Below, one piece after another: positions 1-64,000 of a stretch of 64,000 bases of DNA. The stretch spans positions 1,383,188-1,447,187 of the forward strand of contig OY969885.1 of the NCBI GenBank assembly GCA_963704325.1. The letters are read 5' to 3'. A program made the position numbers and the translations under genes. Source of the stretch: an uncultured Chloroflexia bacterium. Its GTDB lineage: Bacteria > Chloroflexota > Limnocylindria > Limnocylindrales > CSP1-4. The notes below the pieces were generated by a model. It made no database searches, was not told the DNA's origin, and saw nothing but the letters and a program-made list of their open reading frames with translations. Position 1 is the stretch's first letter. Each line of letters opens with the position of its first letter.

Positions 1-223
1 TCACGTGCGGTTTGCCGGCCCACGCACCACGAGATACGGCGCCGCCCACCAGCACGCCGCCGATCAGTCCGACGGCGACCAGCCCGAACGACAGGCGGAT
101 CGGCTCCGACGCTATGCCGTAGACGATCGCGAAGCCGATTCCAGCCAGCAGGCCCAGGTCAAAGGCATGGAGCAGGTTGGGTTTGTCGACGAGTTGCTCG
201 TCGTCTCCGGAGCGGTAGGTCAC
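1..223 (-). CDS. membrane protein, 5'-partial (runs off left edge)
   Basis: Minus-strand frame open to position 1. GTG start near 221-223. Translation is hydrophobic (GLLAGIGFAIVYGIA...LVAVGLIGGVLVGGAV). The overlapping plus-strand ORF 5..232 looks like out-of-frame junk. Confidence 0.3.
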   Translation of the reverse strand, partial: MTYRSGDDEQLVDKPNLLHAFDLGLLAGIGFAIVYGIASEPIRLSFGLVAVGLIGGVLVGGAVSRGAWAGKPHV

Positions 224-246
224 AACCGATAGACTAAGTCGCCGCG

Positions 247-747
247 ATGCCTCACCCAAGCCTTGGCTATCCACCGCCCGATGCAACCGCCGGTCTGCCG
301 CTCGCGGCCGCCCGCCTGCGGACCAACAGGGCACGCGTTGCGAAGGTGGCACTTCAGTCCGCGCTCAAGCACGAGCCCGCGCTGGAGGACCACGGCGAGG
401 TGATGCTGCGGCTCTTCCTGCGCGACTACGAGCAGCACGTGGAGCAGGTCGCCCGGGCGATCGAATCGGGTGACGATTCGTTCGTCGTCAACTACGGCGA
501 GTGGCTGGTGCCCATCTACCGCCGCCGGCGGATCCCCATGCGCGACTTCATGGCACTCGTCGCCGGTCTGCGCGACGCGAGTGCCACCGTCCTGGCGCCG
601 GAGGAGAACCAGGCCGCCGGCGAGCTCTTCGAGCGCTGGGCGGAGAAGCTCAAGCATCACGGCCGCCTGCCCGGCGATCACCGGGGCAATCCCATCCTGC
701 GCTTCTTCTTCAAGGGTGCCGGGATCGGCGACGACAAGTGGGTCTGA
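247..747 (+). CDS. hypothetical protein
   Basis: 166-aa ORF with high GC3 and protein-like composition. The antisense ORF 220..789 is Arg/Gly-rich junk. No family recognised. Confidence 0.5.
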   Translation: MPHPSLGYPPPDATAGLPLAAARLRTNRARVAKVALQSALKHEPALEDHGEVMLRLFLRDYEQHVEQVARAIESGDDSFVVNYGEWLVPIYRRRRIPMRDFMALVAGLRDASATVLAPEENQAAGELFERWAEKLKHHGRLPGDHRGNPILRFFFKGAGIGDDKWV

Positions 748-769
748 GCGCCGCCGTGGTGGACCGCAG

Positions 770-1081
770 GTGACCATCAAGTGGGTCAAGGTTGACCCGC
801 TGGTGATGAACGGCGAGCCGTTCTGCTACGGCACACGGCTGTCCGTCCGCAACCTGCTCGAGATGCGCTCCAGCGGCCTGGGTCCGATTGACATGATTGC
901 CCAGCATCCTGAGCTGCGCCACGTTGGCATCGCCGAGGCCTTCCGTTTCGCCGCGGACAACCGGACGCGCTACTCGGACTTCTTCGAGACAGACGGCTCG
1001 CTGCGCGGCTCAGGCTTCAGCCGCGAGGAAGCGGCCGGTCTGCCCGAGCACCTGCGCGATCTATCGGGCGTGGTGACCTGA
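770..1081 (+). CDS. DUF433 domain protein
   Basis: GEPFCYGTRLSVRNLLEMRSSGLGPIDMIAQHPEL matches the DUF433 consensus (G.P.I.GTR..V..l......G.s...I....P.L). GTG start at 770. Confidence 0.6.
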   Translation: MTIKWVKVDPLVMNGEPFCYGTRLSVRNLLEMRSSGLGPIDMIAQHPELRHVGIAEAFRFAADNRTRYSDFFETDGSLRGSGFSREEAAGLPEHLRDLSGVVT

Positions 1082-1115
1082 GCGCGGCGCTCCCGGTGTA
1101 CGATCTATATCCGAC

Positions 1116-1493
1116 ATGAGCGATCAGATTTCCGACCCGAACCAGTCCCCAACGGCGACCGCCGAGCCGCTGCCTGAAACGGCCGCCCAGGCTGGTGCCG
1201 CGGTCATCGATCCGCAGGCACGAGCGACCGAGCTGGCAATCATGGACGCCCTGCGCGCCGTGGTCGATCCCGAGATCGGAATGAACGTGGTCGAGCTGGC
1301 ACTGATCAGGCAGATCATCCAGTCGCCGCAACTGACGGAAGTCAAGATGATCCTGACCACGCCGTTCTGCCCGTATGCCGGCTCGATGATCGAGCAGGTC
1401 AAGGAGCAGGTCGAGTCGGTAGTGGAAAACGAGGTCAAGGTGACCCTGTTGGCCGAGCGCTGGGATCCGCGCGACGCCGGCCTGGTGTGGTAG
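1116..1493 (+). CDS. DUF59/MIP18-family Fe-S cluster assembly protein (SufT-like)
   Basis: The IMDALRAVVDPEIGMNVVELALI...TTPFCPYAGSMIEQVK motif is characteristic of DUF59 metal-sulfur cluster biosynthesis proteins. Confidence 0.8.
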   Translation: MSDQISDPNQSPTATAEPLPETAAQAGAAVIDPQARATELAIMDALRAVVDPEIGMNVVELALIRQIIQSPQLTEVKMILTTPFCPYAGSMIEQVKEQVESVVENEVKVTLLAERWDPRDAGLVW

Positions 1494-2083
1494 GCAGCCG
1501 CCGGCCAGCCATCGCCAAGAGCGCCGTCGCCACAGGCAAGGGTGACGACGGAACGACCGGCCTGCTGTACGGCGGCCGCATTCCGAAGGACGATCCCAGG
1601 ACAGAGGCGTACGGCACAGTAGATGAGGCCGTGGCTGCGCTGGGGCTGGCCCGCCTCGAACTGCGCGCTGCCGGCTTGACGCAGCTTTCCGAGCTCATCC
1701 TGCGCTGGCAGCGCGAGCTGTTCGTGGTCGGTGCGCAACTGGCCGCCAACCCTGACGCGCTCGACAGACTCCAGGATGGCGTGACCCGGGTTTCCGAGGC
1801 GATGCTCGAGGGCGTGGAGGCGGAGCTGGCCGGCTGGGAAGAACAGGTCGAGATGCCGCGCGAGTTCGTCGTGCCCGGTGAGACGCGGGCGTCTGCCGCG
1901 CTTGAAGTTGCGCGCACGATCCTGAGGCGTGCCGAGCGCCGTGTGATCTCGCTCGAGCGCCACGTTGAGCCACCTGCCGGATGGGCCGTGCCGTACATCA
2001 ATCGGCTGGCTGACCTGCTCTGGGTGCTGGCCCGCGCGGCCGAGCAGGCCGAGCACGTGGCTGCTACAAAGGCGCGCACGTGA
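1487..2083 (+). CDS. PduO-type ATP:cob(I)alamin adenosyltransferase
   Basis: N-terminal TGKGDDGTTGLLYGGRIPKDDPRTEAYGTVDE matches the PduO/MMAB signature. GTG start overlaps the upstream stop. Confidence 0.85.
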   Translation: MVGSRRPAIAKSAVATGKGDDGTTGLLYGGRIPKDDPRTEAYGTVDEAVAALGLARLELRAAGLTQLSELILRWQRELFVVGAQLAANPDALDRLQDGVTRVSEAMLEGVEAELAGWEEQVEMPREFVVPGETRASAALEVARTILRRAERRVISLERHVEPPAGWAVPYINRLADLLWVLARAAEQAEHVAATKART

Positions 2084-2511
2084 TGACCGGCAAGCACCCA
2101 GGTACGCGCCTGATCAGGATTGGGCTCCTGGCCGCTCTGACCGTGGTCGTGCTGGCCTGCAGCGAGATCGGACTTCCGTTCGAGACTGACCCGCAGGCGT
2201 CCGGCATTCGCGGTTTGGTCACCCTCAGCCCCACCTGTCCGGTCCAGGCGTCGCCCGGCGCGAACGATCCGGAGCCGTGCGTCACGCCCTACGCCGCAAC
2301 GCTCGTCGTGCTCGACGGCGAGAACGTGGTCGTCACACGAATAACGTCCGGTGGCGATGGCCGATTCGCGGTTGACTTGCCGCCGGGCGACTACGTGGTC
2401 GCGCCGGAGACCGGCGCCGACTCGTACCCGATCGCCCAGCCGCAGTCGGTCACCGTTGTCGGCGGCCAGTACGCCGAGCTGGAGATCAACTACGACACGG
2501 GCATTCGCTAG
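2080..2511 (+). CDS. lipoprotein, hypothetical
   Basis: Signal peptide with lipobox VLAC|S. Beta-rich PT-containing body. Confidence 0.6.
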   Translation: MMTGKHPGTRLIRIGLLAALTVVVLACSEIGLPFETDPQASGIRGLVTLSPTCPVQASPGANDPEPCVTPYAATLVVLDGENVVVTRITSGGDGRFAVDLPPGDYVVAPETGADSYPIAQPQSVTVVGGQYAELEINYDTGIR

Positions 2512-2515
2512 GCGG

Positions 2516-3421
2516 TTACCAGCGCTCCCGGAGCGGCTGCGCCACCTCGAGCGCCATCGGGCCCAGCGCGTCCGGTGCGGCGGCGCCCGGGATGCCCAGG
2601 ATCACGTGGTCAGCTCCGCTGCTGCGCAACTCCAGCGCACTCGCGAGCGCTGCGCGTCGATCGGCGGCGGTTGAGCCGCAGTCGACCTGGGCGGCGAAAA
2701 GGAAATTGCCCGGATCGCGCCCTGCCGCGGCCAATGCCCGCCTGATCTGGTCGCGCTTCTCGGTGAAGTAGGCAACGTCTCCCGCATGCGTGCCGGGCAT
2801 GGGCCAGCCGGCGCCGTAGCGCGCCATCAGCCGAATGCTGCGCGGTCCCAATCCGCCCAGCCACAGCGGCGGACCACCCGGCGTGATCGGCGGTGGCTCG
2901 TTCGTCGCCCGGTCCAGTGGGTAGAGCGGATCCTGCAACGACACCCCGGGCGACGTGCGGGCAGCGTCGCTGAACAGGGCGGTCAGGACACGCAGCGACG
3001 CCTCGTAGCGATCGACCCGGTCGCGCGGCTCACGCAGCTCGATCCCGAACGCAGCGTGCTCCCCGGCGTGCCAGCCCGCGCCCAGGCCCAGGATGAATCG
3101 CCCGCCCGTGACGATGTCCAGGATGGTGGCCTGCTTGGCCAGCACGGCCGGGTGGCGGAACGTGTTTGCCGCGACCGCCAGGCCGATCCACTTGCCGGCC
3201 ACGCGGTGAGCAAGTGATGCGGCCGTGGTGAACGCCTCGAACGCCGGCCCGCCGCGATCGCGGCTGACATCGGACAGGTGGTCACTCAGCCACCCGGCGT
3301 CGAACGCCTCCTGCTCGCCGGCCAGTGCCCATGTCGCTTCCAGCTTCTGCCAATCGAGCCCGGCGCTACCGGTCGCCGAGATCCGAAAGCCGATCGGCCC
3401 AAGAGTGTTTCCGTGCGTCAC
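2516..3421 (-). CDS. LLM-class F420-dependent (luciferase-like) oxidoreductase
   Basis: 301 aa. Luciferase-like monooxygenase motifs (LSDH, GRFILGLGAGW, HAGEH). Confidence 0.85.
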   Translation of the reverse strand: MTHGNTLGPIGFRISATGSAGLDWQKLEATWALAGEQEAFDAGWLSDHLSDVSRDRGGPAFEAFTTAASLAHRVAGKWIGLAVAANTFRHPAVLAKQATILDIVTGGRFILGLGAGWHAGEHAAFGIELREPRDRVDRYEASLRVLTALFSDAARTSPGVSLQDPLYPLDRATNEPPPITPGGPPLWLGGLGPRSIRLMARYGAGWPMPGTHAGDVAYFTEKRDQIRRALAAAGRDPGNFLFAAQVDCGSTAADRRAALASALELRSSGADHVILGIPGAAAPDALGPMALEVAQPLRERW

Positions 3422-4011
3422 CAGCGATCCCAGTGCGCAAAGTCACTCATGGGAACCCAGCCGCGCTTGAGTGATCCAGAGCGCCTGTCCGGCAGCGGGT
3501 GGCCGACGGTGATCACGCCGACCGGCTGCTGGTCGGGCGGCAGATCGAGCGTGTGGGCAAGCTCCGCCAGTCGGTGCGTGCCGAGGAAGCCCGCGGCGAG
3601 ACCCTCATCAACGGCCGCGAGCAGGATCAGCATCACCGTCGCGCCCACATCGACATACCAGAAGGGAACCGGCCAGTCGATCTCCGTGCCGTCCTCCTGG
3701 ATCTTGTCCGGCTCGCGGTAGCGCGAGTGGTAGGTCTGCTCGGAAACGCAGGGCACGAACAGCGCAGGCGCGCGGCTGATCCACGGGTCGAAGCCGGCCT
3801 CGACGTACTCGGGTTCGCCACATACCTCCGCGATCCGCTGGCGCTGGGCGCTGTCAGTGACGACTACCAGGCGCTGGCCCTGGCTGAATCCGGCGCTCGG
3901 GGCGCGCTGCGCGGCGGCGGCGATGCGCTCTAGTGACTCGCGGCTGACGGGCTTGTCCGGGTCGTAGTTGCGCACCATGCGCCGCTTGCGCACTACCTCA
4001 CTGAACTCCAT
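3418..4011 (-). CDS. nitroreductase family protein
   Basis: MEFSEVVRKRRMVRNYDPDKPV...RAPSAG is a typical nitroreductase N-terminus. The ATG at 4011 is chosen over the longer upstream ORF. Confidence 0.8.
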   Translation of the reverse strand: MEFSEVVRKRRMVRNYDPDKPVSRESLERIAAAAQRAPSAGFSQGQRLVVVTDSAQRQRIAEVCGEPEYVEAGFDPWISRAPALFVPCVSEQTYHSRYREPDKIQEDGTEIDWPVPFWYVDVGATVMLILLAAVDEGLAAGFLGTHRLAELAHTLDLPPDQQPVGVITVGHPLPDRRSGSLKRGWVPMSDFAHWDRW

Positions 4012-4425
4012 GGCGCGAGCGTAGCGCGGCTCAGCGGACGGGTGCGCCGACGCCTGGCCGCGGCCTTCACGGACGCGTTTGTTGGCCACGGCCGAAGTAA
4101 CAGCCAAGTTGTGGGCTGCGCTGCCCCCAAAGCGGGGCATCTGTGCCGTTTGTTCGCGCTGGACGAAGAATTGGGCGAGTTGCTGGCAGTTTGGGCGGCT
4201 TCCTGGCTTTTACTTCGTCCACGGCGAACAAGTGGCGCCAACTCTCGTGCCGGGCCGCGTGGGGCGCCGCGATTGCGCCTCCACGACCCCTGATCTAGAC
4301 TCAATCCTGACGTGGATAGTCGGAATTCGACAGCCTTGGATCCCCTTACAGCGGCCGTCCTTGAAGAGGGCGTGGCGCCGGCCAAGCTTGCCCGCACGCG
4401 GAGCATCTTCCCTGGCACCGGCGCC

Positions 4426-4889
4426 GTGCACTTCTCGACGCGCGGCGAGTACGGGGTGCGCCTGATCGTGGAGCTGGCGCGCCATTTTGGCTCCGGTCCG
4501 GTCAGCCTGGGCGAAGTTGCCGATCACGAGGCCCTGCCGCGCCCGTACCTGGAGCAGCTCGTCATCAGCCTGCGTGAGTCGGGCCTGGTGCGCAGCACGC
4601 GCGGCGCGCGCGGCGGCTACGAGCTTGCCCGGCCGCCGGAGGAGATTCGCATGGGCGAGGTGCTCAGGGCACTCGAAGGGCCGATCGCACCGATGATCTG
4701 CGCGAGCGAGGATCCGGCGCATGCGTCAATGTGCGAGCGGACCGGCTTCTGCAACGTCAATCACCTGTGGCTGACCGTGCGCAAGGCGATCTCCGGCGCA
4801 CTCGACTCGATCACGCTCGCCGACCTGGCCGTTCCCCGGTCACGCCACCCGTTTCACTCGGGCCCAATACCCATTCAGCTGACGGAGTC

Positions 4890-4893
<4 letters not shown>
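4426..4893 (+). CDS. Rrf2-family transcriptional regulator (IscR/RirA-like, 3 Cys)
   Basis: VHFSTRGEYGVRLIVELAR...LEQLVISLRESGLVRSTRGARGGYELARPPEEI with a C-terminal Cys cluster (C-x6-C-x5-C). GTG start at 4426, in frame with the longer ORF. The stop overlaps the sufC start. Confidence 0.8.
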
Positions 4894-5819
<926 letters not shown>

Positions 5820-5845
5820 GTCCGCAGGAAGGGAGTAGCCAAGAC

Positions 5846-7094
5846 ATGGCCATCGTCCGGCCGCTCGATCCAGTCTCCGTGCGCGCCGACTTCGCGATCT
5901 ATGAGCGCGAGTTCCGCGGCCGCCGCCTGGCCTACCTGGACAGCGCCGCAACCAGCCTCAAGCCGCGCGCTGTGGCCGACGCGATGTCGGGCTACCTCAA
6001 CCGCTACAGCGCCAACGTCCACCGCGGCATCTACGAGATCGGCGAGGAGGCCACCGCGGCGTACGAGGGCGCGCGCACGAAGATTGCCAATTTTTTGGGC
6101 GCGGCTGACTCGCGCGAGGTGATCATGGTGCGCAACGCGACAGAGGCGATCAACCTCGTTGCCTACGCCTGGGGACGCAAGAACATCGGCCGGGCGGACA
6201 CGGTCGTGGTGACGGAGATGGAGCACCACTCCAACCTCATTCCGTGGCAGATGCTGACCCAGGAGAAGGACGCCGACCTGGAGTTCGTGCCCTTCGATGA
6301 CGAAGGCCGGCTGATCCAGGACAGCTACGACGTCCTGCTGCGCACCAAGCCCAAGCTCGTCTCGTTCACCGCCGTGTCGAATGGCATCGGCACGATCAAC
6401 CCGGTGCGCGAGATGGTTGACAAGGCGCATGAGGCCGGCGCGCTGGTGCTGATCGACGGTGCCCAGGCCGCTCCGCATGAGCCGGTCAACGTCCAGGAGC
6501 TGGGCTGTCGACTTCTTCGTCTTCTCCGGCCACAAGACGCTCGGCCCGCCAGGCTCCGGCGCGCTCTGGGCGCGGCGCGAGATCCTGGAGGACATGCCCC
6601 CGTTCATGGGCGGCGGCGAGATGATCCGCGAGGTGCACCTGCGCCACACGACATACAACGAGGTGCCCTTCAAGTTCGAGGCGGGGACGCCGGACATCTC
6701 CGCGGCGATCGGCCTCGGCGCGGCGGTCGACTACCTGACCGGCATCGGCATGGAGCACATTCGTGCCCACGAGCGCGACCTGGTCGAGTACGCCCTGGAC
6801 ATGCTGCCGCGCGAGGTGCCCAGCATTCGCATCCACGGGCCGCTGTCGGCATCCGACAGGGCCGGGATCGTCACTTTCAATTTGGCCGACGCGCATCCGC
6901 ATGACGTGGCCACGCTGCTCGACCGCGAGGCCATCGCAGTCCGTGCCGGCCACCACTGCACGATGCCGCTCCACCAGCGCCTGGGCGAGGAAGCCAGCGC
7001 CCGGGCAAGCTTCTACGTCTACACCGATCGCGAGGACATCGACCGCCTCGCGCAGGCACTTCAGAAGGTCGAACGCATGTTTGCCCGAAACTAG
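5846..7094 (+). pseudogene. sufS: cysteine desulfurase SufS, interrupted by a +1 frameshift near 6506
   Basis: The N-terminal 220 aa (5846 frame) and C-terminal 200 aa (6459 frame) are both SufS. The junction ...HEPVNVQELG | VDFFVFSGHKTLGPPGSGALW needs one extra T removed in ctgggcTgtcgac. The PLP-lysine motif SGHK is intact. Confidence 0.8.
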
Positions 7095-7099
7095 GAACC

Positions 7100-7498
7100 G
7101 TGGACGACCTATACCGCGACGAGATCCTCGAGCACTACCGCAACCCGCACAACTTCGGCATCCTGGATTCGCCGACCACGGCCAAGGAAGGCGCCAATCC
7201 GCTGTGCGGCGACCGGATCACGCTGATGCTCTCGATCAACGACGAGGGCACGGTCGAAGACGTGTCCTTCACCGGCCGCGGCTGCGCGATCAGCCAGGCC
7301 TCGGCCTCCATGCTGACCGATGACATCAAAGGCAAGCCGCTGTCGGAGATCGCGCAATTCGACCGACAGCACGTCCTGGACAACCTGTCGATCGAGATCA
7401 GCCCGGCGCGCATGAAGTGCGCGATGCTGTCGATCGAGACGCTCAAGTCGGCCATCGACGATCGCGTCGACTGGCAGGGCAAGCTCGATGAATCCTGA
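7100..7498 (+). CDS. sufU: SufU/IscU-like Fe-S scaffold (NifU N-terminal domain)
   Basis: ILEHYRNPHNFG...CGD...GCAISQASASM...KCA carries the conserved Cys triad. GTG start. Confidence 0.85.
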   Translation: MDDLYRDEILEHYRNPHNFGILDSPTTAKEGANPLCGDRITLMLSINDEGTVEDVSFTGRGCAISQASASMLTDDIKGKPLSEIAQFDRQHVLDNLSIEISPARMKCAMLSIETLKSAIDDRVDWQGKLDES

Positions 7499-8645
7499 TC
7501 GGTCGCTGCCCCTGGCGCGCGGGCCGGTACGCGAGGTGATGCCGGCCGAGGCGGCTGAGCTGATCGCCGCTGGCGCGGTCCTGCTCGACACGCGCGAGCA
7601 GCACGAGTGGAACGCCGGATACCTGAACGGCGCCACGCTGCTGCCGCCGATGCAGGTCACGCAGCGTGTTGAAGAGATCGCGCCGGACAAGAGCAGGCCG
7701 GTCGTGATCTATTGCGCGGCGGGGGCGCGATCCATGCGCGCCGCGGTCCAGCTCGCCCAGATGGGCTACACGGACGTGGCGTCCATGGCCGGCGGCATCG
7801 GACTGTGGAAGTCGGAGGGCCGGCCCACCCAGATGCCGCAGTCGACGCCGGCCGTCGCGAGCAACCCGCGCTACGCGCGCCACCTGGTCATGCCGGAGGT
7901 CGGGCCGGAGGGCCAGGCCAAACTGCAGCAGTCGAAGGTGCTGTTCATCGGTGCCGGCGGGCTGGGCTCGCCCGGTTTGCTGTACCTGGCCGCGGCGGGC
8001 GTCGGGACCCTGGGCATCGTCGATTTCGACGTGGTCGACCTTTCCAACCTGCAGCGCCAGGTTGTCCATGCCGACAACCGGATCGGCATGAAGAAGACCG
8101 CGTCGGCGGCGCAGACGATCCGCGCCCTCAACCCTGAGGTGAAGGTCGTCGCGCACGAGGAGATGCTGACCGAAGAGAACGTCGATCGGCTCATCGCGGG
8201 CTACGACGTCGTGATCGACGGAACGGACACGTTCGAGACGCGCTACACGCTCAACGACGCTGCCGTGCGCGCGGCGATTCCGGTCGTGCATGCATCGGTG
8301 TTCCGCTTCGAGGGCCAGCTGAGCGTCTTCGTGCCCTACGAAGGGCCGTGCTACCGCTGCCTGTATCCCACGCCGCCACCGCCCGAGCTTGCGCCCGGTT
8401 GCTCTGTCGCGGGCGTGCTTGGCGTCGTGCCGGGCGTGATGGGCCTGCTCCAGGCGACGGAGGCGATCAAGGTCCTGCTGCACATCGGCGATCCGCTCGT
8501 GGGCCGCCTCTTGATCTGGGACGCGCTCGACGGAGCGTTCAGCGAGGTGACATTGCGCCGTGATCCGGCCTGTCCGGCATGCGGCGTGGACGCCAGCCGG
8601 CGCGAGGTCGCCGCCGCTCAGCCCGCCTTCGCCAGCGCCGGGTGA
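7488..8645 (+). CDS. rhodanese-ThiF/MoeB (E1-like) fusion, MoeZ-like with rhodanese at the N-terminus
   Basis: Residues 1-120 are a rhodanese domain (active site YCAAGARS). Residues 130-385 are a ThiF/MoeB adenylyltransferase (GAGGLGSP, RQ, CYRC...CPAC zinc motif). Confidence 0.85.
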   Translation: MNPDRSLPLARGPVREVMPAEAAELIAAGAVLLDTREQHEWNAGYLNGATLLPPMQVTQRVEEIAPDKSRPVVIYCAAGARSMRAAVQLAQMGYTDVASMAGGIGLWKSEGRPTQMPQSTPAVASNPRYARHLVMPEVGPEGQAKLQQSKVLFIGAGGLGSPGLLYLAAAGVGTLGIVDFDVVDLSNLQRQVVHADNRIGMKKTASAAQTIRALNPEVKVVAHEEMLTEENVDRLIAGYDVVIDGTDTFETRYTLNDAAVRAAIPVVHASVFRFEGQLSVFVPYEGPCYRCLYPTPPPPELAPGCSVAGVLGVVPGVMGLLQATEAIKVLLHIGDPLVGRLLIWDALDGAFSEVTLRRDPACPACGVDASRREVAAAQPAFASAG

Positions 8646-8665
8646 CCCGGGTCCGAATACCTCCC

Positions 8666-8935
8666 GTGCTGCGCGTCCATGTCGGCGGGCAGAAGGAGGT
8701 GGACGCTTCTGGAGCCACGGTGGGCGAGCTGCTGCGCGAACTCTCGGGCCGCAGCTCTGGACTGGCCGAGCAGCTCTTCACGGACGACGGCGCACTGCAT
8801 CGCTTCGTCAACGTCTATGTCAACGGCCAGGACGTGCGCTACCTGTCGGAGCTCGACACGCCCGTGTCGGAGCGCGATGCGGTGATCATCCTGCCGGCCA
8901 TGGCGGGAGGCTCGGCCGCCGCCACAGGCTCTTGA
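8666..8935 (+). CDS. cysO: CysO/MoaD/ThiS-like sulfur carrier with a 7-residue extension after the Gly-Gly
   Basis: 90 aa with ...ILPAMAGGSAAATGS* at the C-terminus. GTG start. The stop overlaps the cysM TTG start (TTGA). A JAMM protease lies downstream. Confidence 0.7.
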   Translation: MLRVHVGGQKEVDASGATVGELLRELSGRSSGLAEQLFTDDGALHRFVNVYVNGQDVRYLSELDTPVSERDAVIILPAMAGGSAAATGS

Positions 8936-9864
8936 GCGTCAGCGTCTCGCTGCTCGACCTGATCGGGCGTACACCGCTCGTCGATATCTCCCGTTTCTGC
9001 CCAAATCCCGGCGTCCGGCTGCTGGTCAAGCTGGAGGGCGCCAACCCCACTGGATCGGTCAAGGACCGCGTGGCGCGCTACCTGGTTGCCGACCTGGAAC
9101 GCGCAGGCCGCCTTGGTCCGGACGCGATCATCCTGGAGCCGTCGAGCGGCAACACCGGCATCTCGCTCGCGCTTGTGTGCCTGTTGAAGGGCTACCGGTT
9201 GACCGTTGTGATGCCGGACAACGTGACTCGTGAGCGGCGCCAGCTGCTCGAGCTTTACGGCGCTCAGATCATCGATTCACCCGGCGCCCTGGGCTCCAAC
9301 GGCGCGGTGGCGATGGCCCGTCAGCTGGCGGCGGCCGATCCGCGCTACGTCATGGCCGACCAGTACGCCAACCCGGCCAACCCGCTCGCCCACTACGAGA
9401 CGACCGGCCCGGAGATCATCGCCGACTGCCCGGAGATCGACGTCTTCGTCGCCGGACTGGGCACGGGCGGGACGCTGATGGGCGTGAGCCGGCGACTGCG
9501 CGAGCTCGACCGCCCGGTGCGCATCTACGCCGCGGAGCCGATGCCGGGCGAGATGGTCCAGGGCCTGCGCTCGATTGACGAGGGCTTCGTGCCCGAGATC
9601 TTCGACCCGTCGGCCATTGACGGTCGCTTCCTCGTCACAACAGCCGAGTCGATCGAGGCTTTGCGCAGGCTGACCGCGACCGAGGGGATCTTTGCCGGCG
9701 TCTCGGCCGGGGGAGTGCTTGCCGTCGCGTCGCGCATCGCGCTGGGCATGGAGTCGGGGACCATCGTTGCGCTCCTCGCCGACGGCGGCTGGAAGTACCT
9801 GTCCGAAAACGTCTGGTCGCGCGACCTCGATGATGAGTCGGTGGAGAGCCTCAACCTGTGGTGA
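8932..9864 (+). CDS. cysM: O-phosphoserine sulfhydrylase / cysteine synthase CysM (PLP-dependent)
   Basis: TPLVDI...KLEGANPTGSVKDR (PLP lysine), SSGNTG and GTGGT motifs. TTG start coupled to the cysO stop. Confidence 0.85.
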   Translation: MSVSVSLLDLIGRTPLVDISRFCPNPGVRLLVKLEGANPTGSVKDRVARYLVADLERAGRLGPDAIILEPSSGNTGISLALVCLLKGYRLTVVMPDNVTRERRQLLELYGAQIIDSPGALGSNGAVAMARQLAAADPRYVMADQYANPANPLAHYETTGPEIIADCPEIDVFVAGLGTGGTLMGVSRRLRELDRPVRIYAAEPMPGEMVQGLRSIDEGFVPEIFDPSAIDGRFLVTTAESIEALRRLTATEGIFAGVSAGGVLAVASRIALGMESGTIVALLADGGWKYLSENVWSRDLDDESVESLNLW

Positions 9865-10361
9865 AGGAGTCGCTGCCGACGCCCGAAGAATGGGCCGCGG
9901 TCAAGCGCGAGCCGGCCGGCATGGCAGGCGCCGCGGATGAGCTGGCGCATGTCTCGCTGCCGGCGGCTCTGCTGCAGGAGGTGATCGACGCGGCCAGGGA
10001 CGGGCTGCCCAACGAGTCATGTGGGCTACTGGTCAGTGACCGCTACGCGGCGGATGGCGGGACACCGTCGCGCTACATCGCCTTGCGCAACGCGGCGGAG
10101 TCGCCCTACCGCTACCTGATCGACCCCCAGGAGCAGCTCCGCGTGTGGATCGCGATCGAAGACGCCGACGAGGTCGTTTGGGCGATCGTCCACTCCCATG
10201 TGGCATCCCTCGCACGGCCGTCCGCGACTGACGTGGGCCTGGCCTACTTCCCGGATTCGCTGTACGTGATCTGTTCGCTTGCCGCCGCGGATCAGCCGGA
10301 GGTCCGCGCCTGGTCCATCCACGACGGCAATGTCACCGAGGTTCAGCTAGGCGTCGCCTAG
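9858..10361 (+). CDS. mec: Mov34/MPN/JAMM metalloprotease (Mec+-like)
   Basis: The JAMM motif HSHVASLARPSATD (HxHx7Sx2D) is preceded by ...ESCGLLV. The start overlaps the cysM stop. Confidence 0.8.
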   Translation: MVKESLPTPEEWAAVKREPAGMAGAADELAHVSLPAALLQEVIDAARDGLPNESCGLLVSDRYAADGGTPSRYIALRNAAESPYRYLIDPQEQLRVWIAIEDADEVVWAIVHSHVASLARPSATDVGLAYFPDSLYVICSLAAADQPEVRAWSIHDGNVTEVQLGVA

Positions 10362-11184
10362 CAAGCGCTTCGACGAACGACTCCTCAGTGGGCGTTGAGC
10401 CCAGACCGGCCGCCGCGCCTGCACGGGCAGCAAGGGGTGGTTCGAGATACGTCGAGCGGAGCACCTCCCAGCTGGGTTCGGCGAACGCTTCGTGAACCGG
10501 CGCGTCGAGCACAACCCGCCCATCGCGCATGACGATGATCCGCTCGAATGCCTGCGCGACGAAGCCCATGTCGTGGCTGATCGCGACCACGGTCCGCCCA
10601 TGGGCTGACAGCGCGCGAACGATCCCGACCACGCGCTCGATTCCGCGGCGGTCCTGGCCGGTGGTCGGCTCGTCAAGGACGATTGCCGGGGTGCCCATGG
10701 CCAGGATCGATGCGAGCGCCAGCAGCTTGCGCTCGGAGAAGCCGAGGTCGTACGGGTTCGAGTCGGCGTGAGCCTCCAGTCCAACCGATTGGAGGGACTC
10801 CGCGACGGCGTTGTCCAGGGCTTCACCGCGCAGCCCCAGATTGCGCGCCCCGAAGCCGACTTCAGCGCGGACGCGGGCGGAGAAGATCTGGCGGTCCGGG
10901 TTCTGGAAGCTGATGGCGACGTCGCGCGCCAGCTGCGCCACGTGGCGGCGCGCGGTGTCCTTTCCGTTGACGAGGACGCGACCTTCCGTGGGCCGCAGCA
11001 GCCCGTTGAAGTGACGCACGAGCGTGGACTTGCCCGATCCGTTCTGGCCCACGATGGCCACGCGCTCGCCGGCCGCGATGCTGAGCGACACGCCCTCCAG
11101 CGCGCGGGTGCCATCGGGGTACGCGAAGCTGACGTTCTCGATGGCCAGCGCGACGCCGGTGCGACCGGCGGATTCGGCGCTCAT
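10333..11184 (-). CDS. ECF transporter ATPase component (EcfA-type ABC ATP-binding protein)
   Basis: GQNGSGKST, LSGGQ-like FSERK, DEPTTGQD. The ATG at 11184 overlaps the upstream stop by 4 nt. Confidence 0.85.
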   Translation of the reverse strand: MSAESAGRTGVALAIENVSFAYPDGTRALEGVSLSIAAGERVAIVGQNGSGKSTLVRHFNGLLRPTEGRVLVNGKDTARRHVAQLARDVAISFQNPDRQIFSARVRAEVGFGARNLGLRGEALDNAVAESLQSVGLEAHADSNPYDLGFSERKLLALASILAMGTPAIVLDEPTTGQDRRGIERVVGIVRALSAHGRTVVAISHDMGFVAQAFERIIVMRDGRVVLDAPVHEAFAEPSWEVLRSTYLEPPLAARAGAAAGLGSTPTEESFVEALARRRLAEPR

Positions 11185-11984
11185 GTCCAGCCGTCGTCCC
11201 ACGGCTGGCCGGCCGACTCGACCGCCCGACGCAGGCGCACCGGCGCCGGGGGCGCCACTCCCCAGCTTTCCAGGCTAGCGTCGCTGAGGACATCCGCCGT
11301 CTCTCCGCTCGCGACGACCCGTCCGCGATCGAGCACGACCACCTCGTCGCACATGCCCGACAGCAGGTCCGTTTTGTGCTCCACGATCAGGATGCCCGCC
11401 CCGGTCGTGCGTGCCAGACGCTCGAGCGCATCGCCCACCAGGCGGGTGCCGAGCGGATCGAGCTGGCTGGTCGGCTCGTCGAGCACCAGGTACGCCGGCC
11501 GCAGCGCGACGACGCCGGCCAGCGCGACCAGCTGGGCCTGGCCGCCGGACAGCCTGCCCGGGTCACGCTCCACGATTTCGCGGATGCCGAGGACGTCCAC
11601 CGCGGACCAGACGCGCTCGACCAGCTCGTCCAGCGGCAGGCCCAGGTTGCGCGGACCGAACGCGACCTCCTCCCAGACGTTGGGGGCCGAGCCGGACAGC
11701 TGGGTATGCGGCTCCTGGAAGAGGATTCCCGTGCGCTGGGCAAGTTCCGCGGCAGAAGCGGCAGAGGTGCCCAGTTCGTCGATGAGCACGGCTCCAGTGA
11801 GATCGCCACCGATCGTCCGCGGGGCGAGGCCGACGGCGGCCAGGCACAGCGTCGACTTGCCCGCGCCATTGGGCCCGACCACACCCACGATCTGCCCCGG
11901 CGCCACCTCCAGGCTGATCCCGTCCAGCACCAGCGCATTCGACCCGGCGTACCGGTAGCCCACGTTGTGGAAGACGAGGCTCAT
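11181..11984 (-). CDS. ECF transporter ATPase component (second EcfA)
   Basis: GPNGAGKST, LSGGQAQ, LDEPTSQLD. ATG at 11984 (MSLVFHNVGYRY). Confidence 0.85.
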   Translation of the reverse strand: MSLVFHNVGYRYAGSNALVLDGISLEVAPGQIVGVVGPNGAGKSTLCLAAVGLAPRTIGGDLTGAVLIDELGTSAASAAELAQRTGILFQEPHTQLSGSAPNVWEEVAFGPRNLGLPLDELVERVWSAVDVLGIREIVERDPGRLSGGQAQLVALAGVVALRPAYLVLDEPTSQLDPLGTRLVGDALERLARTTGAGILIVEHKTDLLSGMCDEVVVLDRGRVVASGETADVLSDASLESWGVAPPAPVRLRRAVESAGQPWDDGWT

Positions 11985-12631
11985 GGCAGCGCCGCCACGA
12001 AACCGGTCAGGGCTGCGACAACGAGGGCGATTGCAAGGAGAGCCAGGCCCCATCGCAGTGACCGCTGGGCGGCGCTGTCGGGATATGCGCGCAGCACGGA
12101 GCGCCGGCCCGGAGCGGAGAACGCGCGCGCCTCGAGGGCCATCGTCCGATGCTCCACCTCTGTCAGCGCGCCCAGGACGAGCGGCCCGGACAGCGGCACG
12201 AGGCCGCGCAGCCGGGAGCGCAGGCCGCCCTGCGTGTCCAGGCCGCGCGCGCGCTGGGCATCGACGATCTCGCGCGCGCGCTCGGCCATGCGCGGCACGG
12301 TGCCGATGGCCGTGCTCAGGATGAACGCGCCGCGCCGGCCCAGCCCGCGCCGCTCCAGGTCGTCGACCAGCTCGTCCGTGCGCGTCGTCAGCGCGAAGAG
12401 GGCGACCGACGATGCGAAGGCCAGCACGCGCAGTGATGCCTGGCCGGCCTCCGTCAGGCCGCTGCCGGTCGCGCTCAACGGCCCGAGGGTGAAGGCCACG
12501 TCCGTGGCCGGATAGAGAAACGTGTTGATCAGAATGATCGAGATGAGCAGCGGCGATGTGGCCAGCAGGTAGGGCACCAGTCGACGGCCCACCCGCGCGT
12601 AGGCGATCAGGCCAAGCATCACTACCAGCAC
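11981..12631 (-). CDS. ecfT: ECF transporter transmembrane T component (EcfT/CbiQ). The true start is probably upstream of the first canonical start codon.
   Basis: CbiQ-like TM protein. The frame stays open about 43 codons further upstream and encodes the conserved EcfT N-terminus ...ERGPYRSLNPTTKLVVAFASALIAF, but with no ATG/GTG/TTG. Only CTG at 12758-12760 is in frame. Confidence 0.65.
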   Translation of the reverse strand: MLVVMLGLIAYARVGRRLVPYLLATSPLLISIILINTFLYPATDVAFTLGPLSATGSGLTEAGQASLRVLAFASSVALFALTTRTDELVDDLERRGLGRRGAFILSTAIGTVPRMAERAREIVDAQRARGLDTQGGLRSRLRGLVPLSGPLVLGALTEVEHRTMALEARAFSAPGRRSVLRAYPDSAAQRSLRWGLALLAIALVVAALTGFVAALP

Positions 12632-12789
12632 GACGATCGGCGCGGTCCAGCCGCGAACGCCGAACGCGATCAGCGCGCTGGCGAAGGCGACGACAAGCTT
12701 CGTTGTTGGGTTGAGGCTTCGATATGGACCTCGCTCTGGTCGAGCGACGAAATCGGGCAGGCCGCGCGACGACGCGGCGGCGGGGCTCG

Positions 12790-13638
12790 TTACGACGCCG
12801 CGTCCACCGGCGGCAGTGGCTCGTCCACTGGCCGGGTCAGCTTGGGACCGAGCGGGAACCGGGCCAGGAAGCGCGGCGAGAGGCTGACCAGGATCGCGTA
12901 GACCACGAAGCTCGTGATCAGCTTGTCAATGGGATCACTGAAGAACCCTTGTCCGAGCGAGGCCGTGATCACGTCCGCGCCGCCCTGTCGGAGCGCGGCG
13001 ACGATCAGGTCCGTGCCCGATCCGGTCACGCCGCCGAACAGGATGGCGGAGATGGGCGCGGAGACGATCGCCGCGACGACGCCGGTCGCGATGCCGGCAA
13101 TCGCCACCCATAGCGGCGCAAGATCGCGCCGGGCAAAGATGAACCCGACCACGACCAGGGCCATGATGATCGCGATGGTCACTGCGGCTGGAACCGCCCA
13201 GGCGACGAACCCGCCCTGCTCGGGATCCAGGTAGATGGGGTTGCTGATCAGGGGCAGCACGACGAGCAAGGCCAGCGCCGCGGCGATGAGCGCGCCTATC
13301 CACAGCCGCGGGCCACCGGCCGGCCGTGGCCTGAACAGGCCCATCTGTCCCCAGATGCCGGCCAGCAGGCCGATCACCGCGGCGACGATGAAGAAGGGTC
13401 CGATCGTGCCGCCACCGATGACCGGCGCGTACTGCCAGATCAGGTTGGTCAACGCGCCGGTGAGTGCGCCGGCGAGGGGGCCGGCAAGGACGCCGACGAA
13501 GATCGTGCCGATCGAATCGAGGTAGATGGGCAGCTTGAGAACGGTCTGGACCACGTACCCGAGCACGATGTTGATCGCGATCGCGACCGGGATGAGCACG
13601 ATCACCCGGGTGGTGAACTGCCTCGAAATCCAGCTCAT
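12790..13638 (-). CDS. ECF transporter substrate-specific S component (unusually long, 282 aa)
   Basis: Multi-pass hydrophobic protein at the head of the ecfS-T-A-A' gene string, directly downstream of a nucleoside hydrolase. Confidence 0.7.
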   Translation of the reverse strand: MSWISRQFTTRVIVLIPVAIAINIVLGYVVQTVLKLPIYLDSIGTIFVGVLAGPLAGALTGALTNLIWQYAPVIGGGTIGPFFIVAAVIGLLAGIWGQMGLFRPRPAGGPRLWIGALIAAALALLVVLPLISNPIYLDPEQGGFVAWAVPAAVTIAIIMALVVVGFIFARRDLAPLWVAIAGIATGVVAAIVSAPISAILFGGVTGSGTDLIVAALRQGGADVITASLGQGFFSDPIDKLITSFVVYAILVSLSPRFLARFPLGPKLTRPVDEPLPPVDAAS

Positions 13639-13673
13639 TGCGTTCGGCCTCCCTGCCCTCTTGCGCTTCGCGC

Positions 13674-14660
13674 TCAGATTGCCACGTTAGCGCGCGCCGT
13701 GGCCAGCTTTGCGACACGTTCGACGAAGCGCGCAAAGAAGGATTCCACGTCCGCCTCCAGGGCGATGTCCAGGTTCGGCTCTCGACCCCAATGCTGGCGC
13801 CAGTCGGTCACGGTCTGGCCAGCGGTCAGCGATCCCGTCAACTCGACCTGCACGGTCAGGGCGCTGGTCTGGATCAGCGAGGGGTCCAGGGCCGCCGCGA
13901 CCGCCAGGGCGTCGTGGATGAAGGCGCCGTAGAAGCCGTCGTACCTGGCGTGATACTCCATGTAGAAGCGCAGCGCGTCCTCCACGAAGCGCACGAGCGG
14001 CGGTGCAGGCGGCCCGCCCGCCGCGGCGCTCAGTTGGAGCAGATGGTCGGGCAGCATCCTGGCCGTCTCGGTGACATCGAGACCCAGCGCCACCGGCCGC
14101 CCCGCGGCAGGCATCTCGGCCCAGCCGTCGAGCACCGCCTGCATGGCATCGGGATCGACTGCAACGTTCCACTCGCTGGTCGGTGTCGTGTTGCCCGGCG
14201 AGCGGTATGCGCCGGCCATCATGACCAGGCCACGCAAGAGCCTGGGCAGCTCCGGCTCACGCTCCAGCGCGACTGCAAGATTGGTGAGTGGCCCGAGCGT
14301 GATCATGGTCACCTCGCCCGGCGCCGACCGTGCTGCGTCCACGATGACGTCCGCGCCGTGACGGGTGCTGAGCGACGCACGAGCAGGCGGCAGCTCTGCG
14401 TAGCCCAGGCCGCGCGGACCGTGCGTGTCCTCCGCGGTCATCCGCTGCCGGACGAGCGGCACCTCACGGCCGAGCGCCACCTCCACGTCAGCGCGACCGC
14501 CCAGCTCGAGCACCGCGAGGGTGTTCTGGGCAACCTGTCGCGCCTCGACGTTACCCGAGGTGCACGTCACGGCCAGGATGTCGGCCTCCGGCGACGCGCA
14601 CGCGTAGAGCAGCGCCAGTGCATCGTCTATGCCCGTGTCGACGTCGATCAGCAGCTTCAT
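13674..14660 (-). CDS. nucleoside hydrolase (inosine-uridine preferring, IunH/RihA family)
   Basis: N-terminal MKLLIDVDTGIDDALAL (DxDxxxDD Ca-binding motif). 328 aa. Confidence 0.85.
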   Translation of the reverse strand: MKLLIDVDTGIDDALALLYACASPEADILAVTCTSGNVEARQVAQNTLAVLELGGRADVEVALGREVPLVRQRMTAEDTHGPRGLGYAELPPARASLSTRHGADVIVDAARSAPGEVTMITLGPLTNLAVALEREPELPRLLRGLVMMAGAYRSPGNTTPTSEWNVAVDPDAMQAVLDGWAEMPAAGRPVALGLDVTETARMLPDHLLQLSAAAGGPPAPPLVRFVEDALRFYMEYHARYDGFYGAFIHDALAVAAALDPSLIQTSALTVQVELTGSLTAGQTVTDWRQHWGREPNLDIALEADVESFFARFVERVAKLATARANVAI

Positions 14661-14685
14661 CGGTCGTCCCGCAGACTACATAGCG

Positions 14686-15372
14686 ATGACCGTGGATGGA
14701 GTCGCGATCTTGGCTCGCATGCGCCTGCGCGTGTACGAGCATTTCGTGGAGCACGGCGTGCCGCCCGTCGTTGAGCAGCTGATGGCTGAGTTCCAACTGT
14801 CACGCGCTGAAACCGTGTCAGCCCTGGGCGGCCTGGCCGAAAGGCGCGACGTCGCCCTGGTCAAAGGCACCGCGCGCATCCTGATGGCGTGGCCGTTCTC
14901 CGCCGTTGCGACTCCGTTCGTGGTGCGCGCTGGCGGCCGAGCGTACTTCGCCAACTGCTCCTGGGATTCGATCGCCTTCCATGCGCTGTTGCGCCAGCCG
15001 ATCCGGATCGAGTCGCACTGCCACCACTGTGCCGCCGCGATCGCGATCGATATGGAAGATGGCCGCGCCGCGCGCGTTGAGCCGTCGGCGACAATCGTCT
15101 ACCTGGCCCTGCGGCCCACTCAGTGGTGGGAGGACATCATCACGACCTGCTCGAACACGATGGTCTTCTTTTGCTCCGCGGAGCATCGCGATGCGTCCGA
15201 CCTGACTGCGTCGCCCGACCAGGCGGCTTCGCTGACGCCCGATCAGGTGCACCTTCTGAGCATTCCGCTCTACGAGGGCCGCCTCGAGCTCGACTACGAG
15301 CGTCCCGGACGTGAAGCGCTCAACTCGCTCTTCGCTCGCCTTGGCCTGACCGGCCCCTACTGGCAGATCTGA
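14686..15372 (+). CDS. alkylmercury (organomercurial) lyase MerB-family protein
   Basis: AYFANCSWDSIAFHALL and HCHHCAA correspond to the MerB catalytic Cys/Asp/Cys positions. ATG at 14686 chosen; 14719 is an alternative. Confidence 0.65.
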   Translation: MTVDGVAILARMRLRVYEHFVEHGVPPVVEQLMAEFQLSRAETVSALGGLAERRDVALVKGTARILMAWPFSAVATPFVVRAGGRAYFANCSWDSIAFHALLRQPIRIESHCHHCAAAIAIDMEDGRAARVEPSATIVYLALRPTQWWEDIITTCSNTMVFFCSAEHRDASDLTASPDQAASLTPDQVHLLSIPLYEGRLELDYERPGREALNSLFARLGLTGPYWQI

Positions 15373-15857
15373 TGGGCAGCGAAAGGTTCGTTTCGATCAT
15401 CGTGGGTAGTCGGTCCGATCTGGAGATCGTCCAGAAGGCGGCCGATCTGCTCAGCAAGCTGGGCGTGGCCAACGAGCTGCGCGTGATATCTGCCCATCGT
15501 GCTCCGGACCTGCTGGAGAGCTACGTGAGCGGCGCACTGGAGCGCGGAGTGAGCGTCTTCATCTGCGCCGCCGGCCTCGCCGCGCACCTGCCCGGCGTGG
15601 TCGCGTCCAAGACGACCCTGCCGGTGATCGGGCTGCCCATGCCGGGCAACGTGGCCGGCGGCCTGGACGCGCTCCTGTCCATCGTCCAGATGCCCAAGGG
15701 GGTGCCCGTTGCCAGCGTCGGAATCGGCCAGGCGGAGAATGCTGCGCTCCTCGCCGCGCAGATGCTCGGCCTGTCCGACGAGCGGGTGGCGCAGGCTGTG
15801 GCGGACCACCGATCCGACGCCCGACGGCAGATCGAGCAGGATCCCACCAACCAGTAG
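15372..15857 (+). CDS. purE: N5-carboxyaminoimidazole ribonucleotide mutase PurE
   Basis: IIVGSRSDLEIVQKA...ISAHRAP...AGLAAHLPGVVAS is diagnostic for PurE. Confidence 0.9.
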   Translation: MGSERFVSIIVGSRSDLEIVQKAADLLSKLGVANELRVISAHRAPDLLESYVSGALERGVSVFICAAGLAAHLPGVVASKTTLPVIGLPMPGNVAGGLDALLSIVQMPKGVPVASVGIGQAENAALLAAQMLGLSDERVAQAVADHRSDARRQIEQDPTNQ

Positions 15858-16106
15858 TTGGGCCAACTGGACATGGGCCAACCCGAGTTGGCCTAGACCG
15901 CTCACTCCGGTTTGCACCGGGCGGCACAAGCCGCCGGATTACTTGCTCGGCGACACCCTGAAGTCCGCTGTAGCGGTCGGATGTTGCGTCCGACCCAAAA
16001 TTGGATCGCAATCCACTCGGTTGCCGGCCCCCCACGCGCCAATGCCGGCCGTTTGTGCCACGAGGTGCAAACCCGCCCGTGCTGTGCTGCCAAATAGACT
16101 GGCGCC

Positions 16107-16484
16107 GTGATAGAGCTCGACCGGCAGGGCCATCCGCCGGTGGATCCGCGCAAGCCGCAGCGTCTTCCTGAAGCGAAGCCGCCCGTTCTCGGCGACTGGT
16201 TCATCTACCTGTCCGTCGTCGTGCTCATCTGCGGCGTGGTGGCAATCACGGCGTTTGAGTTCGGCAGCCCGTTGACGTCTGCGTTCGTCCGCTTCCCGGC
16301 GCTTATCGCGTTCGGCCTGCTGGTCGTGCTGTCGGCTGATGGAGCGGTGAGAGCCTGGCGGTCGGCATGGGTCTGGCTGCCGGTCGATCGCGTGCGTGGC
16401 TTGCAAAGGTTTGTTTGGGCGGCAGTTTTGGCGGGAATCCTGATCGGGAGCATCGGCGCCATCTGGTTCCTCGTCACACGGTGA
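16107..16484 (+). CDS. small integral membrane protein, hypothetical
   Basis: 125 aa with 3 predicted TM helices. Confidence 0.5.
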   Translation: MIELDRQGHPPVDPRKPQRLPEAKPPVLGDWFIYLSVVVLICGVVAITAFEFGSPLTSAFVRFPALIAFGLLVVLSADGAVRAWRSAWVWLPVDRVRGLQRFVWAAVLAGILIGSIGAIWFLVTR

Positions 16485-17083
16485 GCGACGGTCCAAACGG
16501 CCAGGCGGGCGTACCGCGTTGGATGGCGGCCAACCTGCGCTTCTGCTCGCGCTGTGGCGCGCCGCTGTTCTATGGGCCGTTGCCCATGGAGACGCGCGAC
16601 CGCCTCGCATGCGACGCGTGCGGCTTCATCGCCTACGCCAATCCGCGCCTCGTGGTGAGCACCCTGCCGGTGACCGAAGATGGCCACGTCATCCTGCTCC
16701 GGCGCGGCATCGAGCCCGCCTACGGTGCCTGGGCTCAGCCGGGTGGATTCCTGGAGATAGACGAGACCGCGCCTGAGGGCGCTGCCCGCGAAACGCTCGA
16801 GGAGACCGGGTTGATCGTCGAGCCGACGGAGGTCGTGGGCATCTACACCCGGCCCCAGGCGGCCGTGGTCGTGCTGGCCTGGGAGGCGCGCGTGGTCGGC
16901 GGCAATGCCGGGCCCACGGCCGAAAGCCTGGAAGTGCGCTCGTTTGAGCCGGACCGCATCCCGTGGCCGCTGATTGCCTTCCAGACAACCGCGTGGGCAC
17001 TCACCGATTGGCTGCGCCTGCGTCACCCACGCATCGCTGCGGCCGTGGCAGCAGAGGAACGCTGGCCGGACGAGTCTCCCTGA
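16481..17083 (+). CDS. NUDIX hydrolase with N-terminal zinc ribbon (NudC-like)
   Basis: CSRCGAPL...CDACG zinc ribbon. Nudix box GGFLEIDETAPEGAARETLEETGL. GTG at 16481; ATG at 16523 is an alternative. Confidence 0.75.
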   Translation: MSDGPNGQAGVPRWMAANLRFCSRCGAPLFYGPLPMETRDRLACDACGFIAYANPRLVVSTLPVTEDGHVILLRRGIEPAYGAWAQPGGFLEIDETAPEGAARETLEETGLIVEPTEVVGIYTRPQAAVVVLAWEARVVGGNAGPTAESLEVRSFEPDRIPWPLIAFQTTAWALTDWLRLRHPRIAAAVAAEERWPDESP

Positions 17084-17090
17084 TCCTGGC

Positions 17091-17390
17091 CTAGATCGTG
17101 GCGATGTTTGAGACGCCGCCCACCACGCCGGCCATGACGCCGAACACGAACAGGCCCACGGCCAGGTTTCGGCGGCGTGTGGCGATGATGAACATCAGAC
17201 CCGCGGCAAAGGCCACGGTCACGACCTTGGCCAGCGTCAGTCCGGCGAGGCCGATCTCCTGGTGGAGCAGCACCACGACAGGGTTCGCCTCTGCGGCCAG
17301 CCCATGGCGGCCGATCATGACCAGGAACGATGCGTAGTCAAAGAAGTGCGCGAGAGCGAGTACGCCCATTGCTATCGCGTAGTGGGGCAC
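17091..17390 (-). CDS. small membrane protein, hypothetical
   Basis: 99 aa with 3 TM helices. Confidence 0.45.
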   Translation of the reverse strand: MPHYAIAMGVLALAHFFDYASFLVMIGRHGLAAEANPVVVLLHQEIGLAGLTLAKVVTVAFAAGLMFIIATRRRNLAVGLFVFGVMAGVVGGVSNIATI

Positions 17391-17631
17391 GGTCTTCCGA
17401 TCCAGCTGTGGACGGGACCGGGCTCGCCATTGCTCCGCGCGACCTACGGCGACCGATTGGTTTAGCCGCGCATCTCAGCTTCCCGAACTAGGTCCTGATA
17501 CTCAGGCGTGGCCGCGCTCCTGTCGATATCAGAAGCATGTACGTGTTGACCGAAGTCAACGGCCATGTACACCTCACCCCCTCGCACCCCGGTCGAGCGC
17601 ACAGGACCCGTAGTACCCAGGTCAGGGGTAC

Positions 17632-19119
17632 TCAGCTCAGGTCGACGAAGACGTTCTTGACCTCTGTGTACAGGTCCAGCGCGTTCATGCCCAGCTCGCG
17701 CCCCAGCCCGGACATCTTGTAGCCACCGAAGGGAGCCTCGGTATGGATCGTGTCGTTGCTGTTGACGGCGACCGTGCCGGCACGAATGCCCTTCGCCACG
17801 CGCAACGCGCGGCTTATGTCGCGCGTCCAGACACTCCCGGCCAGGCCGAACGGCGTTGAGTTGGCAATCTGAAGCGCCTCCTCTTCGGTGTCGAAGGCGA
17901 TGATGCCCACAACCGGACCAAAGATCTCCTCGCGGATGAAGCGCATGTCGGACCGCGCGGCATCGAAGATGGTCGGCGCCAGGAACGCGCCGTTGGCCAG
18001 CGCAGCGTCGTCCGGCGCGCCGCCGCCCTGGACCAGATGTGCTCCTTCCTCGCGCGCCGAATCGATGAACTCCTGCACCCGTTCGCGCTGGCGCATGCTG
18101 ACCAAACTGCCCACCTGGGTCCGCTCATCGGCCGGGTCACCCACGACCAGCCTGGCGGTCTGCTCGGCGAACAGCTCGACGACGCGGTCATGGACCGATC
18201 GCTCGACGATGATCCGGCTGCGCGCCGTGCAGTTCTGGCCGGCGTTGTCGAAGACGGACATCGGCGCCGCGGCCGCGAACTTCTCCAGGTCTGCATCGGC
18301 AAAGACGATGTTGGGGCTCTTGCCGCCCAGCTCGAGTGAGATCTTCTTCACGTTGTTGGCGGCCAGACGCATGATCTCCTGGCCGGTCGTGGTCTCACCT
18401 GTGAAGGCGACCTTGCCGACTCCCTGATGCGCCGCGATCGCCGCGCCAACGGTGCCACCCGGCCCGGTGACGACGTTGACAACGCCCGGCGGGAAGCCTG
18501 CCTCGAGCGCCAGCTCGGCCAGCCGGATGGCTGACAGCGGCGTGTACGACGCGGGCTTCAGGATGCACGTGTTACCCGTGGCGAGCGCCGGCCCGAGCTT
18601 CCACGCGGCCATGTTCTGGGGGAAGTTCCAGGGCACGATCATGCCCACCACGCCGATCGGCTCGCGCAGCGTGAAATCCAGTCCGGGCATCGATGTTGGG
18701 ATCGTCTCGCCGAAGTGCTTGTTGGCCGCGCCGGCGTAGTACTCGAGCACGAGGCTGACCGCGAACGACTCGTTGCGCGAGCTGGTGATCGGCTTGCCCA
18801 CGTTCTCGCGATCGATCTGGGCCAGCTCCTCCACGTTCCGCTTGACCAGCTCGGAGTACTTCTGGAGCGTACGGCCGCGCTTTGCCGCGGACCACTTGGA
18901 GTAGGGCCCTTCAAGCGCCTTCTGTGCCGCCTGGACCGCGCGGTCAACGTCCGCCTTGCCGGCCAGGGGCACGTTGGCGATGACCTCACCCGTGGCTGGG
19001 TTGTGCACCTCGAACGTCTGGCCGTCCAGAGCGTCGACTTGCTCCCCGCCGATGATCATCCGGGCGGTGCGCGGCACTCCGGCCTGCGTGGACGCGGCCG
19101 GTTCCTGCTCGACCGTCAT
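17632..19119 (-). CDS. NAD(P)-dependent aldehyde dehydrogenase
   Basis: 495 aa. Catalytic GQNCTA Cys motif and ELGGKSP Glu motif. Confidence 0.9.
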   Translation of the reverse strand: MTVEQEPAASTQAGVPRTARMIIGGEQVDALDGQTFEVHNPATGEVIANVPLAGKADVDRAVQAAQKALEGPYSKWSAAKRGRTLQKYSELVKRNVEELAQIDRENVGKPITSSRNESFAVSLVLEYYAGAANKHFGETIPTSMPGLDFTLREPIGVVGMIVPWNFPQNMAAWKLGPALATGNTCILKPASYTPLSAIRLAELALEAGFPPGVVNVVTGPGGTVGAAIAAHQGVGKVAFTGETTTGQEIMRLAANNVKKISLELGGKSPNIVFADADLEKFAAAAPMSVFDNAGQNCTARSRIIVERSVHDRVVELFAEQTARLVVGDPADERTQVGSLVSMRQRERVQEFIDSAREEGAHLVQGGGAPDDAALANGAFLAPTIFDAARSDMRFIREEIFGPVVGIIAFDTEEEALQIANSTPFGLAGSVWTRDISRALRVAKGIRAGTVAVNSNDTIHTEAPFGGYKMSGLGRELGMNALDLYTEVKNVFVDLS

Positions 19120-19877
19120 CAGTACAGCGTCCGCGTATCGGACGAGACGTGGATCTTGAACACGTCGTCGACCACGACTTCGTCGAGCGCAAACGTGGTC
19201 ACCTCGGAGTGCCGCGTCGTCTGCGCGCCGACGTGCTCGGCGAGCAGCAGGAGCACTCCGGTCTGGACGTCAATTCCGACCTCCAGCCAGTGGTCGGGCC
19301 GGTCGGTCAGCACGTGGCTGGTGCGCGGGTGATCGCAGCGCAGCAGGATCGCCTCGCGCCCGGCGATCGAGGCCGTCCCGCGACGCGTCACCACGCCCGT
19401 GCCGAGCACGTTGCGGCAGAAGCCATTGGGATGCACGAAAGTGTCCGCCAGCGTCTCCGGCGGGAGCGTCGTGACCGGCTGGTAGATACGCGCGAACGAG
19501 GGCAGGTCAACCGAATCCGCCCCAACCGGCCGGCGCGGCAGGCGGCGCGAAGTTGCCAGGCTGTTCGCTGCGCTGAACGTGCGCACCGTCTCGCCGTCGC
19601 TGACCCAGACGTCGAAGTCTGCGCCCGGGCCCTCGCTGCGCGAGCTGATCACCTTGGCCAGCCCCGGATGGCGCACGGTGACGTCAATCGTCTCGGTCTC
19701 ATCGCCGTGCGTCGTGATGCGCCGGTCGACGATGCGCATGCGCAGCGTGTCGAAGCGGAGCTCGGCCTGCGCCATGAATGCGAAAAGCTCGGCCAGCTCG
19801 GGCTGCGTGGTCGGCAGCGTGGGCTGATCGGGCGATCGGAGCGCCGGAAGCTGGGTGGTCGGCGGCACGTCGTGCAT
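19119..19877 (-). CDS. hypothetical protein
   Basis: ATG (MHDVPP...) at 19877. The longer ORF to 20399 would run antisense through aspA and is rejected. Confidence 0.5.
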   Translation of the reverse strand: MHDVPPTTQLPALRSPDQPTLPTTQPELAELFAFMAQAELRFDTLRMRIVDRRITTHGDETETIDVTVRHPGLAKVISSRSEGPGADFDVWVSDGETVRTFSAANSLATSRRLPRRPVGADSVDLPSFARIYQPVTTLPPETLADTFVHPNGFCRNVLGTGVVTRRGTASIAGREAILLRCDHPRTSHVLTDRPDHWLEVGIDVQTGVLLLLAEHVGAQTTRHSEVTTFALDEVVVDDVFKIHVSSDTRTLY

Positions 19878-19952
19878 CGGCTGGCGATTGTAGTCGGGGA
19901 GCACCGCGAAGCGGGTCAAGGCCCGGACGGAAGCGGCGCATAAACTCAACCT

Positions 19953-21467
19953 GTGAGTGATCAACCTGCGACACGCACCGAGAAGGACCCGCTCGGCCCG
20001 CTCGAGGTGCCCGCCGACGCGTATTTCGGCGTCCAAACCCAGCGCGCGATCCAGAACTTCCCGATCAGTGGGCGCAGTCCCGACATCGCCCTCGTGCGTG
20101 CCGCGGTACAGGTCAAGAAGGCCGCTGCACGAGCCAACCAGCAGACGGGCCGGCTTTCCGACCAGCTCGCGGGGGCCATCGTCCAGGCCGCGGACGAGAT
20201 CCTGGGCGTGCGCCAGAGCGACAGACAGGAGACGCTTGTCGGAAGCTTCCGGGTCGATCCATTCCAGGCCGGCGCGGGCGTCAGTCACAACATGAACACG
20301 AACGAGGTCCTGGCCAACCGCGCGATCGAGATCCTGGGCGCGCAGGGTGTCGGGGAGGGCAGGCGCGGCGATTACTCGACCGTCAGCCCGAATGACCACG
20401 TCAACATGGCCCAGTCCACGAACGACACGTTCCCCACGGCGATGCGCGTCGCGACGCTGGACCGTGTCGCCGAGCTGCTACCCGTCCTGGACGAGCTGGG
20501 CGAGGCGTTCGCCGAGCGCGGCCGCGCCTTCGACGGAGTGCTCAAGAGCGGTCGCACGCACATGCAGGACGCGGTGCCCATCCGGCTGGGCCAGGAGTTC
20601 GCGGCCTACGCGCTGACCGTGCGCCGCGCACGAGCGAACATCGCGGCCGCGGCCGAAGGGCTGCTCGAACAGAACATCGGCGCGACCGCGGTGGGCACGG
20701 GCCTCAACGCGGAGCCCGAGTACATCGAGCTGGTCGTGAAGCTGCTGTCCGAGCAGACCGGCCACTCGCTGCGCACCGCCGAGCACCTGGTCCAGGCGAC
20801 CCAGTCGATGGCGCCCATGCTGACCGTATCGGCCGCGCTGCGCGGGCTGGCGGTGGACCTGGCCAAGATCTGCGAGGACCTGCTGCTGATGTCATCCGGG
20901 CCGCGCACAGGGTTTGCAGAGATCCGCCTGCCCGCGCGCCAACCGGGCTCGTCGATCATGCCCGGCAAGGTCAACCCGGTGATGGTCGAGAACCTGTCGA
21001 TGATCTGCTACCACGTGATCGGGGCGGATACGGCAGTTGCCTGGGCGACGTCGCGCGGCCAGCTGGAGCTCAACGTGATGATGCCGATCATTGCCCACGA
21101 GGTCCTCGAGTCGCTCGTGGTGCTCACCAATGGGTCGCGCCAGTTCGCGCGCGAGTGCGTTGCGGGCATCGAGGCGGACGAGGAGCGCAGCGCATGGCTG
21201 CTCGAGCAGTCGAGTGCGATGGCCACTCCGCTCGCGCCGTACATCGGCTACGCCCTCGCCGCCGACATCGCCAAGGAAGCGGTCGCGACCGGTAAGACCA
21301 TTCGCGCGCTGGTCGTGGAGAAGGGGGTTTTCACGGAGGACGAGGTCAACCAGATCCTTGACCCGCACGAGCTGACGGAGCCGGGCGTGGCCGGCGGTTT
21401 CCGCTTCGAGCCGCGCATGCCTGAGGGCTATAAGCGCCCGACTGGCCCGGTCGGCGGCGGAGGCTGA
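19953..21467 (+). CDS. aspA: aspartate ammonia-lyase (class II fumarase/aspartase family) with C-terminal extension
   Basis: GSSIMPGKVNPVMVEN signature. KVNPV favours aspartase over fumarase (KVNPTQ). GTG start. Confidence 0.8.
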   Translation: MSDQPATRTEKDPLGPLEVPADAYFGVQTQRAIQNFPISGRSPDIALVRAAVQVKKAAARANQQTGRLSDQLAGAIVQAADEILGVRQSDRQETLVGSFRVDPFQAGAGVSHNMNTNEVLANRAIEILGAQGVGEGRRGDYSTVSPNDHVNMAQSTNDTFPTAMRVATLDRVAELLPVLDELGEAFAERGRAFDGVLKSGRTHMQDAVPIRLGQEFAAYALTVRRARANIAAAAEGLLEQNIGATAVGTGLNAEPEYIELVVKLLSEQTGHSLRTAEHLVQATQSMAPMLTVSAALRGLAVDLAKICEDLLLMSSGPRTGFAEIRLPARQPGSSIMPGKVNPVMVENLSMICYHVIGADTAVAWATSRGQLELNVMMPIIAHEVLESLVVLTNGSRQFARECVAGIEADEERSAWLLEQSSAMATPLAPYIGYALAADIAKEAVATGKTIRALVVEKGVFTEDEVNQILDPHELTEPGVAGGFRFEPRMPEGYKRPTGPVGGGG

Positions 21468-21544
21468 GGATCGCCACACCAGACCTGCCGCCGTTCGAGC
21501 TGGGCTATTCCGGCACGGAGCTGCGCCGCAAGCTGACAAACGCT

Positions 21545-21865
21545 GTGCTGCGCGGCGAGAAGACGGCGACCGCGGGTCTCGCCGCTGACCATGCGCCGCA
21601 CACGGATGAGCCACTGCCAGTGGCGGGCGACCAGTGGATCATGATCGGCTACGACGATGAGCCGCTGGCGATCATCGAGACGACCGAGGTCTCGGTCGTC
21701 CCCGCGGGCAAGGTTGACGTGGGGTTTGCGCGCGATGAGGGCGAAGGCTTCGAGTCGGTCGCCGACTGGCGCGCAGCGCACGAGCGGTTCTGGTCTGACC
21801 AGGTGATCACTGACGAAACGTTGATCGTCTGCGAACGGTTCAAGATCGTGGAGCGCCTCGCTTGA
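21545..21865 (+). CDS. ASCH domain protein (start probably upstream and non-canonical)
   Basis: The ORF from the GTG is ASCH-like (VLRGEKTATAG...). The in-frame upstream sequence ...PPFELGYSGTELRRKLTNA extends the ASCH N-terminus but has no canonical start. Confidence 0.55.
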   Translation: MLRGEKTATAGLAADHAPHTDEPLPVAGDQWIMIGYDDEPLAIIETTEVSVVPAGKVDVGFARDEGEGFESVADWRAAHERFWSDQVITDETLIVCERFKIVERLA

Positions 21866-22866
21866 GCGCATTCGTCAGACGGGACCGAGCAGCCCGCGAG
21901 GCCGAAGAGGATCAACGGCTTGGAACTGCGGCGACGCGGTCGGCGAAGTCGCGCGGGCGGGTGCGCGACGAACAGCCTGACGAATACCGGACCGCATTCG
22001 AACGGGATCGCGACCGGATCCTGCACTCGAAGGCGTTCCGTCGCCTGAAACACAAGACCCAGGTTTTCATCAACCCCGACCACGATCACTTCATCACGCG
22101 CCTCAGCCACACCCTCCAGGTGACCCAGATCTCGCGTGCCCTGGCAGCCGCGCTGAGCCTGAACGAGACGCTCGCTGAGGCGATCGCGCTGGGCCACGAT
22201 GTGGGCCATTCACCCTTCGGCCACACCGGCGAGGAGGCGCTTTCGCCCTATTTTCCGGGTAGCGAGTGGCACCACGCGGCGCAAAGCGTGCGCATCTTCG
22301 AGGTGCTCGAGGATTTGAACCTGACCTGGGAGGTGCGCGACGGCATACGGGGCCACTCCTGGAAGATCGAGCCACCGCCCGCCACGCCCGAGGCAATGAC
22401 CGTGCGCTACGGGGATCGCATCGCCTACCTGACCCACGACGCGCTGGACGCCATGCGCGCGGGCGTCCTCGCGCCGGACGACATCCCGGTTCGCGCGCGC
22501 GAGCGCTTCGGCCCGCCTGGTCGGATCTGGATCGACGAGATGATCAACGCCGTGATCGACAACAGCCTGGCCACGGGCGAGGTGGTCATGGACGCTGAAA
22601 CGCTGGCGGTGATGAACGAGCTGCGTGACTTCATGTTCGAGCGCGTCTACCTGTCCGAGGACCAGCGCCTGCACACACACAACGCCGTGGCCGTGATCAG
22701 TCGCCTGGTCGACTACCACCTGGCCCACCCGGCCGAGATTCCCGAGTCGTACCGGGACACCGATGCCGACCTGACCGTCCAGGTCGTCGACTACGTCGCG
22801 GGCATGACCGACCGCTACGCGCTCCAGGTCCACGAGCGACTGTTCGGGCCTGAAGGCCCGGATTGA
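21862..22866 (+). CDS. dGTP triphosphohydrolase-like HD-domain phosphohydrolase
   Basis: FERDRDRILHSKAFRRLKHKTQVF...THDHFITRLSHTLQV...HD (dGTPase family HD motifs). TTG start overlaps the ASCH stop. Confidence 0.8.
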   Translation: MSAFVRRDRAAREAEEDQRLGTAATRSAKSRGRVRDEQPDEYRTAFERDRDRILHSKAFRRLKHKTQVFINPDHDHFITRLSHTLQVTQISRALAAALSLNETLAEAIALGHDVGHSPFGHTGEEALSPYFPGSEWHHAAQSVRIFEVLEDLNLTWEVRDGIRGHSWKIEPPPATPEAMTVRYGDRIAYLTHDALDAMRAGVLAPDDIPVRARERFGPPGRIWIDEMINAVIDNSLATGEVVMDAETLAVMNELRDFMFERVYLSEDQRLHTHNAVAVISRLVDYHLAHPAEIPESYRDTDADLTVQVVDYVAGMTDRYALQVHERLFGPEGPD

Positions 22867-23016
22867 GCGGGCCCAGAAGCTGTCGTTGAGCAAAGAGCCG
22901 CGAACTGCTCAACGAAGACGCGATCTCGGGCTGACTGCGCCGCGAGACCGTGTGTGGGGAGTGGCTGAAAGGCCCGCCGCTGGCCGGCGAGCCTTGCCGA
23001 CTAGACTGGCTCACGG

Positions 23017-23592
23017 ATGACCAATTCGACCGACGTCGCCCAAATTCAGGGCGTCGACAGCCAGGCCTACCGCGAGGTCCTGACGCGCTACGCCACGGGC
23101 GTCACCGTGGTCACGACGCTCGACGACGAGGGCGACGGCGCACAGCCGTGGGGGACTACCGTCAACTCGTTCACGGGCATCTCGCTCGACCCGCCGCTGG
23201 TCATGGTCGCGATCGGCCGCGAGCGCTCCATCCATCCGATCATCGAGCGCACCAGGCGCTTCGGCGTGAACATCCTGGGCGAGGACTCGCAGCAGATCTC
23301 GGACTGCTTCGCCGGGGCGCCCTCGCCGCTGCCGCGCTCGGCCTTCTGCAACGCGGCCTACTCGCTCGGCGAAGCCGGGTTGCCTGTTTTGGACGCAGCA
23401 GTCGCCCATCTCGCGTGCGAGGTCGAGCGAGTGATCGAGGCCGGCGACCACACGATCTACCTCGGCCTGGTCGTCGAAGCCGGCTGCCGCGACGAAGTCG
23501 GCTGGCCACTCCTCTACTTCCGCCGCCGCTACCTGCGCATCGAGCGCGCCCTGACGCCTGACGTGCGCGGCAAGCCGGACGCATTGCGCTGA
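23017..23592 (+). CDS. flavin reductase family protein (HpaC-like)
   Basis: FREVLTRYATGVTVVTT...NSFTGISLDPPLVMVAI flavin reductase-like domain. Confidence 0.8.
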   Translation: MTNSTDVAQIQGVDSQAYREVLTRYATGVTVVTTLDDEGDGAQPWGTTVNSFTGISLDPPLVMVAIGRERSIHPIIERTRRFGVNILGEDSQQISDCFAGAPSPLPRSAFCNAAYSLGEAGLPVLDAAVAHLACEVERVIEAGDHTIYLGLVVEAGCRDEVGWPLLYFRRRYLRIERALTPDVRGKPDALR

Positions 23593-23620
23593 GCGGCCCG
23601 TCCTCGTCGGAGTCCCGGCC

Positions 23621-24518
23621 ATGCCGCTGATCCGTGCCAATGGCATCGACGTTCACTACGAGGTCGACGGGGCCGGGCCACCGCTGCTGATGCTGCACGG
23701 GGCGACGTCATCGGCCCAGGAGGACTGGTCGGCCCAGCTGCCCGCCTTCCGCAAGGCATTCCGCGTCCACCTCATCGACGCGCGCGGCCACGCCCGTACG
23801 AAGTGGGACGTGCGCGATGGATTTCGACCGCGACATGCTCGTCGAGGACCTGCTCGCCTTCGTCGATGCGCTCGGGCTGGCCACTTTCCACCTGGTCGGC
23901 TTCAGCATGGGCGCGATGACGGCGCTCGCCTTCGCCACGCGCCATCCCGAACGGCTGCGCACGGCGATCATCTGCGGCATCGACATCGTGCGCGAGCCGC
24001 GCTCTAGCGTGGCGCGACGGCTGATGGATCCCGAGCGCATCCTGCGCGACGAGCCCGAATGGGCGGCCCAGCTGGAGCGGCGCCACGGGCCGGTGCAGGG
24101 CGAGGGAGCCTGGCGCCATCTGTTGCCGGCGATCGCCGCGGACGTGGCCACGGCGCCGCTGCTGACCCACCAGGATCTGCGCCGCATCCGCCTGCCGGTG
24201 CTGCTCGTGTACGGCGACAGGGACGTGTTCGTCCCGGCCGATCACGCCGTGGCCATCTATCGCCAATTGCCTGACGCGCGGCTGCTCATCGCGCCAAACT
24301 CGCCGCACACGGTGATGGTCAGCCAGCCGGCGTTGTTCAACCAGGCCGCGGCCAGCTTCTATCGTTCCACGGAGGCAGTCGCTCGGGCACGCGCCGCGAG
24401 CGGGGCCGAGAACGCGCCAACTTCCGTTGCGGCGACCGATGGCGCCGTGCTCTACGAACCGTCCGCGATAGCCGTGGCCGATGGCGATGACGAGCAGGAA
24501 CCCTTCAGCAAGTGGTAG
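23621..24518 (+). pseudogene. alpha/beta-fold hydrolase, interrupted by a frameshift near 23812-23826
   Basis: N-terminus (LLMLHGATSS...HLIDARGHARTKWDVRDG) in one frame. The rest (FDRDMLVEDLLAFVDALGLATFHLVGFSMGAM... with GFSMG nucleophile elbow) continues in the +1 frame. Confidence 0.7.
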
Positions 24519-24528
24519 GAGACGACCA

Positions 24529-24855
24529 GTGAGTGCAACCCTTCTCGCGATCTTCCGGCGCCCCGACGGCGGCGATGAGGCGCTGACGACCTTTCGGCGT
24601 CGCTATCACGACGAGCACCTGCCGCTCATCGCCAAGGTGCCCGGCCTGCGTGGCACCGTCACCGAGAATGTCGAGCAGCACTACGCGGGTGACGATGTCG
24701 TGATGCTCACGCGCATGGACTTCGATGATCGCGCCGCACTCGACGCGGGCATGAGCAGCGACGAGATGCGCGTCGCAGGTCGCAACCTGCGCGAGATCGC
24801 GCCCGGGCTGCTGACCCTGGTTGCGCTGGAGGAGTCGGGAGGCTCGACCGAATGA
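24529..24855 (+). CDS. EthD/Dabb-like stress-responsive alpha+beta barrel protein
   Basis: ~108 aa resembling the EthD family. GTG start after the hydrolase stop. The stop overlaps the next ATG. Confidence 0.55.
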   Translation: MSATLLAIFRRPDGGDEALTTFRRRYHDEHLPLIAKVPGLRGTVTENVEQHYAGDDVVMLTRMDFDDRAALDAGMSSDEMRVAGRNLREIAPGLLTLVALEESGGSTE

Positions 24856-26444
24856 CCGTCCATTACGACGTGGCCGACGGGGTTGCCACGGTGCGCCTGG
24901 ATCGCCCGGAGGTCTTCAACGCGCTCAACCGCGTCACGCTCGAGGCCGTGCGCGACTCCTTCCGCCAGGCCTCGGCCGATCATTCGGTGGGCGTCGTGGT
25001 GCTGACCGGGACCGGCGAGCGGGCCTTCTGCACCGGCGCCGATCTGGACGAGCAGCAGGCCTTCCTGGCCCGGCCGAATGACTACTGGGACTGGATGGGC
25101 CGCTTCATCGAAGCGATCGAGGCGATCAAGGACTGCGCCAAGCCGGTCGTCGCCCGACTGAACGGCATGGTCGTTGGCGGCGGCAACGAGCTCAACATCG
25201 CGTGCGACCTGGCCATTGCGGTAGATGACGCCGTGTTCCGCCACGTGGGTCCGTCACGCGGCTCGCTGCCTGCCGGCGGCGCAACCCAATGGATGCCGCT
25301 GCTGGTTGGCGATCGACGCGCGCGCGAGGTCCTGCTCCTGAACCGTCCCATCAGCGCCGCCCAGGCGCTCGATTGGGGCTGGGTCAACCGGATCGTGCCG
25401 CGCGCCGAGCTGGACGAGGCGGTCGCCGACTACTGCCGTGAGCTGCTCTCCAAGATGCCCGAGATCGTGCGTGCCACGCGCGTACAGCTCAACTACTGGA
25501 AGAGCCAGTCGTGGGCGATGACCGTCCAGATGGCGCGCGAGTGGCTGACCGTCCACGCCGGGTCGAGCGAGGTGGCCGAGGGGCTCGCCTCGTTCCATGA
25601 GAAGCGCCACGTGGACTACGACCGCGTTGCGGCGCGAGATCACGGAGGCCGGCTCGTGACCGACGAGAAGCCACGGATCAGGGTCGAGGCGCAGGCGGCT
25701 CCGGGCGTGGCGCTGCTGACGATCGATCGGCCCGAGGTCCTGAACGCACTCGACTACCGCACTCTGGGAGAGCTGGTCGAGGCCCTGGAGCGGCTTGACA
25801 CGGACGAGTCAGTGCGCTGTGTCGTGATCACCGGCGCAGGTGACCGCGCGTTCGCGGCCGGGGCGGACATCAGGGAGATGGCTGACGCGACGCCGGTGAC
25901 GCTTCTCGCGGCGAACAACTTTGCGCGCTGGGAGCGATTGAGGCGGATCCGCGTCCCCGTGATCGCCGCCGTGCGCGGCTTCGCCCTGGGTGGCGGCTGT
26001 GAGCTGGCCATGGCGTGCGACATCGTCGTCGCTGCGGACGATGCCACGTTCGGTCAGCCTGAGATCAAGATCGGGATCATCCCCGGTGCCGGTGGCACGC
26101 AACGGCTGACGCGGGCGTTGGGCAAGGCCAAGGCGATGGAGATGATCCTTACCGGCCGCAACCTGACGGCGCGCGAGGCGCACGAGCGCGGCCTCGTAGC
26201 GCAGGTCGTCGTGCGCGAGGAGACTCTGTCCGAGGCGCTCAAGCTGGCCGCCGAGGTGGCGTCCATGCCGCCGCTCGCCGTCCGTGCCGCCAAGGAAGCC
26301 GTCAACCGCGCCCACGAGCTGTCGCTCGAGGCCGGGCTGGAGTTCGAGCGGCGCAACTTCTTCATGCTCTTCGCCAGTGAGGACCAGAAGGAGGGCATGC
26401 GCGCGTTCATCGAGAAGCGCAAGCCAACCTGGAAAGGCCGCTGA
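24852..26444 (+). CDS. tandem double enoyl-CoA hydratase/isomerase (two crotonase domains in one 530-aa polypeptide)
   Basis: Residues 1-250 and 270-530 each carry complete crotonase-fold motifs (e.g. FCTGADL...GGGNEL and FAAGADI...GGGCELAMACD). Confidence 0.8.
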   Translation: MTVHYDVADGVATVRLDRPEVFNALNRVTLEAVRDSFRQASADHSVGVVVLTGTGERAFCTGADLDEQQAFLARPNDYWDWMGRFIEAIEAIKDCAKPVVARLNGMVVGGGNELNIACDLAIAVDDAVFRHVGPSRGSLPAGGATQWMPLLVGDRRAREVLLLNRPISAAQALDWGWVNRIVPRAELDEAVADYCRELLSKMPEIVRATRVQLNYWKSQSWAMTVQMAREWLTVHAGSSEVAEGLASFHEKRHVDYDRVAARDHGGRLVTDEKPRIRVEAQAAPGVALLTIDRPEVLNALDYRTLGELVEALERLDTDESVRCVVITGAGDRAFAAGADIREMADATPVTLLAANNFARWERLRRIRVPVIAAVRGFALGGGCELAMACDIVVAADDATFGQPEIKIGIIPGAGGTQRLTRALGKAKAMEMILTGRNLTAREAHERGLVAQVVVREETLSEALKLAAEVASMPPLAVRAAKEAVNRAHELSLEAGLEFERRNFFMLFASEDQKEGMRAFIEKRKPTWKGR

Positions 26445-26608
26445 CCCTTCAGCTGCCCACCACGACCCGGCGGTGCGACTGAAATGAGCCTGTAACCCCA
26501 CCCGAGTGAACCGTGGGCGGGGGTTCCTGCGAACAGCAATGTGACCGCGCAAATGCGCGGGGTCCGCGTACTCGCGGGCAACTCGATTGCAAACGCAGGA
26601 GTCTTTGA

Positions 26609-27901
26609 ATGCACGTATCAAGAATTGGAGCCGGGGCCCTGGCTGGCCTCCTCCTCGTCGGAGCCTGCACGAGCGGTGCCGGGAACTCACCCAGCGCCCC
26701 CGCAGCATCCAGCACGACTGCCCCCGCGGCAACCCCCAGCGCGTCGATGGACCACTCGATGGATCCCGGCACCTCGGCATCACCGGATGGCTCGATGGGC
26801 ACCGGCGTTGACATCACGAGTGACGCAGCAACGCTGCGCACGGACCTCAACTATCTGCTCGGCGAGCACCTGATCCTGGCCGCCAAGGCGACCGGCGCTG
26901 CGCTCGGTGGTCGGACGGACCAGTTCAACGCCTACGGCACTCTGCTCAACACCAACGGCACCGACCTTGGTGGAGCCATCGGCAGCATCTACGGCACCGA
27001 GGCCCAGGACGAGTGGAACCGCATCTGGAGCGCTCACAACGGCTTCTTCGTCGATTACACGACGGGCGTCGCCACGGCGGACCAGGCCCTGCAGGACCAG
27101 GCCGTTGAAGACCTGACCACGATCTACGTTCCCGAGTTCAGCGCATTCCTTTCGGGCGCGACGGACATCCCCGAGGACGCTGTCGCTGGCCTGGTCACCG
27201 ACCACGTCCTGCAGACCAAGGCCGTCGTTGACGCCCAGGCTTCAGGCGACTTCGACGCCGCATACGCGGCGATCCGCGAGGCCTACGCGCACATGTCCAT
27301 GATCGGTGACGCTCTTGCGCCGGCGATCGCGGAGAAGAACGCCATCGAAGGCGATGCCACCAATCCCGGCGTCGGCTTCCGGACCGCGTTCAACAACCTG
27401 CTCCAGGAGCACCTGTTCCTGGCCAGCTTCGCCACTGACGCCGCACTCGGCGGCCGCAGTGACGAGTTCGCAGCCGCAGGCGACGCGCTCAACACCAACG
27501 GCACGGACATCGGCGGGGCCATCGGCGGCCTCTTCGGCGCCGAAGCCCAGGACGAGTTCAACCGGATCTGGAGCGCCCACAACGGCTTCTTCGTCGACTA
27601 CACGACCGGTGTAGGCGCAGGCGACCAGGCCATGATGGACCAGGCTGTCGAAGACCTGACGACGGTTTACGTGCCCGAGTTCAGCGCCTTCCTCGCCGGG
27701 GCCACCGGGCTTCCCGAGGATGCGGTCACCGCACTGGTGACCGATCACGTCCTGACCACCAAGGCAATCGTCGACGCGCAGGGCGCGGGAGATGCGGCCG
27801 CTGCGGCCGAACTCGACCGTGAGGCAGCGATGCACATGCGCATGATCGGCGACCCGCTGGCCGAGGCAATCGTCAACGCGATGCCGGACAGCTTCCGCTA
27901 A
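26609..27901 (+). CDS. lipoprotein with internal tandem duplication of a ~170-aa helical domain, function unknown
   Basis: Lipobox LLVGAC|T and a PT-rich linker. Then two near-identical modules (LNYLLGEHLILAAKATGAALGGRTD...NGFFVDYTTGV...VPEFSAFL and FNNLLQEHLFLASFATDAALGGRSD...NGFFVDYTTGV...VPEFSAFL). Confidence 0.7.
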   Translation: MHVSRIGAGALAGLLLVGACTSGAGNSPSAPAASSTTAPAATPSASMDHSMDPGTSASPDGSMGTGVDITSDAATLRTDLNYLLGEHLILAAKATGAALGGRTDQFNAYGTLLNTNGTDLGGAIGSIYGTEAQDEWNRIWSAHNGFFVDYTTGVATADQALQDQAVEDLTTIYVPEFSAFLSGATDIPEDAVAGLVTDHVLQTKAVVDAQASGDFDAAYAAIREAYAHMSMIGDALAPAIAEKNAIEGDATNPGVGFRTAFNNLLQEHLFLASFATDAALGGRSDEFAAAGDALNTNGTDIGGAIGGLFGAEAQDEFNRIWSAHNGFFVDYTTGVGAGDQAMMDQAVEDLTTVYVPEFSAFLAGATGLPEDAVTALVTDHVLTTKAIVDAQGAGDAAAAAELDREAAMHMRMIGDPLAEAIVNAMPDSFR

Positions 27902-27981
27902 ACCCGCTAACTTCCTCTCCCTCCCGGCGGCGGACCGATCTCTCGGCCGCCGCCGGGTATTTTCATTTCGAGGTTTCGACC

Positions 27982-28371
27982 ATGAACAAGTTCCTCAAGC
28001 AAGCCGCACTGGGCGGCGTCATTGCGCTCGCATTGGCCGCCTGTGGCGGATCCACGAGCATCACATCGTCGCCGTCGAGCGCACCGGCGGAAGCCATTGA
28101 AGTGACTCTTTCGGACTTCAAGATCACGCCCTCATCGCTCACCTCCGGGAGCGCAGTCTCGATCGCGGTCACGAGCGACGGGCCGACCCCGCACAACCTC
28201 ACCATTCGCGACGCGGCGGATGCGGTCGTCGCGGCAACCGCTGACCTCAGCACAGGTGGGACCGAGACGATCGAGGCCGACCTCGACGCCGGCGAATACA
28301 CGATCTTCTGTTCCCTGGCCGGGCACGAGAGCCTGGGCATGCGCGGCACTCTCACCGTGGCGGCGCAATAG
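27982..28371 (+). CDS. cupredoxin (plastocyanin/azurin-family blue copper) lipoprotein
   Basis: Lipobox LAAC|G. Type-1 Cu ligands His (PHNL), Cys (IFCS), His (AGHE), Met (GM). Confidence 0.75.
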   Translation: MNKFLKQAALGGVIALALAACGGSTSITSSPSSAPAEAIEVTLSDFKITPSSLTSGSAVSIAVTSDGPTPHNLTIRDAADAVVAATADLSTGGTETIEADLDAGEYTIFCSLAGHESLGMRGTLTVAAQ

Positions 28372-28410
28372 GCCGCTGCCGATCATCGTCCCAGGTGCCA
28401 TCATCGGCAG

Positions 28411-29190
28411 GTGCCTGATTCGATCATCCGCGTAACAGCGGACGGTGTCCTGACCCTCACCCTCAACCGCCCGGATGCGCTGAACGCGTTCACGGTCGAG
28501 ATGAAGGAAGGGCTGCTGGCGGCGGTCAAGGATGCGGCGCGCGACCGTGACGTGCGCGTTGTCGTGCTGACCGGCGCCGGACGTGCCTTCTCCGCCGGGC
28601 AGGACCTCAAGGAGCGCCAGGGTCCTGACGCGAACGACCTCGGTACCGAGCTGCGCACCCGGTACAACCCGATCATCCTCGCCATGCGCCGCCTGGAGAA
28701 GCCGATCATCGGCGCGATCAACGGTGTCGCCGCGGGCGCGGGCATGTCGCTTGCGCTCGCCTGCGACATCGTCATCGCCTCTGACAGGGCGACGTTCATG
28801 CAGGCCTTCACGCGCGTCGGCCTGGTTCCGGACACGGGCTCGACGTGGTTCCTGTCGCGACTGGCCGGCTACGCCCGGGCTGCCGAGATGATGTTCAGTG
28901 CGGAGCCTGTCGACGCCGCCACGGCCGAGCGAATCGGCCTCGTCAACAGGGTCGTGCCTGCAGACGAGCTGGCCGCCGTGGCCAATTCGATGGCTGTCAA
29001 ACTTGCCAGTTCGGCGCCTCTCGCGCTCGCTCTCACAAAGCGCGCCTTGAACCGCGCCCTGGATTCGTCCCTCGAGGAAGCGCTCGAGTTCGAGGCGCAG
29101 CTCCAGTCGGTGGCCGGACGATCGAGCGATCACCGTGAGGGAACCGCCGCGTTCGTGGAGAAGCGGCCGGCCAAGTTCAGCGGCGAATGA
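28411..29190 (+). CDS. enoyl-CoA hydratase
   Basis: Crotonase motifs FSAGQDL and GAINGVAAGAGMSLALACD. GTG start. Confidence 0.85.
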   Translation: MPDSIIRVTADGVLTLTLNRPDALNAFTVEMKEGLLAAVKDAARDRDVRVVVLTGAGRAFSAGQDLKERQGPDANDLGTELRTRYNPIILAMRRLEKPIIGAINGVAAGAGMSLALACDIVIASDRATFMQAFTRVGLVPDTGSTWFLSRLAGYARAAEMMFSAEPVDAATAERIGLVNRVVPADELAAVANSMAVKLASSAPLALALTKRALNRALDSSLEEALEFEAQLQSVAGRSSDHREGTAAFVEKRPAKFSGE

Positions 29191-30392
29191 CCGGCGCCAC
29201 GGCTGCCTCGGGCGGCGCGCTGATCGTGGGCGTTGTGGGTGCCGGCACGATGGGCGCGGGCATCGCCCAGGTCTGCCTCCAGGCAGGTCACGAGGTTCTG
29301 CTCTACGACATTGACCATGCCGCGATCGAGCGCGGGCGCAGCCGCGTCGCGGGCGGACTGGCCAGGCTGGTCGACAAGGGTCGACTGTCCATGGACGATC
29401 AGGTGCGCATGCTGGCCGCGCTGCGCGACGCTCACGCCCTGCACGAGCTGGCCGCGGAGGCCGATGTCGTGATCGAAGCGGCGCTGGAGGACATCGAGCT
29501 CAAGCGGACCATCTTTCGCGCACTGGGCGACGGAGCACGGCCCGACGCGCTCCTGGCCACCAATACCAGCGCGCTGAGCGTGTCGGCAGTGGGTGAGGCA
29601 AGCGGCGTCGCCGAGCGAGTCATCGGGCTGCACTTCTTCAATCCCGCACCAGTCATGCCGCTGATCGAGGTTGTCGTTGGCGAACGGACCTCCGGCGCGG
29701 TGGTCGAGCGGGCGATGGCCTTCGCGGAGGCACTCGGCAAACAGCCCGTCGCGTGCTCCGATTCGCCGGGCTTCATCGTCAATCGCGTCAATCGCCCGTT
29801 CACCCTCGAAGCGCTGCGCGTGCTCGATTCGGAGCAGGCCGGAGTGGAGCAGATCGATCGGGCGCTCAGGTCGGCCGGCTACCCCATGGGTCCATTCGAG
29901 CTGATGGACCTGGTCGGCATCGACGTGAACCTTGCCGTAGCCGCAGGGCTGTGGGCGGCCTTCGACAACGCTGAGAGGTTTACGCCCTCGCCCGTACAGC
30001 ACGCGCTCGTTGAGGCGGGACGCCTGGGGCGCAAGAGCGGAGAAGGATTTTACGTCTATCAAACTGGTGCCAGCCCGTCACTCTCGGGACGACTCGCCGA
30101 AGCTGGCGTGCCGGCGCTTGGGCGGGACGAGCGGGTCACGGACGCGGCGATCAGCGCGCGCGTTGAGCTGGCGATCATCAACGAGGCCTATCACGCTGCA
30201 GGCGAGGGCGTGGCCGAGCCGGCCGACATAGATCGAGCCATGAAGCTTGGCGCGAACCACCCGTACGGGCCGTTCGAGCGCGCCGGCCAGCTTGGGTTGC
30301 GCGCCGTGGTCGAGGGGCTGCGCGCACTCGAGACCCAGTACGGCGAGCGCTTTCGTGTGGCGCCCACGCTCTGGCAAGTGGCTTCCATCTGA
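29187..30392 (+). CDS. 3-hydroxyacyl-CoA dehydrogenase (two-domain, PaaH/FadB-like)
   Basis: VGVVGAGTMGAGIA Rossmann motif, plus a duplicated 3HCDH C-terminal domain. Confidence 0.85.
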   Translation: MTGATAASGGALIVGVVGAGTMGAGIAQVCLQAGHEVLLYDIDHAAIERGRSRVAGGLARLVDKGRLSMDDQVRMLAALRDAHALHELAAEADVVIEAALEDIELKRTIFRALGDGARPDALLATNTSALSVSAVGEASGVAERVIGLHFFNPAPVMPLIEVVVGERTSGAVVERAMAFAEALGKQPVACSDSPGFIVNRVNRPFTLEALRVLDSEQAGVEQIDRALRSAGYPMGPFELMDLVGIDVNLAVAAGLWAAFDNAERFTPSPVQHALVEAGRLGRKSGEGFYVYQTGASPSLSGRLAEAGVPALGRDERVTDAAISARVELAIINEAYHAAGEGVAEPADIDRAMKLGANHPYGPFERAGQLGLRAVVEGLRALETQYGERFRVAPTLWQVASI

Positions 30393-30572
30393 TTCGTGGC
30401 GGGAGTAGACTCGGGCGACCGCGCCTCCCGCGCGCAACCCTGCTCCGGCGCTCACGCCACCGGCTCGAAGGGCAAAGGGGACGCCTGTCCTCGGGAGTCG
30501 GTCAGCGGTCCCTGCCGGTGATCGCAGCGCAGCGTGAGTGCGAGGCGAGCGCCCGCATGGGAGACCGATCAC

Positions 30573-31244
30573 GTGACTGAGAACAAGACCCTCAAGCGCC
30601 GCGTTCGCGAGCGCATGTCAAAGACCGGCGAGCAGTACACCTCTGCGCGCCGCCAGGTGCTCGCCAAGGCTACGCAGCCTGCTGCCCGGTCCGATGCACA
30701 GAGTCCTGGGCCGGCCGACGAGCCGCTCCATGGCCCTACGGACAAGAGCTGGTCGGAATGGGTCCGCCTGCTCGACGAGTCCGGCGCGCGCGACAAGTCG
30801 CATCCGGAGATCGTCAAGTGGCTGACCGCCGCGCACGAGGTAGCCCCGTGGTGGCGCCAGGACATCACCATTCGCTACGAGAAGCACATCGGCCGACGCG
30901 TGCTCGGTCAGCGCGGCACCACCTTCTCGGCAACGGGATCCAAGACGATCGCCGTCGGTGCGGCGCGTGCGCGCGAGGCTTGGACGGATGAGGATCAGCG
31001 CACGCACTGGTTGCCCGACGTGGTCCTTCACCAGCGCCCGGGGAGGGCGCTGCGAACTGTGCGTTTCGACGTCAACGACGGTGACGGGCGGGTCACCGTG
31101 ACCCTGGATCCACGAGGCGAGGCGAAGACGTCCATCTCGATCGAGCACGAGAAGCTTCCCGATGCGCAGACGGCGCGGCGCTGGTCGGCCAACTGGCGTG
31201 AGCGGCTCGCCGTGCTGAAGTCGACTCTCGAAGCGGGGCACTAG
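30573..31244 (+). CDS. DUF4287-like domain protein, hypothetical
   Basis: ORF 30534..31244. The central [26 protein letters not shown] segment resembles DUF4287. Start uncertain (GTG 30534 or 30573, or ATG 30617). Confidence 0.45.
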
Positions 31245-31341
31245 CGCAAGGCGAGTACCGGTCTGGAGAACGCGGCCGGGTGACCTTTGGGCTATGACGG
31301 TGCATGGCCGCACCACTCCTACACTACGGCTCATGCCTCGG

Positions 31342-32571
<1,230 letters not shown>

Positions 32572-32572
32572 G

Positions 32573-34938
32573 ATGGACAACGACCTGATGGCCCGGCGGC
32601 TCCGCCCGCCTTCCGAGCCGAGCCGCCCTAACGGGGCGCCATTCATCCCGCCGCCATCGGCCGCACCGTGGGATCCCACGCCGGCGCCGTGGCACGGAAG
32701 CCAGACTGATGCGCCGCTCAACCAGGTGCCCTGGGATCAGCCCGCTGCCGAGACGCCCGTCAAGCCGCTGTCGGATGACGGATGGCCACAGGTTGAGCTG
32801 ACGCCACCGCCGGCCCCGATTGAAGCTGCGCAGAGCCCGGCCGCGGCCGAGCCCACGCCTGTCGATGCCGAGCCACAGGTCGAGCAGATGCCCGAAGCGG
32901 CGGCCGAGCAGGCCGTCGAGGATGTCGATGCCCCGTGGGACGCGCCCGCCGACCCCGTGGAATCAATGGACGCACGGGCCGGAGGCCCCTCATGGGATGC
33001 GCCGTCGCCGTTCGCGATCGATGACGAGCCGCCGTTCGTGGACGATCGCACGCTGGAGATGTTCGACGCGTACGAGGAGCCGGTGGCCGTCGCGGCCACG
33101 GCTGTCGCCAACCCGGCTTCGACGCCGGCCGATGCCGACCGCGAGCCGGAGTCGGTCACAGAGGCTGTTGCCACGCATGCCATTGCCGAGGCGCCCGCTG
33201 CGCCAGAGGCGGCAACCGCGGATGTGGCCAGCGATCCGTACGACGCGGACGCTCCGGTCGTGCCCGAAGTCGCTCGCCAGGCACTGACACCGGCGTGGCC
33301 CAGCTGGAACGGCCATATCGGCGGTGGCCACGAGGGTGAGTCGATGTCACCTTCGCCGGCGTCATCCACGGCCGGCGTATACGAACACGAAGAGCACTCG
33401 CCGGGCGATGAATTCACGGCCAGCGAGTCGCGCGACATCGAGCCTGAGACGCCCGCGCCGTGGGCGACCGATTGGCCCGCCGCGGTTGAGGTGGCCGAAG
33501 ACGCTGACGGCACGGCTTATGACCAGGTGGCAGCCGAAGGCTACGCAGAGCCCGAAGCAGAGGCAGAGCCCGAAGCAGAGGCAGAGCCCGAAGCAGAGGC
33601 AGAGCCCGAAGCCATGGCCGAGCCAGAGGCGACCCCCGCTGGCGATCTGACGACCTCCGAATGGCCCGAGCCCGCAACGCCCGCCTGGGCGCAGCCGGAG
33701 GCTCCTGTATGGACGGATCCTCAGGCGCCTGCCTGGACGGAGCCCGCCGTGCCTGCCTGGGCACAACAGCAAACCAGGCAGTGGATGGCTCCGGCCGACG
33801 CGGTGGCGTCCGAGCCCGAAGCAACCGAGACCGCATCTGAGCAGGAGCCGGCCGTAGAAGAGACCTGGCCGACGGGGCAGGAATCGCAGGAGACGCGCGT
33901 CACGCAGGTCGTGGCCACCGTCCCCGTCGATGCGGCGGCGCTGGCCAACGGTCCGACTACCGTCATAGCCTCCGGGCCCGAGTCGGGCTTGCCGGCGAAC
34001 CTGGTCCTGCGCATCGAGCTGGCCTTCGTTGAGGATGCCAATTCGGATGCACCAGAGCAGGAAACGAACGCATCAGCCGAATCTGTAGCGCCCGAAGCGG
34101 CCCTGCCATGGCTACCTGCCGATCCCGCTTCAGAGTGGCCCACGCTGGTCCAGCCGGACGTCGAATTCGAGGCACCAACCTCGCCGCCGGACGCCGCGCC
34201 GACGACCTTCGAGCCTGACGCCGAAGGCGCTCATGACCCAATCGGGGACGACGCCGCCGCCGAGACGCCCTTCGCGCCACAGCGCAGCACAGGCGCATTC
34301 GGCGACGACCAATGGTGGGGATCTGCCCCGGCACAACAGCCGGACTCCCCGTACGAGCCTGCCGTTCCTGCCTGCTTCCTGCCACGCCTGCCGCGCCGCC
34401 AGCGCCGCCAGCCGCGGCCGCCGCCCCGTCTCCGGCAGCTCCAGGGAGCGTCGCCTGGCCGACTGAATCTGCCGACGAGGACCTTTCGGCGTGGCCGCCG
34501 GTCTGGGAGCCTGCGGCAGCGGAAGCGACGCCGCTGACGGCACATCCCGAGCCGCCTCCCGGGGCCGACTCGTTCGATTGGGGCTGGCCCGCGCCGGCAC
34601 CTGCCGGCCAAGCATCTGTTCCGGACGCCTTGGCGGCCGATACCTTTGCCCCGCCCCCAGCGTGGCCAGCGTCCGTCCGGCCGCTGACCCCGCCCGCGAT
34701 CGCACCGGCCGCACCGGCCGCACCGGCACCCAGGGTGAGCACCATAGATGTGCCTCAGAATGACTTGTGGTTCCTCGCCGCCGAGCCAGCGCCAGTTGCC
34801 GAAGAGTCAGTTCCGGCGCCCGGCGAGGACAGCCCCAGATCGTCAATGCTGACCGCCGGCCTGACGATCGGAATGGCGGTCGTCGTCGTGATCCTCGTGC
34901 TGGTTTTCGTCCAGCTCATGACGTCGCTGCTGCGCTGA
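32573..34938 (+). pseudogene. large acidic Pro/Ala/Glu-rich repeat protein with C-terminal transmembrane anchor, with an apparent frameshift near 34365-34380
   Basis: ATG at 32573. Low-complexity body with recurring P-x-W motifs (PAWAQPEAPVWTDPQAPAWTEPAVPAW, also AWPPVWEP, WGWPAP). The 32471 frame becomes Arg-rich junk after ...YEPAVPA. The 34312 frame continues the same composition and ends in the TM helix LTIGMAVVVVILVLVFVQLM. Confidence 0.6.
33548..33613 (+). repeat. perfect 18-nt tandem repeat (gagcccgaagcagaggca, ~3.7 copies) encoding (AEPEAE)n
   Basis: Seen directly at 33548-33613 inside the acidic protein gene. Confidence 0.7.
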
Positions 34939-34953
34939 GGTACGATCAGCGAC

Positions 34954-35367
34954 ATGCTGAACACGGAAACCCCCGCGACGCCAACCATCCAGGCTCAGCC
35001 AGAGCAGCTCGTCGTCCTCAGTGACGCGGCCGCCAGCAAGCTCCAGGAGCTGGTCGCGGCAGAGCAGAACCCCCAGATGGGGCTGCGCGTCTATGTGTAC
35101 AGCGGCGGCTGCTCAGGCTTCCGCTACGGGATGATGCTGGAAGACCAGCCCAGTAATGAAGACATCACGGTCGAGAGCCGCGGCATCAAGGTCTACGTGG
35201 ATCGCCAGAGCACGCAGCACCTGAGCGGCTCGGAGATCGACTACCTCGATACGCTGATGGGCGCCGGTTTCACGGTTAACAATCCCAACGCCGTATCAGC
35301 CTGTGGTTGCGGAAGCTCGTTCCGCACTGACGACGCCGCCGGCAGCCCCGGTGCCTGTCACCACTAA
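34954..35367 (+). CDS. A-type Fe-S cluster carrier (HesB/IscA/ErpA/SufA family)
   Basis: The C...CGCGSSF motif (three conserved Cys) with the HesB fold pattern. Confidence 0.85.
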   Translation: MLNTETPATPTIQAQPEQLVVLSDAAASKLQELVAAEQNPQMGLRVYVYSGGCSGFRYGMMLEDQPSNEDITVESRGIKVYVDRQSTQHLSGSEIDYLDTLMGAGFTVNNPNAVSACGCGSSFRTDDAAGSPGACHH

Positions 35368-35390
35368 GCCGGTCCTGAATCAGCTGATGG

Positions 35391-35423
35391 GCGGCGAGCC
35401 GAAAGGCTCGCCGCTTTTTCTTT
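35391..35423 (+). terminator. intrinsic (Rho-independent) terminator
   Basis: Perfect 10-bp stem GCGGCGAGCC/GGCTCGCCGC, GAAA tetraloop, then TTTTTCTTT. Sits 24 nt after the erpA stop. Confidence 0.7.
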
Positions 35424-36789
35424 GAGCGGCGTCGAGCCGCGCTCAGCGGCGATCGAGCGCTTCACCGGACCGCTCAACGAGTTCACGCGTAGCAACGTCT
35501 CGGGCGGCATCATCCTCATGGCCGCCGCCGCGACCGCGCTTGTTTGGGCCAATTCAGTCTTCGCCGCAGGCTACGAGTCTCTGTGGCATACACGCCTGTC
35601 CATAGGCCTGGGCGACTTCGTCGTCTCAGAGACGCTCGAGCACTGGATCAACGACGGGCTGATGGCCATTTTCTTCCTGTTCGTTGGCCTGGAGATCAAG
35701 CGCGAGGTGCTGGTCGGCGAGCTGGGCTCTATCCGGCGCGCGATCCTGCCCCTGGGCGCTGCCGCAGGTGGCGCCATTGTCCCGGCGGCAATCTTCCTGG
35801 CCATTGCCGGTGGTCAGGGCGAAGGAGCGCGCGGCTGGGGTGTGCCGATGGCCACGGACATTGCCTTCGCGCTCGGCGTACTCGCACTTCTCGGCAGCCG
35901 GGTACCACGCAACCTGCGCCTGTTCGTTACCGCGCTGGCCATCGGCGACGACCTGCTGGCAGTGATGGTGATTGCCATCTTCTATACGGCCGACCTGTCG
36001 CTGGTCGCGCTTGGCGTCGGGGCCGTCATGCTCGCGGCGCTCATCGTTGCCAACCGCCTTGGCGTGCGTCGGCCGGTGATCTATGCCGTTCTGGGCATCG
36101 GATTGTGGCTGGCGATGCTCGAATTGGGCGTCCACGCCACGATCGCCGGCGTGTTGCTGGCCATGACCATTCCTGCGCGCCAGCGCATCGCCACGAGTGA
36201 CCTGCTGCCGCGTGGCGCCGAGCTGCTCGAGGATGCCGTCAACGCCTCTCCGGCCCGCGTGCGCCAGCGCCACTCGGCGCTGTGGGAGCTGGAGACGCTG
36301 ACCGACCGCGCCCAGGCGCCGATGCTGCGCTTCGAGCATGCCCTGGCGCCGTGGGTAGCGCTGGGGATCGTACCCATCTTCGCGCTGGCCAATGCCGGCG
36401 TGGCGCTGGGCACGGATCTTGGGCGCGTATTCGGCGATCCGACCGTGCTGGGGATCATCCTGGGACTCGTTCTGGGCAAGCAGATCGGCATCACCGCCGC
36501 CGTCTGGCTGATCGTGCGCGCCGGCTGGTCGTCACTGCCCCACGGCGTCCACTGGCGGCACATCTACGGGGCGGCTTGGGTGTGTGGCATCGGCTTCACC
36601 ATGTCACTCTTCATCGCCACGCTCGCGTACGGCGAATCAGATCAGCTGGACCTGGCCAAGCAGGGCATCCTGGCCGCATCGCTGCTGGCCGGCGTGGGCG
36701 GCTACCTGATCCTGCGCTGGGCCGGATCGCCGCCGGCCGGCGGATCACATCAGGTAGCGCAGCCAGACGTAGACGGTCGAGATCACTAG
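35422..36789 (+). CDS. nhaA: Na+/H+ antiporter NhaA
   Basis: SGGIILMAAA...WINDGLMAIFFLFVGLEIKREVLVGEL is the NhaA signature. The only in-frame start that keeps the N-terminus is the TTG at 35422, inside the terminator T-tract. Confidence 0.8.
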   Translation: MSGVEPRSAAIERFTGPLNEFTRSNVSGGIILMAAAATALVWANSVFAAGYESLWHTRLSIGLGDFVVSETLEHWINDGLMAIFFLFVGLEIKREVLVGELGSIRRAILPLGAAAGGAIVPAAIFLAIAGGQGEGARGWGVPMATDIAFALGVLALLGSRVPRNLRLFVTALAIGDDLLAVMVIAIFYTADLSLVALGVGAVMLAALIVANRLGVRRPVIYAVLGIGLWLAMLELGVHATIAGVLLAMTIPARQRIATSDLLPRGAELLEDAVNASPARVRQRHSALWELETLTDRAQAPMLRFEHALAPWVALGIVPIFALANAGVALGTDLGRVFGDPTVLGIILGLVLGKQIGITAAVWLIVRAGWSSLPHGVHWRHIYGAAWVCGIGFTMSLFIATLAYGESDQLDLAKQGILAASLLAGVGGYLILRWAGSPPAGGSHQVAQPDVDGRDH

Positions 36790-38016
36790 TGACATGAGGA
36801 CGACCAGCGCGCCATAGCGCATGAAGGTGAAGAAGCGAATGGGGTGGCCTGCGCGCAACGCCAGGTTGGCAACCACGACGTTGGCTGACGCACCCACGAT
36901 GGTCAGGTTGCCGCCCAGGCACGCGCCCAGCGCGAGCGACCACCACAAGGGCTCCTCCTCGATGCCCGACGCGACGAGCTGCTCGACGATTGGAATCGCA
37001 GTCGCCGTGTAGGGGATGTTGTCGACGATGGCCGAGCCGATTGCCGACAGCCACAACAGTCCAATGCTGGCCACGCCGACGTCGCCGCCGGAGGCCGACG
37101 CCAGCGCCTGGGCGATGGCGCCAACGATGCCCACGTGCACGATGCCTTCGACGAGGATGAACAGCCCTACGAAGAAGAAGAGCGTGGACCACTCCACCTC
37201 CCGGAACGCGTTGTGCGGATCTATGCCGCCAACGAGCATCACGATTGCCGCGCCCATCAGAGCGATCGTGGCCGCCTCGACGCCGATCGCCGAGTGAACC
37301 AGGAAGCCAACGAGCGTGGCCGCGGCAACGATCAGGACGCGCACGAGGAGGCGGCGGTCGGTGATGGTCGCGTCCTCGGTGGCCTCCACGGCTGCCTCGC
37401 GCCGCTCCTGGGGCACTTCCAGGCTGCCCCGGAACATGAGCACGACGATGACCAGGTAGGGCACGAAGATGACCAGCGTGACCGGCGCGAGATTGACCAG
37501 GAAGTCAACGAAGTCGAGCCCGGCCGCTGAGCCGATGAGGATGTTCGGCGGATCGCCGATCAGCGTCGCCGTGCCACCAATGTTCGAGGCCAGGATCGTG
37601 GCGATCAGGTAGGGCACCGGTGACACGCCCAGTCGGCGGCTGATGATGAGCGTGATCGGCGTTGTCAGCACCACCGTGGTCACGTTGTCCAGGAACGCCG
37701 ACAGGACCGCTGTGACGACCGACAGGATGACCAAAAGGCGCAGCGGATGCCCACGCGACATGCGCACCGAGCGCACAGCGAGCCAGTCGAAGAAGCCGGT
37801 CTTGGCCAGGGCAGAGGCGATGACCATCATGCCCGCCAGCAGGAAGATGACGTTGAGGTCGATCGCGGCGAAGGCTTCGTGCTGGTCGATGATGCCCACG
37901 AAGATGACCAGCAGGCCGGCGATCAACGCGATGAGCGTCCGATCGAATGGCTCGACCGCGATCAGGATGTAGGCGATGACGAAGATCGCGCCGGCCAGGA
38001 TGACGTCCGGGCTCAT
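36745..38016 (-). CDS. ArsB/NhaD-superfamily anion permease (SLC13/citrate-transporter fold)
   Basis: 423 aa, 10-12 TM helices, duplicated hairpin motifs (PNILIGSAAGL, GASANVVVANL). The 3' end overlaps the nhaA 3' end by 45 nt. Confidence 0.75.
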   Translation of the reverse strand: MSPDVILAGAIFVIAYILIAVEPFDRTLIALIAGLLVIFVGIIDQHEAFAAIDLNVIFLLAGMMVIASALAKTGFFDWLAVRSVRMSRGHPLRLLVILSVVTAVLSAFLDNVTTVVLTTPITLIISRRLGVSPVPYLIATILASNIGGTATLIGDPPNILIGSAAGLDFVDFLVNLAPVTLVIFVPYLVIVVLMFRGSLEVPQERREAAVEATEDATITDRRLLVRVLIVAAATLVGFLVHSAIGVEAATIALMGAAIVMLVGGIDPHNAFREVEWSTLFFFVGLFILVEGIVHVGIVGAIAQALASASGGDVGVASIGLLWLSAIGSAIVDNIPYTATAIPIVEQLVASGIEEEPLWWSLALGACLGGNLTIVGASANVVVANLALRAGHPIRFFTFMRYGALVVLMSLVISTVYVWLRYLM

Positions 38017-38199
38017 GGCCGGGTCGCTCTGCGAGATCGAGAAGGGCTGGTGAGCGGCCTCAGCAACTAGCCCCGCCGCTGGCCGCCACCACCAGCGACG
38101 CGGGCACTGACACCGCGTTCATCGACTCCGCCTCACTCACGCGGCAAAGCATATGCGCCCGGCGGCGCAAGCGGCCGGTCCCAGTGCTCGCCCCTGGCG

Positions 38200-38790
38200 C
38201 TACTCGCTGAAGCGCTCTTCCTGCCAGGGATCGGCGTCGTTGTGGTAGCCGTAGCGCTCCCAGAAGCCCGGCTTGTCCGTCGCACTGAACTGCAGGCCGC
38301 GCACCCACTTCGCGCTCTTCCAGAAGTAGCGCTTCGGGACGACGAGGCGGAGCGGGTAGCCATGATCCGGCGTCAGTGGCGCGCCGTCGGCAATATCGGC
38401 CAGCAGGACGTCGTCGTCATCGAGCACCTCGATCGGCAGGTTGGTCGTGTATCCCTGCTCGGCGTGGACGATGACGAAGCGCGCGCCGGGCCTGAGCTGG
38501 GCGCGCTCCAGGATGTGCTGGATGGGTACGCCCTCGAAGTCCATGTCCAGACGCGACCAGCGCGTGACGCAGTGGATGTCCGTGTGGAGCGGCTTGCGCG
38601 GGAACGACTTGAACTCTTCCCAGCCGAACTCGAACGGGTTGTCCACCTCGCCCCACACCTTGAAGTCCCACGTCTTGAGGTCCACGCGGGGAACGGAACC
38701 GTAGTGCAGCACCGGCCATTTCTCGGTGAAATACTGGCCGGGAGGTATGCGCTTCTTCTGTTCTTCGCTGACCCGCGGCCCGCGACTCAT
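38200..38790 (-). CDS. sulfite-oxidase-family molybdopterin-binding oxidoreductase domain protein (short, no signal peptide)
   Basis: The segment IHCVTRWSRLDMDFEGVPIQHIL...TNLPIEVLDDDDVLLA...PLTPDHGYPLRLVVPKRYFWKSAKWVRGL matches the oxidoreductase molybdopterin-binding domain. The ATG (MSRGPRV) is chosen over the long upstream extension. Confidence 0.7.
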   Translation of the reverse strand: MSRGPRVSEEQKKRIPPGQYFTEKWPVLHYGSVPRVDLKTWDFKVWGEVDNPFEFGWEEFKSFPRKPLHTDIHCVTRWSRLDMDFEGVPIQHILERAQLRPGARFVIVHAEQGYTTNLPIEVLDDDDVLLADIADGAPLTPDHGYPLRLVVPKRYFWKSAKWVRGLQFSATDKPGFWERYGYHNDADPWQEERFSE

Positions 38791-38872
38791 AAATCCGGTC
38801 ACGGCCTGAGTGTACGCACGGGTGGAACGTACACGGGTGGAACGTAATGGCCTTGGCCCGCGTCTTGCGCCG

Positions 38873-39325
38873 ATGACCCGCATGCTCGCCGTCTCGTTCG
38901 TCGTCCTGCTCGCCGTGGCCTGCTCGGCCGAACCCGTCGTCACGCCCAGCCCACCGGCCGACCTGGCCAGCCTGGCCCTGCCGCCGGGCGTGTCCGGCAT
39001 ACCCGAAGCCGGCGGACCGACCGCCCTGGTCGAGCCGGTCTCCCCGGCGGGAAACGTCCCGATCGGGGTAGCGCAGAACTTCCTGTTGGGACACTGCGGC
39101 CTGGCCTCGCCGATCGACTTCGACGGCAGCCTGTGGGACCCCACGGCGGGCGACAACGGATCCGGGGGCGCACTGACCCCGAATCAGCACGGCGAACTGG
39201 TCAACGCCACTGCCGTGGTGCTCACGCTGGTGGATGCGACGCGCGCCCAGATGGTCACGCCACTCGGCGCGCGGGTGCTCCTCATGCGCCACGCTGGAGC
39301 GCGGCCGTACTTCCTGTGTGACTAG
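38873..39325 (+). CDS. lipoprotein, hypothetical
   Basis: Signal peptide with lipobox LLAVAC|S. Confidence 0.55.
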   Translation: MTRMLAVSFVVLLAVACSAEPVVTPSPPADLASLALPPGVSGIPEAGGPTALVEPVSPAGNVPIGVAQNFLLGHCGLASPIDFDGSLWDPTAGDNGSGGALTPNQHGELVNATAVVLTLVDATRAQMVTPLGARVLLMRHAGARPYFLCD

Positions 39326-39371
39326 CGCCGGCGGTCTCGAACTGGGCCGCCGCGACCCGCGGTGACCTGGA

Positions 39372-39701
39372 TCAGGCCTCGTCCAGCAGACGGACAAGTC
39401 GGCGGGTGATGAAGCGCGCCGCCTCCGCGCTCTTGCCGCCCAGCTTCTGGCCCTCGTCCTGCTCAAGCGCGACCGCCAGGTCGCCCAGGACCTGGTCGAG
39501 CTCATCAGTGCGCGCCAGCGCCCCGTCGGCGAACGCCTGCTCCAGCCGCTCGACGGCCAGGCGGGTGTTGTCCACCGCGTGACCCTTGCGTTCCAGGATC
39601 TGAGCGACCTCGTTGCGCGCCGCCTCTGCTTGCGGACCGGCGCTCGTCAACGAACCAGCGCCTCGTCGCCCACGCGCCCGACCGTCAAGCGGGCCATCCA
39701 T
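39372..39701 (-). CDS. hypothetical protein (weak)
   Basis: 109-aa ORF. Its 5' part overlaps the GNAT 3' end in another frame, so the real start may be internal. Confidence 0.3.
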   Translation of the reverse strand: MDGPLDGRARGRRGAGSLTSAGPQAEAARNEVAQILERKGHAVDNTRLAVERLEQAFADGALARTDELDQVLGDLAVALEQDEGQKLGGKSAEAARFITRRLVRLLDEA

Positions 39702-40261
39702 TCCGACTCGAGCATGCCCATCTGGACCTCATCGTGGAAGCGACCCTCACGCATGATCGCGTCGCGCAGACGGCCCTCGACGCGGAAGCCCGCCTTCTCG
39801 TAGGCGCGGATGGCTCGCTCGTTGTACGAGAAGACCGCCAGGCCCACGCGATGCAGTCCGAGACCCTCGAACGCGTGGCCCACCATCAGCTCAGTCGCCT
39901 CTGTGCCCAGGCCGCGTCCCCACGCATCGCGTTCGCCGATCGTGATGTGAAACAGGACCGATCCGTTGTCGCCATCAAGCGAGCTGAACGTGGTGAAGCC
40001 GATCAGTCGCCACATGGGCAGCTCCACGATCGAGTAGGCGAGCGCGTCCTGGGCGAGCAGGCGCACCTGGAAGAAGCGCTCTATCTCCGCCTGCGTCATT
40101 GGCCGCGTCTGGTAGCGGGTCAGGCGCGCGATCTCCGGGTCGCGGTACCAGCGCACCAGGGCATCGAGGTCGCCCGGCTCCGGCCGGCGCAGCGCAACGC
40201 GCCGGCCAACGATCTGCGGTGGATGCCACAGATCACGGTCGGGCAGGTCCGCGCTTGGCAT
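39647..40261 (-). CDS. GNAT-family N-acetyltransferase (RimL-like)
   Basis: VALRRPEPGDLDALVRWYRDPEI... and HRVGLAVFSYNERAIRAYEKAGF acetyl-CoA binding motif. ATG at 40261. Confidence 0.8.
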   Translation of the reverse strand: MPSADLPDRDLWHPPQIVGRRVALRRPEPGDLDALVRWYRDPEIARLTRYQTRPMTQAEIERFFQVRLLAQDALAYSIVELPMWRLIGFTTFSSLDGDNGSVLFHITIGERDAWGRGLGTEATELMVGHAFEGLGLHRVGLAVFSYNERAIRAYEKAGFRVEGRLRDAIMREGRFHDEVQMGMLESEWMARLTVGRVGDEALVR

Positions 40262-40325
40262 CGTGCCGCCCACGGCCCGATCGTATAACACCGGTCCCGG
40301 CGCTCCCACGGCTACCATCGGCCAG

Positions 40326-42035
40326 ATGCGACGCTGGAGCGAGGTCGCCGCCCGCATCGCGGCCACATCGCGCACCACTGAGAAAGTGTCCGCCCTGGCC
40401 GAGTACCTGCGCTCGCTCAGCGCGGCGGAGCTTCCGCTTGCCGTGACGTACATGACCGGGCGCGCATTTCCCGAGCGTGACCCGCGCACCACCGGCATCG
40501 GCTGGGCGTCGATCGCCTCGATCGCCGAGGCCGTGGTGGGTGGCGCGCCTGGTGCGCTCGGCGCGGCGTACAACCAGTCGTCTGACCTTGGCCAGGCCGT
40601 CGGTGACCTGTTCGAGAGCCACGAACACGTGCCGAGCGGCGAGCCAGCGTCGCTGGTCGACGTAGATGCGGCGCTCTCGGCGGTCGCGACGGCGCGCGGC
40701 GCGGCCGCCAAGGCCGCACCGCTGCGCGAGCTGCTCGAACGGAGCGACCCGCTGACGGCACGATCCATCGTCAAGGTACTCAGTGGCGAGCTGCGCATCG
40801 GACTGCGCGAGGGCCACCTGGAAAACGCCATCGCCACGGCTTTTGGCCGCCAGCTTGCCGATGTGCAGTGGACGGGCATGCTCACCGGTGATCTGGGCCA
40901 CACGGCCGAGCTGGCGCGCGACGACCGCCTGGGCGAAGCGGAGCTGGCCCTCTTCCGGCCGCTCAAGTCGATGCTCGCGTCGCCCGTGGCGGACGAGGAC
41001 GAGGTGATCCGCCGGCTGGGCAGCCCGGTCTGGGTCGAGGACAAGTACGACGGCATTCGCGCCCAGCTCCACAAGCAGGGCAGCGAGGTGCGCCTCTACA
41101 GCCGCGACCTGCACGACGTGAGCGATTCGTACCCAGAGGTAGTCGCGGTGGCCGCGCAGCAGCCCTGGGACGGGATCCTCGACGGCGAGTTGCTCGCCTA
41201 CCGCGACGGCATGGCGCTGCCGTTCATACAGCTCCAGGCACGGCTGGGGCGCAAGAGCCCATCGGCCCAGGTGCAGGCCCAGGTGCCGGTGATCTACGTC
41301 GCATTCGACATCCTTGCGCTGGGCAGCGGGGCCGGCGCGAGCGTCGAGCCATTGCTGCGCATGGGCCTGCGCGAGCGACGTCAGCGGCTCGATTCACTGG
41401 GCCTGCCGCTCGTACCGGGCATGGCCACCGCGAACCTGCTCAACGCGGCCACGCCCCGGGAGCTGAGCGGCATCTTCGACGGTGCCCAGGAACGCGGCAA
41501 CGAGGGGCTGATGGTCAAGGATCCGGAATCGACCTACTCACCGGGCCGGCGCGGCCACGGCTGGCTGAAGCTGAAGCGGCCGCTGGCCACTCTCGATTGC
41601 GTGGTCGTAGGCGTGGAGGTGGGTCATGGCAAGCGCCACGGCGTGCTATCCGACTACACCTTCGCGGTGCGTGACGACCGACCCGGTGGCGCTGGCCGGC
41701 TGGTGACAATAGGCAAGGCGTACAGCGGCCTGACCGACGCCGAGATCGCGCAGATGACGGAATGGTTCGAAGCGCACACGATCCAACGCATGGGCCGCTT
41801 CCACGTGGTCGAGCCGACTGTCGTGGTCGAGATCGCGTTCGACGTCATCCATCGCTCCAATCGCCACGATTCGGGGTTTGCGCTGCGCTTTCCGCGAATC
41901 TTCCAGCTGCGACCTGACAAGGACGTGCGCGAGATCGACACGATCGCCAATGTCGAGACGCTCTACCAACGACTCCAATCCGGCCGGCGCTTCAGCGTCC
42001 AGACGGCGGCCGGCGCGGCGCCGCCGACGACTTAG
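40326..42035 (+). CDS. ATP-dependent DNA ligase (LigC-like)
   Basis: Adenylation motif I EDKYDGIRAQ (KxDG) and downstream ligase motifs. The ATG at 40326 is chosen because the longer ORF start would abut the divergent GNAT start. Confidence 0.85.
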   Translation: MRRWSEVAARIAATSRTTEKVSALAEYLRSLSAAELPLAVTYMTGRAFPERDPRTTGIGWASIASIAEAVVGGAPGALGAAYNQSSDLGQAVGDLFESHEHVPSGEPASLVDVDAALSAVATARGAAAKAAPLRELLERSDPLTARSIVKVLSGELRIGLREGHLENAIATAFGRQLADVQWTGMLTGDLGHTAELARDDRLGEAELALFRPLKSMLASPVADEDEVIRRLGSPVWVEDKYDGIRAQLHKQGSEVRLYSRDLHDVSDSYPEVVAVAAQQPWDGILDGELLAYRDGMALPFIQLQARLGRKSPSAQVQAQVPVIYVAFDILALGSGAGASVEPLLRMGLRERRQRLDSLGLPLVPGMATANLLNAATPRELSGIFDGAQERGNEGLMVKDPESTYSPGRRGHGWLKLKRPLATLDCVVVGVEVGHGKRHGVLSDYTFAVRDDRPGGAGRLVTIGKAYSGLTDAEIAQMTEWFEAHTIQRMGRFHVVEPTVVVEIAFDVIHRSNRHDSGFALRFPRIFQLRPDKDVREIDTIANVETLYQRLQSGRRFSVQTAAGAAPPTT

Positions 42036-42995
42036 ATGACTGAGCCTGGCACGGATGAGAAGCTCACGTCACTGCGCGACCTGCTGCCCGCCACTGGCGC
42101 AGGGATTTACCTCGCGACGGCAGAGCGTGGCCCGCTGCCGGCCGAGACGGCGGCCGCGATGCGTGACGCGGACGACTGGGAGCTGCGCGTCGGGCGAGCC
42201 ACGGAGGGTCGCTCCGAGGACCTCGAGCAGCGCGTGGAAGAGGCGCGCGCAGTGCTCGCGGCGCTCCTCGTGGCAGATCCCTCGGACGTGGTCCTGACGT
42301 CAGGCGTCAACCATGCGCGGCGCCTGGCCGGGGATATCGCTGGCTCGAGCGGCCTGGCCACCGTCGACCACGTCGACCCGAACACAGGCAAGCTGGCCCC
42401 GCCGGCGACCTCGGAAGGGCCGTTCGTCGCTCTCGATGCGTCCCTGTCGGCAGGCGCCGTGCCGATTGACGCTCCGGGGCTGGGGGTGGACTTCGTCGTG
42501 CTCCCCGGGGACAAGTGGTTGCTCGGGCCGGAAGAGACGGCGGCGCTCTGGATCGGCCCGCGGGCGAGGAACCGCGGCCTCGTTCCCGCATCGGAGGGGA
42601 TCGGGCGAACGCACGTCCTCGGGCTGGCGCGCAGCGTGGGCTGGCTGGAGATGTACGTGGGCCTGCCATGGGCCTTCGATCGGACGGCCACGCTTGCCGC
42701 TCGACTGGCTGGCGGGCTGACCCAGCCCGGCGTCGAGCTGCTCACGACCAACGACTCCCTGGCGGCGATCGTCTGCTTCCGGCTGCCGGCGTGGCCGACC
42801 AATGAGCTGCTCGATGAGCTACGCCGGCGTGTTTTCGCTGTCGTCGAGCCGACGCCCGATCTGACCGCCGTAAGGGCATCCGTGGCGTGGTTCAACACCG
42901 AGGATGAAATCGACCGCTTCGCGTTGGCAGTGAGCGAGATCGCGCGCCACACGCCCGCGACCCTGCCGCGCCGCCCGCCGCTGATCGTCCGATGA
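42036..42995 (+). CDS. aminotransferase class V-fold PLP-dependent protein (short or degenerate)
   Basis: VDFVVLPGDKWLLGPEETAALW resembles the SufS/NifS region around the PLP-lysine (SGHK replaced by PGDK). Only 319 aa. Confidence 0.6.
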   Translation: MTEPGTDEKLTSLRDLLPATGAGIYLATAERGPLPAETAAAMRDADDWELRVGRATEGRSEDLEQRVEEARAVLAALLVADPSDVVLTSGVNHARRLAGDIAGSSGLATVDHVDPNTGKLAPPATSEGPFVALDASLSAGAVPIDAPGLGVDFVVLPGDKWLLGPEETAALWIGPRARNRGLVPASEGIGRTHVLGLARSVGWLEMYVGLPWAFDRTATLAARLAGGLTQPGVELLTTNDSLAAIVCFRLPAWPTNELLDELRRRVFAVVEPTPDLTAVRASVAWFNTEDEIDRFALAVSEIARHTPATLPRRPPLIVR

Positions 42996-43342
42996 CCCAG
43001 CGATCGTGGCTCGAGGTGCGCTGGCGACAGCTGCGCAACCCGCCGCCGCCAGTGCTACGGGCGGTGCTCGCAAACCTGGCCGTTGCGATCATCGGCGGCC
43101 TGTTGTTGCTCGCCTACGACGGTGCCACCGACGGCGCCGGGACCGCGCTGGCGACAGTGCTGTACGTGGGCGTGGTGATAATTGCGGGCAGCCTGTTGAC
43201 GTACCTGTGGGTCGAGCTGCCGACCGGCGCGGCGGGCGTCAGACGCAGGTCTGCGTGGGCGGGAATACTTGGCTTCTTCGCCTCGATACCCATCGCCTAC
43301 CTCGTCCTGGTCGTCCTCTTCCAGGTTCTCCCCGGGCGTTGA
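42992..43342 (+). CDS. small membrane protein, hypothetical
   Basis: 116 aa, 3 TM helices. The start overlaps the previous stop (ATGA). Confidence 0.5.
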   Translation: MTQRSWLEVRWRQLRNPPPPVLRAVLANLAVAIIGGLLLLAYDGATDGAGTALATVLYVGVVIIAGSLLTYLWVELPTGAAGVRRRSAWAGILGFFASIPIAYLVLVVLFQVLPGR

Positions 43343-43391
43343 ACGGCCCTGAGCGGTTCAATGCTGCTGTGCGGCACAAAGGGATTTCGCG

Positions 43392-44231
43392 ATGAAGTTC
43401 GGAGTAATCACATCCTTCGGGTCGGTTGGTGACTACGTCACGATGGCCAGGGAGGCGGAAGCCACCGGCTGGGACGGCGTATTTGCCTGGGATGACATCT
43501 CGGTTGACCGGGGTGACGTGTTCGATCCGTGGGTGGTCCTTGGCGGCATCGCGGCGGTCACGGAGCGGATCACCCTTGGCGCGATGGTCTTCTCGCTGGC
43601 GCGTCGCCGTCCATGGAAGGTCGCGCGCGAAACGATCACGCTCGACAATCTCTCAAACGGTCGGCTCGTGGTGCCGGTCGGACTGGGTGGGACGTGGGAT
43701 GGCGGCTATTCGCGTGTCAGCACCGACGATCCCTCCAGGAAGGCTCGCGCGGCCAAGCTCGACGAGTGCCTGGAGATCCTTGACCTTGCGTGGTCAGGCG
43801 CGTCAGTCAGCTACGAGGGCGAGCACTACTCGATGCGTGACCTCCGCTTTGACCCGCGACCGGTGCAACGTCCCCGGATTCCCGTGTGGCCCGTTGGGGC
43901 GTGGCCACATCCGCGATCCCTTGCTCGAGCCGCAAAGTGGGACGGCATTGTCGTGTCCGACTTTTCCGGCACGAGCACAGCGGAATCCGTCGCACCCGCC
44001 GTCGTCGCCGATGTGGCTGCCTGGATGGCCCAGCATCGAACGTTGTCAAGTCCCTTCGACATCATCGTCGAGGGCATCTCGTCCGGTTTCGACCACGCCG
44101 CGGATCGGCAGATCCTGGTGCCACTTGCCGACGCCGGCGCGACATGGTTCATCGAGAGCCGATGGGGGCCAGACCAGTCCGCAGAGACCGTTCTGGAGCG
44201 AATCCGGCGCGGGCCGCCGCAGCTTCAGTAG
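43392..44231 (+). CDS. LLM-class F420-dependent oxidoreductase
   Basis: Luciferase-like monooxygenase fold motifs (MKFGVI..., GRLVVPVGLGG). Confidence 0.8.
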   Translation: MKFGVITSFGSVGDYVTMAREAEATGWDGVFAWDDISVDRGDVFDPWVVLGGIAAVTERITLGAMVFSLARRRPWKVARETITLDNLSNGRLVVPVGLGGTWDGGYSRVSTDDPSRKARAAKLDECLEILDLAWSGASVSYEGEHYSMRDLRFDPRPVQRPRIPVWPVGAWPHPRSLARAAKWDGIVVSDFSGTSTAESVAPAVVADVAAWMAQHRTLSSPFDIIVEGISSGFDHAADRQILVPLADAGATWFIESRWGPDQSAETVLERIRRGPPQLQ

Positions 44232-44303
44232 AGCGCGGCATCACCACAAAATCAGGGCACCCGGGGTGGGCCGCTGAGCACGGTCGGTGTACGATCGAGG
44301 GGC

Positions 44304-44379
44304 GGGGGAGTAGCTCAGTGGTTAGAGCAGACGGCTTATATCCGTCCGGTCCCTGGTTCGAATCCAGGCTCCCCTACCA
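44304..44379 (+). tRNA. tRNA-Ile, anticodon UAU (reads AUA)
   Basis: Manual fold:
- acceptor GGGGGAG/CTCCCCT (one G-U pair)
- D-arm GCTC-AGTGGTTA-GAGC
- anticodon stem GACGG/CCGTC with loop cTTATAt
- variable loop CGGTC
- T-arm CCTGG-TTCGAAT-CCAGG
- discriminator A, then encoded CCA. Confidence 0.75.
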
Positions 44380-44388
44380 TTCGGCCCC

Positions 44389-45549
44389 ATGGATGCCACC
44401 CGCGCCGAGAGCGCCAAACAAGTTGCGCATGATGGCGTCGAGAGTGCACGCTCGGCGCTGATCGATCTTTCGCACCGTATCCACGCCAATCCAGAGCTGG
44501 CCTACAAGGAGCACCTCTCGTCGGGCTGGGTGGCGGAGATGCTCGAGCAGGGTGGTTTCGCGGTATCGCGCGGCGCCGGCGGAATGGCGACGGCCCTGGT
44601 CGGCACGTACGGCAGCGGCCCGTTGAACGTGGCCCTCGTGATCGAGTACGACGCTCTGCCCGAGGTGGGTCACGCCTGCGGCCACAACATCATTGCCGCC
44701 TCATCCGTTGGCGCGGCGCTGGCCCTGGTGCCACTCGCCGACAAGCTTGGCCTGCGCATCTCGGCCATCGGGACGCCGGCAGAGGAGGGCGGCAACGGCA
44801 AGGGCGCCCTGATCGACGCCGGCGTCTTCGCGGACGTGCACGCCGCCCTGATGGTCCATCCCGGGCCGACTGACGTGGCCATGCCCGAAGTGCTCGCTGC
44901 GCAGACGATCGAGGTGACCTACACCGGCCGCAGCGCGCACGCCGGCGCGTTCCCCGAGCGCGGCATCAACGCCAGCGACGCGCTGGTCATCGCCCAGGTG
45001 GCGATCGGACAGCTGCGTCAGGCGCTGATCGCCAGCGATCGCGTGCACGGCATCGTCACGCTCGGTGGCGAGGCGTCGAACATCATCCCGTCGCTGACCA
45101 AGGCTGACTACATGGTCCGCGCCGGGTCCGCGGCGCGCCTGGAGGAGGTTCGCGAACGTGTCGAGCGCTGCTTCCAGGCCGGCGCCCTGGCATCGGGAGC
45201 GCAACTGGATGTCACGCTCCGGCCCATGTACGCGGACATGATCCACGACGCCGACCTGGTCCGGCTCTATGTCGCCAACGCCGAAGCCCTGGGACGCTCG
45301 TTCGGGGGCCAGAGCGACTTCAATCGCTTCTCGACGGACATGGGCAACGTTTCCTACGTCACTCCGTCGATCCATCCCGTGCTGGGGGTCGACGCCGGTG
45401 GCGCCTCCAACCACCAGCCGGCCTTCGCTGCCGCGACCGTCACGCCGTCGGGCGACCAGGCTGTCTTTGATGGCGCGGTCGCTCTGGCCTGGACAGCGAT
45501 TGACGCGGCGCTGCACGAGCAGGTACGCGGCCGGCTTCTGGCCCGCTAG
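44389..45549 (+). CDS. M20-family amidohydrolase/peptidase (M20D, hippurate hydrolase/AbgA-like)
   Basis: HACGHN metal-binding motif plus the M20 dimerisation-domain pattern. Confidence 0.85.
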   Translation: MDATRAESAKQVAHDGVESARSALIDLSHRIHANPELAYKEHLSSGWVAEMLEQGGFAVSRGAGGMATALVGTYGSGPLNVALVIEYDALPEVGHACGHNIIAASSVGAALALVPLADKLGLRISAIGTPAEEGGNGKGALIDAGVFADVHAALMVHPGPTDVAMPEVLAAQTIEVTYTGRSAHAGAFPERGINASDALVIAQVAIGQLRQALIASDRVHGIVTLGGEASNIIPSLTKADYMVRAGSAARLEEVRERVERCFQAGALASGAQLDVTLRPMYADMIHDADLVRLYVANAEALGRSFGGQSDFNRFSTDMGNVSYVTPSIHPVLGVDAGGASNHQPAFAAATVTPSGDQAVFDGAVALAWTAIDAALHEQVRGRLLAR

Positions 45550-45570
45550 CCGGAACCGACGAACGGGCCG

Positions 45571-46497
45571 TCAGCCCGCGCGCAGGACCAGGATGTGCTG
45601 GTGGACGATGTTCGGAACGAAGCCGCGCGGGTAGCCGTAGGGCCGCAGGCGCGTTCCCGCCTGGTACCAGATGAGATCGCCCTTGGTCACGAAGCCCACT
45701 CGCTCCGCGCGTGCGCACAAGTCAGCGCCGGTGAAGCGGTAGCGGCCGTCCTGGTACGCGTCGCGCACGATGATCGTTGCGTAGCGACCCTCGCGCAGCA
45801 CTCGCCGCAGCTCGGCCAGAACCGCCTCCATGCGCGTCAGGTACTCCTCGTAACTGGCGCTATTGGCGAGATCGGCGGGATCGTCGGACACCATCGCGTA
45901 GTCCGTCCGGCGGTTGGCGAAGCGAGTGGCCAGGGGTCCACCGGACATCGTGATGCGCAACTGCGGGTTGTAGGGCGGATCTGTCGCCACGAAGTCGATC
46001 GACCCCGACTCAAGCCCGGCCAGCAGGCCAACCGCGTCGCCCACGACCATCCGGCTGCCTGACGGATCGAAATGCCGTGCGCCGCCCGGATCGGCCGAGC
46101 CCAGATCGGCCAGGGTGTGCGCTGGCCCATCGCCCTCCACGGACTCTGCCTGGGCTACCGCGCTGTAGACGTCCGCCCAGCGCTGCTCCAGCTCGAAGCC
46201 GAGCGCGCGCCGTGGCGAGCGGCAGATTGCAGCGCCGAGCAGAGTGCCACCCACTCCTGCGAACGGATCGAGCACCAGCTCACCGGAGCGGGTGAAGAAT
46301 TCGATCAGGCGGGCCATGAGGCGAGGCGGCTTATTGGCGCCGTGGACCTTGCGTGTCGCGTGGCCTAGCTCGGATGGATACGCCGTCGTCCAGAGCGACT
46401 TGGTGAAGTAGAGCCACTCGTCGCCGGGCAGCTCGTTCAGGACGTTGCCCGGATGCACCGCTCGCTTTGCGGATGACCCATCCGAACCGTCCTTCAC
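45571..46497 (-). CDS. DNA methyltransferase (N6-adenine or N4-cytosine class), no cognate nuclease visible
   Basis: AdoMet motif KPPRLMARLIEFFTRSGELVLDPFAGVGGTL and catalytic VATDPPYN. Neighbours are a peptidase and a LuxR regulator. Confidence 0.8.
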   Translation of the reverse strand: MKDGSDGSSAKRAVHPGNVLNELPGDEWLYFTKSLWTTAYPSELGHATRKVHGANKPPRLMARLIEFFTRSGELVLDPFAGVGGTLLGAAICRSPRRALGFELEQRWADVYSAVAQAESVEGDGPAHTLADLGSADPGGARHFDPSGSRMVVGDAVGLLAGLESGSIDFVATDPPYNPQLRITMSGGPLATRFANRRTDYAMVSDDPADLANSASYEEYLTRMEAVLAELRRVLREGRYATIIVRDAYQDGRYRFTGADLCARAERVGFVTKGDLIWYQAGTRLRPYGYPRGFVPNIVHQHILVLRAG

Positions 46498-46535
46498 CCC
46501 TCAAGTATCAACCAGACCACCGCTATCCTTCGCCG

Positions 46536-49500
46536 ATGGCGTTCATCGGTCGTGAACGCGAATTGGCTGTCCTTGGGTCGGCTTTTCAGCGTGCCCTCGA
46601 CAACGGTCCCACGCGGGTGGCAATCCACGGGCCACTGGGCATCGGGATCACCAGCCTTCTCGACGAGCTCGAGAGCAGGCTCGAGGGCGCGCCGGGTGTC
46701 GCCGTTTGTCGCGTGCGCTGCTATGCGTCGCTGAGCGCGGCGCCGTATGGCGCACTTGCCACCGCTCTCGGCGCGGCCCTGGCGGCGGCGCCCGACGATC
46801 GGCTCGCGGCGGTGGTGCACGGAGCTGGTCACGACACGCTCGCCCTGGTGCCTGCCATGGGGGAGCGAATGGCGCGCCTGGGCATCAGCGCCGATCCGCC
46901 CGCCCTTCAGGCACCCGACCAGCTTGGTGCTCGTGTGCGAGAGGCGCTGTTGGGCGTCATGGAGAGACTGGCCGCCGGACGCCAGCTGTGCCTGATCGTC
47001 GAGGACCTGGAGCACAGCGACCCGGCCACGCGCGGGCTGATCCAGGCCCTGCTGCGCACCAGCCGCCGCCTGTCGCTGACTCTGATCGTGGCCTACCACG
47101 CAGACGAGATGGCGCGCGATCATCCGGCGCGCGCTCTGTTGCGCGAAATGACAGAGAACGCCGAGGTGCAACAGGTCGCCCTGCCGCCACTGACGCGCGA
47201 CGAGCTGCTCGAGCTCGTTGAGCGACTCCACGGCGAGCGTCCCACGCTCGGCTTCATGGCCGCCGTGCTGGAGGGATCGCGCGGCAATCCCCTGCTGGCG
47301 ACTCAGCTGGTAGAGGCGGCACGGCGCCTGGACGGCCTTCGCCTTTCCGATCCACTGGAGGAGATCGTCCAGGCGCGCGTGCAGCAGCTAGACCGCGGCA
47401 CTGCCCTGGCGCTGCGCCTGCTCTCAGTGGCCAGGCGGCCGATCGAGGGCGAGGCGCTCGAGGGCCTGCGCCTGGAGCGCGGTCACCTGCCGCGCGCGGT
47501 GAAGGCGCAGCTGATCGAAAGCGGCCTGGTCGTTGAACGAGGCGGCTCGCTGAGCGTCGTCCACACGCTGTGCGCCGAGGCGATCGAGGCGTCGACCCTG
47601 CCCGGGCAGCGCCGGGCGCTCCACGCCACGCTGGCCGAGCGCCAGTCGGGAGACAGCGCCGAGCCAGCCGAGGCGGCTTGGCACTGGGCGCGCTCGGGCC
47701 GGCCGGCTGAAGCACGCGCCGCGCACCGCGCCGCCGCGCAGCGGGCCGATCGGCTCGACCCGGGCGCCAGCGCCCTGATCCACTACAGCGCTCTGCTCGA
47801 GCTGGGCGACGCGCCCGGCGCGGCGGCCGCGGATAAGGATCCTTCGGCAGATGTGGCTCTCCTCGCCGCGGCGGCGTGCGCAGCCGACGCCAGTGGCGCC
47901 TTCAGGCGCGCCGCGTCGCTCGTCGAGCAGGCCGTCGAGCGGCTCGCAGCGGGTCGCGTGGAGAAGCTGCTCGGCTCGGCCGGCGCCAGGAGCAGCGAGC
48001 CGGTTCGCGAACACGCTTCCCGGCTGCTCGAGCAGCTTGGCCGGCACCGGCGTTCGAGCGGCGACCTGGACGGGGCGCGCGCGGCCTTCGAACAGGCGCT
48101 GGAAGTCGCGCCGGCGAATATGCCCGTTGCACGCGCTCGGGCGCTGGCCGCGCTGGCCCAGGACCTGATGCTCGAGGGCCGCTTCGAGGAGAGTGCCGCG
48201 ACCGCAGAAGCGGCGCGTGCGGCCGCGGCCGAGTCCGGCGACGAGGGCCTGGCAGAGCTGGTTCATGCCACGGACACGCTCGCCGTAGACCTGGGCTTCA
48301 TGGGCCACATCGACCGCGCATTGGGCCTGCTCGACGAGGCCACGGCCGCTGCGCGACGGCTGGGCCGACTGGACGAGCTGATGCGCTGCTACGCCAATCG
48401 GACGACTCTGCTCGACCTCGACCTGCGCCGCGAGGAGGCACTCGCCGTGGTCAAGGACGGCATGGCCGAAGCGAGCCGTAACGGCCTGGGCATGACCTAT
48501 GGCGCGTTCCTGCGTGGCAATGCGGCCGACATCCTCTTCCAGCTCGGTCGCTGGGAGGAAGCCGAGGCAGAGTGCCGTGCCGCGCTCGAGTTTCCGCCGT
48601 CGGGCGTGGCCTGGTTCAGCCCGATCCTCTACCTCGGCATCGTCCTGGTTGAGTCGCGCGGCGATGACGACGCATCGCGCCTGGTCGGGCGGACGCTGCT
48701 TCAGCTCGAGAGCGTGCCCGCCGGGCAGTGGTCGGCGCTCGTCCTGCGCACGGCGGTCAGCCTGGCCCTGTGGCGCGGCGACCTGGGTGACGCGCTGAGC
48801 GCGGCGCAGCAGGGCTGGCCTCGCGTCCGGGAGACGGAGGATCCGTCACAGATCATCATGGCCGCCGCGACAGTGCTCGAGGCGTGCGCCGCCGTTGCCG
48901 AGCAGGGCCGCCAGCGGCGCGACTTCTCGTCTGTCGCGGAGGCCGGCGCGCTGGCCGCCGAAGTCCTCGCCCACGCCACCGAACAGGCTCAGCACCACAA
49001 GCTGCCCGCGTCGCTCGGTGCGCGGCGCGAGTCGGATCTGTACCTGGCCACCGCCCGAGCCCATGCGGAGCGCGTACGCGGCCGGGCCAACCCGCAGGTC
49101 TGGTCACGTTTGGCAGAGGCGTGGGCTCAGCTGCCCGTGCCGTACCAGGCCGCCAAGGCGTACTGGGCCGCCGCGCGCGCCGCGCTGCCCACCAGGGCGC
49201 GCCGCGGTGAGGCTCGACGGGCGCTGCTGGCCGCTTGGAAGATCAGTGGCGCGCTGCCTGCCGATCCGCTGCGCCGCGCGCTGCGCGAGCTCGCCGACCG
49301 TGGCCGCATAACGCTGCCCGAGGACAGGTTCGTGGTGATCCCGATCGAGCGCGAGCGTGAGCTCGTGGCCGTTGGCCCTGGACCGGCGTCCACCGTGCGC
49401 AATGGCGACCAGGACCTGGCCAGCCTCGTTGCCGGCCCGGGCACCCCGCCCGCAGTCGGTCGTTTCGGGCTCAGCCCGCGCGAGAACTCGGTCCTGCTAG

Positions 49501-49712
49501 TGCTCGCCCAGGGGCGCACCAACCGTGAGATTGCCGAGCGCCTGTTCATCAGCGAGAGGACGGTCGCGGTTCACGTGCGGCGCATCCTGGCCAAGCTGGG
49601 CGTCAGCGGCAGGGTTGAGGCGGCGGGCATGGCAATTCGGCTCGGGCTGGTGCCTGACGACCCGCGCGTAGTCGGCTCCCGCCAGCGGTCCGGGAGCGCT
49701 CAGCTGCACTGA
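46536..49712 (+). CDS. LuxR-family (LAL/MalT-like) large transcriptional regulator with degenerate P-loop
   Basis: N-terminal NTPase-like region (GPLGIGITSLL, no Walker lysine), long helical-repeat middle, C-terminal LuxR HTH (LSPRENSVLLVLAQGRTNREIAERLFISERTVAVHVRRILAKLGV). Confidence 0.8.
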   Translation: MAFIGRERELAVLGSAFQRALDNGPTRVAIHGPLGIGITSLLDELESRLEGAPGVAVCRVRCYASLSAAPYGALATALGAALAAAPDDRLAAVVHGAGHDTLALVPAMGERMARLGISADPPALQAPDQLGARVREALLGVMERLAAGRQLCLIVEDLEHSDPATRGLIQALLRTSRRLSLTLIVAYHADEMARDHPARALLREMTENAEVQQVALPPLTRDELLELVERLHGERPTLGFMAAVLEGSRGNPLLATQLVEAARRLDGLRLSDPLEEIVQARVQQLDRGTALALRLLSVARRPIEGEALEGLRLERGHLPRAVKAQLIESGLVVERGGSLSVVHTLCAEAIEASTLPGQRRALHATLAERQSGDSAEPAEAAWHWARSGRPAEARAAHRAAAQRADRLDPGASALIHYSALLELGDAPGAAAADKDPSADVALLAAAACAADASGAFRRAASLVEQAVERLAAGRVEKLLGSAGARSSEPVREHASRLLEQLGRHRRSSGDLDGARAAFEQALEVAPANMPVARARALAALAQDLMLEGRFEESAATAEAARAAAAESGDEGLAELVHATDTLAVDLGFMGHIDRALGLLDEATAAARRLGRLDELMRCYANRTTLLDLDLRREEALAVVKDGMAEASRNGLGMTYGAFLRGNAADILFQLGRWEEAEAECRAALEFPPSGVAWFSPILYLGIVLVESRGDDDASRLVGRTLLQLESVPAGQWSALVLRTAVSLALWRGDLGDALSAAQQGWPRVRETEDPSQIIMAAATVLEACAAVAEQGRQRRDFSSVAEAGALAAEVLAHATEQAQHHKLPASLGARRESDLYLATARAHAERVRGRANPQVWSRLAEAWAQLPVPYQAAKAYWAAARAALPTRARRGEARRALLAAWKISGALPADPLRRALRELADRGRITLPEDRFVVIPIERERELVAVGPGPASTVRNGDQDLASLVAGPGTPPAVGRFGLSPRENSVLLVLAQGRTNREIAERLFISERTVAVHVRRILAKLGVSGRVEAAGMAIRLGLVPDDPRVVGSRQRSGSAQLH

Positions 49713-49759
49713 CGCGCCGGCCGGCGCGACACTCTTTCGCACTTTCGGCCAGAATTGGG

Positions 49760-50248
49760 TTGATGCGTCTCATCCCCGCTCCCCAACGGCGGCTTGTGCT
49801 GCCCGCCGCCCTGTTGACGTGCGTCCTGGTGGTTGCCGCCTGCGGATCCGCCGGTGGCGCCGGGTGGAGCTACGCCCCACTCGGCCCGACTGCGCCGCCC
49901 AGCCCGTCAGGCGAGCCGAGCACAGGGCCCAGCTCTTCGCCAGGCCTGGTGCTGGAGATAGCCACCAACCAGGACCAGCCGCTCACCTTCGTGCCCGCCG
50001 AGCTGGAGGCGCCGCCGGCGACCGTGGTCCAGGTCACCTACAACAACAACAGCAACCTTCCGCACAACATCAACTTCTTCGCCGGGCCTGATGCGACCGC
50101 TGAGTCGCTCGGCGCGACAGAGGTGGTGACAGGGCCCAATGCGCCCGAATCGGTCACCTTCACCACGCCTGACGAGCCCGGCGCGTACTACTTCTGGTGC
50201 GACGTCCATGTCGACACCATGGCCGGCATCCTGAATGTCGGCCCGTAG
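49760..50248 (+). CDS. cupredoxin (blue copper) lipoprotein
   Basis: Lipobox VVAAC|G. Type-1 Cu ligands H (LPHNI), C (FWCD), H (DVH), M (DTM). Confidence 0.7.
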   Translation: MMRLIPAPQRRLVLPAALLTCVLVVAACGSAGGAGWSYAPLGPTAPPSPSGEPSTGPSSSPGLVLEIATNQDQPLTFVPAELEAPPATVVQVTYNNNSNLPHNINFFAGPDATAESLGATEVVTGPNAPESVTFTTPDEPGAYYFWCDVHVDTMAGILNVGP

Positions 50249-50285
50249 CAAGACCAGCCGGCCGATCGTCTGAGCAGTCCTGACC

Positions 50286-51836
50286 ATGTCTAATCCCTCA
50301 CCGGCACTGGCCGCCTTCCTGTCGTTCATCTTCCCCGGCGCGGGGCAGCTGTATGCGGGCGAGCCGCGCAGGGCGATCGTGTGGGCGCTGCCCATGCTCA
50401 TCTTCATCCTGGCCGTGCTGTGGCTCATCTTTGGTGGGCAGGGCGCGATCACGGGCCTTGTCACCGCACCCAAGCTGCTCGGGCTGCTCGTGCTCAACGT
50501 GGCCTTCTTCCTGTACCACGTGGCCGCGATGCTCGACGCCTACCAGCTCGCAGGGCGCGACCGCTTCTCGGGCTACCGCCGATCGGGCAGCGTCGCTCCG
50601 ATCGCCCTTGCCGCGCTTGTCGCCGTGACGATGATCATGCACGGCCTGCCGGCCGTTGCGTGGGGTGTGCCGCTGTACAACTTCGTCGCGTCACAGCAGG
50701 GGCGGCCGGACGTCATCCCCAGCTTCAACCCAGGGCCCACGCCTACGCCATCGGCAGTGCCCAGCGGCGCCACTCCAACGCCGGCGGCCTCCCCGACCGG
50801 CACGCCGGGCGGCTCGGGCAGCCCAACGCCGAGTGGCTCCGGTGGTCCCGTGCCTTCTCCACGCGCATGTGACCCGATCGATCTCGGCAGCTGGGGAATG
50901 GCCGCCGACGGCCGCGTCAACCTGCTCATGGTCGGTTCCGACTCGCGCTCTGACGACGGTGTCAGCGCGGCCAGCATCCGGACCGACTCCATGCTCCTGC
51001 TGAGCATCGACATCGCGTCATGCAAGGCCGCCATGTTCAGCTTCCCGCGCAACATGCAGGAGCCCAAGCCGGGCTCCGACTCGCGCTACCCGAGCTGGTT
51101 CCGCATTCCGCTCGAGAACGGTGGGACATACCCGGGCTTCCTCTTCGGGCTGTGGCGCGATGCTGCCTCGAGCCCGAGCGTCTACCCCGGATCCGATGGC
51201 ATCGGCGCCGAGTGCCAGGCTCAGTTCGACTGCGAGCGCGGATGGCGCGCGCTGACCGTCGCCATCCAGAACATGGCCGGCGTGCAGGTCGACGCCGTGG
51301 TTTCGGTCAACCTGAAGGGCTTCGTTGACGTGGTCGACAACCTGCCCGGCGGCGGCCTGTGGATCGACATTCCGTCGCCGCTCTACGACGAAGAGTACTT
51401 CGACTCGAACCAGCAGCCGATGCTGATCGACTTTGACCGCGGCTGCCAGTTCCTGAACGGCGAAGAGTCGCTCGCCTACGCGCGATCACGCCATCAGGAC
51501 TCGGATTACCAGCGCGCGCGGCGCCAGCAATACGTGATCCAGCAGGTCCGCAAGCAACTCGATCCTCTGGCGCTGCTACCCAACGTGCCGGCGCTGCTGG
51601 GCGTCGCCCAGGCCAACCTGTTCATGACCATTGATGACACGGACATCCCGTTCCTGGCCCAGGTGGCGTCGCGCATCGATGCCGACCGCATGTACCGCTA
51701 CGACTTCGCGCCGGCACGCCTGACCCGGCTCGAGAGCATGCAGGGCATGGCCGACAAGGTGAACAACATCTTCGATGAGCCGGAGCCGACGCCCACCACG
51801 CGGCCCGATCAGGAGCCCTGCCCGCCGCGCACCTGA
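50286..51836 (+). CDS. LCP-family (LytR-CpsA-Psr) cell-envelope phosphotransferase with N-terminal multi-TM domain
   Basis: N-terminal TM domain, PT/GS-rich linker, then an LCP catalytic domain. Confidence 0.85.
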   Translation: MSNPSPALAAFLSFIFPGAGQLYAGEPRRAIVWALPMLIFILAVLWLIFGGQGAITGLVTAPKLLGLLVLNVAFFLYHVAAMLDAYQLAGRDRFSGYRRSGSVAPIALAALVAVTMIMHGLPAVAWGVPLYNFVASQQGRPDVIPSFNPGPTPTPSAVPSGATPTPAASPTGTPGGSGSPTPSGSGGPVPSPRACDPIDLGSWGMAADGRVNLLMVGSDSRSDDGVSAASIRTDSMLLLSIDIASCKAAMFSFPRNMQEPKPGSDSRYPSWFRIPLENGGTYPGFLFGLWRDAASSPSVYPGSDGIGAECQAQFDCERGWRALTVAIQNMAGVQVDAVVSVNLKGFVDVVDNLPGGGLWIDIPSPLYDEEYFDSNQQPMLIDFDRGCQFLNGEESLAYARSRHQDSDYQRARRQQYVIQQVRKQLDPLALLPNVPALLGVAQANLFMTIDDTDIPFLAQVASRIDADRMYRYDFAPARLTRLESMQGMADKVNNIFDEPEPTPTTRPDQEPCPPRT

Positions 51837-51862
51837 TCCGCTAGCCAGGGCGGCGAGCCCGC

Positions 51863-52540
51863 TCAATCGATCAGCCGGCGCCGGCGCAGCTCCCTGAGCA
51901 ACCCACGCAACGTCGTCACGGCATGTACTCCGGCGTCACGCAGCCCCGCCGGTGTTGCCGCTCCGTAGGTCACCCCGATAGCGGCCATACCCGCCGCGCG
52001 TGAGGCGAGCACGTCCCACTTCGAATCGCCCACGTACCAGCAATCTCCCGGGCTGACGCCAAGCTCCTGCGCGGCAAGCAGGAGCAGATCCGGCGCCGGC
52101 TTGGCCCGTTTCACATGAGTTCCGTCGACGATCTTCGGCGCACTGCCCAGGCGGAGTGCCGCGATCGACGCGCCGACCTGCTCGCGCCGGCTGGAAGTGG
52201 CGATCGCCCAGGCCAGGCTGCTCGAAGAGAGCGCCTCGCACAGCGTCCGCGCGCCATGAATGGGCCGCGGCGACGTGTTGAGGCGGTCGTAGATCTCGCC
52301 CGAGCGGTGGTCAAGGCGCTCCGCGCGTTCGTCATCGAGGGCGCGACCGGATCGCTCCGTCACATCGCGGGCAAGCTGCTTGCCGTCAGAGCCGATCAGC
52401 GCCGCAACGTGATCCTTGTTCGCGGTAATGCCAGCCTCTTTGAAAGTTGCCAGCCATGCGGCGACTCGCGTCTGGACCGTGTCGATCAGCGTTCCGTCCA
52501 GGTCGAAGATGACCGCCTGCGGGTCAGGCAGCGCGGAGAT
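51863..52540 (-). CDS. HAD-superfamily hydrolase (phosphoglycolate-phosphatase-like); N-terminus extends past the first canonical start
   Basis: Canonical ORF 51863..52363 has HAD motifs III/IV (KRAKPAPD, WYVGDSKWD). My upstream translation gives in-frame motif I (...PQAVIFDLDGTLIDT) at 52487-52520 with no ATG/GTG/TTG before it. The 5' end is set at ATC 52538-52540 provisionally. Confidence 0.6.
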   Translation of the reverse strand: MSALPDPQAVIFDLDGTLIDTVQTRVAAWLATFKEAGITANKDHVAALIGSDGKQLARDVTERSGRALDDERAERLDHRSGEIYDRLNTSPRPIHGARTLCEALSSSSLAWAIATSSRREQVGASIAALRLGSAPKIVDGTHVKRAKPAPDLLLLAAQELGVSPGDCWYVGDSKWDVLASRAAGMAAIGVTYGAATPAGLRDAGVHAVTTLRGLLRELRRRRLID

Positions 52541-52545
52541 TGCGC

Positions 52546-53159
52546 TCAGCGCCGGTTCCTGGCGAAGATGAACAGCAGGACCGCGCCGATGACGACTGCC
52601 GCAAGCAAGAGGGCAAGCATCAGGTCCGTGCCGGTGCCCGACGGCGACCCATCGATCGGCTCTGCAGTGGCGACCGGCGTGGGGCTCGCGGGAGGGCTTG
52701 AAGTGGGTGCAACGGAAGCGCTGGGCACCGTGGTCGCGCTGGGCGCAGCTGTCGCACTGGGCGTGGCCGTGGCCGCCACGGTTGGGCTGGGCGTGGCGGC
52801 TGCGGCAACGGTGAACGTGAACGTGTCGCGCTCAACACCGTTGTCTTCCGGCGTGACGGTCTGCCAGCGCACCTCGTACGTGCCTGGCTCCAGGGCGGGC
52901 AGTTCGACGACCATGACCGTGGCGTCGTCATCGCTGACGGCACCCTCGGCGACCAGCGCTCCACCAGCGTCCATGACCCTGATGAAGCTGCGCTCCGCGT
53001 CGAACTCTGCGCTGAAGCTCGCGGTCAGCGTGTAGGGCGTACTGATTGTTTCGCCGGCGGCCGGATCGGACTCCTCAAGGTGAGCGTGGCCCAGCACGGC
53101 GAGAGGAGTGAGAGCAGTGAACATGAACGCCATCAGGAGGGCGCTCGTTGCGCGAATCA

Positions 53160-53163
<4 letters not shown>
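52546..53163 (-). CDS. CopC-domain copper-binding protein with PT/AS-rich linker and C-terminal membrane anchor
   Basis: Signal peptide, then [13 protein letters not shown] (CopC N-terminal His motif). Thr/Pro/Ala/Ser-rich linker. C-terminal TM helix plus RNRR. Confidence 0.75.
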
Positions 53164-55187
<2,024 letters not shown>

Positions 55188-55229
55188 TCGCCCAGCGATG
55201 CTACAGCCGCGTGGGTGTCACGCCGCGGA

Positions 55230-56096
55230 GTGACACCACGCACCGTGGGTGGCTATAGTTCGGCCGTGGACAACAACGATTCGGTTGCCCAACTGGTCAA
55301 GCTGGGTCTGACCAGCTACGAAGCGAAAGCGTATTTGACGCTGATCCTGCGCGACTCGTTCACGGCGGCGCAGGTAGCGCGCCAGTCGGGCCTGCCGCGC
55401 CAGCGGATCTATGACGTGCTGGGCAGCCTCGTCCAGAAGGGGCTTGCTGCGGCGCGACCGGGCAACGTTGTCAAGTACGCCGCGACACCGCCTGAGCTCG
55501 CCATCGACCAGTTGCTGACCTCACACCGCGAGCAGCTGGACCGGATGGAGCGCGACGCACGGACCATGGCCAGCAGCCTCAAGCCCGCATTCGACGCCGG
55601 CCAGGAGCACACCGACCCACTCGAGTACATCGAGGTGCTGCGCGATCGGCGCGCGATCAACGAGCGCTTCACCGAGCTCCAGGCGGGGGTCAAGAAGGAG
55701 ATCCTCGTCTTCACCAAGCCGCCCTACGCCACCCCGCCGCAGGAGAACGTGGAGGGCCTCGAGGTGATCCAGTCGCACGAGGCACGTTCGCTGTACGAGT
55801 ACTCGATCTTTGACGATGCGGCCGTCGCGCGCGGCGTCCAGCGCTTCGTGGACGCCGGCGAGGACGCGCGCTTCGTGCCCAGCCTGCCCCTGAAGCTCGT
55901 CATCATCGACGAGACGATCGTGATGTTCGGCATGGAGGACCCGGTCGCGGGCAGCTCGGAGCTGACCATCGTGGTCGTCGAGCACCAGTCGCTGGCCAGG
56001 GTGCTCAAGACGGCCTTTGACGCGATCTGGGCGACGGGTCTGACGTTCGAGCAGGCGCACGATCTGCTCAGTGCGCGAGAGGCAACGACCGCCTGA
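55230..56096 (+). CDS. TrmB-family transcriptional regulator
   Basis: N-terminal wHTH (AQLVKLGLTSYEAKAYLTLI...SGLPRQRIYDVLGSLVQKGL) plus a C-terminal TrmB domain. GTG at 55230 chosen; 55266 is an alternative. Confidence 0.7.
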   Translation: MTPRTVGGYSSAVDNNDSVAQLVKLGLTSYEAKAYLTLILRDSFTAAQVARQSGLPRQRIYDVLGSLVQKGLAAARPGNVVKYAATPPELAIDQLLTSHREQLDRMERDARTMASSLKPAFDAGQEHTDPLEYIEVLRDRRAINERFTELQAGVKKEILVFTKPPYATPPQENVEGLEVIQSHEARSLYEYSIFDDAAVARGVQRFVDAGEDARFVPSLPLKLVIIDETIVMFGMEDPVAGSSELTIVVVEHQSLARVLKTAFDAIWATGLTFEQAHDLLSAREATTA

Positions 56097-56234
56097 GCTA
56101 AGACGGCTTTGAGATGCTTTTGAAATCTGCCACTCGACAGAGTGCAACTTGCGCTCTTACCGGTAAGGAACCACTATGCGTGGTGTCGCGCAAGTAGAGG
56201 CTTGTCGCGCACATCGAGTGAGGTTCCGTCCCGA

Positions 56235-58076
56235 ATGGCACTCAACCGGTCACGCCGCCTGGCCCGTTCCGTCGTGGGCCTGGCAGGAGTCGCGCTTCTC
56301 TTGACGGCGATGCTGCCCGCGGCCAGTCTGGCTGCGCCGGTGAGCGGCCAGCGCTACATGGTCGTCTTCAAGGGCGGCTATGCGCTTGATGGCAGCTATG
56401 CGCTGGGCAAGGGCTATGCCCTGGTGACAGAGGAGCAGACGGCTGCGCTCGACGACACCTACGCGCTGGGCACCGACTACGCGCTCTACGCGCTCAAGAA
56501 GACGTACGCCCTCCTGCGCCAGTACGCCCTGACCGACGATTACGCGCTTGCGGACGACTACGCGCTGTTCGGCGAGTACGCACTCAACTCGGGCTACGCG
56601 CTCGACACCGATTACGCGCTGGGCAACGGCTATGCGCTGGCCCAGGCGACCGCCGGCTACGCCCTCGACAGCTCCTACGCGCTGCTCGATGACAGCGCCG
56701 CCTACGCGCTGGGTGACAACTACGCCCTGCTGGATGCGTACGCCCTGGACGAAAACTACGCGCTTGCGCGCGACTATGCGCTCGAGGTTGTCAGCCTTGC
56801 CGGCGGGACGGTGACGGCCGACCTTACGCGCCAGATCGGGGTGATGATCGTCGACTCCAAGAACTCGACTTTCGCGTCACTGCTGCGCCAGTACGCGCTG
56901 GTCGATTACGTAGGCCAGGACTTCGGCGTCGACATCTTCAAGGGCTTCAATGAGACCTTCGCCCCAGCGCCGGCTCCCAACCCAACGCCCGGTGCGCTCG
57001 ACCCGCTCGAGGAGGCGCAGTGGAGCATGGAGCTCATTCGCGCGCGAGCAGCACACGCCTATGGCACCGGCGCGCGAGTGGACGTTGGCGTACTCGACAC
57101 GGGCATTGACGGCAACCATCTCGACTTCCGCAACCGCTCCGGCGTCTCCGGCGTGGACTGTGCGCGCGGCGCCGACTTCACCGCCGAAGGGCCGGGCGTG
57201 GGCATCCCCGCAGCGTGCGTAGACAACAACTTCCATGGCACGCACGTGGCCGGCATCATCGGCGCCCGGCGCAACGGACTGGGCGTGGTCGGCGTAGCGC
57301 CCAACGCCACGCTCGTGCCGATCAAGGTGTGCGACGGCGACGGCCACTGCTACGTCAGCGACACGGTTGAGGGCATCACCTATGCCGGCGACCTGGGCCT
57401 TGATGTCGCGAACATGAGCTTCTTCGTGGACGACGACGACTTCCAGCAGTCGACCGCATTCAAGTGCCAGAGCAACGACACCCAGCGGGCGTACCGCGTC
57501 GCAGTCGAGCGAGCGCTGGCCTACGCGCGTGGCGAAGGCGTCAGCCTCGTTGCCGCGCTGGGCAACTCGGATACGGATCTCGCCGATCCGGAGGATCGCG
57601 GCGGCCGTAACTGCCGCACCGTGCCGGCCCAGTCGCCCGGCGTGATCGGCACCGGGGCCCTTGGTCCCGACAGTGAGAAGGCTGCATATTCCAGCTACGG
57701 GCTGGGCTGGGCGGACGTGTCCGCACCGGGTGGCAACGAGGCGATCGGTGAGGGCAATTGCCTGACCGAGGTCCTCTCAACTCTGCCCGGCAACAGCTAC
57801 GGCTGCATCCAGGGAACGTCGATGGCCTCGCCCCACACGACTGGCGTGGTGGCGCTCATCGTGGGCCGCTACGGCAGCGGCGACGGCCACGGCGGGCTGC
57901 GCTGGGCACCGGACAAGGTCAGCAAGAAGCTTGCCCAGACGGTGGTCGACATCGGCAAGAAGGGCAACGACGAGTGCTTCGGCAAGGGCCGAATCGACGC
58001 CCTGCGCGCCGTGCGCAACCAGACCTCGTATCTGCGCGACACGAGCGCGCCGATGTGCCCCGAATACACGGAATGA
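56235..58076 (+). CDS. S8-family (subtilisin-like) serine peptidase whose propeptide carries ~20 tandem xxxYAL hexapeptide repeats
   Basis: Signal peptide (MALNRSRRLARSVVGLAGVALLLTAMLPAASLAAP). The propeptide begins YMVVFKGG and ends ...LRQYALVDYV. Catalytic D (VLDTGID), H (HGTHVAG), S (GTSMASPH). Confidence 0.85.
   Translation: MALNRSRRLARSVVGLAGVALLLTAMLPAASLAAPVSGQRYMVVFKGGYALDGSYALGKGYALVTEEQTAALDDTYALGTDYALYALKKTYALLRQYALTDDYALADDYALFGEYALNSGYALDTDYALGNGYALAQATAGYALDSSYALLDDSAAYALGDNYALLDAYALDENYALARDYALEVVSLAGGTVTADLTRQIGVMIVDSKNSTFASLLRQYALVDYVGQDFGVDIFKGFNETFAPAPAPNPTPGALDPLEEAQWSMELIRARAAHAYGTGARVDVGVLDTGIDGNHLDFRNRSGVSGVDCARGADFTAEGPGVGIPAACVDNNFHGTHVAGIIGARRNGLGVVGVAPNATLVPIKVCDGDGHCYVSDTVEGITYAGDLGLDVANMSFFVDDDDFQQSTAFKCQSNDTQRAYRVAVERALAYARGEGVSLVAALGNSDTDLADPEDRGGRNCRTVPAQSPGVIGTGALGPDSEKAAYSSYGLGWADVSAPGGNEAIGEGNCLTEVLSTLPGNSYGCIQGTSMASPHTTGVVALIVGRYGSGDGHGGLRWAPDKVSKKLAQTVVDIGKKGNDECFGKGRIDALRAVRNQTSYLRDTSAPMCPEYTE
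56373..56785 (+). repeat. about 20 tandem 18-nt units (nnn-nnn-nnn-TAC/T-GCG/C-CTN) encoding x-x-x-Y-A-L, in-frame inside the S8 peptidase propeptide
   Basis: Read directly: GGYALDGSYALGKGYAL...YALGTDYALYALKKTYALLRQYALTDDYALADDYALFGEYALNSGYALDTDYALGNGYAL...YALDENYALARDYAL. Confidence 0.8.
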
Positions 58077-58182
58077 AAACGCGCATCGATCGTTGACTGC
58101 GTCGCGGCCGTCCGCCCTCGAGTGAGGGGAAGCAGTCAGCACCACATACGCGACCGGTAAGGACGGGTTCCGGTCGCGGAGT

Positions 58183-58225
58183 AAGCGGCTCCCGAGATGA
58201 CCGGCTCGGGAGCCGCTTCATTTTG
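58183..58225 (+). terminator. intrinsic terminator
   Basis: Perfect 14-bp stem AAGCGGCTCCCGAG/CTCGGGAGCCGCTT, 8-nt loop, then CATTTTG. About 107 nt after the peptidase stop. Confidence 0.6.
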
Positions 58226-58254
58226 TCGGCACGCCACGTTTTACGATTGGGCAC

Positions 58255-58857
58255 GTGCCAGCCCGGGCAGCCGCCCTCATCCTCGCCGCCGGCCGGTCGT
58301 CGCGATTCGGCTCAAACAAGCTGCTCGTGGAGCTTCGCGGCCGGCCGATCCTGCAGCATGTGCTCGACGTCGTCGCCGCGGCACGGCTGCGGCCGGTCGT
58401 GGTCGTGACCGGACCGGACGGCGCGGCGGCATACGCTGCGCTGAAGTGGCGCGCCGAGCAGCTCGTCACCAACCCAAGTCCGGAACGCGGCCTGTCCACG
58501 TCACTCCAGGCTGGCCTGGCCGCGCTGACCGACTCGGACGCCCAGCGTGCGCTCGTGCTGCTCGCCGACCAGCCGCTGCTGTCCAGGGCGCAGATCGGAG
58601 CGATCCTGGCCGAGCCCATGGATGACGCGCGGCCCATCGTCGTGCCGCGCTACGGCGGCAGGCAGGGCAACCCCGTGTTGCTCGAGCGACCTGTGTGGCA
58701 GCTGGCGGCCGGCCTGAGCGGCGACCGGGGCATGGCCCAGGTCTTCCGGACGCGGCCCGACCTTGTCCGCTACGTGGACGTCGCCGGCGTCAATCCGGAC
58801 ATCGACACGCCGGCCGACCTGGCCGCCCTGGCCGCATCGGTCAACGGTGCAGGATGA
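58255..58857 (+). CDS. MobA-like NTP transferase domain protein (MocA-type molybdenum cofactor cytidylyltransferase)
   Basis: N-terminal LILAAGRSSRFGSNKLL (MobA/MocA GxxGxR-like NTP-binding motif). ~200 aa. GTG start. Confidence 0.7.
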   Translation: MPARAAALILAAGRSSRFGSNKLLVELRGRPILQHVLDVVAAARLRPVVVVTGPDGAAAYAALKWRAEQLVTNPSPERGLSTSLQAGLAALTDSDAQRALVLLADQPLLSRAQIGAILAEPMDDARPIVVPRYGGRQGNPVLLERPVWQLAAGLSGDRGMAQVFRTRPDLVRYVDVAGVNPDIDTPADLAALAASVNGAG

Positions 58858-59767
58858 GCCCTATTCGGCCGTACGGCGGGCGCGGATCCGTGTAGACCTT
58901 CAACCGCTCGTCCTCCTCGGACGTGACGGACAGGTCCCACAGCCGGTTCTGGGCCTCAAACGAGACCTCGGAGAGCTGCGGCCAGCGCTCCAGCATGGTG
59001 TGCCCGATCTCGTTGACGAGGTGCTGGATGGAGAGGCTGACGAAGCGATGGAAGACGGCCGCAGCGAGATCGGCCACCTGCTCACCCGAGACGTACTGCG
59101 CGTGCTCGGACGCGACGCCCGTCTGCGCGTCCGAGTAGCGCCAGCCGATGTCCATGTGGACGTACAGCGGCCGGTCGCGTCGCTCAGGCAGGGTGGTGTA
59201 CTCGTCGCGCGCGAAATCGGCGAACGCCGAGCCGGTGACCTTCATCAGCTGCAGGCCCTGTCGCCCCGCGGCCAGGTCGGACAGCTGGACGCCACCCTCC
59301 GCAGCGCGCCCCAGCTCCAGTCGGGCATTGGAACGGTCGCCGTGCTGTCGCTCGAATAGCACGCTGCTCGACTCGAAGCCACTGCCATCCTGGGACGGGA
59401 CAAGGGCCGGTTCGAACGGGATCTCGACGCCGTTGACGCGCAGGCGCTCCATGTGCGGGTACGTGTCGAGGAAGCGCCGGCCGATGAAGAGCAGCCACTG
59501 CTCCAGGGTGGCCCCGTCGAATGCGAGCGACTCGCGGTGGATGAAGTTCTTCATCGTGTCCGTGGCGACCACAAGGCGGTTGTCGCCCTCCGTGTAGGCG
59601 GACATGAAGGCGGTGCCCAGGACCTGGATCTCGATCGAGGCGGCGAGAAGCGTGTTGGACCTGCCGCTGAAGCTCGATTCAGGGATCGCGCCCACGCCGC
59701 TCAACGGCCGGGCGTAAGTGCGGTACGTGGAAACGTCCGCCTTGCCGTAAGAGATCTCGGCTTGCAT
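58841..59767 (-). CDS. factor-independent urate oxidase (uricase)
   Basis: YGKADVSTYRTY...RLVVATDTMKNFI...SIQHLVNEIG...WPQLSEVSFEAQNRLWD...YTDPRPPYG aligns along its length with bacterial uricases (e.g. Bacillus PucL). Confidence 0.85.
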   Translation of the reverse strand: MQAEISYGKADVSTYRTYARPLSGVGAIPESSFSGRSNTLLAASIEIQVLGTAFMSAYTEGDNRLVVATDTMKNFIHRESLAFDGATLEQWLLFIGRRFLDTYPHMERLRVNGVEIPFEPALVPSQDGSGFESSSVLFERQHGDRSNARLELGRAAEGGVQLSDLAAGRQGLQLMKVTGSAFADFARDEYTTLPERRDRPLYVHMDIGWRYSDAQTGVASEHAQYVSGEQVADLAAAVFHRFVSLSIQHLVNEIGHTMLERWPQLSEVSFEAQNRLWDLSVTSEEDERLKVYTDPRPPYGRIGLILHR

Positions 59768-60243
59768 CAGGCCTCCTGGGACACGTTCATCTTGACCAGT
59801 CGGTCACGCGCGATGGCGAAGACATCGTTCAGCGCCCGGTCCAGCTCTGCCTCCCGGTCGGCGTCAATGCGCGACTCCAGGAAATCGGCGATCTCCGATC
59901 GCGGCCGGCCCGCGACGTAGACCACGAAACGGAACCCGAAGCGCTCCTCGTACGCGTCGTTCAGGCGTGCCAGGCGGGCGGCCAGGGCTGCATCGGCGGT
60001 GTCAGGAAGCCGGTCGTAGCCCTGCTCGCGGAACGAAGTGGCAGACACGGTGTCCGGATCCGCGCCGATGCGAGGGTGTCCGTCGATCAGCTCGATGCGC
60101 TCCTCCTCGGGCAGAGTGGCGGCGTGCTGCTCCGCGCGGTCGAGCAGCTCCGTGAGCGTCGCTGCCCGCTCGTCCCGCAGGCGATCCACGAAGCGCGGCG
60201 CGTTCTCGAACAGTAGTGCCAGTCTCGCCTCCATCGAACCCAT
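59767..60243 (-). CDS. uraD: OHCU decarboxylase (2-oxo-4-hydroxy-4-carboxy-5-ureidoimidazoline decarboxylase)
   Basis: LIDGHPRIG motif and the helical OHCU decarboxylase pattern. The stop overlaps the uricase start. Confidence 0.8.
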   Translation of the reverse strand: MGSMEARLALLFENAPRFVDRLRDERAATLTELLDRAEQHAATLPEEERIELIDGHPRIGADPDTVSATSFREQGYDRLPDTADAALAARLARLNDAYEERFGFRFVVYVAGRPRSEIADFLESRIDADREAELDRALNDVFAIARDRLVKMNVSQEA

Positions 60244-60563
60244 CAGCTGCCGCGGTAGCTGGCCACTGAGTACGGCGCCAGCAGCAGCGGCACGTGGTAG
60301 CTGCGCGTGACATCCGAGACGCGGAACGAGATCGAGACGTCCTGGAAGAAGGCTCCCTCAACGCGAAACGAGATCAGGTAGTCGCCCGCCACCAACGGAC
60401 CGTCGAGCAGGCGCCTGATCCGCCCATCGCTGTCGGTCAGTCCGCCACCAGCGGCGTGCGGGCCATCGGCCGCCAGGCGCGACAGTTTGACCGCCAGGTT
60501 GGCGGCGGGCATCCCGTGCTCTGTATCCAGGACGTGCGTGGAGATCGTCGGCCCGTCGTCCAT
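60243..60563 (-). CDS. uraH: 5-hydroxyisourate hydrolase (transthyretin-like)
   Basis: ISTHVLDTEHGMPAANL N-terminus and the C-terminal YRGS signature. Confidence 0.85.
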   Translation of the reverse strand: MDDGPTISTHVLDTEHGMPAANLAVKLSRLAADGPHAAGGGLTDSDGRIRRLLDGPLVAGDYLISFRVEGAFFQDVSISFRVSDVTRSYHVPLLLAPYSVASYRGS

Positions 60564-60603
60564 CGGCCCTCCTCAGCGCCCGGTGTGGGCTACGCTTGCC
60601 GCC

Positions 60604-61035
60604 ATGGGCGATCTAAACATCCGCGTGGGCGACCTCCACTTTACCGCTCGCTGGGAGGCGCAGGCGCCGCTCACGCGTGAGGCGGTCCGTTCGATGCTCC
60701 CCTTGAGCTCCAAGCTCATCCATTGCAAATGGAGCGGTGAGGGCTGCTGGATCCCGTTCGGCGACGAGAAGCTGCCGGTGGGCTACGAGAACCACACCAG
60801 TCATCCGGCCCCGGGCGAGATCATCGTCTACACCGGCGACATATCCGAGGGCGAGATTCTGATTGCGTACGGAGCGTGCGACTTCTCGTCCAGGCTGGGC
60901 CAGCTGTCGGGCAACCACTTCGCCACGATCACCGGCCCGGGCGATCACGACCAGGTGCGTGACCAGCTGCGCGAGATGGGCCGCCGCGTCCTGTGGGAGG
61001 GCGCGCAGGAGATCGTCATCGAGGAGCAGCCGTAG
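60604..61035 (+). CDS. DUF3830-like (cyclophilin-like fold) protein, hypothetical
   Basis: The 143-aa ORF from the ATG (MGDLNIRVGDLHFTARWE...) resembles DUF3830. Divergent from uraH. Confidence 0.45.
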   Translation: MGDLNIRVGDLHFTARWEAQAPLTREAVRSMLPLSSKLIHCKWSGEGCWIPFGDEKLPVGYENHTSHPAPGEIIVYTGDISEGEILIAYGACDFSSRLGQLSGNHFATITGPGDHDQVRDQLREMGRRVLWEGAQEIVIEEQP

Positions 61036-61060
61036 TCGAGCCGGCGAGGCGAAGCTTCGG

Positions 61061-61852
61061 TCAGGGCGTGTAGTAGCTGCCCAGCGACAGCGGTACGGGT
61101 GGCCGGCGGATCACGATCTCTCCGTCCGCCGTGCGAACGCCGAATGCGTAGAGCCCTGCCGGCGCATCGATGAACCTGACGTCCATGTCCGGCAGGGCCG
61201 GTCCCAGCCACTGCCTGGTGAGCGTCTCGTCGCCTACTTCGACCCATGCGATTCCGCCGGGCGCTTGGTCGTGCTCGACCGCGCGCGCCTCGGCAATTGT
61301 GTCTGGATGATCCGCGACCTCGTCCGGCCAGTGCATGAACATCGGCAAGCCCAGTGGCCAGCGATGGTGCCGGTCATCAGGCACGTTCTCGTTGCGATGG
61401 CTGCGGCCGCTGGGCAGACGCCGCTTCCAGGTCATCTCCTTGCCATCGACCCATTTCCCCTCGGCGCCAATCCCGAACCCTGTCCGCTCCGCGATCGCGT
61501 GCAGCTCGTCCATTGTGTCGACCGCGATCACCCAGCCCATGAATCGGTCCGCGCCGCCTGAATCGGCCATCGCCGCCTGGTACCAGCAGCCATAGAAGTG
61601 CGGGGCCGCAAGGAGGGGATCAATCACGCTGTTTATCTCCAAATAGCAGCGTGCCCCCAGTGGAACAATCCGCTGGGCCAGCCCCATGCTTGGATTCCAG
61701 CCCCCGTCATAGGCGCGCAGGCCGGTCTCGACGGTAAGCCGATCGGCCGCCTCATATGGATTTTTGGCGCCGATGCACACGTGGTCGATGCGATGCACGT
61801 GACTCCTCTCAGGCTGATCTGGGCGGCTGGGCTGTGCGATTATCGGGGCCAT
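61061..61852 (-). CDS. VOC (glyoxalase/dioxygenase-fold) family protein
   Basis: HRIDHVCIGAKNPYEAADRL is a VOC beta-alpha-beta-beta-beta module start. Start ambiguous (61852 or 61900). Confidence 0.5.
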   Translation of the reverse strand: MAPIIAQPSRPDQPERSHVHRIDHVCIGAKNPYEAADRLTVETGLRAYDGGWNPSMGLAQRIVPLGARCYLEINSVIDPLLAAPHFYGCWYQAAMADSGGADRFMGWVIAVDTMDELHAIAERTGFGIGAEGKWVDGKEMTWKRRLPSGRSHRNENVPDDRHHRWPLGLPMFMHWPDEVADHPDTIAEARAVEHDQAPGGIAWVEVGDETLTRQWLGPALPDMDVRFIDAPAGLYAFGVRTADGEIVIRRPPVPLSLGSYYTP

Positions 61853-61934
61853 GTCTGCGTCCGCCTCGAGCGTCCGTGGCGAGGTGGGCGACCGCGCCAT
61901 TCCAGGTGAAGCCGTCGCGGCTAACGGCGCCGCT

Positions 61935-63011
61935 GTGGGAGCCTCCCTGGATCTTCAAGGAATCGCGCGCGACTTCGGGACGGTTCGCGCCGTGGATGGG
62001 ATCTCGCTCAACTTGGAGCCGGGTCGCTTCCTGACCATTCTCGGGCCTTCCGGGGCGGGCAAGTCGACCGTGCTACACATGGTCGCCGGCCTGATCGAAC
62101 CCACGTCGGGCACGATCCACATTGACGGCAGGCCCGTCGTCGGAGTGCCGCCGGAACGGCGCAACGTTGGGCTTGTCTTCCAGAACTACGCCCTGTTTCC
62201 GCACTTGTCAGTTGCCCAGAACCTCGCCTTCCCGCTCGAGGTGCGCGGCGTCGATCGGCCCGAGATCCGGCGTCGGGTGGCCGAAACACTCGATCTGGTT
62301 GGGCTGCACGGCCTGGGCCAGCGCCGGCCGCGCCAGCTGTCGGGCGGCCAACAGCAGCGCGTGGCGTTGGGTCGCGTGCTCATCTACCGGCCGCAGGTCG
62401 TGCTCATGGACGAGCCATTGGGCGCGCTCGACCGCAATCTGCGTCAGCAGATGCAGCTGGAGATCGGTCGCCTTCATGCACGGCTGGGACTGACCGTGGT
62501 CTATGTGACTCACGATCAGTCCGAGGCGCTGGCGATGTCCGACCTGATCGCCGTGATGGACAGCGGTCGCATCGCGCAGGTTGGCTCACCGCGCGAGGTT
62601 TACGGTCGACCCCGCAACGCGTTCGTGGCGACCTTTCTGGGGGAGGCGAATCTGCTCCCGGGGCAGGTAGTCAGGGTGGATTCCACCATCGGCGAGGCGT
62701 ATGCCGCTCTGGGGCCCGGACTGGGAGCGAAGGGCCCGATCAACGGCGGACTTGTGGTCGGCCAAGCGGTCACGCTCGTCGTGCGACCCGAAGATGTCCG
62801 GGTAAGGCCTTCGCACGGCGAGGAGGGCGTTCAAGCCCGAGTCTCAGAAGTTGCCTACGTGGGCGATGTATTCCGAGTGCAGCTCATAGACGAAGCCGGA
62901 CGGCAGCTGCTGGCCAAGCTGCCCGCCTCCGCTGACCACGTTCCAATGCGAGGCGACGTGGTCATTCTCGATTGGCCCGCTGCTCGGGCAACGTTCGTCA
63001 CCGCCGACTAG
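61935..63011 (+). CDS. ABC transporter ATP-binding protein (PotA/spermidine-putrescine-type importer ATPase with C-terminal TOBE domain)
   Basis: GPSGAGKST, LSGGQQQRVAL, LMDEPLGALD, and a C-terminal transport-associated OB domain. The GTG at 61935 is chosen so it does not overlap the divergent VOC start. Confidence 0.75.
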   Translation: MGASLDLQGIARDFGTVRAVDGISLNLEPGRFLTILGPSGAGKSTVLHMVAGLIEPTSGTIHIDGRPVVGVPPERRNVGLVFQNYALFPHLSVAQNLAFPLEVRGVDRPEIRRRVAETLDLVGLHGLGQRRPRQLSGGQQQRVALGRVLIYRPQVVLMDEPLGALDRNLRQQMQLEIGRLHARLGLTVVYVTHDQSEALAMSDLIAVMDSGRIAQVGSPREVYGRPRNAFVATFLGEANLLPGQVVRVDSTIGEAYAALGPGLGAKGPINGGLVVGQAVTLVVRPEDVRVRPSHGEEGVQARVSEVAYVGDVFRVQLIDEAGRQLLAKLPASADHVPMRGDVVILDWPAARATFVTAD

Positions 63012-63020
63012 GAGGGGTTA

Positions 63021-64000
63021 ATGCACGCCACCAGGTTCGTCTCGATCATCGCGTTGTTCGCGCTCGGATGCGCCACGGCGGCGCCGCCCAGTGGCTCTCC
63101 GGAACCCACGGATGCTGAGCCCACTGCGGCTGCGTCGGCAAGCGTCGCTCAGGGGCAGCTGGTGGTCAACTCGTGCGGTGGCAGCTACGGAGAAGCCATT
63201 CGCGAAGCGTTCGTGGCGCCCTTCGAGGCGGAAACCGGCATCGACGTGACCTACGACGAGAATTGCGACGACCAGACCACCAAGCTCGCCGCCCAGGTTG
63301 AAACGGGGCAAGTGCAGTGGGACGTCATCGGCGGCTTTGGCGGCCCGCTGTACAAGGACCTGTACGACCAGGGCCTCCTGGCAGAGATCGACCATGCGGC
63401 ACTGGGCTCCGACGAGCTGGAGCTGACGGCAGGCGCGACGGAGCCGTTCGGACTCGGCTTCCATCACGACGCAATCGTGCTCGGCTACCGCGCCAGCGCG
63501 TTTCCTGACCAGACACCCAGCGTGGCGGACTTCTTCAACCTTGACGAGTTCCCGGGCCGGCGCGGCATGACTGCCGGCGGCTTCGAGGATTGGACGCGAC
63601 CCGCAATCACGCTGGTTGCCGACGGAGTGGCGCCTGCAGATCTCATTCCGCTCGACTGGGACCGCGCATTTGCCAAGCTCGACGCGATCAAGCCACAGAT
63701 GCTGTTCTGGCGGGGCGGCACGGAGCAGATGGCCGTGATGCTCGAAAGCCAGGCGCCGATGTGTCTGTGCGGCGACGCACGCATGCTCCAGGCTCAGCGC
63801 GAAGATCCGGACATCCGCCTTTCCTTCGACGGCGCTCTGCGCACGATGCTCTACTGGGCAATGCCGGAGGGTGCGCCGCACGAGGAGATGGCGCTCGAAT
63901 TCCTGGCGTCCACGCTGCTCCCTGAACGCCAGGCGCGCTTCACGGAGATGATCGGCTACTCGGGCGTCGTGGAGGCATCCTACGAGCTGCTCGACGAGGA
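63021..64000 (+). CDS. ABC transporter periplasmic solute-binding lipoprotein (PotD/PotF-like), 3'-partial
   Basis: RBS GGAGGGG 7 nt upstream of ATG 63021. Lipobox LFALGC|A. Family-1 SBP features. The frame is open to the window end. Confidence 0.75.
   Translation, partial: MHATRFVSIIALFALGCATAAPPSGSPEPTDAEPTAAASASVAQGQLVVNSCGGSYGEAIREAFVAPFEAETGIDVTYDENCDDQTTKLAAQVETGQVQWDVIGGFGGPLYKDLYDQGLLAEIDHAALGSDELELTAGATEPFGLGFHHDAIVLGYRASAFPDQTPSVADFFNLDEFPGRRGMTAGGFEDWTRPAITLVADGVAPADLIPLDWDRAFAKLDAIKPQMLFWRGGTEQMAVMLESQAPMCLCGDARMLQAQREDPDIRLSFDGALRTMLYWAMPEGAPHEEMALEFLASTLLPERQARFTEMIGYSGVVEASYELLDE

What the first reader, a model, noticed from the sequence alone, without database searches (positions are those of the whole stretch)
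8666..10361. CysO-like carrier made as a precursor (GG followed by SAAATGS) next to its JAMM maturase
The sulfur carrier ends ...AMAGG-SAAATGS, so the Gly-Gly must be exposed by proteolysis before adenylation. The downstream JAMM/MPN protein (HSHVASLARPSATD) is the obvious maturase. In M. tuberculosis Mec+ instead hydrolyses the CysO-cysteine adduct and CysO ends directly in GG. A precursor-processing role here would be a different use of the same enzyme.
Basis: partly seen in the sequence, partly recalled or inferred. Interest (0 to 1): 0.5.

Follow-up and report, generated by a model that had tools for sequence, protein, structure and literature searches.

The report
Sulfur-carrier pro-protein beside its trimming peptidase
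A small sulfur-carrying protein used to make cysteine is translated with seven extra residues after its reactive Gly-Gly end, and the metallopeptidase encoded two genes downstream most likely trims them off; this arrangement is already known from sister sulfur-carrier pathways, so it is real but fairly ordinary.

Summary
A CysO-type carrier (corrected span 8642..8935, 97 aa) has an invariant ...ILPAMAGG followed by SAAATGS. It sits in a translationally coupled run: rhodanese-ThiF E1, CysO, CysM, JAMM, downstream of Rrf2, SufC, SufS and SufU.

The tail is not a sequencing artefact. 115 of the 120 closest homologues, from independent assemblies of Candidatus Limnocylindrales/Chloroflexota MAGs, also carry 1-14 residues after GG.

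Conservation stops exactly at G90, the tail is modelled as disordered, and tails turn over quickly between close relatives. The first tail residue is usually small and never proline, which fits a need to be cleavable.

The JAMM gene is present whether or not the carrier has a tail (39 tail-less and 34 tailed loci). Its presence is therefore explained by the Mec+ job of releasing cysteine from CysO-Cys. Tail removal is the same cut after GG with a longer leaving group, so it is an added use and not a different one.

JAMM maturation of sulfur-carrier precursors is already documented or proposed for QbsE/QbsD, HcyS/HcyD, CxnE/CxnF and MoaD-MoaE fusions.

Related actinobacterial MAGs carry in-frame CysO-CysM fusions followed by a JAMM gene, the extreme form of the same thing.

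Verdict: new member of a known kind, modest interest.

The parts
4312..4893 (+). Rrf2-family transcriptional regulator at the head of the gene run (context only)
   Evidence: Pfam PF02082, 127 bits. Same position in the syntenic contig L081.
4731..5819 (+). SufC-like ABC ATPase (true start probably downstream of 4731)
   Evidence: Pfam ABC_tran. L081 has a 307-aa ABC_tran gene in the same place.
5846..7094 (+). SufS-type cysteine desulfurase, split into two frames by one extra base near 6507
   Evidence: Two ORFs hit Aminotran_5 positions 1-192 and 189-371. The window reads GGCTGTCGAC where five relatives read GGCTG-CGAC or GGC-GCCGA.
7100..7498 (+). SufU/IscU-type sulfur acceptor
   Evidence: Pfam NifU_N, 102 bits.
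7488..8645 (+). E1-like adenylyltransferase with an N-terminal rhodanese domain. Rhodanese Cys in YCAAGARS (7710..7733), GAGGLGS ATP loop (7950..7970), CYRC and CPAC zinc motifs, and PGCSVAG.
   Evidence: Pfam Rhodanese 19-109 plus ThiF 129-364. NCBIfam PRK08762 scores 519 bits against a cut-off of 449. Motif positions.
8642..8935 (+). CysO-type sulfur carrier precursor, 97 aa. The GTG start overlaps the E1 stop (GTGA).
   Evidence: Pfam ThiS 10-90. Best solved relative is M. tuberculosis CysO 3dwg_C, E 3.5e-23. Start confirmed by 120 homologues.
8906..8911 (+). Gly89-Gly90 codons (GGA GGC), the predicted mature C-terminus and cleavage site
   Evidence: ILPAMAGG is invariant in 40 aligned homologues. 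The end of the Pfam model and of 3dwg_C align here.
8912..8932 (+). Seven-residue tail SAAATGS, followed by TGA at 8933..8935
   Evidence: No conservation after G90. AlphaFold pLDDT is below 50 for residues 89-97. The homologous tail is SAAGGS in L081/L001.
8932..9864 (+). CysM-type PLP cysteine synthase. The TTG start overlaps the carrier stop (TTGA). PLP-lysine in SVKDR (codon at 9061) and Arg in GLRSIDEGF (codon at 9568).
   Evidence: Pfam PALP, 230 bits. Best solved relative is M. tuberculosis CysM 3dwg_A/3dki, E 2e-90, against about 1e-67 for enterobacterial CysM.
9858..10361 (+). Mec+-type JAMM/MPN+ metallopeptidase. The GTG GTG start overlaps the CysM stop. Glu53 (10014..10016) and HSHVASLARPSATD (10191..10232).
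   Evidence: Pfam Prok-JAB, 63.8 bits against a cut-off of 25. Solved relatives are 2kks (4e-17) and PfJAMM1 5ld9. The N-terminal VVKxxLPTP(D/E)EW motif is conserved in close relatives.

Best explanation
Window 7488..10361 encodes a protein-thiocarboxylate cysteine pathway of the M. tuberculosis CysO/CysM/Mec+ type, fed by the SufS/SufU genes just upstream.

Inferred sequence of events:
1. The carrier is translated as a 97-aa pro-form.
2. The JAMM peptidase hydrolyses the Gly90-Ser91 bond and releases the tail SAAATGS.
3. The rhodanese-ThiF E1 adenylates the exposed Gly90. Using persulfide sulfur relayed from SufS, it converts Gly90 to a thiocarboxylate.
4. CysM adds it to the aminoacrylate made from O-phosphoserine. 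After S-to-N acyl shift this gives CysO-GG-Cys.
5. The same JAMM cuts after GG again, releasing cysteine and regenerating the carrier.

Tail removal and cysteine release are thus the same reaction at the same bond position, differing only in the leaving group.

The tail itself most likely has no function. It looks like a by-product of placing the cysO stop inside the cysM start codon (CTTGA), plus a small duplication of the AGGS-coding unit. It is tolerated because an always-present JAMM removes whatever follows GG.

Shown here: gene identities, the pro-form, its family-wide occurrence and variability, and the constant JAMM linkage. Inferred: every enzymatic step, including the cleavage.
For: - Domain identities and motifs.
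- Closest solved relatives are M. tuberculosis CysO and CysM from the same complex, 3dwg.
- Four-nucleotide start/stop overlaps link E1, CysO, CysM and JAMM.
- The order SufS-SufU-E1-CysO-CysM-JAMM recurs in most of 80 related loci and in the syntenic contig L081.
- 115 of the 120 closest homologues have tails of 1-14 aa. ILPAMAGG is invariant and nothing is conserved after it.
- The tail is modelled as disordered outside a confident beta-grasp.
- Pairs whose 90-aa cores are 85-90% identical differ in tail 48% of the time.
- Across 125 distinct short tails the first residue is A/S/T/C/G in 83% against 52% at later positions, and proline is 0/125 against 7.9%. This fits a protease whose normal leaving group is cysteine.
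- JAMM is present with 39 tail-less and 34 tailed carriers.
- In-frame CysO-CysM fusions in seven actinobacterial genome loci, and in one further metagenome contig, are each followed by a JAMM gene.
- Published precedent: QbsD trims GG-CF of QbsE, and CxnF is proposed to trim a decapeptide from CxnE (PMC5925218). DRJAMM and HvJAMM1 cut MoaD-MoaE (PMC8832034). The ThiS + E1-rhodanese + JAB + cysteine synthase operon type, and JAB freeing of fused carriers, were predicted in 2006 (PMC1779556).
Against: - No biochemical evidence exists for this protein, and cleavage by the JAMM is inferred from position and precedent only.
- JAMM presence does not correlate with tails, so gene context cannot separate 'maturase' from 'only Mec+'.
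- Two related loci with 2-aa tails (L036, L049) show no JAMM within about 4 kb downstream of CysM. The gene may lie elsewhere in those genomes.
- The first-residue statistics are not corrected for shared ancestry.
- In the window's own sub-clade tails are nearly universal (115/120). That could mean selection for a capped end and not mere tolerance.
Confidence: 0.72

Rival explanations
1. The tail is a selected pro-peptide. It keeps the carrier inert (not adenylated, not conjugated to proteins) until the JAMM is active, so that carrier activation is gated or regulated.
For: In the window's sub-clade 115 of 120 carriers have at least one extra residue, and only 5 end in GG. The first tail position is biased to small residues and avoids proline, so at least cleavability is under selection.
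Against: Tail length and sequence are unconstrained and turn over quickly. More distant members of the same operon family end in GG-stop in 42 of 80 loci with the same JAMM. A one-residue cap is the commonest form and equals the normal CysO-Cys intermediate in size.
Confidence: 0.13
2. The tail is removed by a housekeeping carboxypeptidase or other protease, not by the operon's JAMM, which only releases cysteine from CysO-Cys.
For: JAMM presence is independent of tails. L036 and L049 have tails but no nearby JAMM.
Against: JAMM enzymes from sister systems cut linear extensions and fusions after GG. CysO-CysM fusions need an endopeptidase exact to the GG bond, and every fusion gene found is followed by a JAMM gene (seven genome loci and one metagenome contig). 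A non-specific exopeptidase would not stop precisely at GG.
Confidence: 0.08
3. The module is mainly a SAMP-like protein-conjugation system, with the JAMM acting as a deconjugase, and not a cysteine-synthesis pathway.
For: The NCBIfam best names are SAMP1 (59.9 bits, cut-off 60) for the carrier and desampylase for the JAMM.
Against: Both scores are below their cut-offs (desampylase 71.7 against 130). The best solved relatives are M. tuberculosis CysO and CysM. The CysM gene is translationally coupled between carrier and JAMM and is even fused to the carrier in relatives. No E2-like gene is present.
Confidence: 0.04
4. The tail is an artefact of a sequencing or assembly error that removed a stop codon directly after GG.
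For: The window has at least one single-base insertion that breaks SufS, so the assembly is not error-free. The close contig L081 also shows split genes.
Against: Tails occur in 115 of 120 homologues from many independent assemblies. The nearest long tails are homologous and end at the same CTTGA junction, in frame. Turning TCG into a stop needs a specific substitution, not an indel.
Confidence: 0.02

Closest known systems
M. tuberculosis CysO / CysM / Mec+ / MoeZR cysteine pathway (Burns et al. 2005, own knowledge; summarised in PMC3227635)
   Same: Same carrier family (3dwg_C, E 3.5e-23) and same CysM subfamily (3dwg_A, E 2e-90). A JAMM peptidase lies in the same operon, and an E1 with a rhodanese domain is present.
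   Different: M. tuberculosis CysO ends directly in GG, whereas this one has 7 more residues. The gene order differs (mec-cysO-cysM against E1-cysO-cysM-JAMM). The E1 is in the operon here, has its rhodanese at the N-terminus and keeps two CxxC motifs; it scores below the MoeZ cut-off (360 against 647). SufS and SufU are linked here.
QbsE/QbsD (thioquinolobactin) and CxnE/CxnF (chuangxinmycin) carrier precursor plus JAMM pairs (PMC5925218)
   Same: The sulfur carrier has residues after GG (CF in QbsE, a decapeptide in CxnE). A JAMM gene in the cluster is shown (QbsD) or proposed (CxnF) to expose GG before adenylation by a rhodanese-containing E1.
   Different: Those serve secondary-metabolite sulfur insertion. 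There the JAMM has no second, product-releasing role, whereas here it must also release cysteine on every turnover.
HcyS-Ala / HcyD of Wolinella succinogenes methionine synthesis (Krishnamoorthy and Begley 2011 JACS 133:379; details from own knowledge, reference seen)
   Same: A primary-metabolism amino-acid pathway in which the carrier is made with one extra residue after GG and a JAMM-type metalloprotease removes it. The commonest tail in the window's clade is also a single Ala.
   Different: The partner enzyme is an O-acetylhomoserine sulfhydrylase making homocysteine, not a CysM making cysteine. The window's tail is 7 residues.
MoaD-MoaE fusions cut by JAMM (Deinococcus DRJAMM, Haloferax HvJAMM1, mycobacterial MoaX; PMC8832034)
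   Same: The carrier is fused in frame to its partner enzyme and released by cleavage after GG. This matches the CysO-CysM fusions found here in Thermoleophilia/Gaiellaceae relatives.
   Different: A different cofactor pathway. The window itself has a short tail, not a fusion.

Membership tests
CysO-type sulfur carrier (ThiS/MoaD superfamily, PF02597) | Beta-grasp ThiS/MoaD domain | tested here: met
   Pfam ThiS 58.5 bits against a cut-off of 22.5. AlphaFold model has pLDDT above 90 over residues 1-85 with beta-grasp secondary structure.
CysO-type sulfur carrier (ThiS/MoaD superfamily, PF02597) | Gly-Gly at the end of the domain | tested here: met
   G89-G90 align to the last two positions of the Pfam model and to the terminal GG of 3dwg_C. 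They are invariant in 40 homologues.
CysO-type sulfur carrier (ThiS/MoaD superfamily, PF02597) | GG is the C-terminus of the primary translation product | tested here: not met
   Seven codons follow before TGA. The protein is therefore a pro-form of the family and not a ready-to-use member.
CysO-type sulfur carrier (ThiS/MoaD superfamily, PF02597) | Closest characterised relative is CysO, not ThiS or MoaD | tested here: met
   3dwg_C (M. tuberculosis CysO) E 3.5e-23, and 4n6e_B E 1.6e-21. MoaD and SAMP entries score 1e-9 or weaker.
CysO-type sulfur carrier (ThiS/MoaD superfamily, PF02597) | C-terminal thiocarboxylate formed by the E1 | not testable with these tools
   Needs mass spectrometry of the protein.
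Mec+ / prokaryotic JAMM-MPN+ peptidase (PF14464) | Prok-JAB domain above the curated cut-off | tested here: met
   63.8 bits against a cut-off of 25.
Mec+ / prokaryotic JAMM-MPN+ peptidase (PF14464) | Catalytic motif E ... H-S/T-H-x7-S-x2-D | tested here: met
   Glu53 in PNESCG, and HSHVASLARPSATD at aa 112-125. The motif definition is quoted.
Mec+ / prokaryotic JAMM-MPN+ peptidase (PF14464) | Operon linkage with the CysO and CysM genes | tested here: met
   The start overlaps the CysM stop. The same linkage is seen in most of 80 loci.
Mec+ / prokaryotic JAMM-MPN+ peptidase (PF14464) | Hydrolysis after GG of CysO-Cys or of the precursor | not testable with these tools
   Enzymatic assay required.
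Haloarchaeal desampylase (NCBIfam NF041370) | Score above the equivalog cut-off | tested here: not met
   71.7 bits against a cut-off of 130.
CysO-dependent O-phosphoserine sulfhydrylase (M. tuberculosis CysM type) | PLP fold-type II enzyme with the lysine in the S-x-K-D-R motif | tested here: met
   PALP 230 bits. SVKDR aligns to SIKDR of 3dwg_A.
CysO-dependent O-phosphoserine sulfhydrylase (M. tuberculosis CysM type) | Closer to M. tuberculosis CysM than to O-acetylserine sulfhydrylases | tested here: met
   E 2e-90 against about 1e-67 to 1e-71 for others. Below the enterobacterial CysM equivalog cut-off (280 against 413).
CysO-dependent O-phosphoserine sulfhydrylase (M. tuberculosis CysM type) | Arginine equivalent to M. 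tuberculosis Arg220, which binds the phosphate of O-phosphoserine (role from own knowledge) | tested here: met
   GLRSIDEGF aligns with ALRNMDEGF of 3dwg_A.
MoeZ/MoeZR E1 (NCBIfam PRK07878) | ThiF domain with a C-terminal rhodanese; score above the equivalog cut-off | tested here: not met
   The rhodanese is N-terminal (residues 19-109). PRK07878 scores 360 against 647. The protein instead passes PRK08762 (519 against 449) and keeps the CYRC and CPAC motifs said to be absent from MoeZ.
Sulfur-carrier pro-form plus JAMM maturase systems (QbsE/QbsD type) | Extra residues after GG, and a JAMM gene in the same cluster | tested here: met
Sulfur-carrier pro-form plus JAMM maturase systems (QbsE/QbsD type) | JAMM-dependent exposure of GG demonstrated | not testable with these tools

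The most novel reading that the evidence does not exclude
In CysO pathways the permanent presence of a GG-specific JAMM (needed to release cysteine) may have made the position of the carrier's stop codon nearly neutral. The family would then have repeatedly evolved pro-forms, from one-residue caps through 7-27-residue tails to in-frame CysO-CysM and CysO-E1 polyproteins. That would be a bacterial metabolic counterpart of ubiquitin being made as fusion precursors. In the window's own clade, where capped forms are nearly universal, the cap may further be selected as a safety catch on carrier activation.
Probability: 0.3. Interest if true: 0.45.

Novelty: new member of a known kind. Interest (0 to 1): 0.27.

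Why it matters
It extends the carrier pro-form plus JAMM maturase logic, known from siderophore, antibiotic, methionine and molybdopterin pathways, to the CysO cysteine pathway. It also shows that in soil Chloroflexota (Limnocylindrales) most CysO genes encode capped carriers.

For annotation and for anyone expressing these proteins, the practical point is that the carrier must be trimmed to Gly90 before it can work. One peptidase probably serves both as maturase and as product-releasing enzyme.

The family-wide survey (variable tails, a small and non-proline first residue, CysO-CysM fusions) gives a ready natural substrate panel for defining JAMM specificity. It does not open a new mechanism.

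Tried and rejected
- A resemblance between the JAMM N-terminus (EPAGMAGAAD) and the carrier C-terminus (LPAMAGGSAA) suggested a pseudo-substrate. It is not conserved in relatives, so it was rejected as chance in Ala/Gly-rich sequence.
- I tested the idea that one extra codon is forced by the overlapping cysM start. GGT TGA would also give a TTGA overlap, and GG-stop relatives exist, so it is not forced.
- I considered that the mature end might be the second, degenerate 'TG' of the tail, with only the last Ser removed. This was rejected because many tails lack any second GG and only the first GG is invariant.
- Correlating JAMM presence with tail presence proved uninformative, because JAMM is nearly always present.
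- A literature search with HcyS/HcyD was swamped by 'HCys' used for homocysteine. The Krishnamoorthy and Begley paper is not held, so its details rest on my own knowledge.
- The window was searched for further ThiS-like or JAMM paralogues. None were found.
- The context of the tandem CysO-CysO protein P0121 shows a PALP enzyme and a NIL-domain gene but no JAMM. It comes from a low-coverage contig, so it was not used as evidence.
Full report
**What is in the sequence**

On the + strand of this 68% G+C window there is an unbroken run of genes:
- an Rrf2 regulator (4312..4893)
- a SufC-like ATPase (ending at 5819)
- a SufS cysteine desulfurase (5846..7094)
- SufU (7100..7498)
- an E1-like enzyme with an N-terminal rhodanese and a ThiF domain (7488..8645)
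- a ThiS-family carrier (8642..8935)
- a PLP-dependent cysteine synthase (8932..9864)
- a Prok-JAB peptidase (9858..10361)

The last four genes are joined by start/stop overlaps: GTGA, TTGA and GTGGTGA. The next genes (ECF-type ABC ATPases) lie on the opposite strand, so the run ends with the JAMM gene.

The carrier reads MTRVRIPPVLRVHVGGQKEV...VIILPAMAGG-SAAATGS-stop.

**Identity of the parts**

- *Carrier.* It matches Pfam ThiS up to residue 90, the second Gly. Its best solved relative is M. tuberculosis CysO from the CysO-CysM complex (3dwg_C, E 3.5e-23). That protein ends exactly at the aligned GG.
- *Synthase.* Its best match is M. tuberculosis CysM from the same complex (E 2e-90, against about 1e-67 for enterobacterial CysM). 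It keeps the PLP lysine motif and the arginine aligned with Arg220.
- *Peptidase.* It carries Glu53 and HSHVASLARPSATD, the JAMM motif H-S-H-x7-S-x2-D. It passes the Prok-JAB cut-off. It falls below the haloarchaeal desampylase cut-off.
- *E1.* It passes NCBIfam PRK08762 but not the MoeZ model. It has a rhodanese cysteine loop, the ATP loop and two CxxC motifs.

This is the operon type listed by Iyer et al. 2006 as ThiS/MoaD + E1-rhodanese + JAB + cysteine synthase, including in Chloroflexus (PMC1779556).

**Is the tail real?**

Yes.
- The 120 best hits are mostly from Candidatus Limnocylindrales/Chloroflexota metagenome assemblies and are 68-93% identical.
- Of these, 115 have residues after PAMAGG: 79 have one residue (Ala in 52), the rest have 4-14, and only 5 end in GG.
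- The nearest long-tailed relatives (P0003 on the syntenic 670-kb contig L081, and L001) read SAAGGS and end in the same GGCTCTTGA junction. There the cysM TTG start overlaps the cysO TGA stop. The window differs by one in-frame codon and substitutions.
- The tail looks like a small duplication of the A-G-G-S coding unit whose second GG has decayed to TG in the window.

A read-through error is therefore excluded as the explanation. The window does contain one single-base insertion that breaks SufS (GGCTGTCGAC where relatives read GGCTG-CGAC), so the assembly is not flawless.

**Properties of the tail**

- In a 40-sequence alignment ILPAMAGG is invariant and nothing is conserved after G90.
- AlphaFold gives a confident beta-grasp (pLDDT above 90) and pLDDT below 50 for residues 89-97.
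- Tails turn over quickly. Pairs whose 90-aa cores are 85-90% identical differ in tail in 48% of cases and in tail length in 26%.
- Across 125 distinct short tails from all sets, the first residue after GG is A/S/T/C/G in 83% against 52% at later tail positions. Proline never occurs there (0/125 against 7.9%). This test is not corrected for shared ancestry. It fits a requirement that the GG-X bond be cleavable by an enzyme whose normal leaving group is cysteine.

**Relation to the JAMM gene**

In 80 related genomic loci the order SufS-SufU-E1-CysO-CysM-JAMM is kept wherever the contig reaches.
- 42 carriers end GG-stop, and the rest have tails of 1-27 residues or read on into the next gene.
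- JAMM is present with 39 tail-less and 34 tailed carriers.

The JAMM is therefore not there because of the tail. Its presence is explained by the Mec+ function described for M. tuberculosis, hydrolysis of the CysO-cysteine adduct (PMC3227635).

Tail removal would be hydrolysis of the same bond position with a longer leaving group. A single-residue cap is the same size as the natural CysO-Cys intermediate.

Two loci with 2-aa tails (L036, L049) have no JAMM within about 4 kb downstream. Whether those genomes have one elsewhere could not be checked.

**Fusions in relatives**

- In seven Thermoleophilia/Gaiellaceae/Actinomycetes MAG loci the carrier reads through GG directly into CysM (...PAMAGG-EHALAPSLLDTVGSTPLV...). 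Four are intact: L022, L035, L073 and L076. Three have later frame breaks: L042, L057 and L066. Each is followed by a JAMM gene.
- Pfam confirms a ThiS plus PALP architecture for L022, L076 and the metagenome protein P0142. The contig carrying P0142 also has a JAMM gene next.
- The set of 50%-identity representatives also contains CysO-ThiF fusions and tandem CysO-CysO proteins. That set over-represents long and mis-called ORFs, so its length statistics are only indicative.

These fusions cannot work without cleavage after GG. They are the strongest comparative support for a GG-specific processing activity in this operon family.

**Comparison with what is known**

JAMM-dependent maturation of sulfur carriers is established or proposed in several systems:
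- QbsD removes CF from QbsE, and CxnF is proposed to remove a decapeptide from CxnE (PMC5925218).
- DRJAMM, HvJAMM1 and the MoaX case involve MoaD-MoaE fusions (PMC8832034).
- HcyD removes one Ala from HcyS in Wolinella methionine synthesis (own knowledge; reference seen).
- JAB-mediated freeing of fused ThiS/MoaD was predicted in 2006.

My searches found no paper describing tailed or CysM-fused CysO. The case is thus a new member of a known kind and not a new mechanism.

**Mechanism and confidence**

The most likely sequence is:
1. The precursor is trimmed by the JAMM at Gly90-Ser91.
2. Gly90 is adenylated and thiocarboxylated by the rhodanese-ThiF E1, using SufS-derived persulfide.
3. CysM forms the CysO-Cys adduct.
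4. The JAMM releases cysteine.

Only the gene identities, the pro-form and the comparative patterns are shown; all enzymatic steps are inferred. I put 0.72 on this reading with the tail as a tolerated by-product.

The rivals are:
- a selected regulatory cap (0.13), favoured by the near-universal caps in the window's sub-clade
- trimming by another protease (0.08)
- a SAMP-like conjugation system (0.04)
- a sequencing artefact (0.02)

**Verdict**

Interest is modest (0.27).

Noticed in passing
window 6500..6512 (within SufS, 5846..7094): One extra base (GGCTGTCGAC where five relatives read GGCTG-CGAC or GGC-GCCGA) shifts the frame of the SufS cysteine desulfurase just before its SGHK lysine motif. 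It is either an assembly indel or a real pseudogene lesion. The closest contig, L081, also has split SufS, E1 and CysM genes.
   Followed up: partly
L022 5001..6188, L035, L073, L076 5001..6197 (also L042, L057, L066; P0142 on L083 855..2069): In-frame CysO-CysM fusion proteins (ThiS plus PALP, about 400 aa) in Thermoleophilia, Gaiellaceae and Actinomycetes MAGs, each followed by a JAMM gene. I found no paper describing them in the searches I ran.
   Followed up: partly
P0254, P0240, P0243, P0169 (CysO-ThiF); P0121 on L082 5001..5573 and P0138 (CysO-CysO): Other carrier fusions among the 50%-identity representatives: CysO fused to the N-terminus of a ThiF-type E1, and tandem double-ThiS proteins. 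P0121 sits beside a 434-aa PALP enzyme and a NIL-domain gene, with no JAMM in view, on a low-coverage contig.
   Followed up: partly
L081 6253..6291, L001 5253..5291; P0003, P0007, P0055 and others: Many 6-aa tails contain a second Gly-Gly followed by one residue (SAAGGS, SVAGGR, AAAGGR). This looks like a tandem duplication of the AGGS-coding end, leaving two possible cleavage sites. In the window the second GG has decayed to TG.
   Followed up: partly
window 9858..9960 and the same region of L002-L006: The JAMM of the window's sub-clade has an N-terminal extension of about 30 aa with a conserved VVKxxLPTP(D/E)EWxAxKR motif. The extension is absent from more distant relatives and from the solved homologue 2kks. 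Its function is unknown.
   Followed up: no
window 7488..8645: The E1 has its rhodanese domain at the N-terminus, where MoeZR/MOCS3/Uba4 have it at the C-terminus. It also keeps both CxxC zinc motifs. It passes NCBIfam PRK08762 but not the MoeZ model.
   Followed up: partly
L036 and L049 (CysO at 5001..5279): Carriers with 2-residue tails (AD, AG) whose loci show no JAMM gene or JAMM motif within about 4 kb downstream of CysM, unlike nearly all other loci.
   Followed up: partly
window 17406..17492 (- strand): Rfam match to the c-di-GMP-II-GCG riboswitch variant (56.7 bits, gathering score 47.9).
   Followed up: no
window 44304..44379 (+ strand): A tRNA-Ile gene with anticodon TAT (UAU). To my own knowledge this is uncommon in bacteria, which usually read AUA with a lysidine-modified CAU tRNA.
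   Followed up: no

What the first reader, a model, noticed from the sequence alone, without database searches (positions are those of the whole stretch)
10333..14660. ECF transporter linked to a nucleoside hydrolase; S component unusually long; T component lacks a canonical start
- The gene order is nucleoside hydrolase, then S, T, A' and A on one strand.
- The 282-aa S unit is about 100 aa longer than typical S components.
- ECF S components next to IunH-type hydrolases suggest salvage of a ribosylated micronutrient (for example queuosine or another nucleoside) that is hydrolysed after uptake.
- The conserved EcfT N-terminus (...SLNPTTKLVVAF...) is encoded in frame upstream of the first ATG/GTG/TTG, and only a CTG is available.
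Basis: partly seen in the sequence, partly recalled or inferred. Interest (0 to 1): 0.5.

Follow-up and report, generated by a model that had tools for sequence, protein, structure and literature searches.

The report
Nucleoside-salvage ECF transporter, startless T gene
This is a five-gene operon for an ATP-driven micronutrient importer plus a nucleoside-splitting enzyme, most likely for salvaging the tRNA nutrient queuosine; that is a known kind of system, but here one membrane subunit gene has no normal start codon across a whole class of soil bacteria, and the substrate-binding subunit carries two extra membrane helices.

Summary
All three observations are real and conserved. The order hydrolase-S-T-ATPase-ATPase (window 14660-10333, minus strand) recurs in about 90 Limnocylindria (Chloroflexota) loci.

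- **S component.** S has a true ECF S-component fold. It carries a ~70-residue, two-helix insertion between core helices 3 and 4, which shorter ~200-aa relatives lack.
- **Substrate.** Three of those shorter relatives sit next to tgt, one also next to Qng1. The hydrolase pairing mirrors queK-qrtT of C. difficile. Queuosine salvage is therefore the best-supported substrate guess, but it is unproven.
- **T start.** 43 codons upstream of the first ATG/GTG/TTG are under purifying selection (pN/pS 0.09-0.26), so they are translated.
  - The CTG is not the general start. The two closest relatives have CTT and CTC there, and one has no table-11 start at all.
  - The S-T spacer keeps T one base behind the S frame and has codon-phased composition.
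  - The T-frame codon overlapping the S stop is GTA, ATA or CTG far more often than chance.
  - The other junctions of the operon use canonical ATGA/GTGA.
- **Best reading.** T is made by termination-coupled restart at a near-cognate codon overlapping the S stop.

Known kind, new variant. Interest is moderate to high.

The parts
13674..14660 (-). Inosine-uridine-type nucleoside hydrolase (328 aa), first gene of the operon; candidate QueK-like queuosine hydrolase.
   Evidence: PF01156, E 2.6e-92, full length. Best solved relatives are IU-NH and RihA, E 5e-48 to 3e-46. Below every NCBIfam equivalog cut-off. The DVDTGIDD motif is at residues 6-13, read. It lies directly upstream of S in 51 of 61 loci.
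13648..13653 (-). GGGAGG Shine-Dalgarno-like motif 9 nt upstream of the S start codon ATG, inside the 35-nt hydrolase/S gap.
   Evidence: Read. No terminator-like or promoter-like site in the gap.
12790..13638 (-). ECF S component (282 aa), long form of the family nearest to NCBIfam NF045596 ('CD3073 family').
13111..13329 (-). Insertion of about 70 residues (S residues ~104-176) forming two extra hydrophobic helices between core helices 3 and 4.
   Evidence: Gap in every ~200-aa relative in the MAFFT alignment. Model helices 109-125 and 148-170 have block pLDDT 85-95. The NF045596 and phmmer matches split into two stretches around it.
12790..12793 (-). GTAA: the S stop codon TAA overlapped by the T-frame codon GTA. 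Same -4 nt geometry as the ATGA overlaps further down the operon. Proposed restart site for T.
   Evidence: In relatives this 4-mer is GTAG/GTAA, ATAG/ATAA, CTAG or CTGA. Base before a TAA/TAG stop is G 13, A 7, C 2, T 0, against a third-position background of G 0.35, C 0.54, A 0.05. GTAG is kept in the two closest relatives.
12761..12789 (-). S/T spacer. In the T frame it reads (V)TSPAAASSRG, a variable Ala/Pro/Thr/Ser-rich tail that appears to be translated.
   Evidence: Length is 2 mod 3 in 22 of 27 distinct TAA/TAG junctions, with eight different lengths. Period-3 composition is in the T frame: position 2 is C in 71%, chi-square 110, p 2e-21. The R-G codons just before L use all four synonymous codons.
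12758..12760 (-). CTG encoding the L of LPDFV. It is the only table-11 start codon in the open T frame upstream of the conserved N-terminus in this window, and is the alternative start candidate.
   Evidence: The same codon is CTT in L102, CTC in L103, and CTC, CTA, GTC or GTT in other loci.
11981..12793 (-). ECF T component: 270 aa if it starts at GTA 12793, 259 aa from CTG 12760, and 216 aa from the first canonical GTG 12631, which would delete the first membrane helix.
   Evidence: PF02361 CbiQ, E 1.1e-23, starting about 14 residues after the L of LPDFV. pN/pS is 0.09-0.26 over the 43 codons upstream of the GTG. T follows S in 78 of 78 loci.
12629..12631 (-). First canonical start codon (GTG) in the T frame, inside the second hydrophobic segment. 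This is where an ORF finder starts T.
   Evidence: Gene callers likewise truncate T in relatives, to 184 aa in L102 and 225 aa in L103.
11981..11984 (-). ATGA: T stop overlapped by the start of the first ATPase gene (canonical coupling).
   Evidence: The T/A' junction has a canonical start in 51 of 53 loci.
11181..11984 (-). First ECF ATPase (267 aa from ATG 11984).
   Evidence: PF00005. Best NCBIfam hit is TIGR04520 ECF_ATPase_1, 192.7 bits, below cut-off.
11181..11184 (-). ATGA: stop of the first ATPase overlapped by the start of the second ATPase.
   Evidence: ATGA or GTGA in 35 of 36 loci.
10333..11184 (-). Second ECF ATPase (283 aa from ATG 11184).
   Evidence: PF00005. Best NCBIfam hit is TIGR04521 ECF_ATPase_2, 209.2 bits, below cut-off.

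Best explanation
The locus is one operon of a Limnocylindria-class Chloroflexota bacterium. It encodes a dedicated (group I, QrtTUVW-like) ECF importer preceded by a cytoplasmic IU-type nucleoside hydrolase.

Proposed function (inferred).
- The S component binds a ribosylated micronutrient outside the cell, most likely queuosine or a related 7-deazaguanine compound.
- The T subunit and the two ATPases drive its import.
- The hydrolase removes the ribose to release the base (queuine) for tRNA modification.

S architecture (shown by alignment and structure model). S is a long form of its family, with a two-helix hairpin inserted between core helices 3 and 4.

How T is made (inferred).
- T has no canonical start codon.
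- Ribosomes that finish S at its stop codon restart one base back in the T frame, on the near-cognate codon overlapping the stop. That codon is GTA in this window and ATA, GTA or CTG in relatives.
- This produces a short, variable Ala-rich tail ahead of the conserved LPDFV...LNPTTK N-terminus.
- A restart codon too weak for independent initiation would tie T synthesis strictly to S synthesis. Relatives reach the same outcome by fusing S and T into one protein.
For: Identity and linkage:
- Domains and S fold.
- Gene order conserved: hydrolase in 51 of 61 loci, T in 78 of 78.
- 35-nt hydrolase/S gap without a terminator-like site.

Substrate:
- Family members P0198 and P0171 sit directly after tgt. 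P0162 sits in a Q_salvage(Qng1)-TGT-S-T-AA' cluster.
- These relatives and the window S hit the same NCBIfam model at similar scores, 92-120 bits.
- The queK-qrtT pairing and the QrtTUVW system are documented (PMC11477304, PMC12632869, PMC6593275).

T start:
- The upstream 43 codons have pN/pS 0.09-0.26.
- L102 has no ATG, GTG, TTG, CTG or ATH codon in its 54-nt open T frame, and L103 has CTC at the L codon. Both keep GTAG.
- The T frame is the S frame minus 1 in 22 of 27 TAA/TAG junctions, across eight spacer lengths.
- Spacer composition is codon-phased, p 2e-21. In the four loci with a 38-nt stop-to-LPDFV distance, third codon positions vary most and 52% of single-difference codon pairs are synonymous, against 14-29% in the shifted frames.
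- The base before the stop is a purine in 20 of 22 loci with TAA/TAG stops, and C in 12 of 13 with TGA stops. The control set in another frame gives C 11, G 11.
- GGAGG lies 9-13 nt before the stop in 8 of these 22 junctions, and at -16 in a ninth.
- More distant relatives have GTGA or an adjacent canonical start at the same place: L095, L017, L048.
- The other junctions of the same operon are canonical.
- Natural S-T fusion proteins exist in the family.
Against: - GUA is not a recognised bacterial start codon. In E. coli only AUA, AUC, AUU and CUG reach about 1-2% of AUG (bioRxiv 10.1101/063800).
- Four junctions (L089, L039, L048, L073) have the TAG in frame with T, so a restart on an overlapping codon is impossible there. 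L089 then offers only CTG at the L codon.
- GC content by codon position showed no ordinary coding signature in the spacer.
- The window itself lacks the GGAGG motif before the S stop.
- The p-values ignore shared ancestry among loci.
- Substrate: no tgt, Qng1, queL or preQ1 riboswitch is in the window or flanks. The hydrolase is closest to generic IU-NH and RihA. The S score is below the family cut-off.
Confidence: 0.5

Rival explanations
1. T starts at the in-frame CTG (12760-12758) by ordinary, weak, near-cognate initiation. The spacer would then be untranslated.
For: - CTG is the only table-11 start in the open T frame of this window.
- Most members of the window's clade have CTG at this codon. 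Several loci that lack it have another in-frame CTG 18-24 nt upstream.
- L089 offers nothing else.
- CUG initiates at about 1-2% of AUG in E. coli.
Against: - The two closest relatives have CTT and CTC there and no other CTG. L102 has no table-11 start at all.
- The R-G codons just upstream vary only synonymously.
- Spacer length keeps the frame, and spacer composition is codon-phased.
- No SD-like motif sits at a useful distance from the CTG in most loci.
Confidence: 0.2
2. S and T are made as one fusion protein by recoding: a -1 shift at the end of S, or read-through where the TAG is in frame. No T start codon would then be needed.
For: - The T frame is the S frame minus 1 in most loci, and TAG is in frame in four.
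- Genuine single-ORF S-T fusions exist in the family: P0191, P0192, P0224 and others.
- The S tail plus spacer plus T N-terminus is about 55 residues, counted from the sequences. That is about the length of the fusion linkers.
- GGAGG before the stop resembles known frameshift stimulators (own knowledge: dnaX, B. subtilis cdd).
Against: - No slippery sequence. The last sense codons vary (tcg, gca, cag, acg and others) and cannot re-pair one base back.
- No conserved downstream RNA structure.
- The preference for A, then G, over C before the stop looks like start-codon recognition. A shift would only need a sense codon there.
- Many relatives have T in another frame, or have canonical starts.
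Confidence: 0.1
3. The transporter imports ordinary nucleosides or another ribosylated compound rather than queuosine, and the hydrolase serves general nucleoside salvage.
For: - The hydrolase is most similar to non-specific IU-NH and pyrimidine RihA enzymes.
- No queuosine-pathway gene and no preQ1 riboswitch lies in the 64-kb window or the flanks of related loci.
- The long-form S is a separate branch that could have changed specificity.
Against: - ECF transporters are high-affinity micronutrient systems (established knowledge).
- Three independent relatives of S are embedded in tgt or Qng1 contexts.
- The QueK subgroup also belongs to the IU-NH family and is typically next to a QueT-family transporter gene (PMC12632869).
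Confidence: 0.3
4. T really begins at the first canonical GTG (12631), as gene callers assume, or it is a decaying gene.
For: This is the default ORF call. Relatives are annotated the same way.
Against: - It would remove the conserved N-terminus and the first membrane helix. The CbiQ profile match starts upstream of the GTG.
- pN/pS is 0.09-0.26 in the upstream 43 codons.
- The ORF is intact in 78 of 78 loci.
Confidence: 0.03

Closest known systems
queK-qrtT-queL queuosine salvage of Clostridioides difficile (Yuan et al. 2019, as described in PMC11477304, PMC11130926, PMC11570991)
   Same: An IU-family nucleoside hydrolase gene sits next to an ECF S-component gene of the broad PF12822 type. 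In C. difficile the logic is to import queuosine, queuine or preQ1 and hydrolyse queuosine to queuine.
   Different: - C. difficile uses a shared ECF module encoded elsewhere, a preQ1-I riboswitch and the lyase QueL.
- Here the module is dedicated and in the operon, no riboswitch or queL is seen, and S has two extra helices.
- Orthology of the hydrolase to QueK was not tested.
QrtTUVW, the predicted dedicated ECF transporter for queuosine precursors (Rodionov et al. 2009, cited in PMC6593275 and PMC5372724)
   Same: Four-gene S-T-A-A architecture dedicated to one S component. The family is associated with queuosine genes.
   Different: Membership rests on context in relatives only. The window S is below the cut-off of the nearest curated model, and no reference QrtT sequence was available for comparison.
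Qng1(Q_salvage)-TGT-S-T-AA' cluster found here in L101, and tgt-S pairs in L096 and L097
   Same: Same S family (E 1.6e-33 to 7.4e-28 to the window S; same NCBIfam model) and the same dedicated T and ATPase partners.
   Different: - Those S proteins are the ~200-aa six-helix form.
- The salvage enzyme is Qng1 rather than an IU-type hydrolase.
- The ATPases are fused.
Canonical -4 nt stop/start overlap (NTGA) translational coupling by termination-reinitiation (PMC6728339, PMC10666635, PMC12548453)
   Same: Identical geometry: the downstream frame is one base behind the upstream stop. The same operon uses ATGA twice, and relatives use GTGA at the S/T junction (L095, L017).
   Different: The overlapping codon is GTA, ATA or CTA (with TAA/TAG stops) or CTG (with TGA), never a canonical NTG start in the window's clade. 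The reviews read here describe no such case.
Single-polypeptide S-T fusions in the same family (P0191, P0192, P0224, P0226 and others; locus L092)
   Same: S and T are made in fixed 1:1 proportion. The linker is of similar length and is similarly Ala/Pro/Ser/Arg-rich.
   Different: The fusions are one ORF with a short-form S. In the window S and T are separated by a stop codon and a frame change.

Membership tests
ECF transporter, dedicated (group I) type | S component with the six-helix ECF S fold | tested here: met
ECF transporter, dedicated (group I) type | T component of the CbiQ/EcfT family with coupling-helix Ala-Arg-Gly motifs | tested here: met
   PF02361, E 1.1e-23. The second motif, QRARGLD, is present, and the first position reads ERRGL (read). 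The motif definition is from own knowledge.
ECF transporter, dedicated (group I) type | Two ABC ATPases of the ECF type encoded with S and T in one operon | tested here: met
   Best NCBIfam hits are ECF_ATPase_1 and ECF_ATPase_2, below the equivalog cut-offs. ATGA overlaps link T, A' and A. The order is conserved.
NCBIfam NF045596 'CD3073 family putative ECF transporter S component' | Whole-protein score at or above the curated cut-off of 180 bits | tested here: not met
   109.7 bits in two stretches. Short and long relatives score 92-120 bits. This is a sister group, not a member by the curated rule.
QrtT-type queuosine-precursor S component | Genomic association with queuosine genes (tgt, Qng1, queK, queL) or a preQ1 riboswitch | tested here: inconclusive
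   Met in relatives L096, L097 and L101. At this locus there is only an IU-type hydrolase, with no riboswitch and no tgt or Qng1.
QrtT-type queuosine-precursor S component | Transport of preQ1, queuine or queuosine | not testable with these tools
   Needs uptake assays.
QueT (PF06177) | Match to the QueT Pfam model | tested here: not met
   No Pfam family matched S at E <= 0.01.
QueK queuosine hydrolase subgroup of the IU-nucleoside hydrolase family | IU_nuc_hydro domain with the N-terminal DXDXXXDD motif | tested here: met
   PF01156 over its full length. DVDTGIDD at residues 6-13. This feature is shared by the whole superfamily.
QueK queuosine hydrolase subgroup of the IU-nucleoside hydrolase family | Clusters with validated C. 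difficile QueK in a sequence-similarity network; hydrolyses queuosine | not testable with these tools
   No reference QueK sequence could be retrieved. The subgroup definition is from PMC12632869.
QueK queuosine hydrolase subgroup of the IU-nucleoside hydrolase family | Gene adjacent to an ECF S-component gene of the queuosine type | tested here: met
   35-nt gap to S in the window. Adjacent in 51 of 61 loci.
RihA / RihC / UriH ribonucleoside hydrolases (NCBIfam equivalogs) | Score above the equivalog cut-off | tested here: not met
   196, 183 and 192 bits against cut-offs of 433, 382 and 450.
NTGA (-4 nt) stop/start overlap coupling | Downstream frame one base behind the upstream stop codon | tested here: met
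   GTAA at 12793-12790. 22 of 27 TAA/TAG junctions and 13 of 39 TGA junctions share the geometry.
NTGA (-4 nt) stop/start overlap coupling | The overlapping codon is a canonical start (ATG, GTG or TTG) | tested here: not met
   GTA in the window. Relatives have GTA, ATA, CTA or CTG, and only one GTGA occurs among 66 junctions.
Programmed -1 ribosomal frameshift | Slippery sequence allowing tRNA re-pairing, plus a conserved stimulatory structure | tested here: not met
   The last sense codons are variable and non-slippery. No conserved structure. An SD-like GGAGG is present upstream in only part of the loci.

The most novel reading that the evidence does not exclude
The T subunit is synthesised with no recognised start codon at all.
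- Ribosomes terminating on S restart one base back on the GUA, AUA or CUG that overlaps the S stop.
- This would be a natural, class-wide, selected case of start-codon-relaxed termination-reinitiation.
- It would make T production strictly dependent on S translation, which is the functional equivalent of the S-T gene fusions seen in relatives.
- A second gene in the same window (the ASCH gene, with a CTGA overlap) hints that the lineage uses the trick more than once.
Probability: 0.4. Interest if true: 0.75.

Novelty: new variant of a known kind. Interest (0 to 1): 0.55.

Why it matters
- **Annotation.** Gene callers truncate T (184-225 aa in close relatives) and leave an apparent gap after S. 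The transporter is therefore mis-annotated in an abundant, uncultured class of soil bacteria.
- **Translation.** If the restart reading is right, the locus is a conserved natural test case for how far start-codon identity can be relaxed in termination-reinitiation. It would also show near-cognate restart codons being used to lock subunit stoichiometry. Reviews of translational coupling read here describe only canonical NTGA and TGATG overlaps.
- **Transporter mechanism.** An S component with a two-helix hairpin inserted between core helices 3 and 4, together with natural S-T fusions in the same family, is informative for the toppling model of ECF transport.
- **Ecology.** It would extend queuosine salvage, so far studied mostly in host-associated bacteria, to free-living Chloroflexota.

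Tried and rejected
- **Compensating CTG.** In one search, loci lacking CTG at the L codon seemed to have another in-frame CTG upstream. The two closest relatives, L102 and L103, have neither, so this no longer counts as evidence for a CTG start.
- **GC by codon position in the spacer**. No ordinary GC3 > GC2 signature, because the tail is Ala/Pro-rich. It was replaced by the base-by-phase test.
- **Synonymous/non-synonymous counts in the spacer**. They support coding in the four loci with a 38-nt stop-to-LPDFV distance. They are not decisive in the ten, more diverged, loci with a 35-nt distance.
- **RNA structure at the junction.** The window folds into a hairpin with the stop codon in its loop, but z is -1.58. 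RNAalifold finds no shared structure.
- **Riboswitch search.** No preQ1 or other riboswitch upstream of the operon in the window or in 17 related loci.
- **Promoter and terminator scan.** No promoter-like site. The terminator-like hits are no more than in shuffled sequence and none lies between genes.
- **Slippery site.** None found for a -1 frameshift (read).
- **tgt and Qng1.** Not found in the window or in the flanks of Limnocylindria loci.
- **Literature on CD3073, CD1683 and the original ECF classification paper.** Nothing usable was held, so the identity of CD3073 remains unknown to me.
- **Extra genes between hydrolase and S in L001**, and neighbours in the window (MerB-like, JAB): uninformative for the substrate.
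- **Contexts L092, L093, L095, L098, L099, L100.** No salvage enzyme visible, or the contig is too short.
- **First junction-control script**. It had a scanning flaw and was redone.

Full report
**What is there**

The window is 66-72% G+C. On the minus strand lie five co-oriented genes:
- An inosine-uridine-type nucleoside hydrolase, 13674-14660, 328 aa, PF01156, E 2.6e-92.
- A 282-aa membrane protein, 12790-13638.
- A CbiQ/EcfT-type T component, stop at 11981.
- Two ABC ATPases, 11181-11984 and 10333-11184.

The hydrolase/S gap is 35 nt. It holds a GGGAGG motif before the S start codon and no terminator-like site. T/A' and A'/A are joined by ATGA stop/start overlaps.

**Relatives and linkage**

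The S protein has thousands of relatives. The closest are 271-299 aa, with few exceptions. Their genomes are MAGs labelled Candidatus Limnocylindria/Limnocylindrales or Chloroflexota. I collected 33 genomic and 58 metagenomic loci.
- T follows S in 78 of 78 loci that have enough downstream sequence.
- The hydrolase lies within 300 nt upstream of S in 51 of 61 loci with upstream sequence. In five more it lies 0.46-3.5 kb away.

The operon, including the hydrolase, is therefore a stable unit of this class.

**The S component**

A search of 1.8 billion representative proteins found about 200-aa relatives that align with S residues ~4-103 and ~171-265. A MAFFT alignment places a ~70-residue insertion (S ~104-176) exactly between core helices 3 and 4. 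The model shows it as two confident helices, 109-125 and 148-170. Long-form relatives at 42-55% identity also carry the insertion, so it defines a subfamily rather than a single genome. Solved S components are 155-207 residues. I know of no described S component with two helices inserted at this point; this rests on my own knowledge.

**Substrate**

Three short-form family members have informative neighbours.
- P0198 (L096) lies directly after a gene matching PF01702 TGT, E 7.5e-45.
- P0171 (L097) lies directly after the C-terminal end of a TGT homologue.
- P0162 (L101) lies in a cluster Q_salvage (Qng1, PF10343) - TGT - S - T - fused ATPases.

These proteins and the window S hit NF045596 at similar scores. 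The literature supports the same link:
- It describes QueT/QrtT S components and a dedicated QrtTUVW system for queuosine precursors.
- It describes the queK-qrtT-queL operon of C. difficile, in which QueK, an IU-family hydrolase, converts queuosine to queuine.
- It reports that queK genes usually sit next to QueT-family transporter genes (PMC5372724, PMC6593275, PMC11130926, PMC11477304, PMC12632869).

The best-supported reading is import of queuosine or a close relative, followed by hydrolysis to the base.

This is inferred, not shown.
- No riboswitch precedes the operon.
- No tgt or Qng1 is in the window or in the flanks of related loci.
- The hydrolase is closest to generic IU-NH and RihA enzymes and below every equivalog cut-off.
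- I could not obtain QueK, QrtT or CD3073 reference sequences.

**The T start: the observation**

The first ATG/GTG/TTG in the T frame is GTG 12631. The frame is open 165 nt upstream of the conserved LPDFV motif, and the only table-11 start in it is CTG 12760.
- The CbiQ profile match, the first hydrophobic helix and the motif LPDFVARPERGPYRSLNPTTKLVVAF all lie upstream of the GTG.
- Across relatives this N-terminus is conserved at the protein level with synonymous change.
- Over the 43 codons from L to the GTG, pN/pS against four relatives is 0.09-0.26.

That stretch is therefore translated.

The lack of a start is not an error and not a genome-wide habit. 43 of 66 distinct S/T junctions have no canonical start within 60 nt of the S stop. 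The A'/A junction is ATGA or GTGA in 35 of 36 loci, and T/A' has a canonical start in 51 of 53. In the window itself, about 33 co-directional gene pairs mostly use ATGA, GTGA, TTGA or TGATG. Only S/T and one other pair lack a canonical start.

**The T start: where translation begins**

1. The L codon is CTG in most of the clade. It is CTC, CTA, GTC or GTT elsewhere. In the two closest relatives (S 92% and 91% identical) it is CTT and CTC.
   - L102 has a T frame open for only 54 nt, and that stretch holds no ATG, GTG, TTG, CTG, ATT, ATC or ATA.
   - L103 has none within 117 nt.
   - Both keep GTAG at the S stop.
2. The two codons before L encode R-G (or R-R). All four synonymous codons of Arg and of Gly are used.
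3. In loci with TAA/TAG stops, the distance from the S stop to the L codon is 32, 35, 38, 41, 47, 53, 56 or 59 nt. That is always 2 mod 3, and it holds in 22 of 27 distinct junctions. Ten junctions share 35 nt although their sequences are almost unalignable.
4. Read in the T frame, the spacer has strong codon-phased composition. Position 1 is G in 56% and position 2 is C in 71% (chi-square 110, p 2e-21). It encodes an Ala/Pro/Thr/Ser-rich tail.
5. In the T-overlap geometry the base before the stop is G 13, A 7, C 2, T 0 for TAA/TAG stops. The third-position background is G 0.35, C 0.54, A 0.05, T 0.07 (purine excess p 9e-7).
   - For TGA stops it is C 12, G 1.
   - The control set with T in another frame gives C 11, G 11, A 2, T 1.
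   - These p-values ignore shared ancestry.
6. GGAGG lies 9-13 nt before the stop in 8 of the 22 junctions, and at -16 in a ninth. It is absent in the window.
7. More distant relatives have canonical arrangements at the same place:
   - GTGA in L095 and L017.
   - TAG followed directly by GTG in L048.
   - TTG in L094.
   - ATG or GTG 3-78 nt before the motif in others.

Together these points say that the spacer is translated in the T frame, and that translation begins at or next to the S stop. The overlapping codon is selected to be GUA, AUA or CUG. Each is one mismatch away from a canonical start, but it is almost never a canonical start itself.

**Mechanism**

The explanation I favour is termination-reinitiation in the standard -4 nt overlap geometry (PMC6728339, PMC10666635, PMC12548453), but on a near-cognate codon. 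Independent initiation on such a codon would be negligible: AUA, AUC, AUU and CUG give about 1-2% of AUG in E. coli, and other codons less (bioRxiv 10.1101/063800). T would then be made only by ribosomes that have just made S.

The family offers a parallel. Many relatives encode S and T as one polypeptide of 460-495 aa, with an S domain followed by a CbiQ domain. Their linker is about as long as the S tail plus spacer plus T N-terminus here.

Weak points:
- GUA is not a known start codon.
- Four junctions have the TAG in frame with T, so another route is needed there.
- The window lacks the GGAGG motif.

Rival explanations:
- **Initiation at CTG 12760.** Possible for this window, but contradicted as a general rule.
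- **An S-T fusion made by a -1 shift or read-through.** There is no slippery site and no conserved structure.
- **A truncated T starting at the GTG.** Contradicted by pN/pS.

**Comparison with known systems, and verdict**

By architecture this is a dedicated ECF importer of the QrtTUVW kind paired with a QueK-like hydrolase, which is a known kind of system. It is not a member of NF045596 or of any hydrolase equivalog by curated cut-offs. Membership in QrtT or QueK proper could not be tested.

Two features are new variants:
- The eight-helix S component.
- The conserved absence of a start codon for T, with evidence for restart on a non-canonical codon overlapping the S stop.

The second is the more interesting and is directly testable. 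Interest is 0.55.

Noticed in passing
window 21464-21865 (+), junction with the gene ending at 21467: A second gene without a canonical start. The ASCH-domain match (PF04266, E 8.2e-17) begins at residue 20 of the reading that starts at a CTG overlapping the upstream TGA stop (CTGA). The first canonical GTG is residue 28, inside the domain. In-frame ATC and CTG codons follow the overlap.
   Followed up: partly
window 17406-17492 (-); also L006 2204-2291, L007 629-713, L008 1823-1905: Rfam match above gathering score to c-di-GMP-II-GCG/GAG riboswitch variants (56.7 bits in the window). It lies just upstream of a 99-aa hydrophobic protein gene (17091-17390). Similar matches lie 2.7-4.4 kb upstream of the hydrolase in three related loci.
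   Followed up: partly
window 44304-44379 (+): tRNA-Ile with anticodon TAT (UAU), which reads AUA directly. I believe this is uncommon in bacteria, which usually use a lysidine-modified CAU tRNA (own knowledge). It may be worth a look given that ATA overlaps the S stop in several relatives.
   Followed up: no
proteins P0185, P0215, P0206, P0260, P0229, P0203 (relatives of the window S): An S-component-like membrane domain of this family is fused N-terminally to histidine kinases (DUF4118-PAS-HisKA-HATPase, some with receiver domains). This suggests the ligand-binding fold has been recruited as a sensor input.
   Followed up: partly
proteins P0191, P0192, P0224, P0226, P0236, P0250, P0265, P0268; locus L092 5001-6476: Single-ORF fusions of a short-form S component with a CbiQ-type T component (460-495 aa). 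In L092 the fusion is followed by an ATPase gene and has no hydrolase nearby.
   Followed up: partly
window 14629-15372 (+) versus hydrolase start at 14660 (-): A MerB-like gene (PF03243, E 3.7e-21) runs divergently from the hydrolase. Its listed ORF start overlaps the hydrolase start. If it begins at the ATG at 14686, the two start codons are only about 25 nt apart, which leaves no room for a leader or riboswitch.
   Followed up: no
loci L102 1514-2068 and L103 2135-2812: Public gene calls for T in the two closest relatives are truncated to 184 and 225 aa, leaving 130-260 nt of apparently non-coding DNA after S. This looks like a systematic annotation error for this gene.
   Followed up: yes
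proteins P0080 (436 aa) and P0028 (339 aa); loci L009, L041, L042 (about 460-nt hydrolase/S gap): Some relatives are predicted with 60-150 extra N-terminal residues on S that contain further hydrophobic segments. This is either an additional small membrane gene or an N-terminal extension.
   Followed up: no
window 7488-10361 (+): The genes just beyond the end of the ECF operon are linked by GTGA/TTGA overlaps. By reading of the translations they look like a ThiF/rhodanese protein, a ThiS-like carrier, a cysteine synthase and a JAB peptidase (PF14464, E 1.7e-17), resembling a carrier-protein-dependent cysteine pathway. They appear unrelated to the transporter.
   Followed up: no

What the first reader, a model, noticed from the sequence alone, without database searches (positions are those of the whole stretch)
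26445..28371. Internally duplicated lipoprotein plus cupredoxin lipoprotein inserted in a beta-oxidation cluster, preceded by GC-rich inverted repeats
- A secreted lipoprotein made of two ~170-aa modules, 60-70% identical, is followed 80 nt later by a type-1 copper cupredoxin lipoprotein. I recognise no family for the duplicated module.
- A second cupredoxin lipoprotein (49760) and a CopC protein (52546) lie about 22 kb away.
- Upstream, at about 26490-26570, are C-tract/G-tract inverted repeats (AACCCCACCC...GGGCGGGGGTT) that resemble CsoR-type copper operators in style, and a palindrome CCGCGCA-AA-TGCGCGG.
- This may be an extracytoplasmic copper-trafficking or redox module.
Basis: partly seen in the sequence, partly recalled or inferred. 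Interest (0 to 1): 0.6.

Follow-up and report, generated by a model that had tools for sequence, protein, structure and literature searches.

The report
Twin helical lipoprotein partnered with cupredoxin
A membrane-tethered protein from a widespread but undescribed family (two six-helix bundles, each with a conserved central layer of histidines) sits next to, and in other bacteria is fused to, a small blue copper protein; a stress-type sigma factor usually switches the pair on, which points to an uncharacterised copper-handling module of the cell envelope.

Summary
ORF1 (26609-27901) is a lipoprotein with two 181-aa modules that are 69% identical. Eighty nt downstream, ORF2 (27982-28371) is a type-1 copper cupredoxin lipoprotein.

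The link to the cupredoxin is strong:
- It lies directly downstream in 70 of 85 family ORFs from species-representative genomes.
- It lies directly upstream in Methylomirabilota, beside CopC/CopD genes.
- It is fused to the modules in many proteins.

The beta-oxidation setting is incidental.

The upstream repeats are not CsoR operators. They overlap an ECF-type promoter (TGATCC-N16-CG[T/A]A, found in 46 of 63 loci; window variant TGAACC-N17-CGAA) and 5'-UTR hairpins. SigK-like sigma/RskA anti-sigma genes often sit next to the family gene and carry the same motif. A structure-conserved hairpin separates the two genes.

Function is inferred, not shown: probably envelope copper binding coupled to a dedicated redox partner.

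The parts
26494..26525 (+). Imperfect GC-rich inverted repeat (AACCCCACCC / GGGCGGGGGTT), 50 nt after the stop of the upstream enoyl-CoA hydratase gene. Its loop carries GTGAACC. Probably the terminator-like hairpin of the upstream gene, overlapping the promoter of ORF1.
   Evidence: Sequence. Folded alone it is not exceptional (z -0.6). In the syntenic loci L085 and L003 the stems differ but still pair, and the loop GTGAACC is invariant.
26507..26533 (+). Candidate ECF-sigma-type promoter variant: TGAACC (-35) - 17 nt - CGAA (-10), 102 nt before the start codon.
   Evidence: The family-wide motif T[GC]A[TA]NC-N15-17-CG[TA]A lies within 170 nt upstream in 46 of 63 loci, against 0.93 expected. 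The CGAA variant occurs in about 13 loci, including L003 with the identical TGAACC...GCGAA. The block is conserved in window, L085 and L003. Function in this genome is inferred, and no sigma or RskA gene lies in the window.
26545..26560 (+). Perfect palindrome CCGCGCA-AA-TGCGCGG. Predicted first hairpin of the 5' UTR.
   Evidence: Invariant in window, L085 and L002/L003 only. Analogous hairpins follow the -10 element in many other loci, with different sequences (window segment z -2.9).
26564..26577 (+). Second small 5'-UTR hairpin, CCGCG-TACT-CGCGG.
   Evidence: RNAalifold keeps it in all three syntenic loci with one compensatory pair.
26597..26601 (+). Shine-Dalgarno AGGAG, 7 nt before the ATG of ORF1.
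   Evidence: Sequence. The same GGAG lies before the start in nearly all loci.
26609..26668 (+). ORF1 signal peptide with lipobox (LLVGA-C20).
   Evidence: Translation. Most family members carry a lipobox or a Sec signal peptide.
26669..26812 (+). Disordered Ser/Thr/Pro/Ala tether carrying a Met/His-rich motif (SMDHSMDPGTSASPDGSMG) just before module 1.
   Evidence: pLDDT below 50 for aa 1-58. At least 2 Met occur in the 30 aa before module 1 in 97 of 99 close homologues.
26813..27355 (+). Module 1 (aa 69-249): six-helix bundle. Conserved mid-helix layer H87, N116, H143, Y173, H199, H228/M229, plus E86, W140 and Y150.
   Evidence: HMM domain limits. AlphaFold pLDDT about 98. Conservation.
27356..27898 (+). 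Module 2 (aa 250-430): second six-helix bundle. Conserved layer H268, N297, H324, Y354, H380, H409/M410, plus E267, W321 and Y331.
   Evidence: (pLDDT 91, helices 4-31, 35-60, 62-88, 91-117, 121-143, 147-175).
27923..27969 (+). Intercistronic GC-rich hairpin (CCCGGCGGCGG...CCGCCGCCGGG) followed by TATTTTCATTTC. Acts as a partial intrinsic terminator or 3' stabiliser between ORF1 and ORF2.
   Evidence: Terminator scan hit. MFE -37.7 kcal/mol, z -4.9. A hairpin at this position occurs in 59 of 66 loci. Over 60 loci the median z is -4.2, with 46 different stem sequences. Only 24 nt remain before the ORF2 start, so ORF2 must be read through (inference).
27982..28371 (+). ORF2: type-1 copper cupredoxin lipoprotein (lipobox Cys21; ligands H71, C110, H115, M120).
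   Evidence: Pfam Cupredoxin_1 and Copper-bind. In 70 orthologues H71 is 100%, C110 100%, H115 97%, M120 44% and the lipobox Cys 99% conserved.

Best explanation
ORF1 and ORF2 form a self-contained extracytoplasmic two-protein module.

Shown:
- ORF1 is tethered to the outer face of the membrane by a lipid anchor and a disordered, Met/His-rich linker.
- It consists of two rigidly packed six-helix bundles of an undescribed family.

Inferred:
- Each bundle is built from three ~56-residue helical hairpins.
- Each hairpin places one near-invariant His at a core heptad position in the middle of helix 1, 3 or 5.
- With Asn, Tyr and His/Met from the middle of helices 2, 4 and 6, these residues form one central polar layer.
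- I read this layer as a buried mononuclear metal site, most likely copper, one per bundle.
- ORF2, a small type-1 (blue) copper lipoprotein, is its dedicated one-electron partner.
- The most likely job is copper capture or buffering at the cell surface. The cupredoxin would change or sense the redox state of the bound metal, for example Cu(I) to Cu(II), or carry electrons to or from it.

Expression:
- In most relatives transcription starts at an ECF-sigma (SigK-like, RskA-controlled) promoter. The window carries a variant of that promoter.
- A conserved hairpin between the genes probably lets only part of the transcripts reach ORF2, which would give more helical protein than cupredoxin.

Overall: the pairing, the fusion, the family architecture and the promoter motif are shown by comparison. 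The metal site, the metal's identity, the direction of electron flow and the stoichiometry are inferred.
For: Pairing with the cupredoxin:
- A cupredoxin gene lies directly downstream on the same strand in 70 of 85 family ORFs from GTDB species representatives. Five ORFs had no room to tell.
- It is the only neighbour conserved across contexts.
- In Methylomirabilota it lies directly upstream instead.

Fusion:
- Modules plus a C-terminal cupredoxin occur in P0122, P0125, P0129 (ORF2-like), P0134, P0137, P0174, P0200, P0227 and P0250. P0139 has an N-terminal cupredoxin.
- About 50 of the top 120 relatives of P0137 are fused.

Copper context:
- In three Methylomirabilota assemblies the pair heads a cluster with CopC, CopD-cytochrome c, two more CopC genes and a TonB-dependent receptor.
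- The tether before module 1 is Met-rich in 97 of 99 close homologues. The window has SMDHSMD.
- Bacillaceae members have His-rich mature N-termini.

Fold and candidate site:
- AlphaFold gives pLDDT 91 and pTM 0.85 for one module, and pLDDT about 98 with pTM 0.84 for the whole protein.
- Across 255 modules H19 is 96%, H75 91% and H131 90% conserved, spaced exactly 56 residues apart. N48 is 94%, W72 98%, Y82 96%, Y105 81%, H160 73% and M161 78%.
- H19, N48, H75, Y105, H131 and H160 lie at mid-helix in the model's secondary structure.
- Profile-profile alignment of the three thirds puts the His residues in register (P 6e-4, 9e-5, 1.6e-4).

Regulation:
- The motif T[GC]A[TA]NC-N15-17-CG[TA]A lies upstream in 46 of 63 loci, against 0.93 expected.
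- The same motif precedes both the sigma gene and the family gene in Oceanobacillus, Radiobacillus, L020 and L087.
- Sigma and RskA genes are adjacent.

Intercistronic hairpin.
Against: - No experiment exists on any member, and no coordinates were available to me. Convergence of the His side chains is therefore inferred from sequence phase and helix positions, not measured.
- Many members (Bacillaceae, L001/L020, some Dormibacteria) have no cupredoxin nearby, so the helical protein can work without one.
- Met/His enrichment of the tether is only modest across the whole family: 41 observed against 27 expected for two M/H within six residues.
- The window has no sigma or RskA gene, and its promoter differs from the consensus in both hexamers.
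- Most neighbourhoods are unrelated housekeeping genes.
- A His3 site could equally bind Zn, Ni or Fe.
Confidence: 0.45

Rival explanations
1. A two-component (or, where fused, single-chain) copper oxidoreductase. The His-triad centre of each bundle would be a catalytic type-2-like copper, and the cupredoxin would feed or remove electrons, as type-1 and type-2 copper cooperate in nitrite reductase. The substrate could be O2-derived species, nitrite or a small envelope reductant.
For: - T1 cupredoxins are electron carriers by design (established knowledge).
- Repeated independent fusions with two cupredoxin subtypes, C-x4-H-x4-M/L and C-x2-H-x2-M.
- Conserved Trp and Tyr lie on helices 3 and 4, which also carry H75 and Y105 (W72 98%, Y82 96%, Y105 81%).
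- Bacillaceae loci lie near catalase.
- The family is part of an ECF stress regulon.
Against: - Bacillota members lack any cupredoxin.
- No substrate channel or second-shell catalytic residues could be examined.
- The hairpin implies that the cupredoxin is made in smaller amount than the supposed enzyme, which is compatible but not diagnostic.
- No respiratory or nitrogen-cycle genes are consistently adjacent.
Confidence: 0.2
2. The helical protein is the extracytoplasmic sensor or modulator of the RskA-type anti-sigma factor, as CnrX senses Ni/Co for CnrY-CnrH. It would bind a metal or redox signal and pass it to RskA.
For: - It lies adjacent to sigma-RskA in Bacillota and Chloroflexota.
- One protein (P0249) joins family modules to an RskA_C-like C-terminus.
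- The RskA signal is unknown (PMC7509140).
Against: - The gene has its own copy of the sigma-dependent promoter, which is the signature of a target gene rather than of a co-transcribed sensor.
- Most loci, including the window, have no sigma or RskA nearby.
- Only one fusion example exists, and it may be an assembly artefact.
Confidence: 0.12
3. A surface protein that binds another metal (Zn, Ni, Fe) or no metal at all, such as a structural, scaffold or ligand-binding envelope protein. The cupredoxin would be merely a co-regulated neighbour.
For: - His3 sites are not metal-specific.
- Anchoring by SLH, LPXTG/sortase and Cu_amine_oxidN1 domains is typical of wall-associated structural proteins.
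- Ferritin_2 genes flank the gene in Litorilinea.
- No Cys is present in the mature protein.
Against: - Domain fusion with cupredoxins in many lineages and in both orders is hard to explain by co-regulation alone.
- The CopC/CopD neighbourhood.
- The Met-rich tether.
- A buried, near-invariant polar layer in a helical core is unlikely for a purely structural protein.
Confidence: 0.15
4. One reading: a copper-trafficking operon controlled by a CsoR/CopY-type repressor that binds the C-tract/G-tract repeats at 26494-26525 and the palindrome at 26545-26560.
For: GC-rich inverted repeats exist upstream. The pattern CCCCNCCC-N6-16-GGGNGGGG occurs only once in the window, but the pattern was derived from that site, so the test is circular.
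Against: - No CsoR-like ORF lies in the window (queries recalled from memory).
- The C/G tracts are replaced by other sequences in L085 and L003, while the loop GTGAACC and the block CCTGCGAA are kept. These are the -35 and -10 of the family's ECF-type promoter.
- The palindrome sits where other loci have unrelated 5'-UTR hairpins.
Confidence: 0.03

Closest known systems
EfeO (cupredoxin domain + helical M75/imelysin metal-binding domain) of the EfeUOB iron system
   Same: An extracytoplasmic cupredoxin combined with an internally duplicated all-helical metal-binding partner. ORF2's best NCBIfam match is the cupredoxin part of EfeO (E 5e-8; also P0129). The logic of redox change followed by binding is comparable.
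   Different: - No sequence or fold match of the helical part to M75/imelysin.
- No HxxE motif.
- Domain order is mostly reversed.
- ORF2 has the canonical type-1 ligands.
- No EfeU or EfeB genes are present.
Small type-1 copper proteins (plastocyanin/azurin/auracyanin family) and the copper-tolerance cupredoxin CopI
   Same: ORF2 is a member by Pfam and by its ligand set. It is a lipoprotein, as are some membrane-tethered blue copper proteins. CopI is a Cu-stress-induced periplasmic plastocyanin-like protein (PMC7558416).
   Different: - The match to CopI is weak (E 9e-4).
- ORF2 lacks CopI's internal His/Met-rich region.
- No described cupredoxin has this helical partner.
SigK-RskA (ECF18/ECF19-type) sigma/anti-sigma systems and their regulons
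   Same: The sigma genes next to family members score best against SigK-type models, and the anti-sigmas carry zf-HC2 plus RskA_C. Autoregulated promoters share one motif with the family gene.
   Different: - The known mycobacterial regulon (mpt70/mpt83) is unrelated to this family.
- The sigma factors here score below the NCBIfam cut-offs for SigK.
- The ECF subgroup was not assigned.
- No such pair lies in the window.
Copper storage proteins (Csp1/Csp3) and other helical copper binders (CopM/DUF305, SmbP)
   Same: All-helical bundles, secreted in the case of Csp1, that bind copper inside or along the bundle.
   Different: - Csps are four-helix bundles lined with Cys. The mature ORF1 has no Cys apart from the lipidated Cys20.
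- No Pfam hit to DUF305 or SMBP.
- The topology here is six helices with a threefold internal repeat.
De novo single-chain antiparallel six-helix barrel (PDB 8qad) and designed three-His coiled coils
   Different: The similarity is purely geometric (Foldseek E 0.36, 14% identity). There is no evolutionary relation, and no natural solved counterpart was found.
Pfam DUF2150 (PF09920, archaeal, uncharacterised)
   Same: A few Bacillaceae members reach or approach its gathering score over about 65 residues covering helices 4-5 (P0324 32.6 bits against 28).
   Different: Only 4 of 50 diverse members match at E <= 0.01, and the window protein does not. DUF2150 is itself of unknown function, and a full-text search found one paper that mentions it once.

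Membership tests
Cupredoxin / type-1 blue copper protein (ORF2) | Cupredoxin fold detected by family profiles | tested here: met
   Pfam Cupredoxin_1 40.3 bits (cut-off 27) and Copper-bind 25.7 bits (cut-off 21.2).
Cupredoxin / type-1 blue copper protein (ORF2) | Ligand set His ... Cys-xn-His-xn-Met | tested here: met
   H71, C110, H115 and M120 are present. In 70 orthologues conservation is 100%, 100%, 97% and 44%; only the axial position varies. The fused relative P0129 has Leu there.
Cupredoxin / type-1 blue copper protein (ORF2) | Actual copper binding and blue spectrum | not testable with these tools
   Needs purified protein.
Bacterial lipoprotein (ORF1 and ORF2) | Signal peptide ending in a lipobox with an invariant Cys | tested here: met
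   ORF1 has LVGA-C20 and ORF2 has LAA-C21. The Cys is conserved in 99% of ORF2 orthologues and in most ORF1 relatives.
CsoR-regulated copper operon | A CsoR-family repressor gene in the neighbourhood | tested here: not met
   tblastn of B. subtilis and M. tuberculosis CsoR (sequences recalled from memory) against the window gave nothing below E 0.25.
CsoR-regulated copper operon | Operator sequence conserved among orthologous promoters | tested here: not met
   The C-tract/G-tract arms are replaced in L085 and L003. They were absent from the other loci inspected.
ECF-sigma (SigK/RskA-type) regulon member | Shared -35/-10 motif with fixed spacing upstream of both the target gene and the autoregulated sigma gene | tested here: met
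   For the family: 46 of 63 loci against 0.93 expected. The same motif precedes the sigma gene and the family gene in L082, L084, L020 and L087.
ECF-sigma (SigK/RskA-type) regulon member | The same holds for the window copy itself | tested here: inconclusive
   TGAACC-N17-CGAA at 26507-26533 has one mismatch in the -35 and uses the CGAA -10 variant of a subclade. No sigma or RskA gene lies in the 64-kb window. No transcript data are available.
Copper storage protein (Csp) | Four-helix bundle with many Cys lining the core | tested here: not met
   The model has six helices per module. There is no Cys after the lipobox, and Cys frequency in the modules is 0.000.
Imelysin / Peptidase_M75 (EfeO/EfeM helical domain) | Profile match and HxxE motif in paired four-helix bundles | tested here: not met
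Copper amine oxidase (the name NCBI gives to Bacillaceae homologues) | Catalytic amine-oxidase domains | tested here: not met
   Only some members carry the non-catalytic Cu_amine_oxidN1 domain (P0184, P0193). Typical 445-aa members and the window protein have none. The name is a misnomer.
Pfam DUF2150 | Score above the gathering threshold | tested here: inconclusive
   4 of 50 members match at E <= 0.01, with a best of 32.6 bits against 28. The window protein has no hit.
Intrinsic terminator (27923-27969) | GC-rich stem-loop followed by a T-run | tested here: met
   Scan hit and z -4.9. Termination efficiency was not testable.
Known RNA family (riboswitch or leader) in the 5' UTR | Rfam covariance-model match | tested here: not met
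   The permissive cmscan (E-value threshold up to 5) of 26300-28500 found only two chance-level hits.

The most novel reading that the evidence does not exclude
The module is a new class of extracytoplasmic metalloprotein. It would be a natural pseudo-threefold six-helix bundle with a buried His3(+His/Met) copper centre that, with its dedicated or fused type-1 cupredoxin, forms a previously unrecognised copper redox enzyme or copper-redox buffer. It would also be the hallmark output, and possibly the signal link, of a SigK/RskA-type ECF sigma system seen here in Bacillota and Chloroflexota. For SigK/RskA systems the inducing signal is still unknown.
Probability: 0.2. Interest if true: 0.85.

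Novelty: new variant of a known kind. Interest (0 to 1): 0.65.

Why it matters
- The helical module defines a large secreted protein family: 1787 clusters at 50% identity. It occurs in Chloroflexota, Dormibacterota, Methylomirabilota, Actinomycetota and cultured Bacillaceae.
- It has no Pfam or NCBIfam model, no solved structure and no literature. In GenBank it is either 'hypothetical' or mislabelled 'copper amine oxidase'.
- Comparative evidence ties it to blue copper proteins by adjacency and fusion, to CopC/CopD, and to SigK/RskA-type ECF sigma factors. The activating signal of SigK/RskA is an open question.
- If the predicted His layer is a copper site, this would be a new natural metal-binding fold and a new element of envelope copper homeostasis.
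- It would also give a concrete, testable hypothesis (copper or redox stress) for what this ECF group responds to, using cultured carriers such as Oceanobacillus iheyensis.

Tried and rejected
Searches for a known relative of ORF1 (all empty):
- PDB sequence searches with the protein, a module profile and a 50-sequence profile found nothing.
- The afdb50 fold library was unavailable.
- Pfam and NCBIfam found no family. The DUF6478 and DUF2150 hits are sub-threshold or sporadic.
- Literature searches found no description of the family. The supplement of the ECF classification paper, which might name the sigma group and its motif, is not held.

Searches in and around the window (all empty):
- Rfam found no hit in the leader or the intergenic region.
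- The exact window protein (P0001) is not on record in the contig index.
- tblastn for CsoR found nothing.
- tblastn for SigK-like sigma and RskA in the window found nothing.

Ideas considered and dropped:
- The idea that the beta-oxidation neighbours indicate function. Only about 4 of 77 loci share them, and the neighbours elsewhere are unrelated (folate enzymes, MFS, histidine ammonia-lyase).
- The palindrome GTGACCGCGCA-NN-TGCGCGG as a family-wide operator. It occurs only in the syntenic loci.
- The canonical CGTA at 26567-26570 as the window's -10. The spacing to a -35-like TGACC is 19-20 nt and varies among relatives, so I preferred the upstream TGAACC-N17-CGAA.
- A sigma-70 promoter. The scan found none.

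Weak result:
- Met/His enrichment of the tether across all family representatives is only modest. It is strong only in the window's clade.
Full report
**1. The observation**

The region holds two same-strand ORFs. ORF1 (26609-27901, 430 aa) starts with a signal peptide that ends in a lipobox (LLVGA-C20). ORF2 (27982-28371, 129 aa) starts 80 nt after ORF1's stop and has a classical lipobox (LAA-C21).

- The two halves of ORF1 align without gaps at 69% identity over 173 residues, E 1e-76.
- The DNA shows the same duplication with a 543-nt period.
- ORF2 passes the Pfam thresholds for Cupredoxin_1 and Copper-bind.
- ORF2 carries the type-1 ligand pattern H71 ... C110-x4-H115-x4-M120.
- The flanks are a double enoyl-CoA hydratase, another hydratase, 3-hydroxyacyl-CoA dehydrogenase and thiolase.
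- A second cupredoxin lies at 49760-50248.
- A CopC-domain protein lies on the minus strand at 52546-53163.
- The upstream inverted repeats exist but are not stronger than shuffled sequence when folded alone.
- The strongest hairpin lies between the two genes at 27923-27957, followed by a T-run.

**2. ORF1 belongs to a large undescribed family**

Pfam, NCBIfam and the PDB sequence library give nothing for ORF1. This holds even with a profile of 50 members down to about 30% identity.

Homologues are nevertheless abundant:
- 889 hits in the 90% clusters. The named ones are 'hypothetical' proteins of Chloroflexota and Candidatus Limnocylindria MAGs.
- A module profile finds 1787 representatives at 50% identity, 340 of them below E 1e-30.

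Almost all members have a lipobox or a Sec signal. Two modules is the usual architecture, but one, three and four also occur.

Additional domains are of two kinds:
- Cell-surface anchors: SLH, sortase or LPXTG, and Cu_amine_oxidN1.
- Cupredoxins.

Cultured Bacillaceae have members too (Oceanobacillus, Halobacillus, Salinicoccus, Cytobacillus and others). NCBI names these 'copper amine oxidase' or 'LPXTG anchor protein'. The former is a misnomer, because they lack any amine-oxidase domain.

**3. Fold and candidate site**

- AlphaFold models one module as six long helices (pLDDT 91, pTM 0.85).
- It models the whole protein as two rigidly associated six-helix units (pLDDT about 98 for aa 70-430, pTM 0.84).
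- These follow a disordered N-terminal region (pLDDT below 50 for aa 1-58, rising by about aa 70).

Conservation across 255 modules from 150 representatives:

| Residue (module numbering) | Conservation |
|---|---|
| E18 | 88% |
| H19 | 96% |
| N48 | 94% |
| W72 | 98% |
| H75 | 91% |
| Y82 | 96% |
| Y105 | 81% |
| H131 | 90% |
| D140 | 83% |
| H160 | 73% |
| M161 | 78% |

- H19, H75 and H131 are spaced exactly 56 residues apart.
- Profile-profile alignments of the three thirds put them in register (P 6e-4, 9e-5, 1.6e-4).
- So a module is probably three helical hairpins.
- Reading the heptads from the conserved hydrophobic positions, each of the three His residues occupies the same core position.
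- In the model's secondary structure H19, N48, H75, Y105, H131 and H160 each lie near the middle of helices 1 to 6.

I therefore infer one central polar layer per bundle, best explained as a buried metal site. This is an inference. I had no access to coordinates.

**4. The link to the cupredoxin is real**

- In 79 loci from GTDB species representatives, a cupredoxin ORF lies directly downstream on the same strand for 70 of 85 family ORFs. Five ORFs had no room to tell.
- It is the only neighbour conserved across contexts. The next most frequent neighbours occur in 15 loci or fewer and are unrelated housekeeping genes. The beta-oxidation setting is shared by about four loci.
- The orthologous cupredoxins keep H71, C110 and H115 (97-100%) and the lipobox Cys. 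The axial Met is kept in only 44%; the fused relative P0129 has Leu there.
- At least ten of the 150 representatives are fusions of modules with a cupredoxin, of two ligand-spacing subtypes. They are mostly C-terminal and once N-terminal.
- About 50 of the top 120 relatives of one fusion are fused as well.
- In three Methylomirabilota assemblies the order is reversed (cupredoxin, then the family gene). There the pair is followed by CopC and a CopD-cytochrome c fusion, and faces two more CopC genes and a TonB-dependent receptor.
- The tether before module 1 is Met-rich in 97 of 99 close homologues (ESMAP-type repeats; the window has SMDHSMD).
- Bacillaceae members have His-rich mature N-termini.
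- Across the whole family the Met/His enrichment is only modest.

**5. Regulation**

- No CsoR-like ORF lies in the window.
- The C/G tracts are not conserved even in the syntenic loci L085 and L003.

What is conserved there is GTGAACC (in the loop of the first repeat), the block CCTGCGAA, the palindrome, a second small hairpin and the Shine-Dalgarno site.

Across the family, alignment on a CGTA found 30-100 nt upstream (42 of 65 loci against 6.9 expected) revealed TGAT(T/C/G)C exactly 16 nt further upstream.
- The strict motif occurs in 35 of 63 loci, against 0.47 expected.
- Allowing the -10 variant CGAA raises this to 46 of 63, against 0.93 expected.
- This is the shape of an ECF-sigma promoter (from established knowledge of such promoters).

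Sigma and anti-sigma genes:
- An ECF sigma gene (best models SigK-type) and an RskA-type anti-sigma gene lie next to the family gene in Limnocylindria L001/L020, another Chloroflexota MAG (L087), Litorilinea, Oceanobacillus, Radiobacillus and Salinicoccus.
- In L082, L084, L020 and L087 the same motif precedes both the sigma gene and the family gene.

The window copy:
- It has TGAACC-N17-CGAA at 26507-26533. L003 has the same elements with a 16-nt spacer, and the CGAA -10 is shared with a whole subclade.
- The palindrome at 26545-26560 and the next hairpin then fall at the start of the 5' UTR, where many other loci have hairpins of different sequence.
- No sigma or RskA gene is in the window, so regulation of this particular copy remains inferred.
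- The signal sensed by RskA systems is unknown (PMC7509140).

**6. The intercistronic hairpin**

- A GC-rich stem-loop lies between the family gene and the cupredoxin gene in 59 of 66 loci.
- Over 60 loci the median z is -4.2 and the median uninterrupted stem is 14 bp, with 46 different stem sequences.
- So the structure, not the sequence, is conserved.
- In the window it is followed by TATTTTCATTTC, and only 24 nt (including GAGG) remain before ORF2.
- ORF2 therefore has no room for its own promoter after the hairpin and must be expressed by read-through.
- The element most likely acts as a partial terminator or 3' stabiliser that makes ORF1 more abundant than ORF2 (inference).

**7. Interpretation**

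The best-supported reading has three parts:
- An ECF-controlled, surface-tethered twin-bundle metalloprotein, probably a copper protein.
- A dedicated blue-copper redox partner.
- A role in envelope copper handling.

The rivals are a true two-component oxidoreductase, a sensor for RskA, or a protein that binds another metal or none.

No feature places the helical protein in any described family. Analogies to EfeO, to Csp and to CnrX concern logic, not homology. The finding is therefore a real, conserved and uncharacterised module. Its biochemical function is still a hypothesis.

Noticed in passing
window 24852-26444 (+): One 530-aa ORF carries two complete enoyl-CoA hydratase (ECH_1) domains. 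In the close relative L085 the same position holds two separate genes of 268 and 270 aa, so this is a gene fusion or a lost stop codon.
   Followed up: partly
window 23621-24007 and 23817-24518 (+): Two overlapping ORFs in different frames both look like parts of one alpha/beta-hydrolase. Relatives (L002, L085) have a single gene of 251-299 aa. This is probably a frameshift (pseudogene or assembly error).
   Followed up: no
window 46467-51836 (+): A 1081-aa AAA_16 + TPR + LuxR/GerE regulator lies directly upstream of the second cupredoxin lipoprotein (49760-50248), which is followed by a LytR_cpsA_psr protein. The second cupredoxin is only 29% identical to ORF2 and has no family member beside it.
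   Followed up: partly
window 52546-55187 (-): The CopC-domain protein (205 aa, with a C-terminal hydrophobic stretch that looks like a membrane anchor) starts with an ATGA overlap on the stop of a 675-aa DUF255/thioredoxin-like protein. This suggests translational coupling of a copper-binding and a thiol-redox protein.
   Followed up: no
P0274-P0389 (Bacillaceae homologues); L082, L084, L091: GenBank names these proteins 'copper amine oxidase' although they contain no amine-oxidase domain. In three genera the gene sits beside an ECF sigma gene, an RskA gene and a sortase gene.
   Followed up: yes
P0249 (representative library): One protein joins family modules to an RskA_C-like C-terminal domain. 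This is a possible physical link between the family and the anti-sigma factor, or an assembly artefact.
   Followed up: no
L088 9264-10619, L089 6788-8143: In Methylomirabilota the CopD gene downstream of the pair is fused to a cytochrome c domain, and two more CopC genes and a TonB-dependent receptor face the cluster.
   Followed up: partly
L090 5299-9630: In Litorilinea the four-module cupredoxin fusion is flanked on both sides by Ferritin_2-domain genes. It follows sigma and RskA genes and precedes a sortase gene.
   Followed up: no
window 27902-27981: In the minimum-free-energy fold an outer helix pairs CUUCCU (27911-27916) with the ORF2 Shine-Dalgarno region (about 27970-27975). This may add translational control of the cupredoxin.
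   Followed up: no
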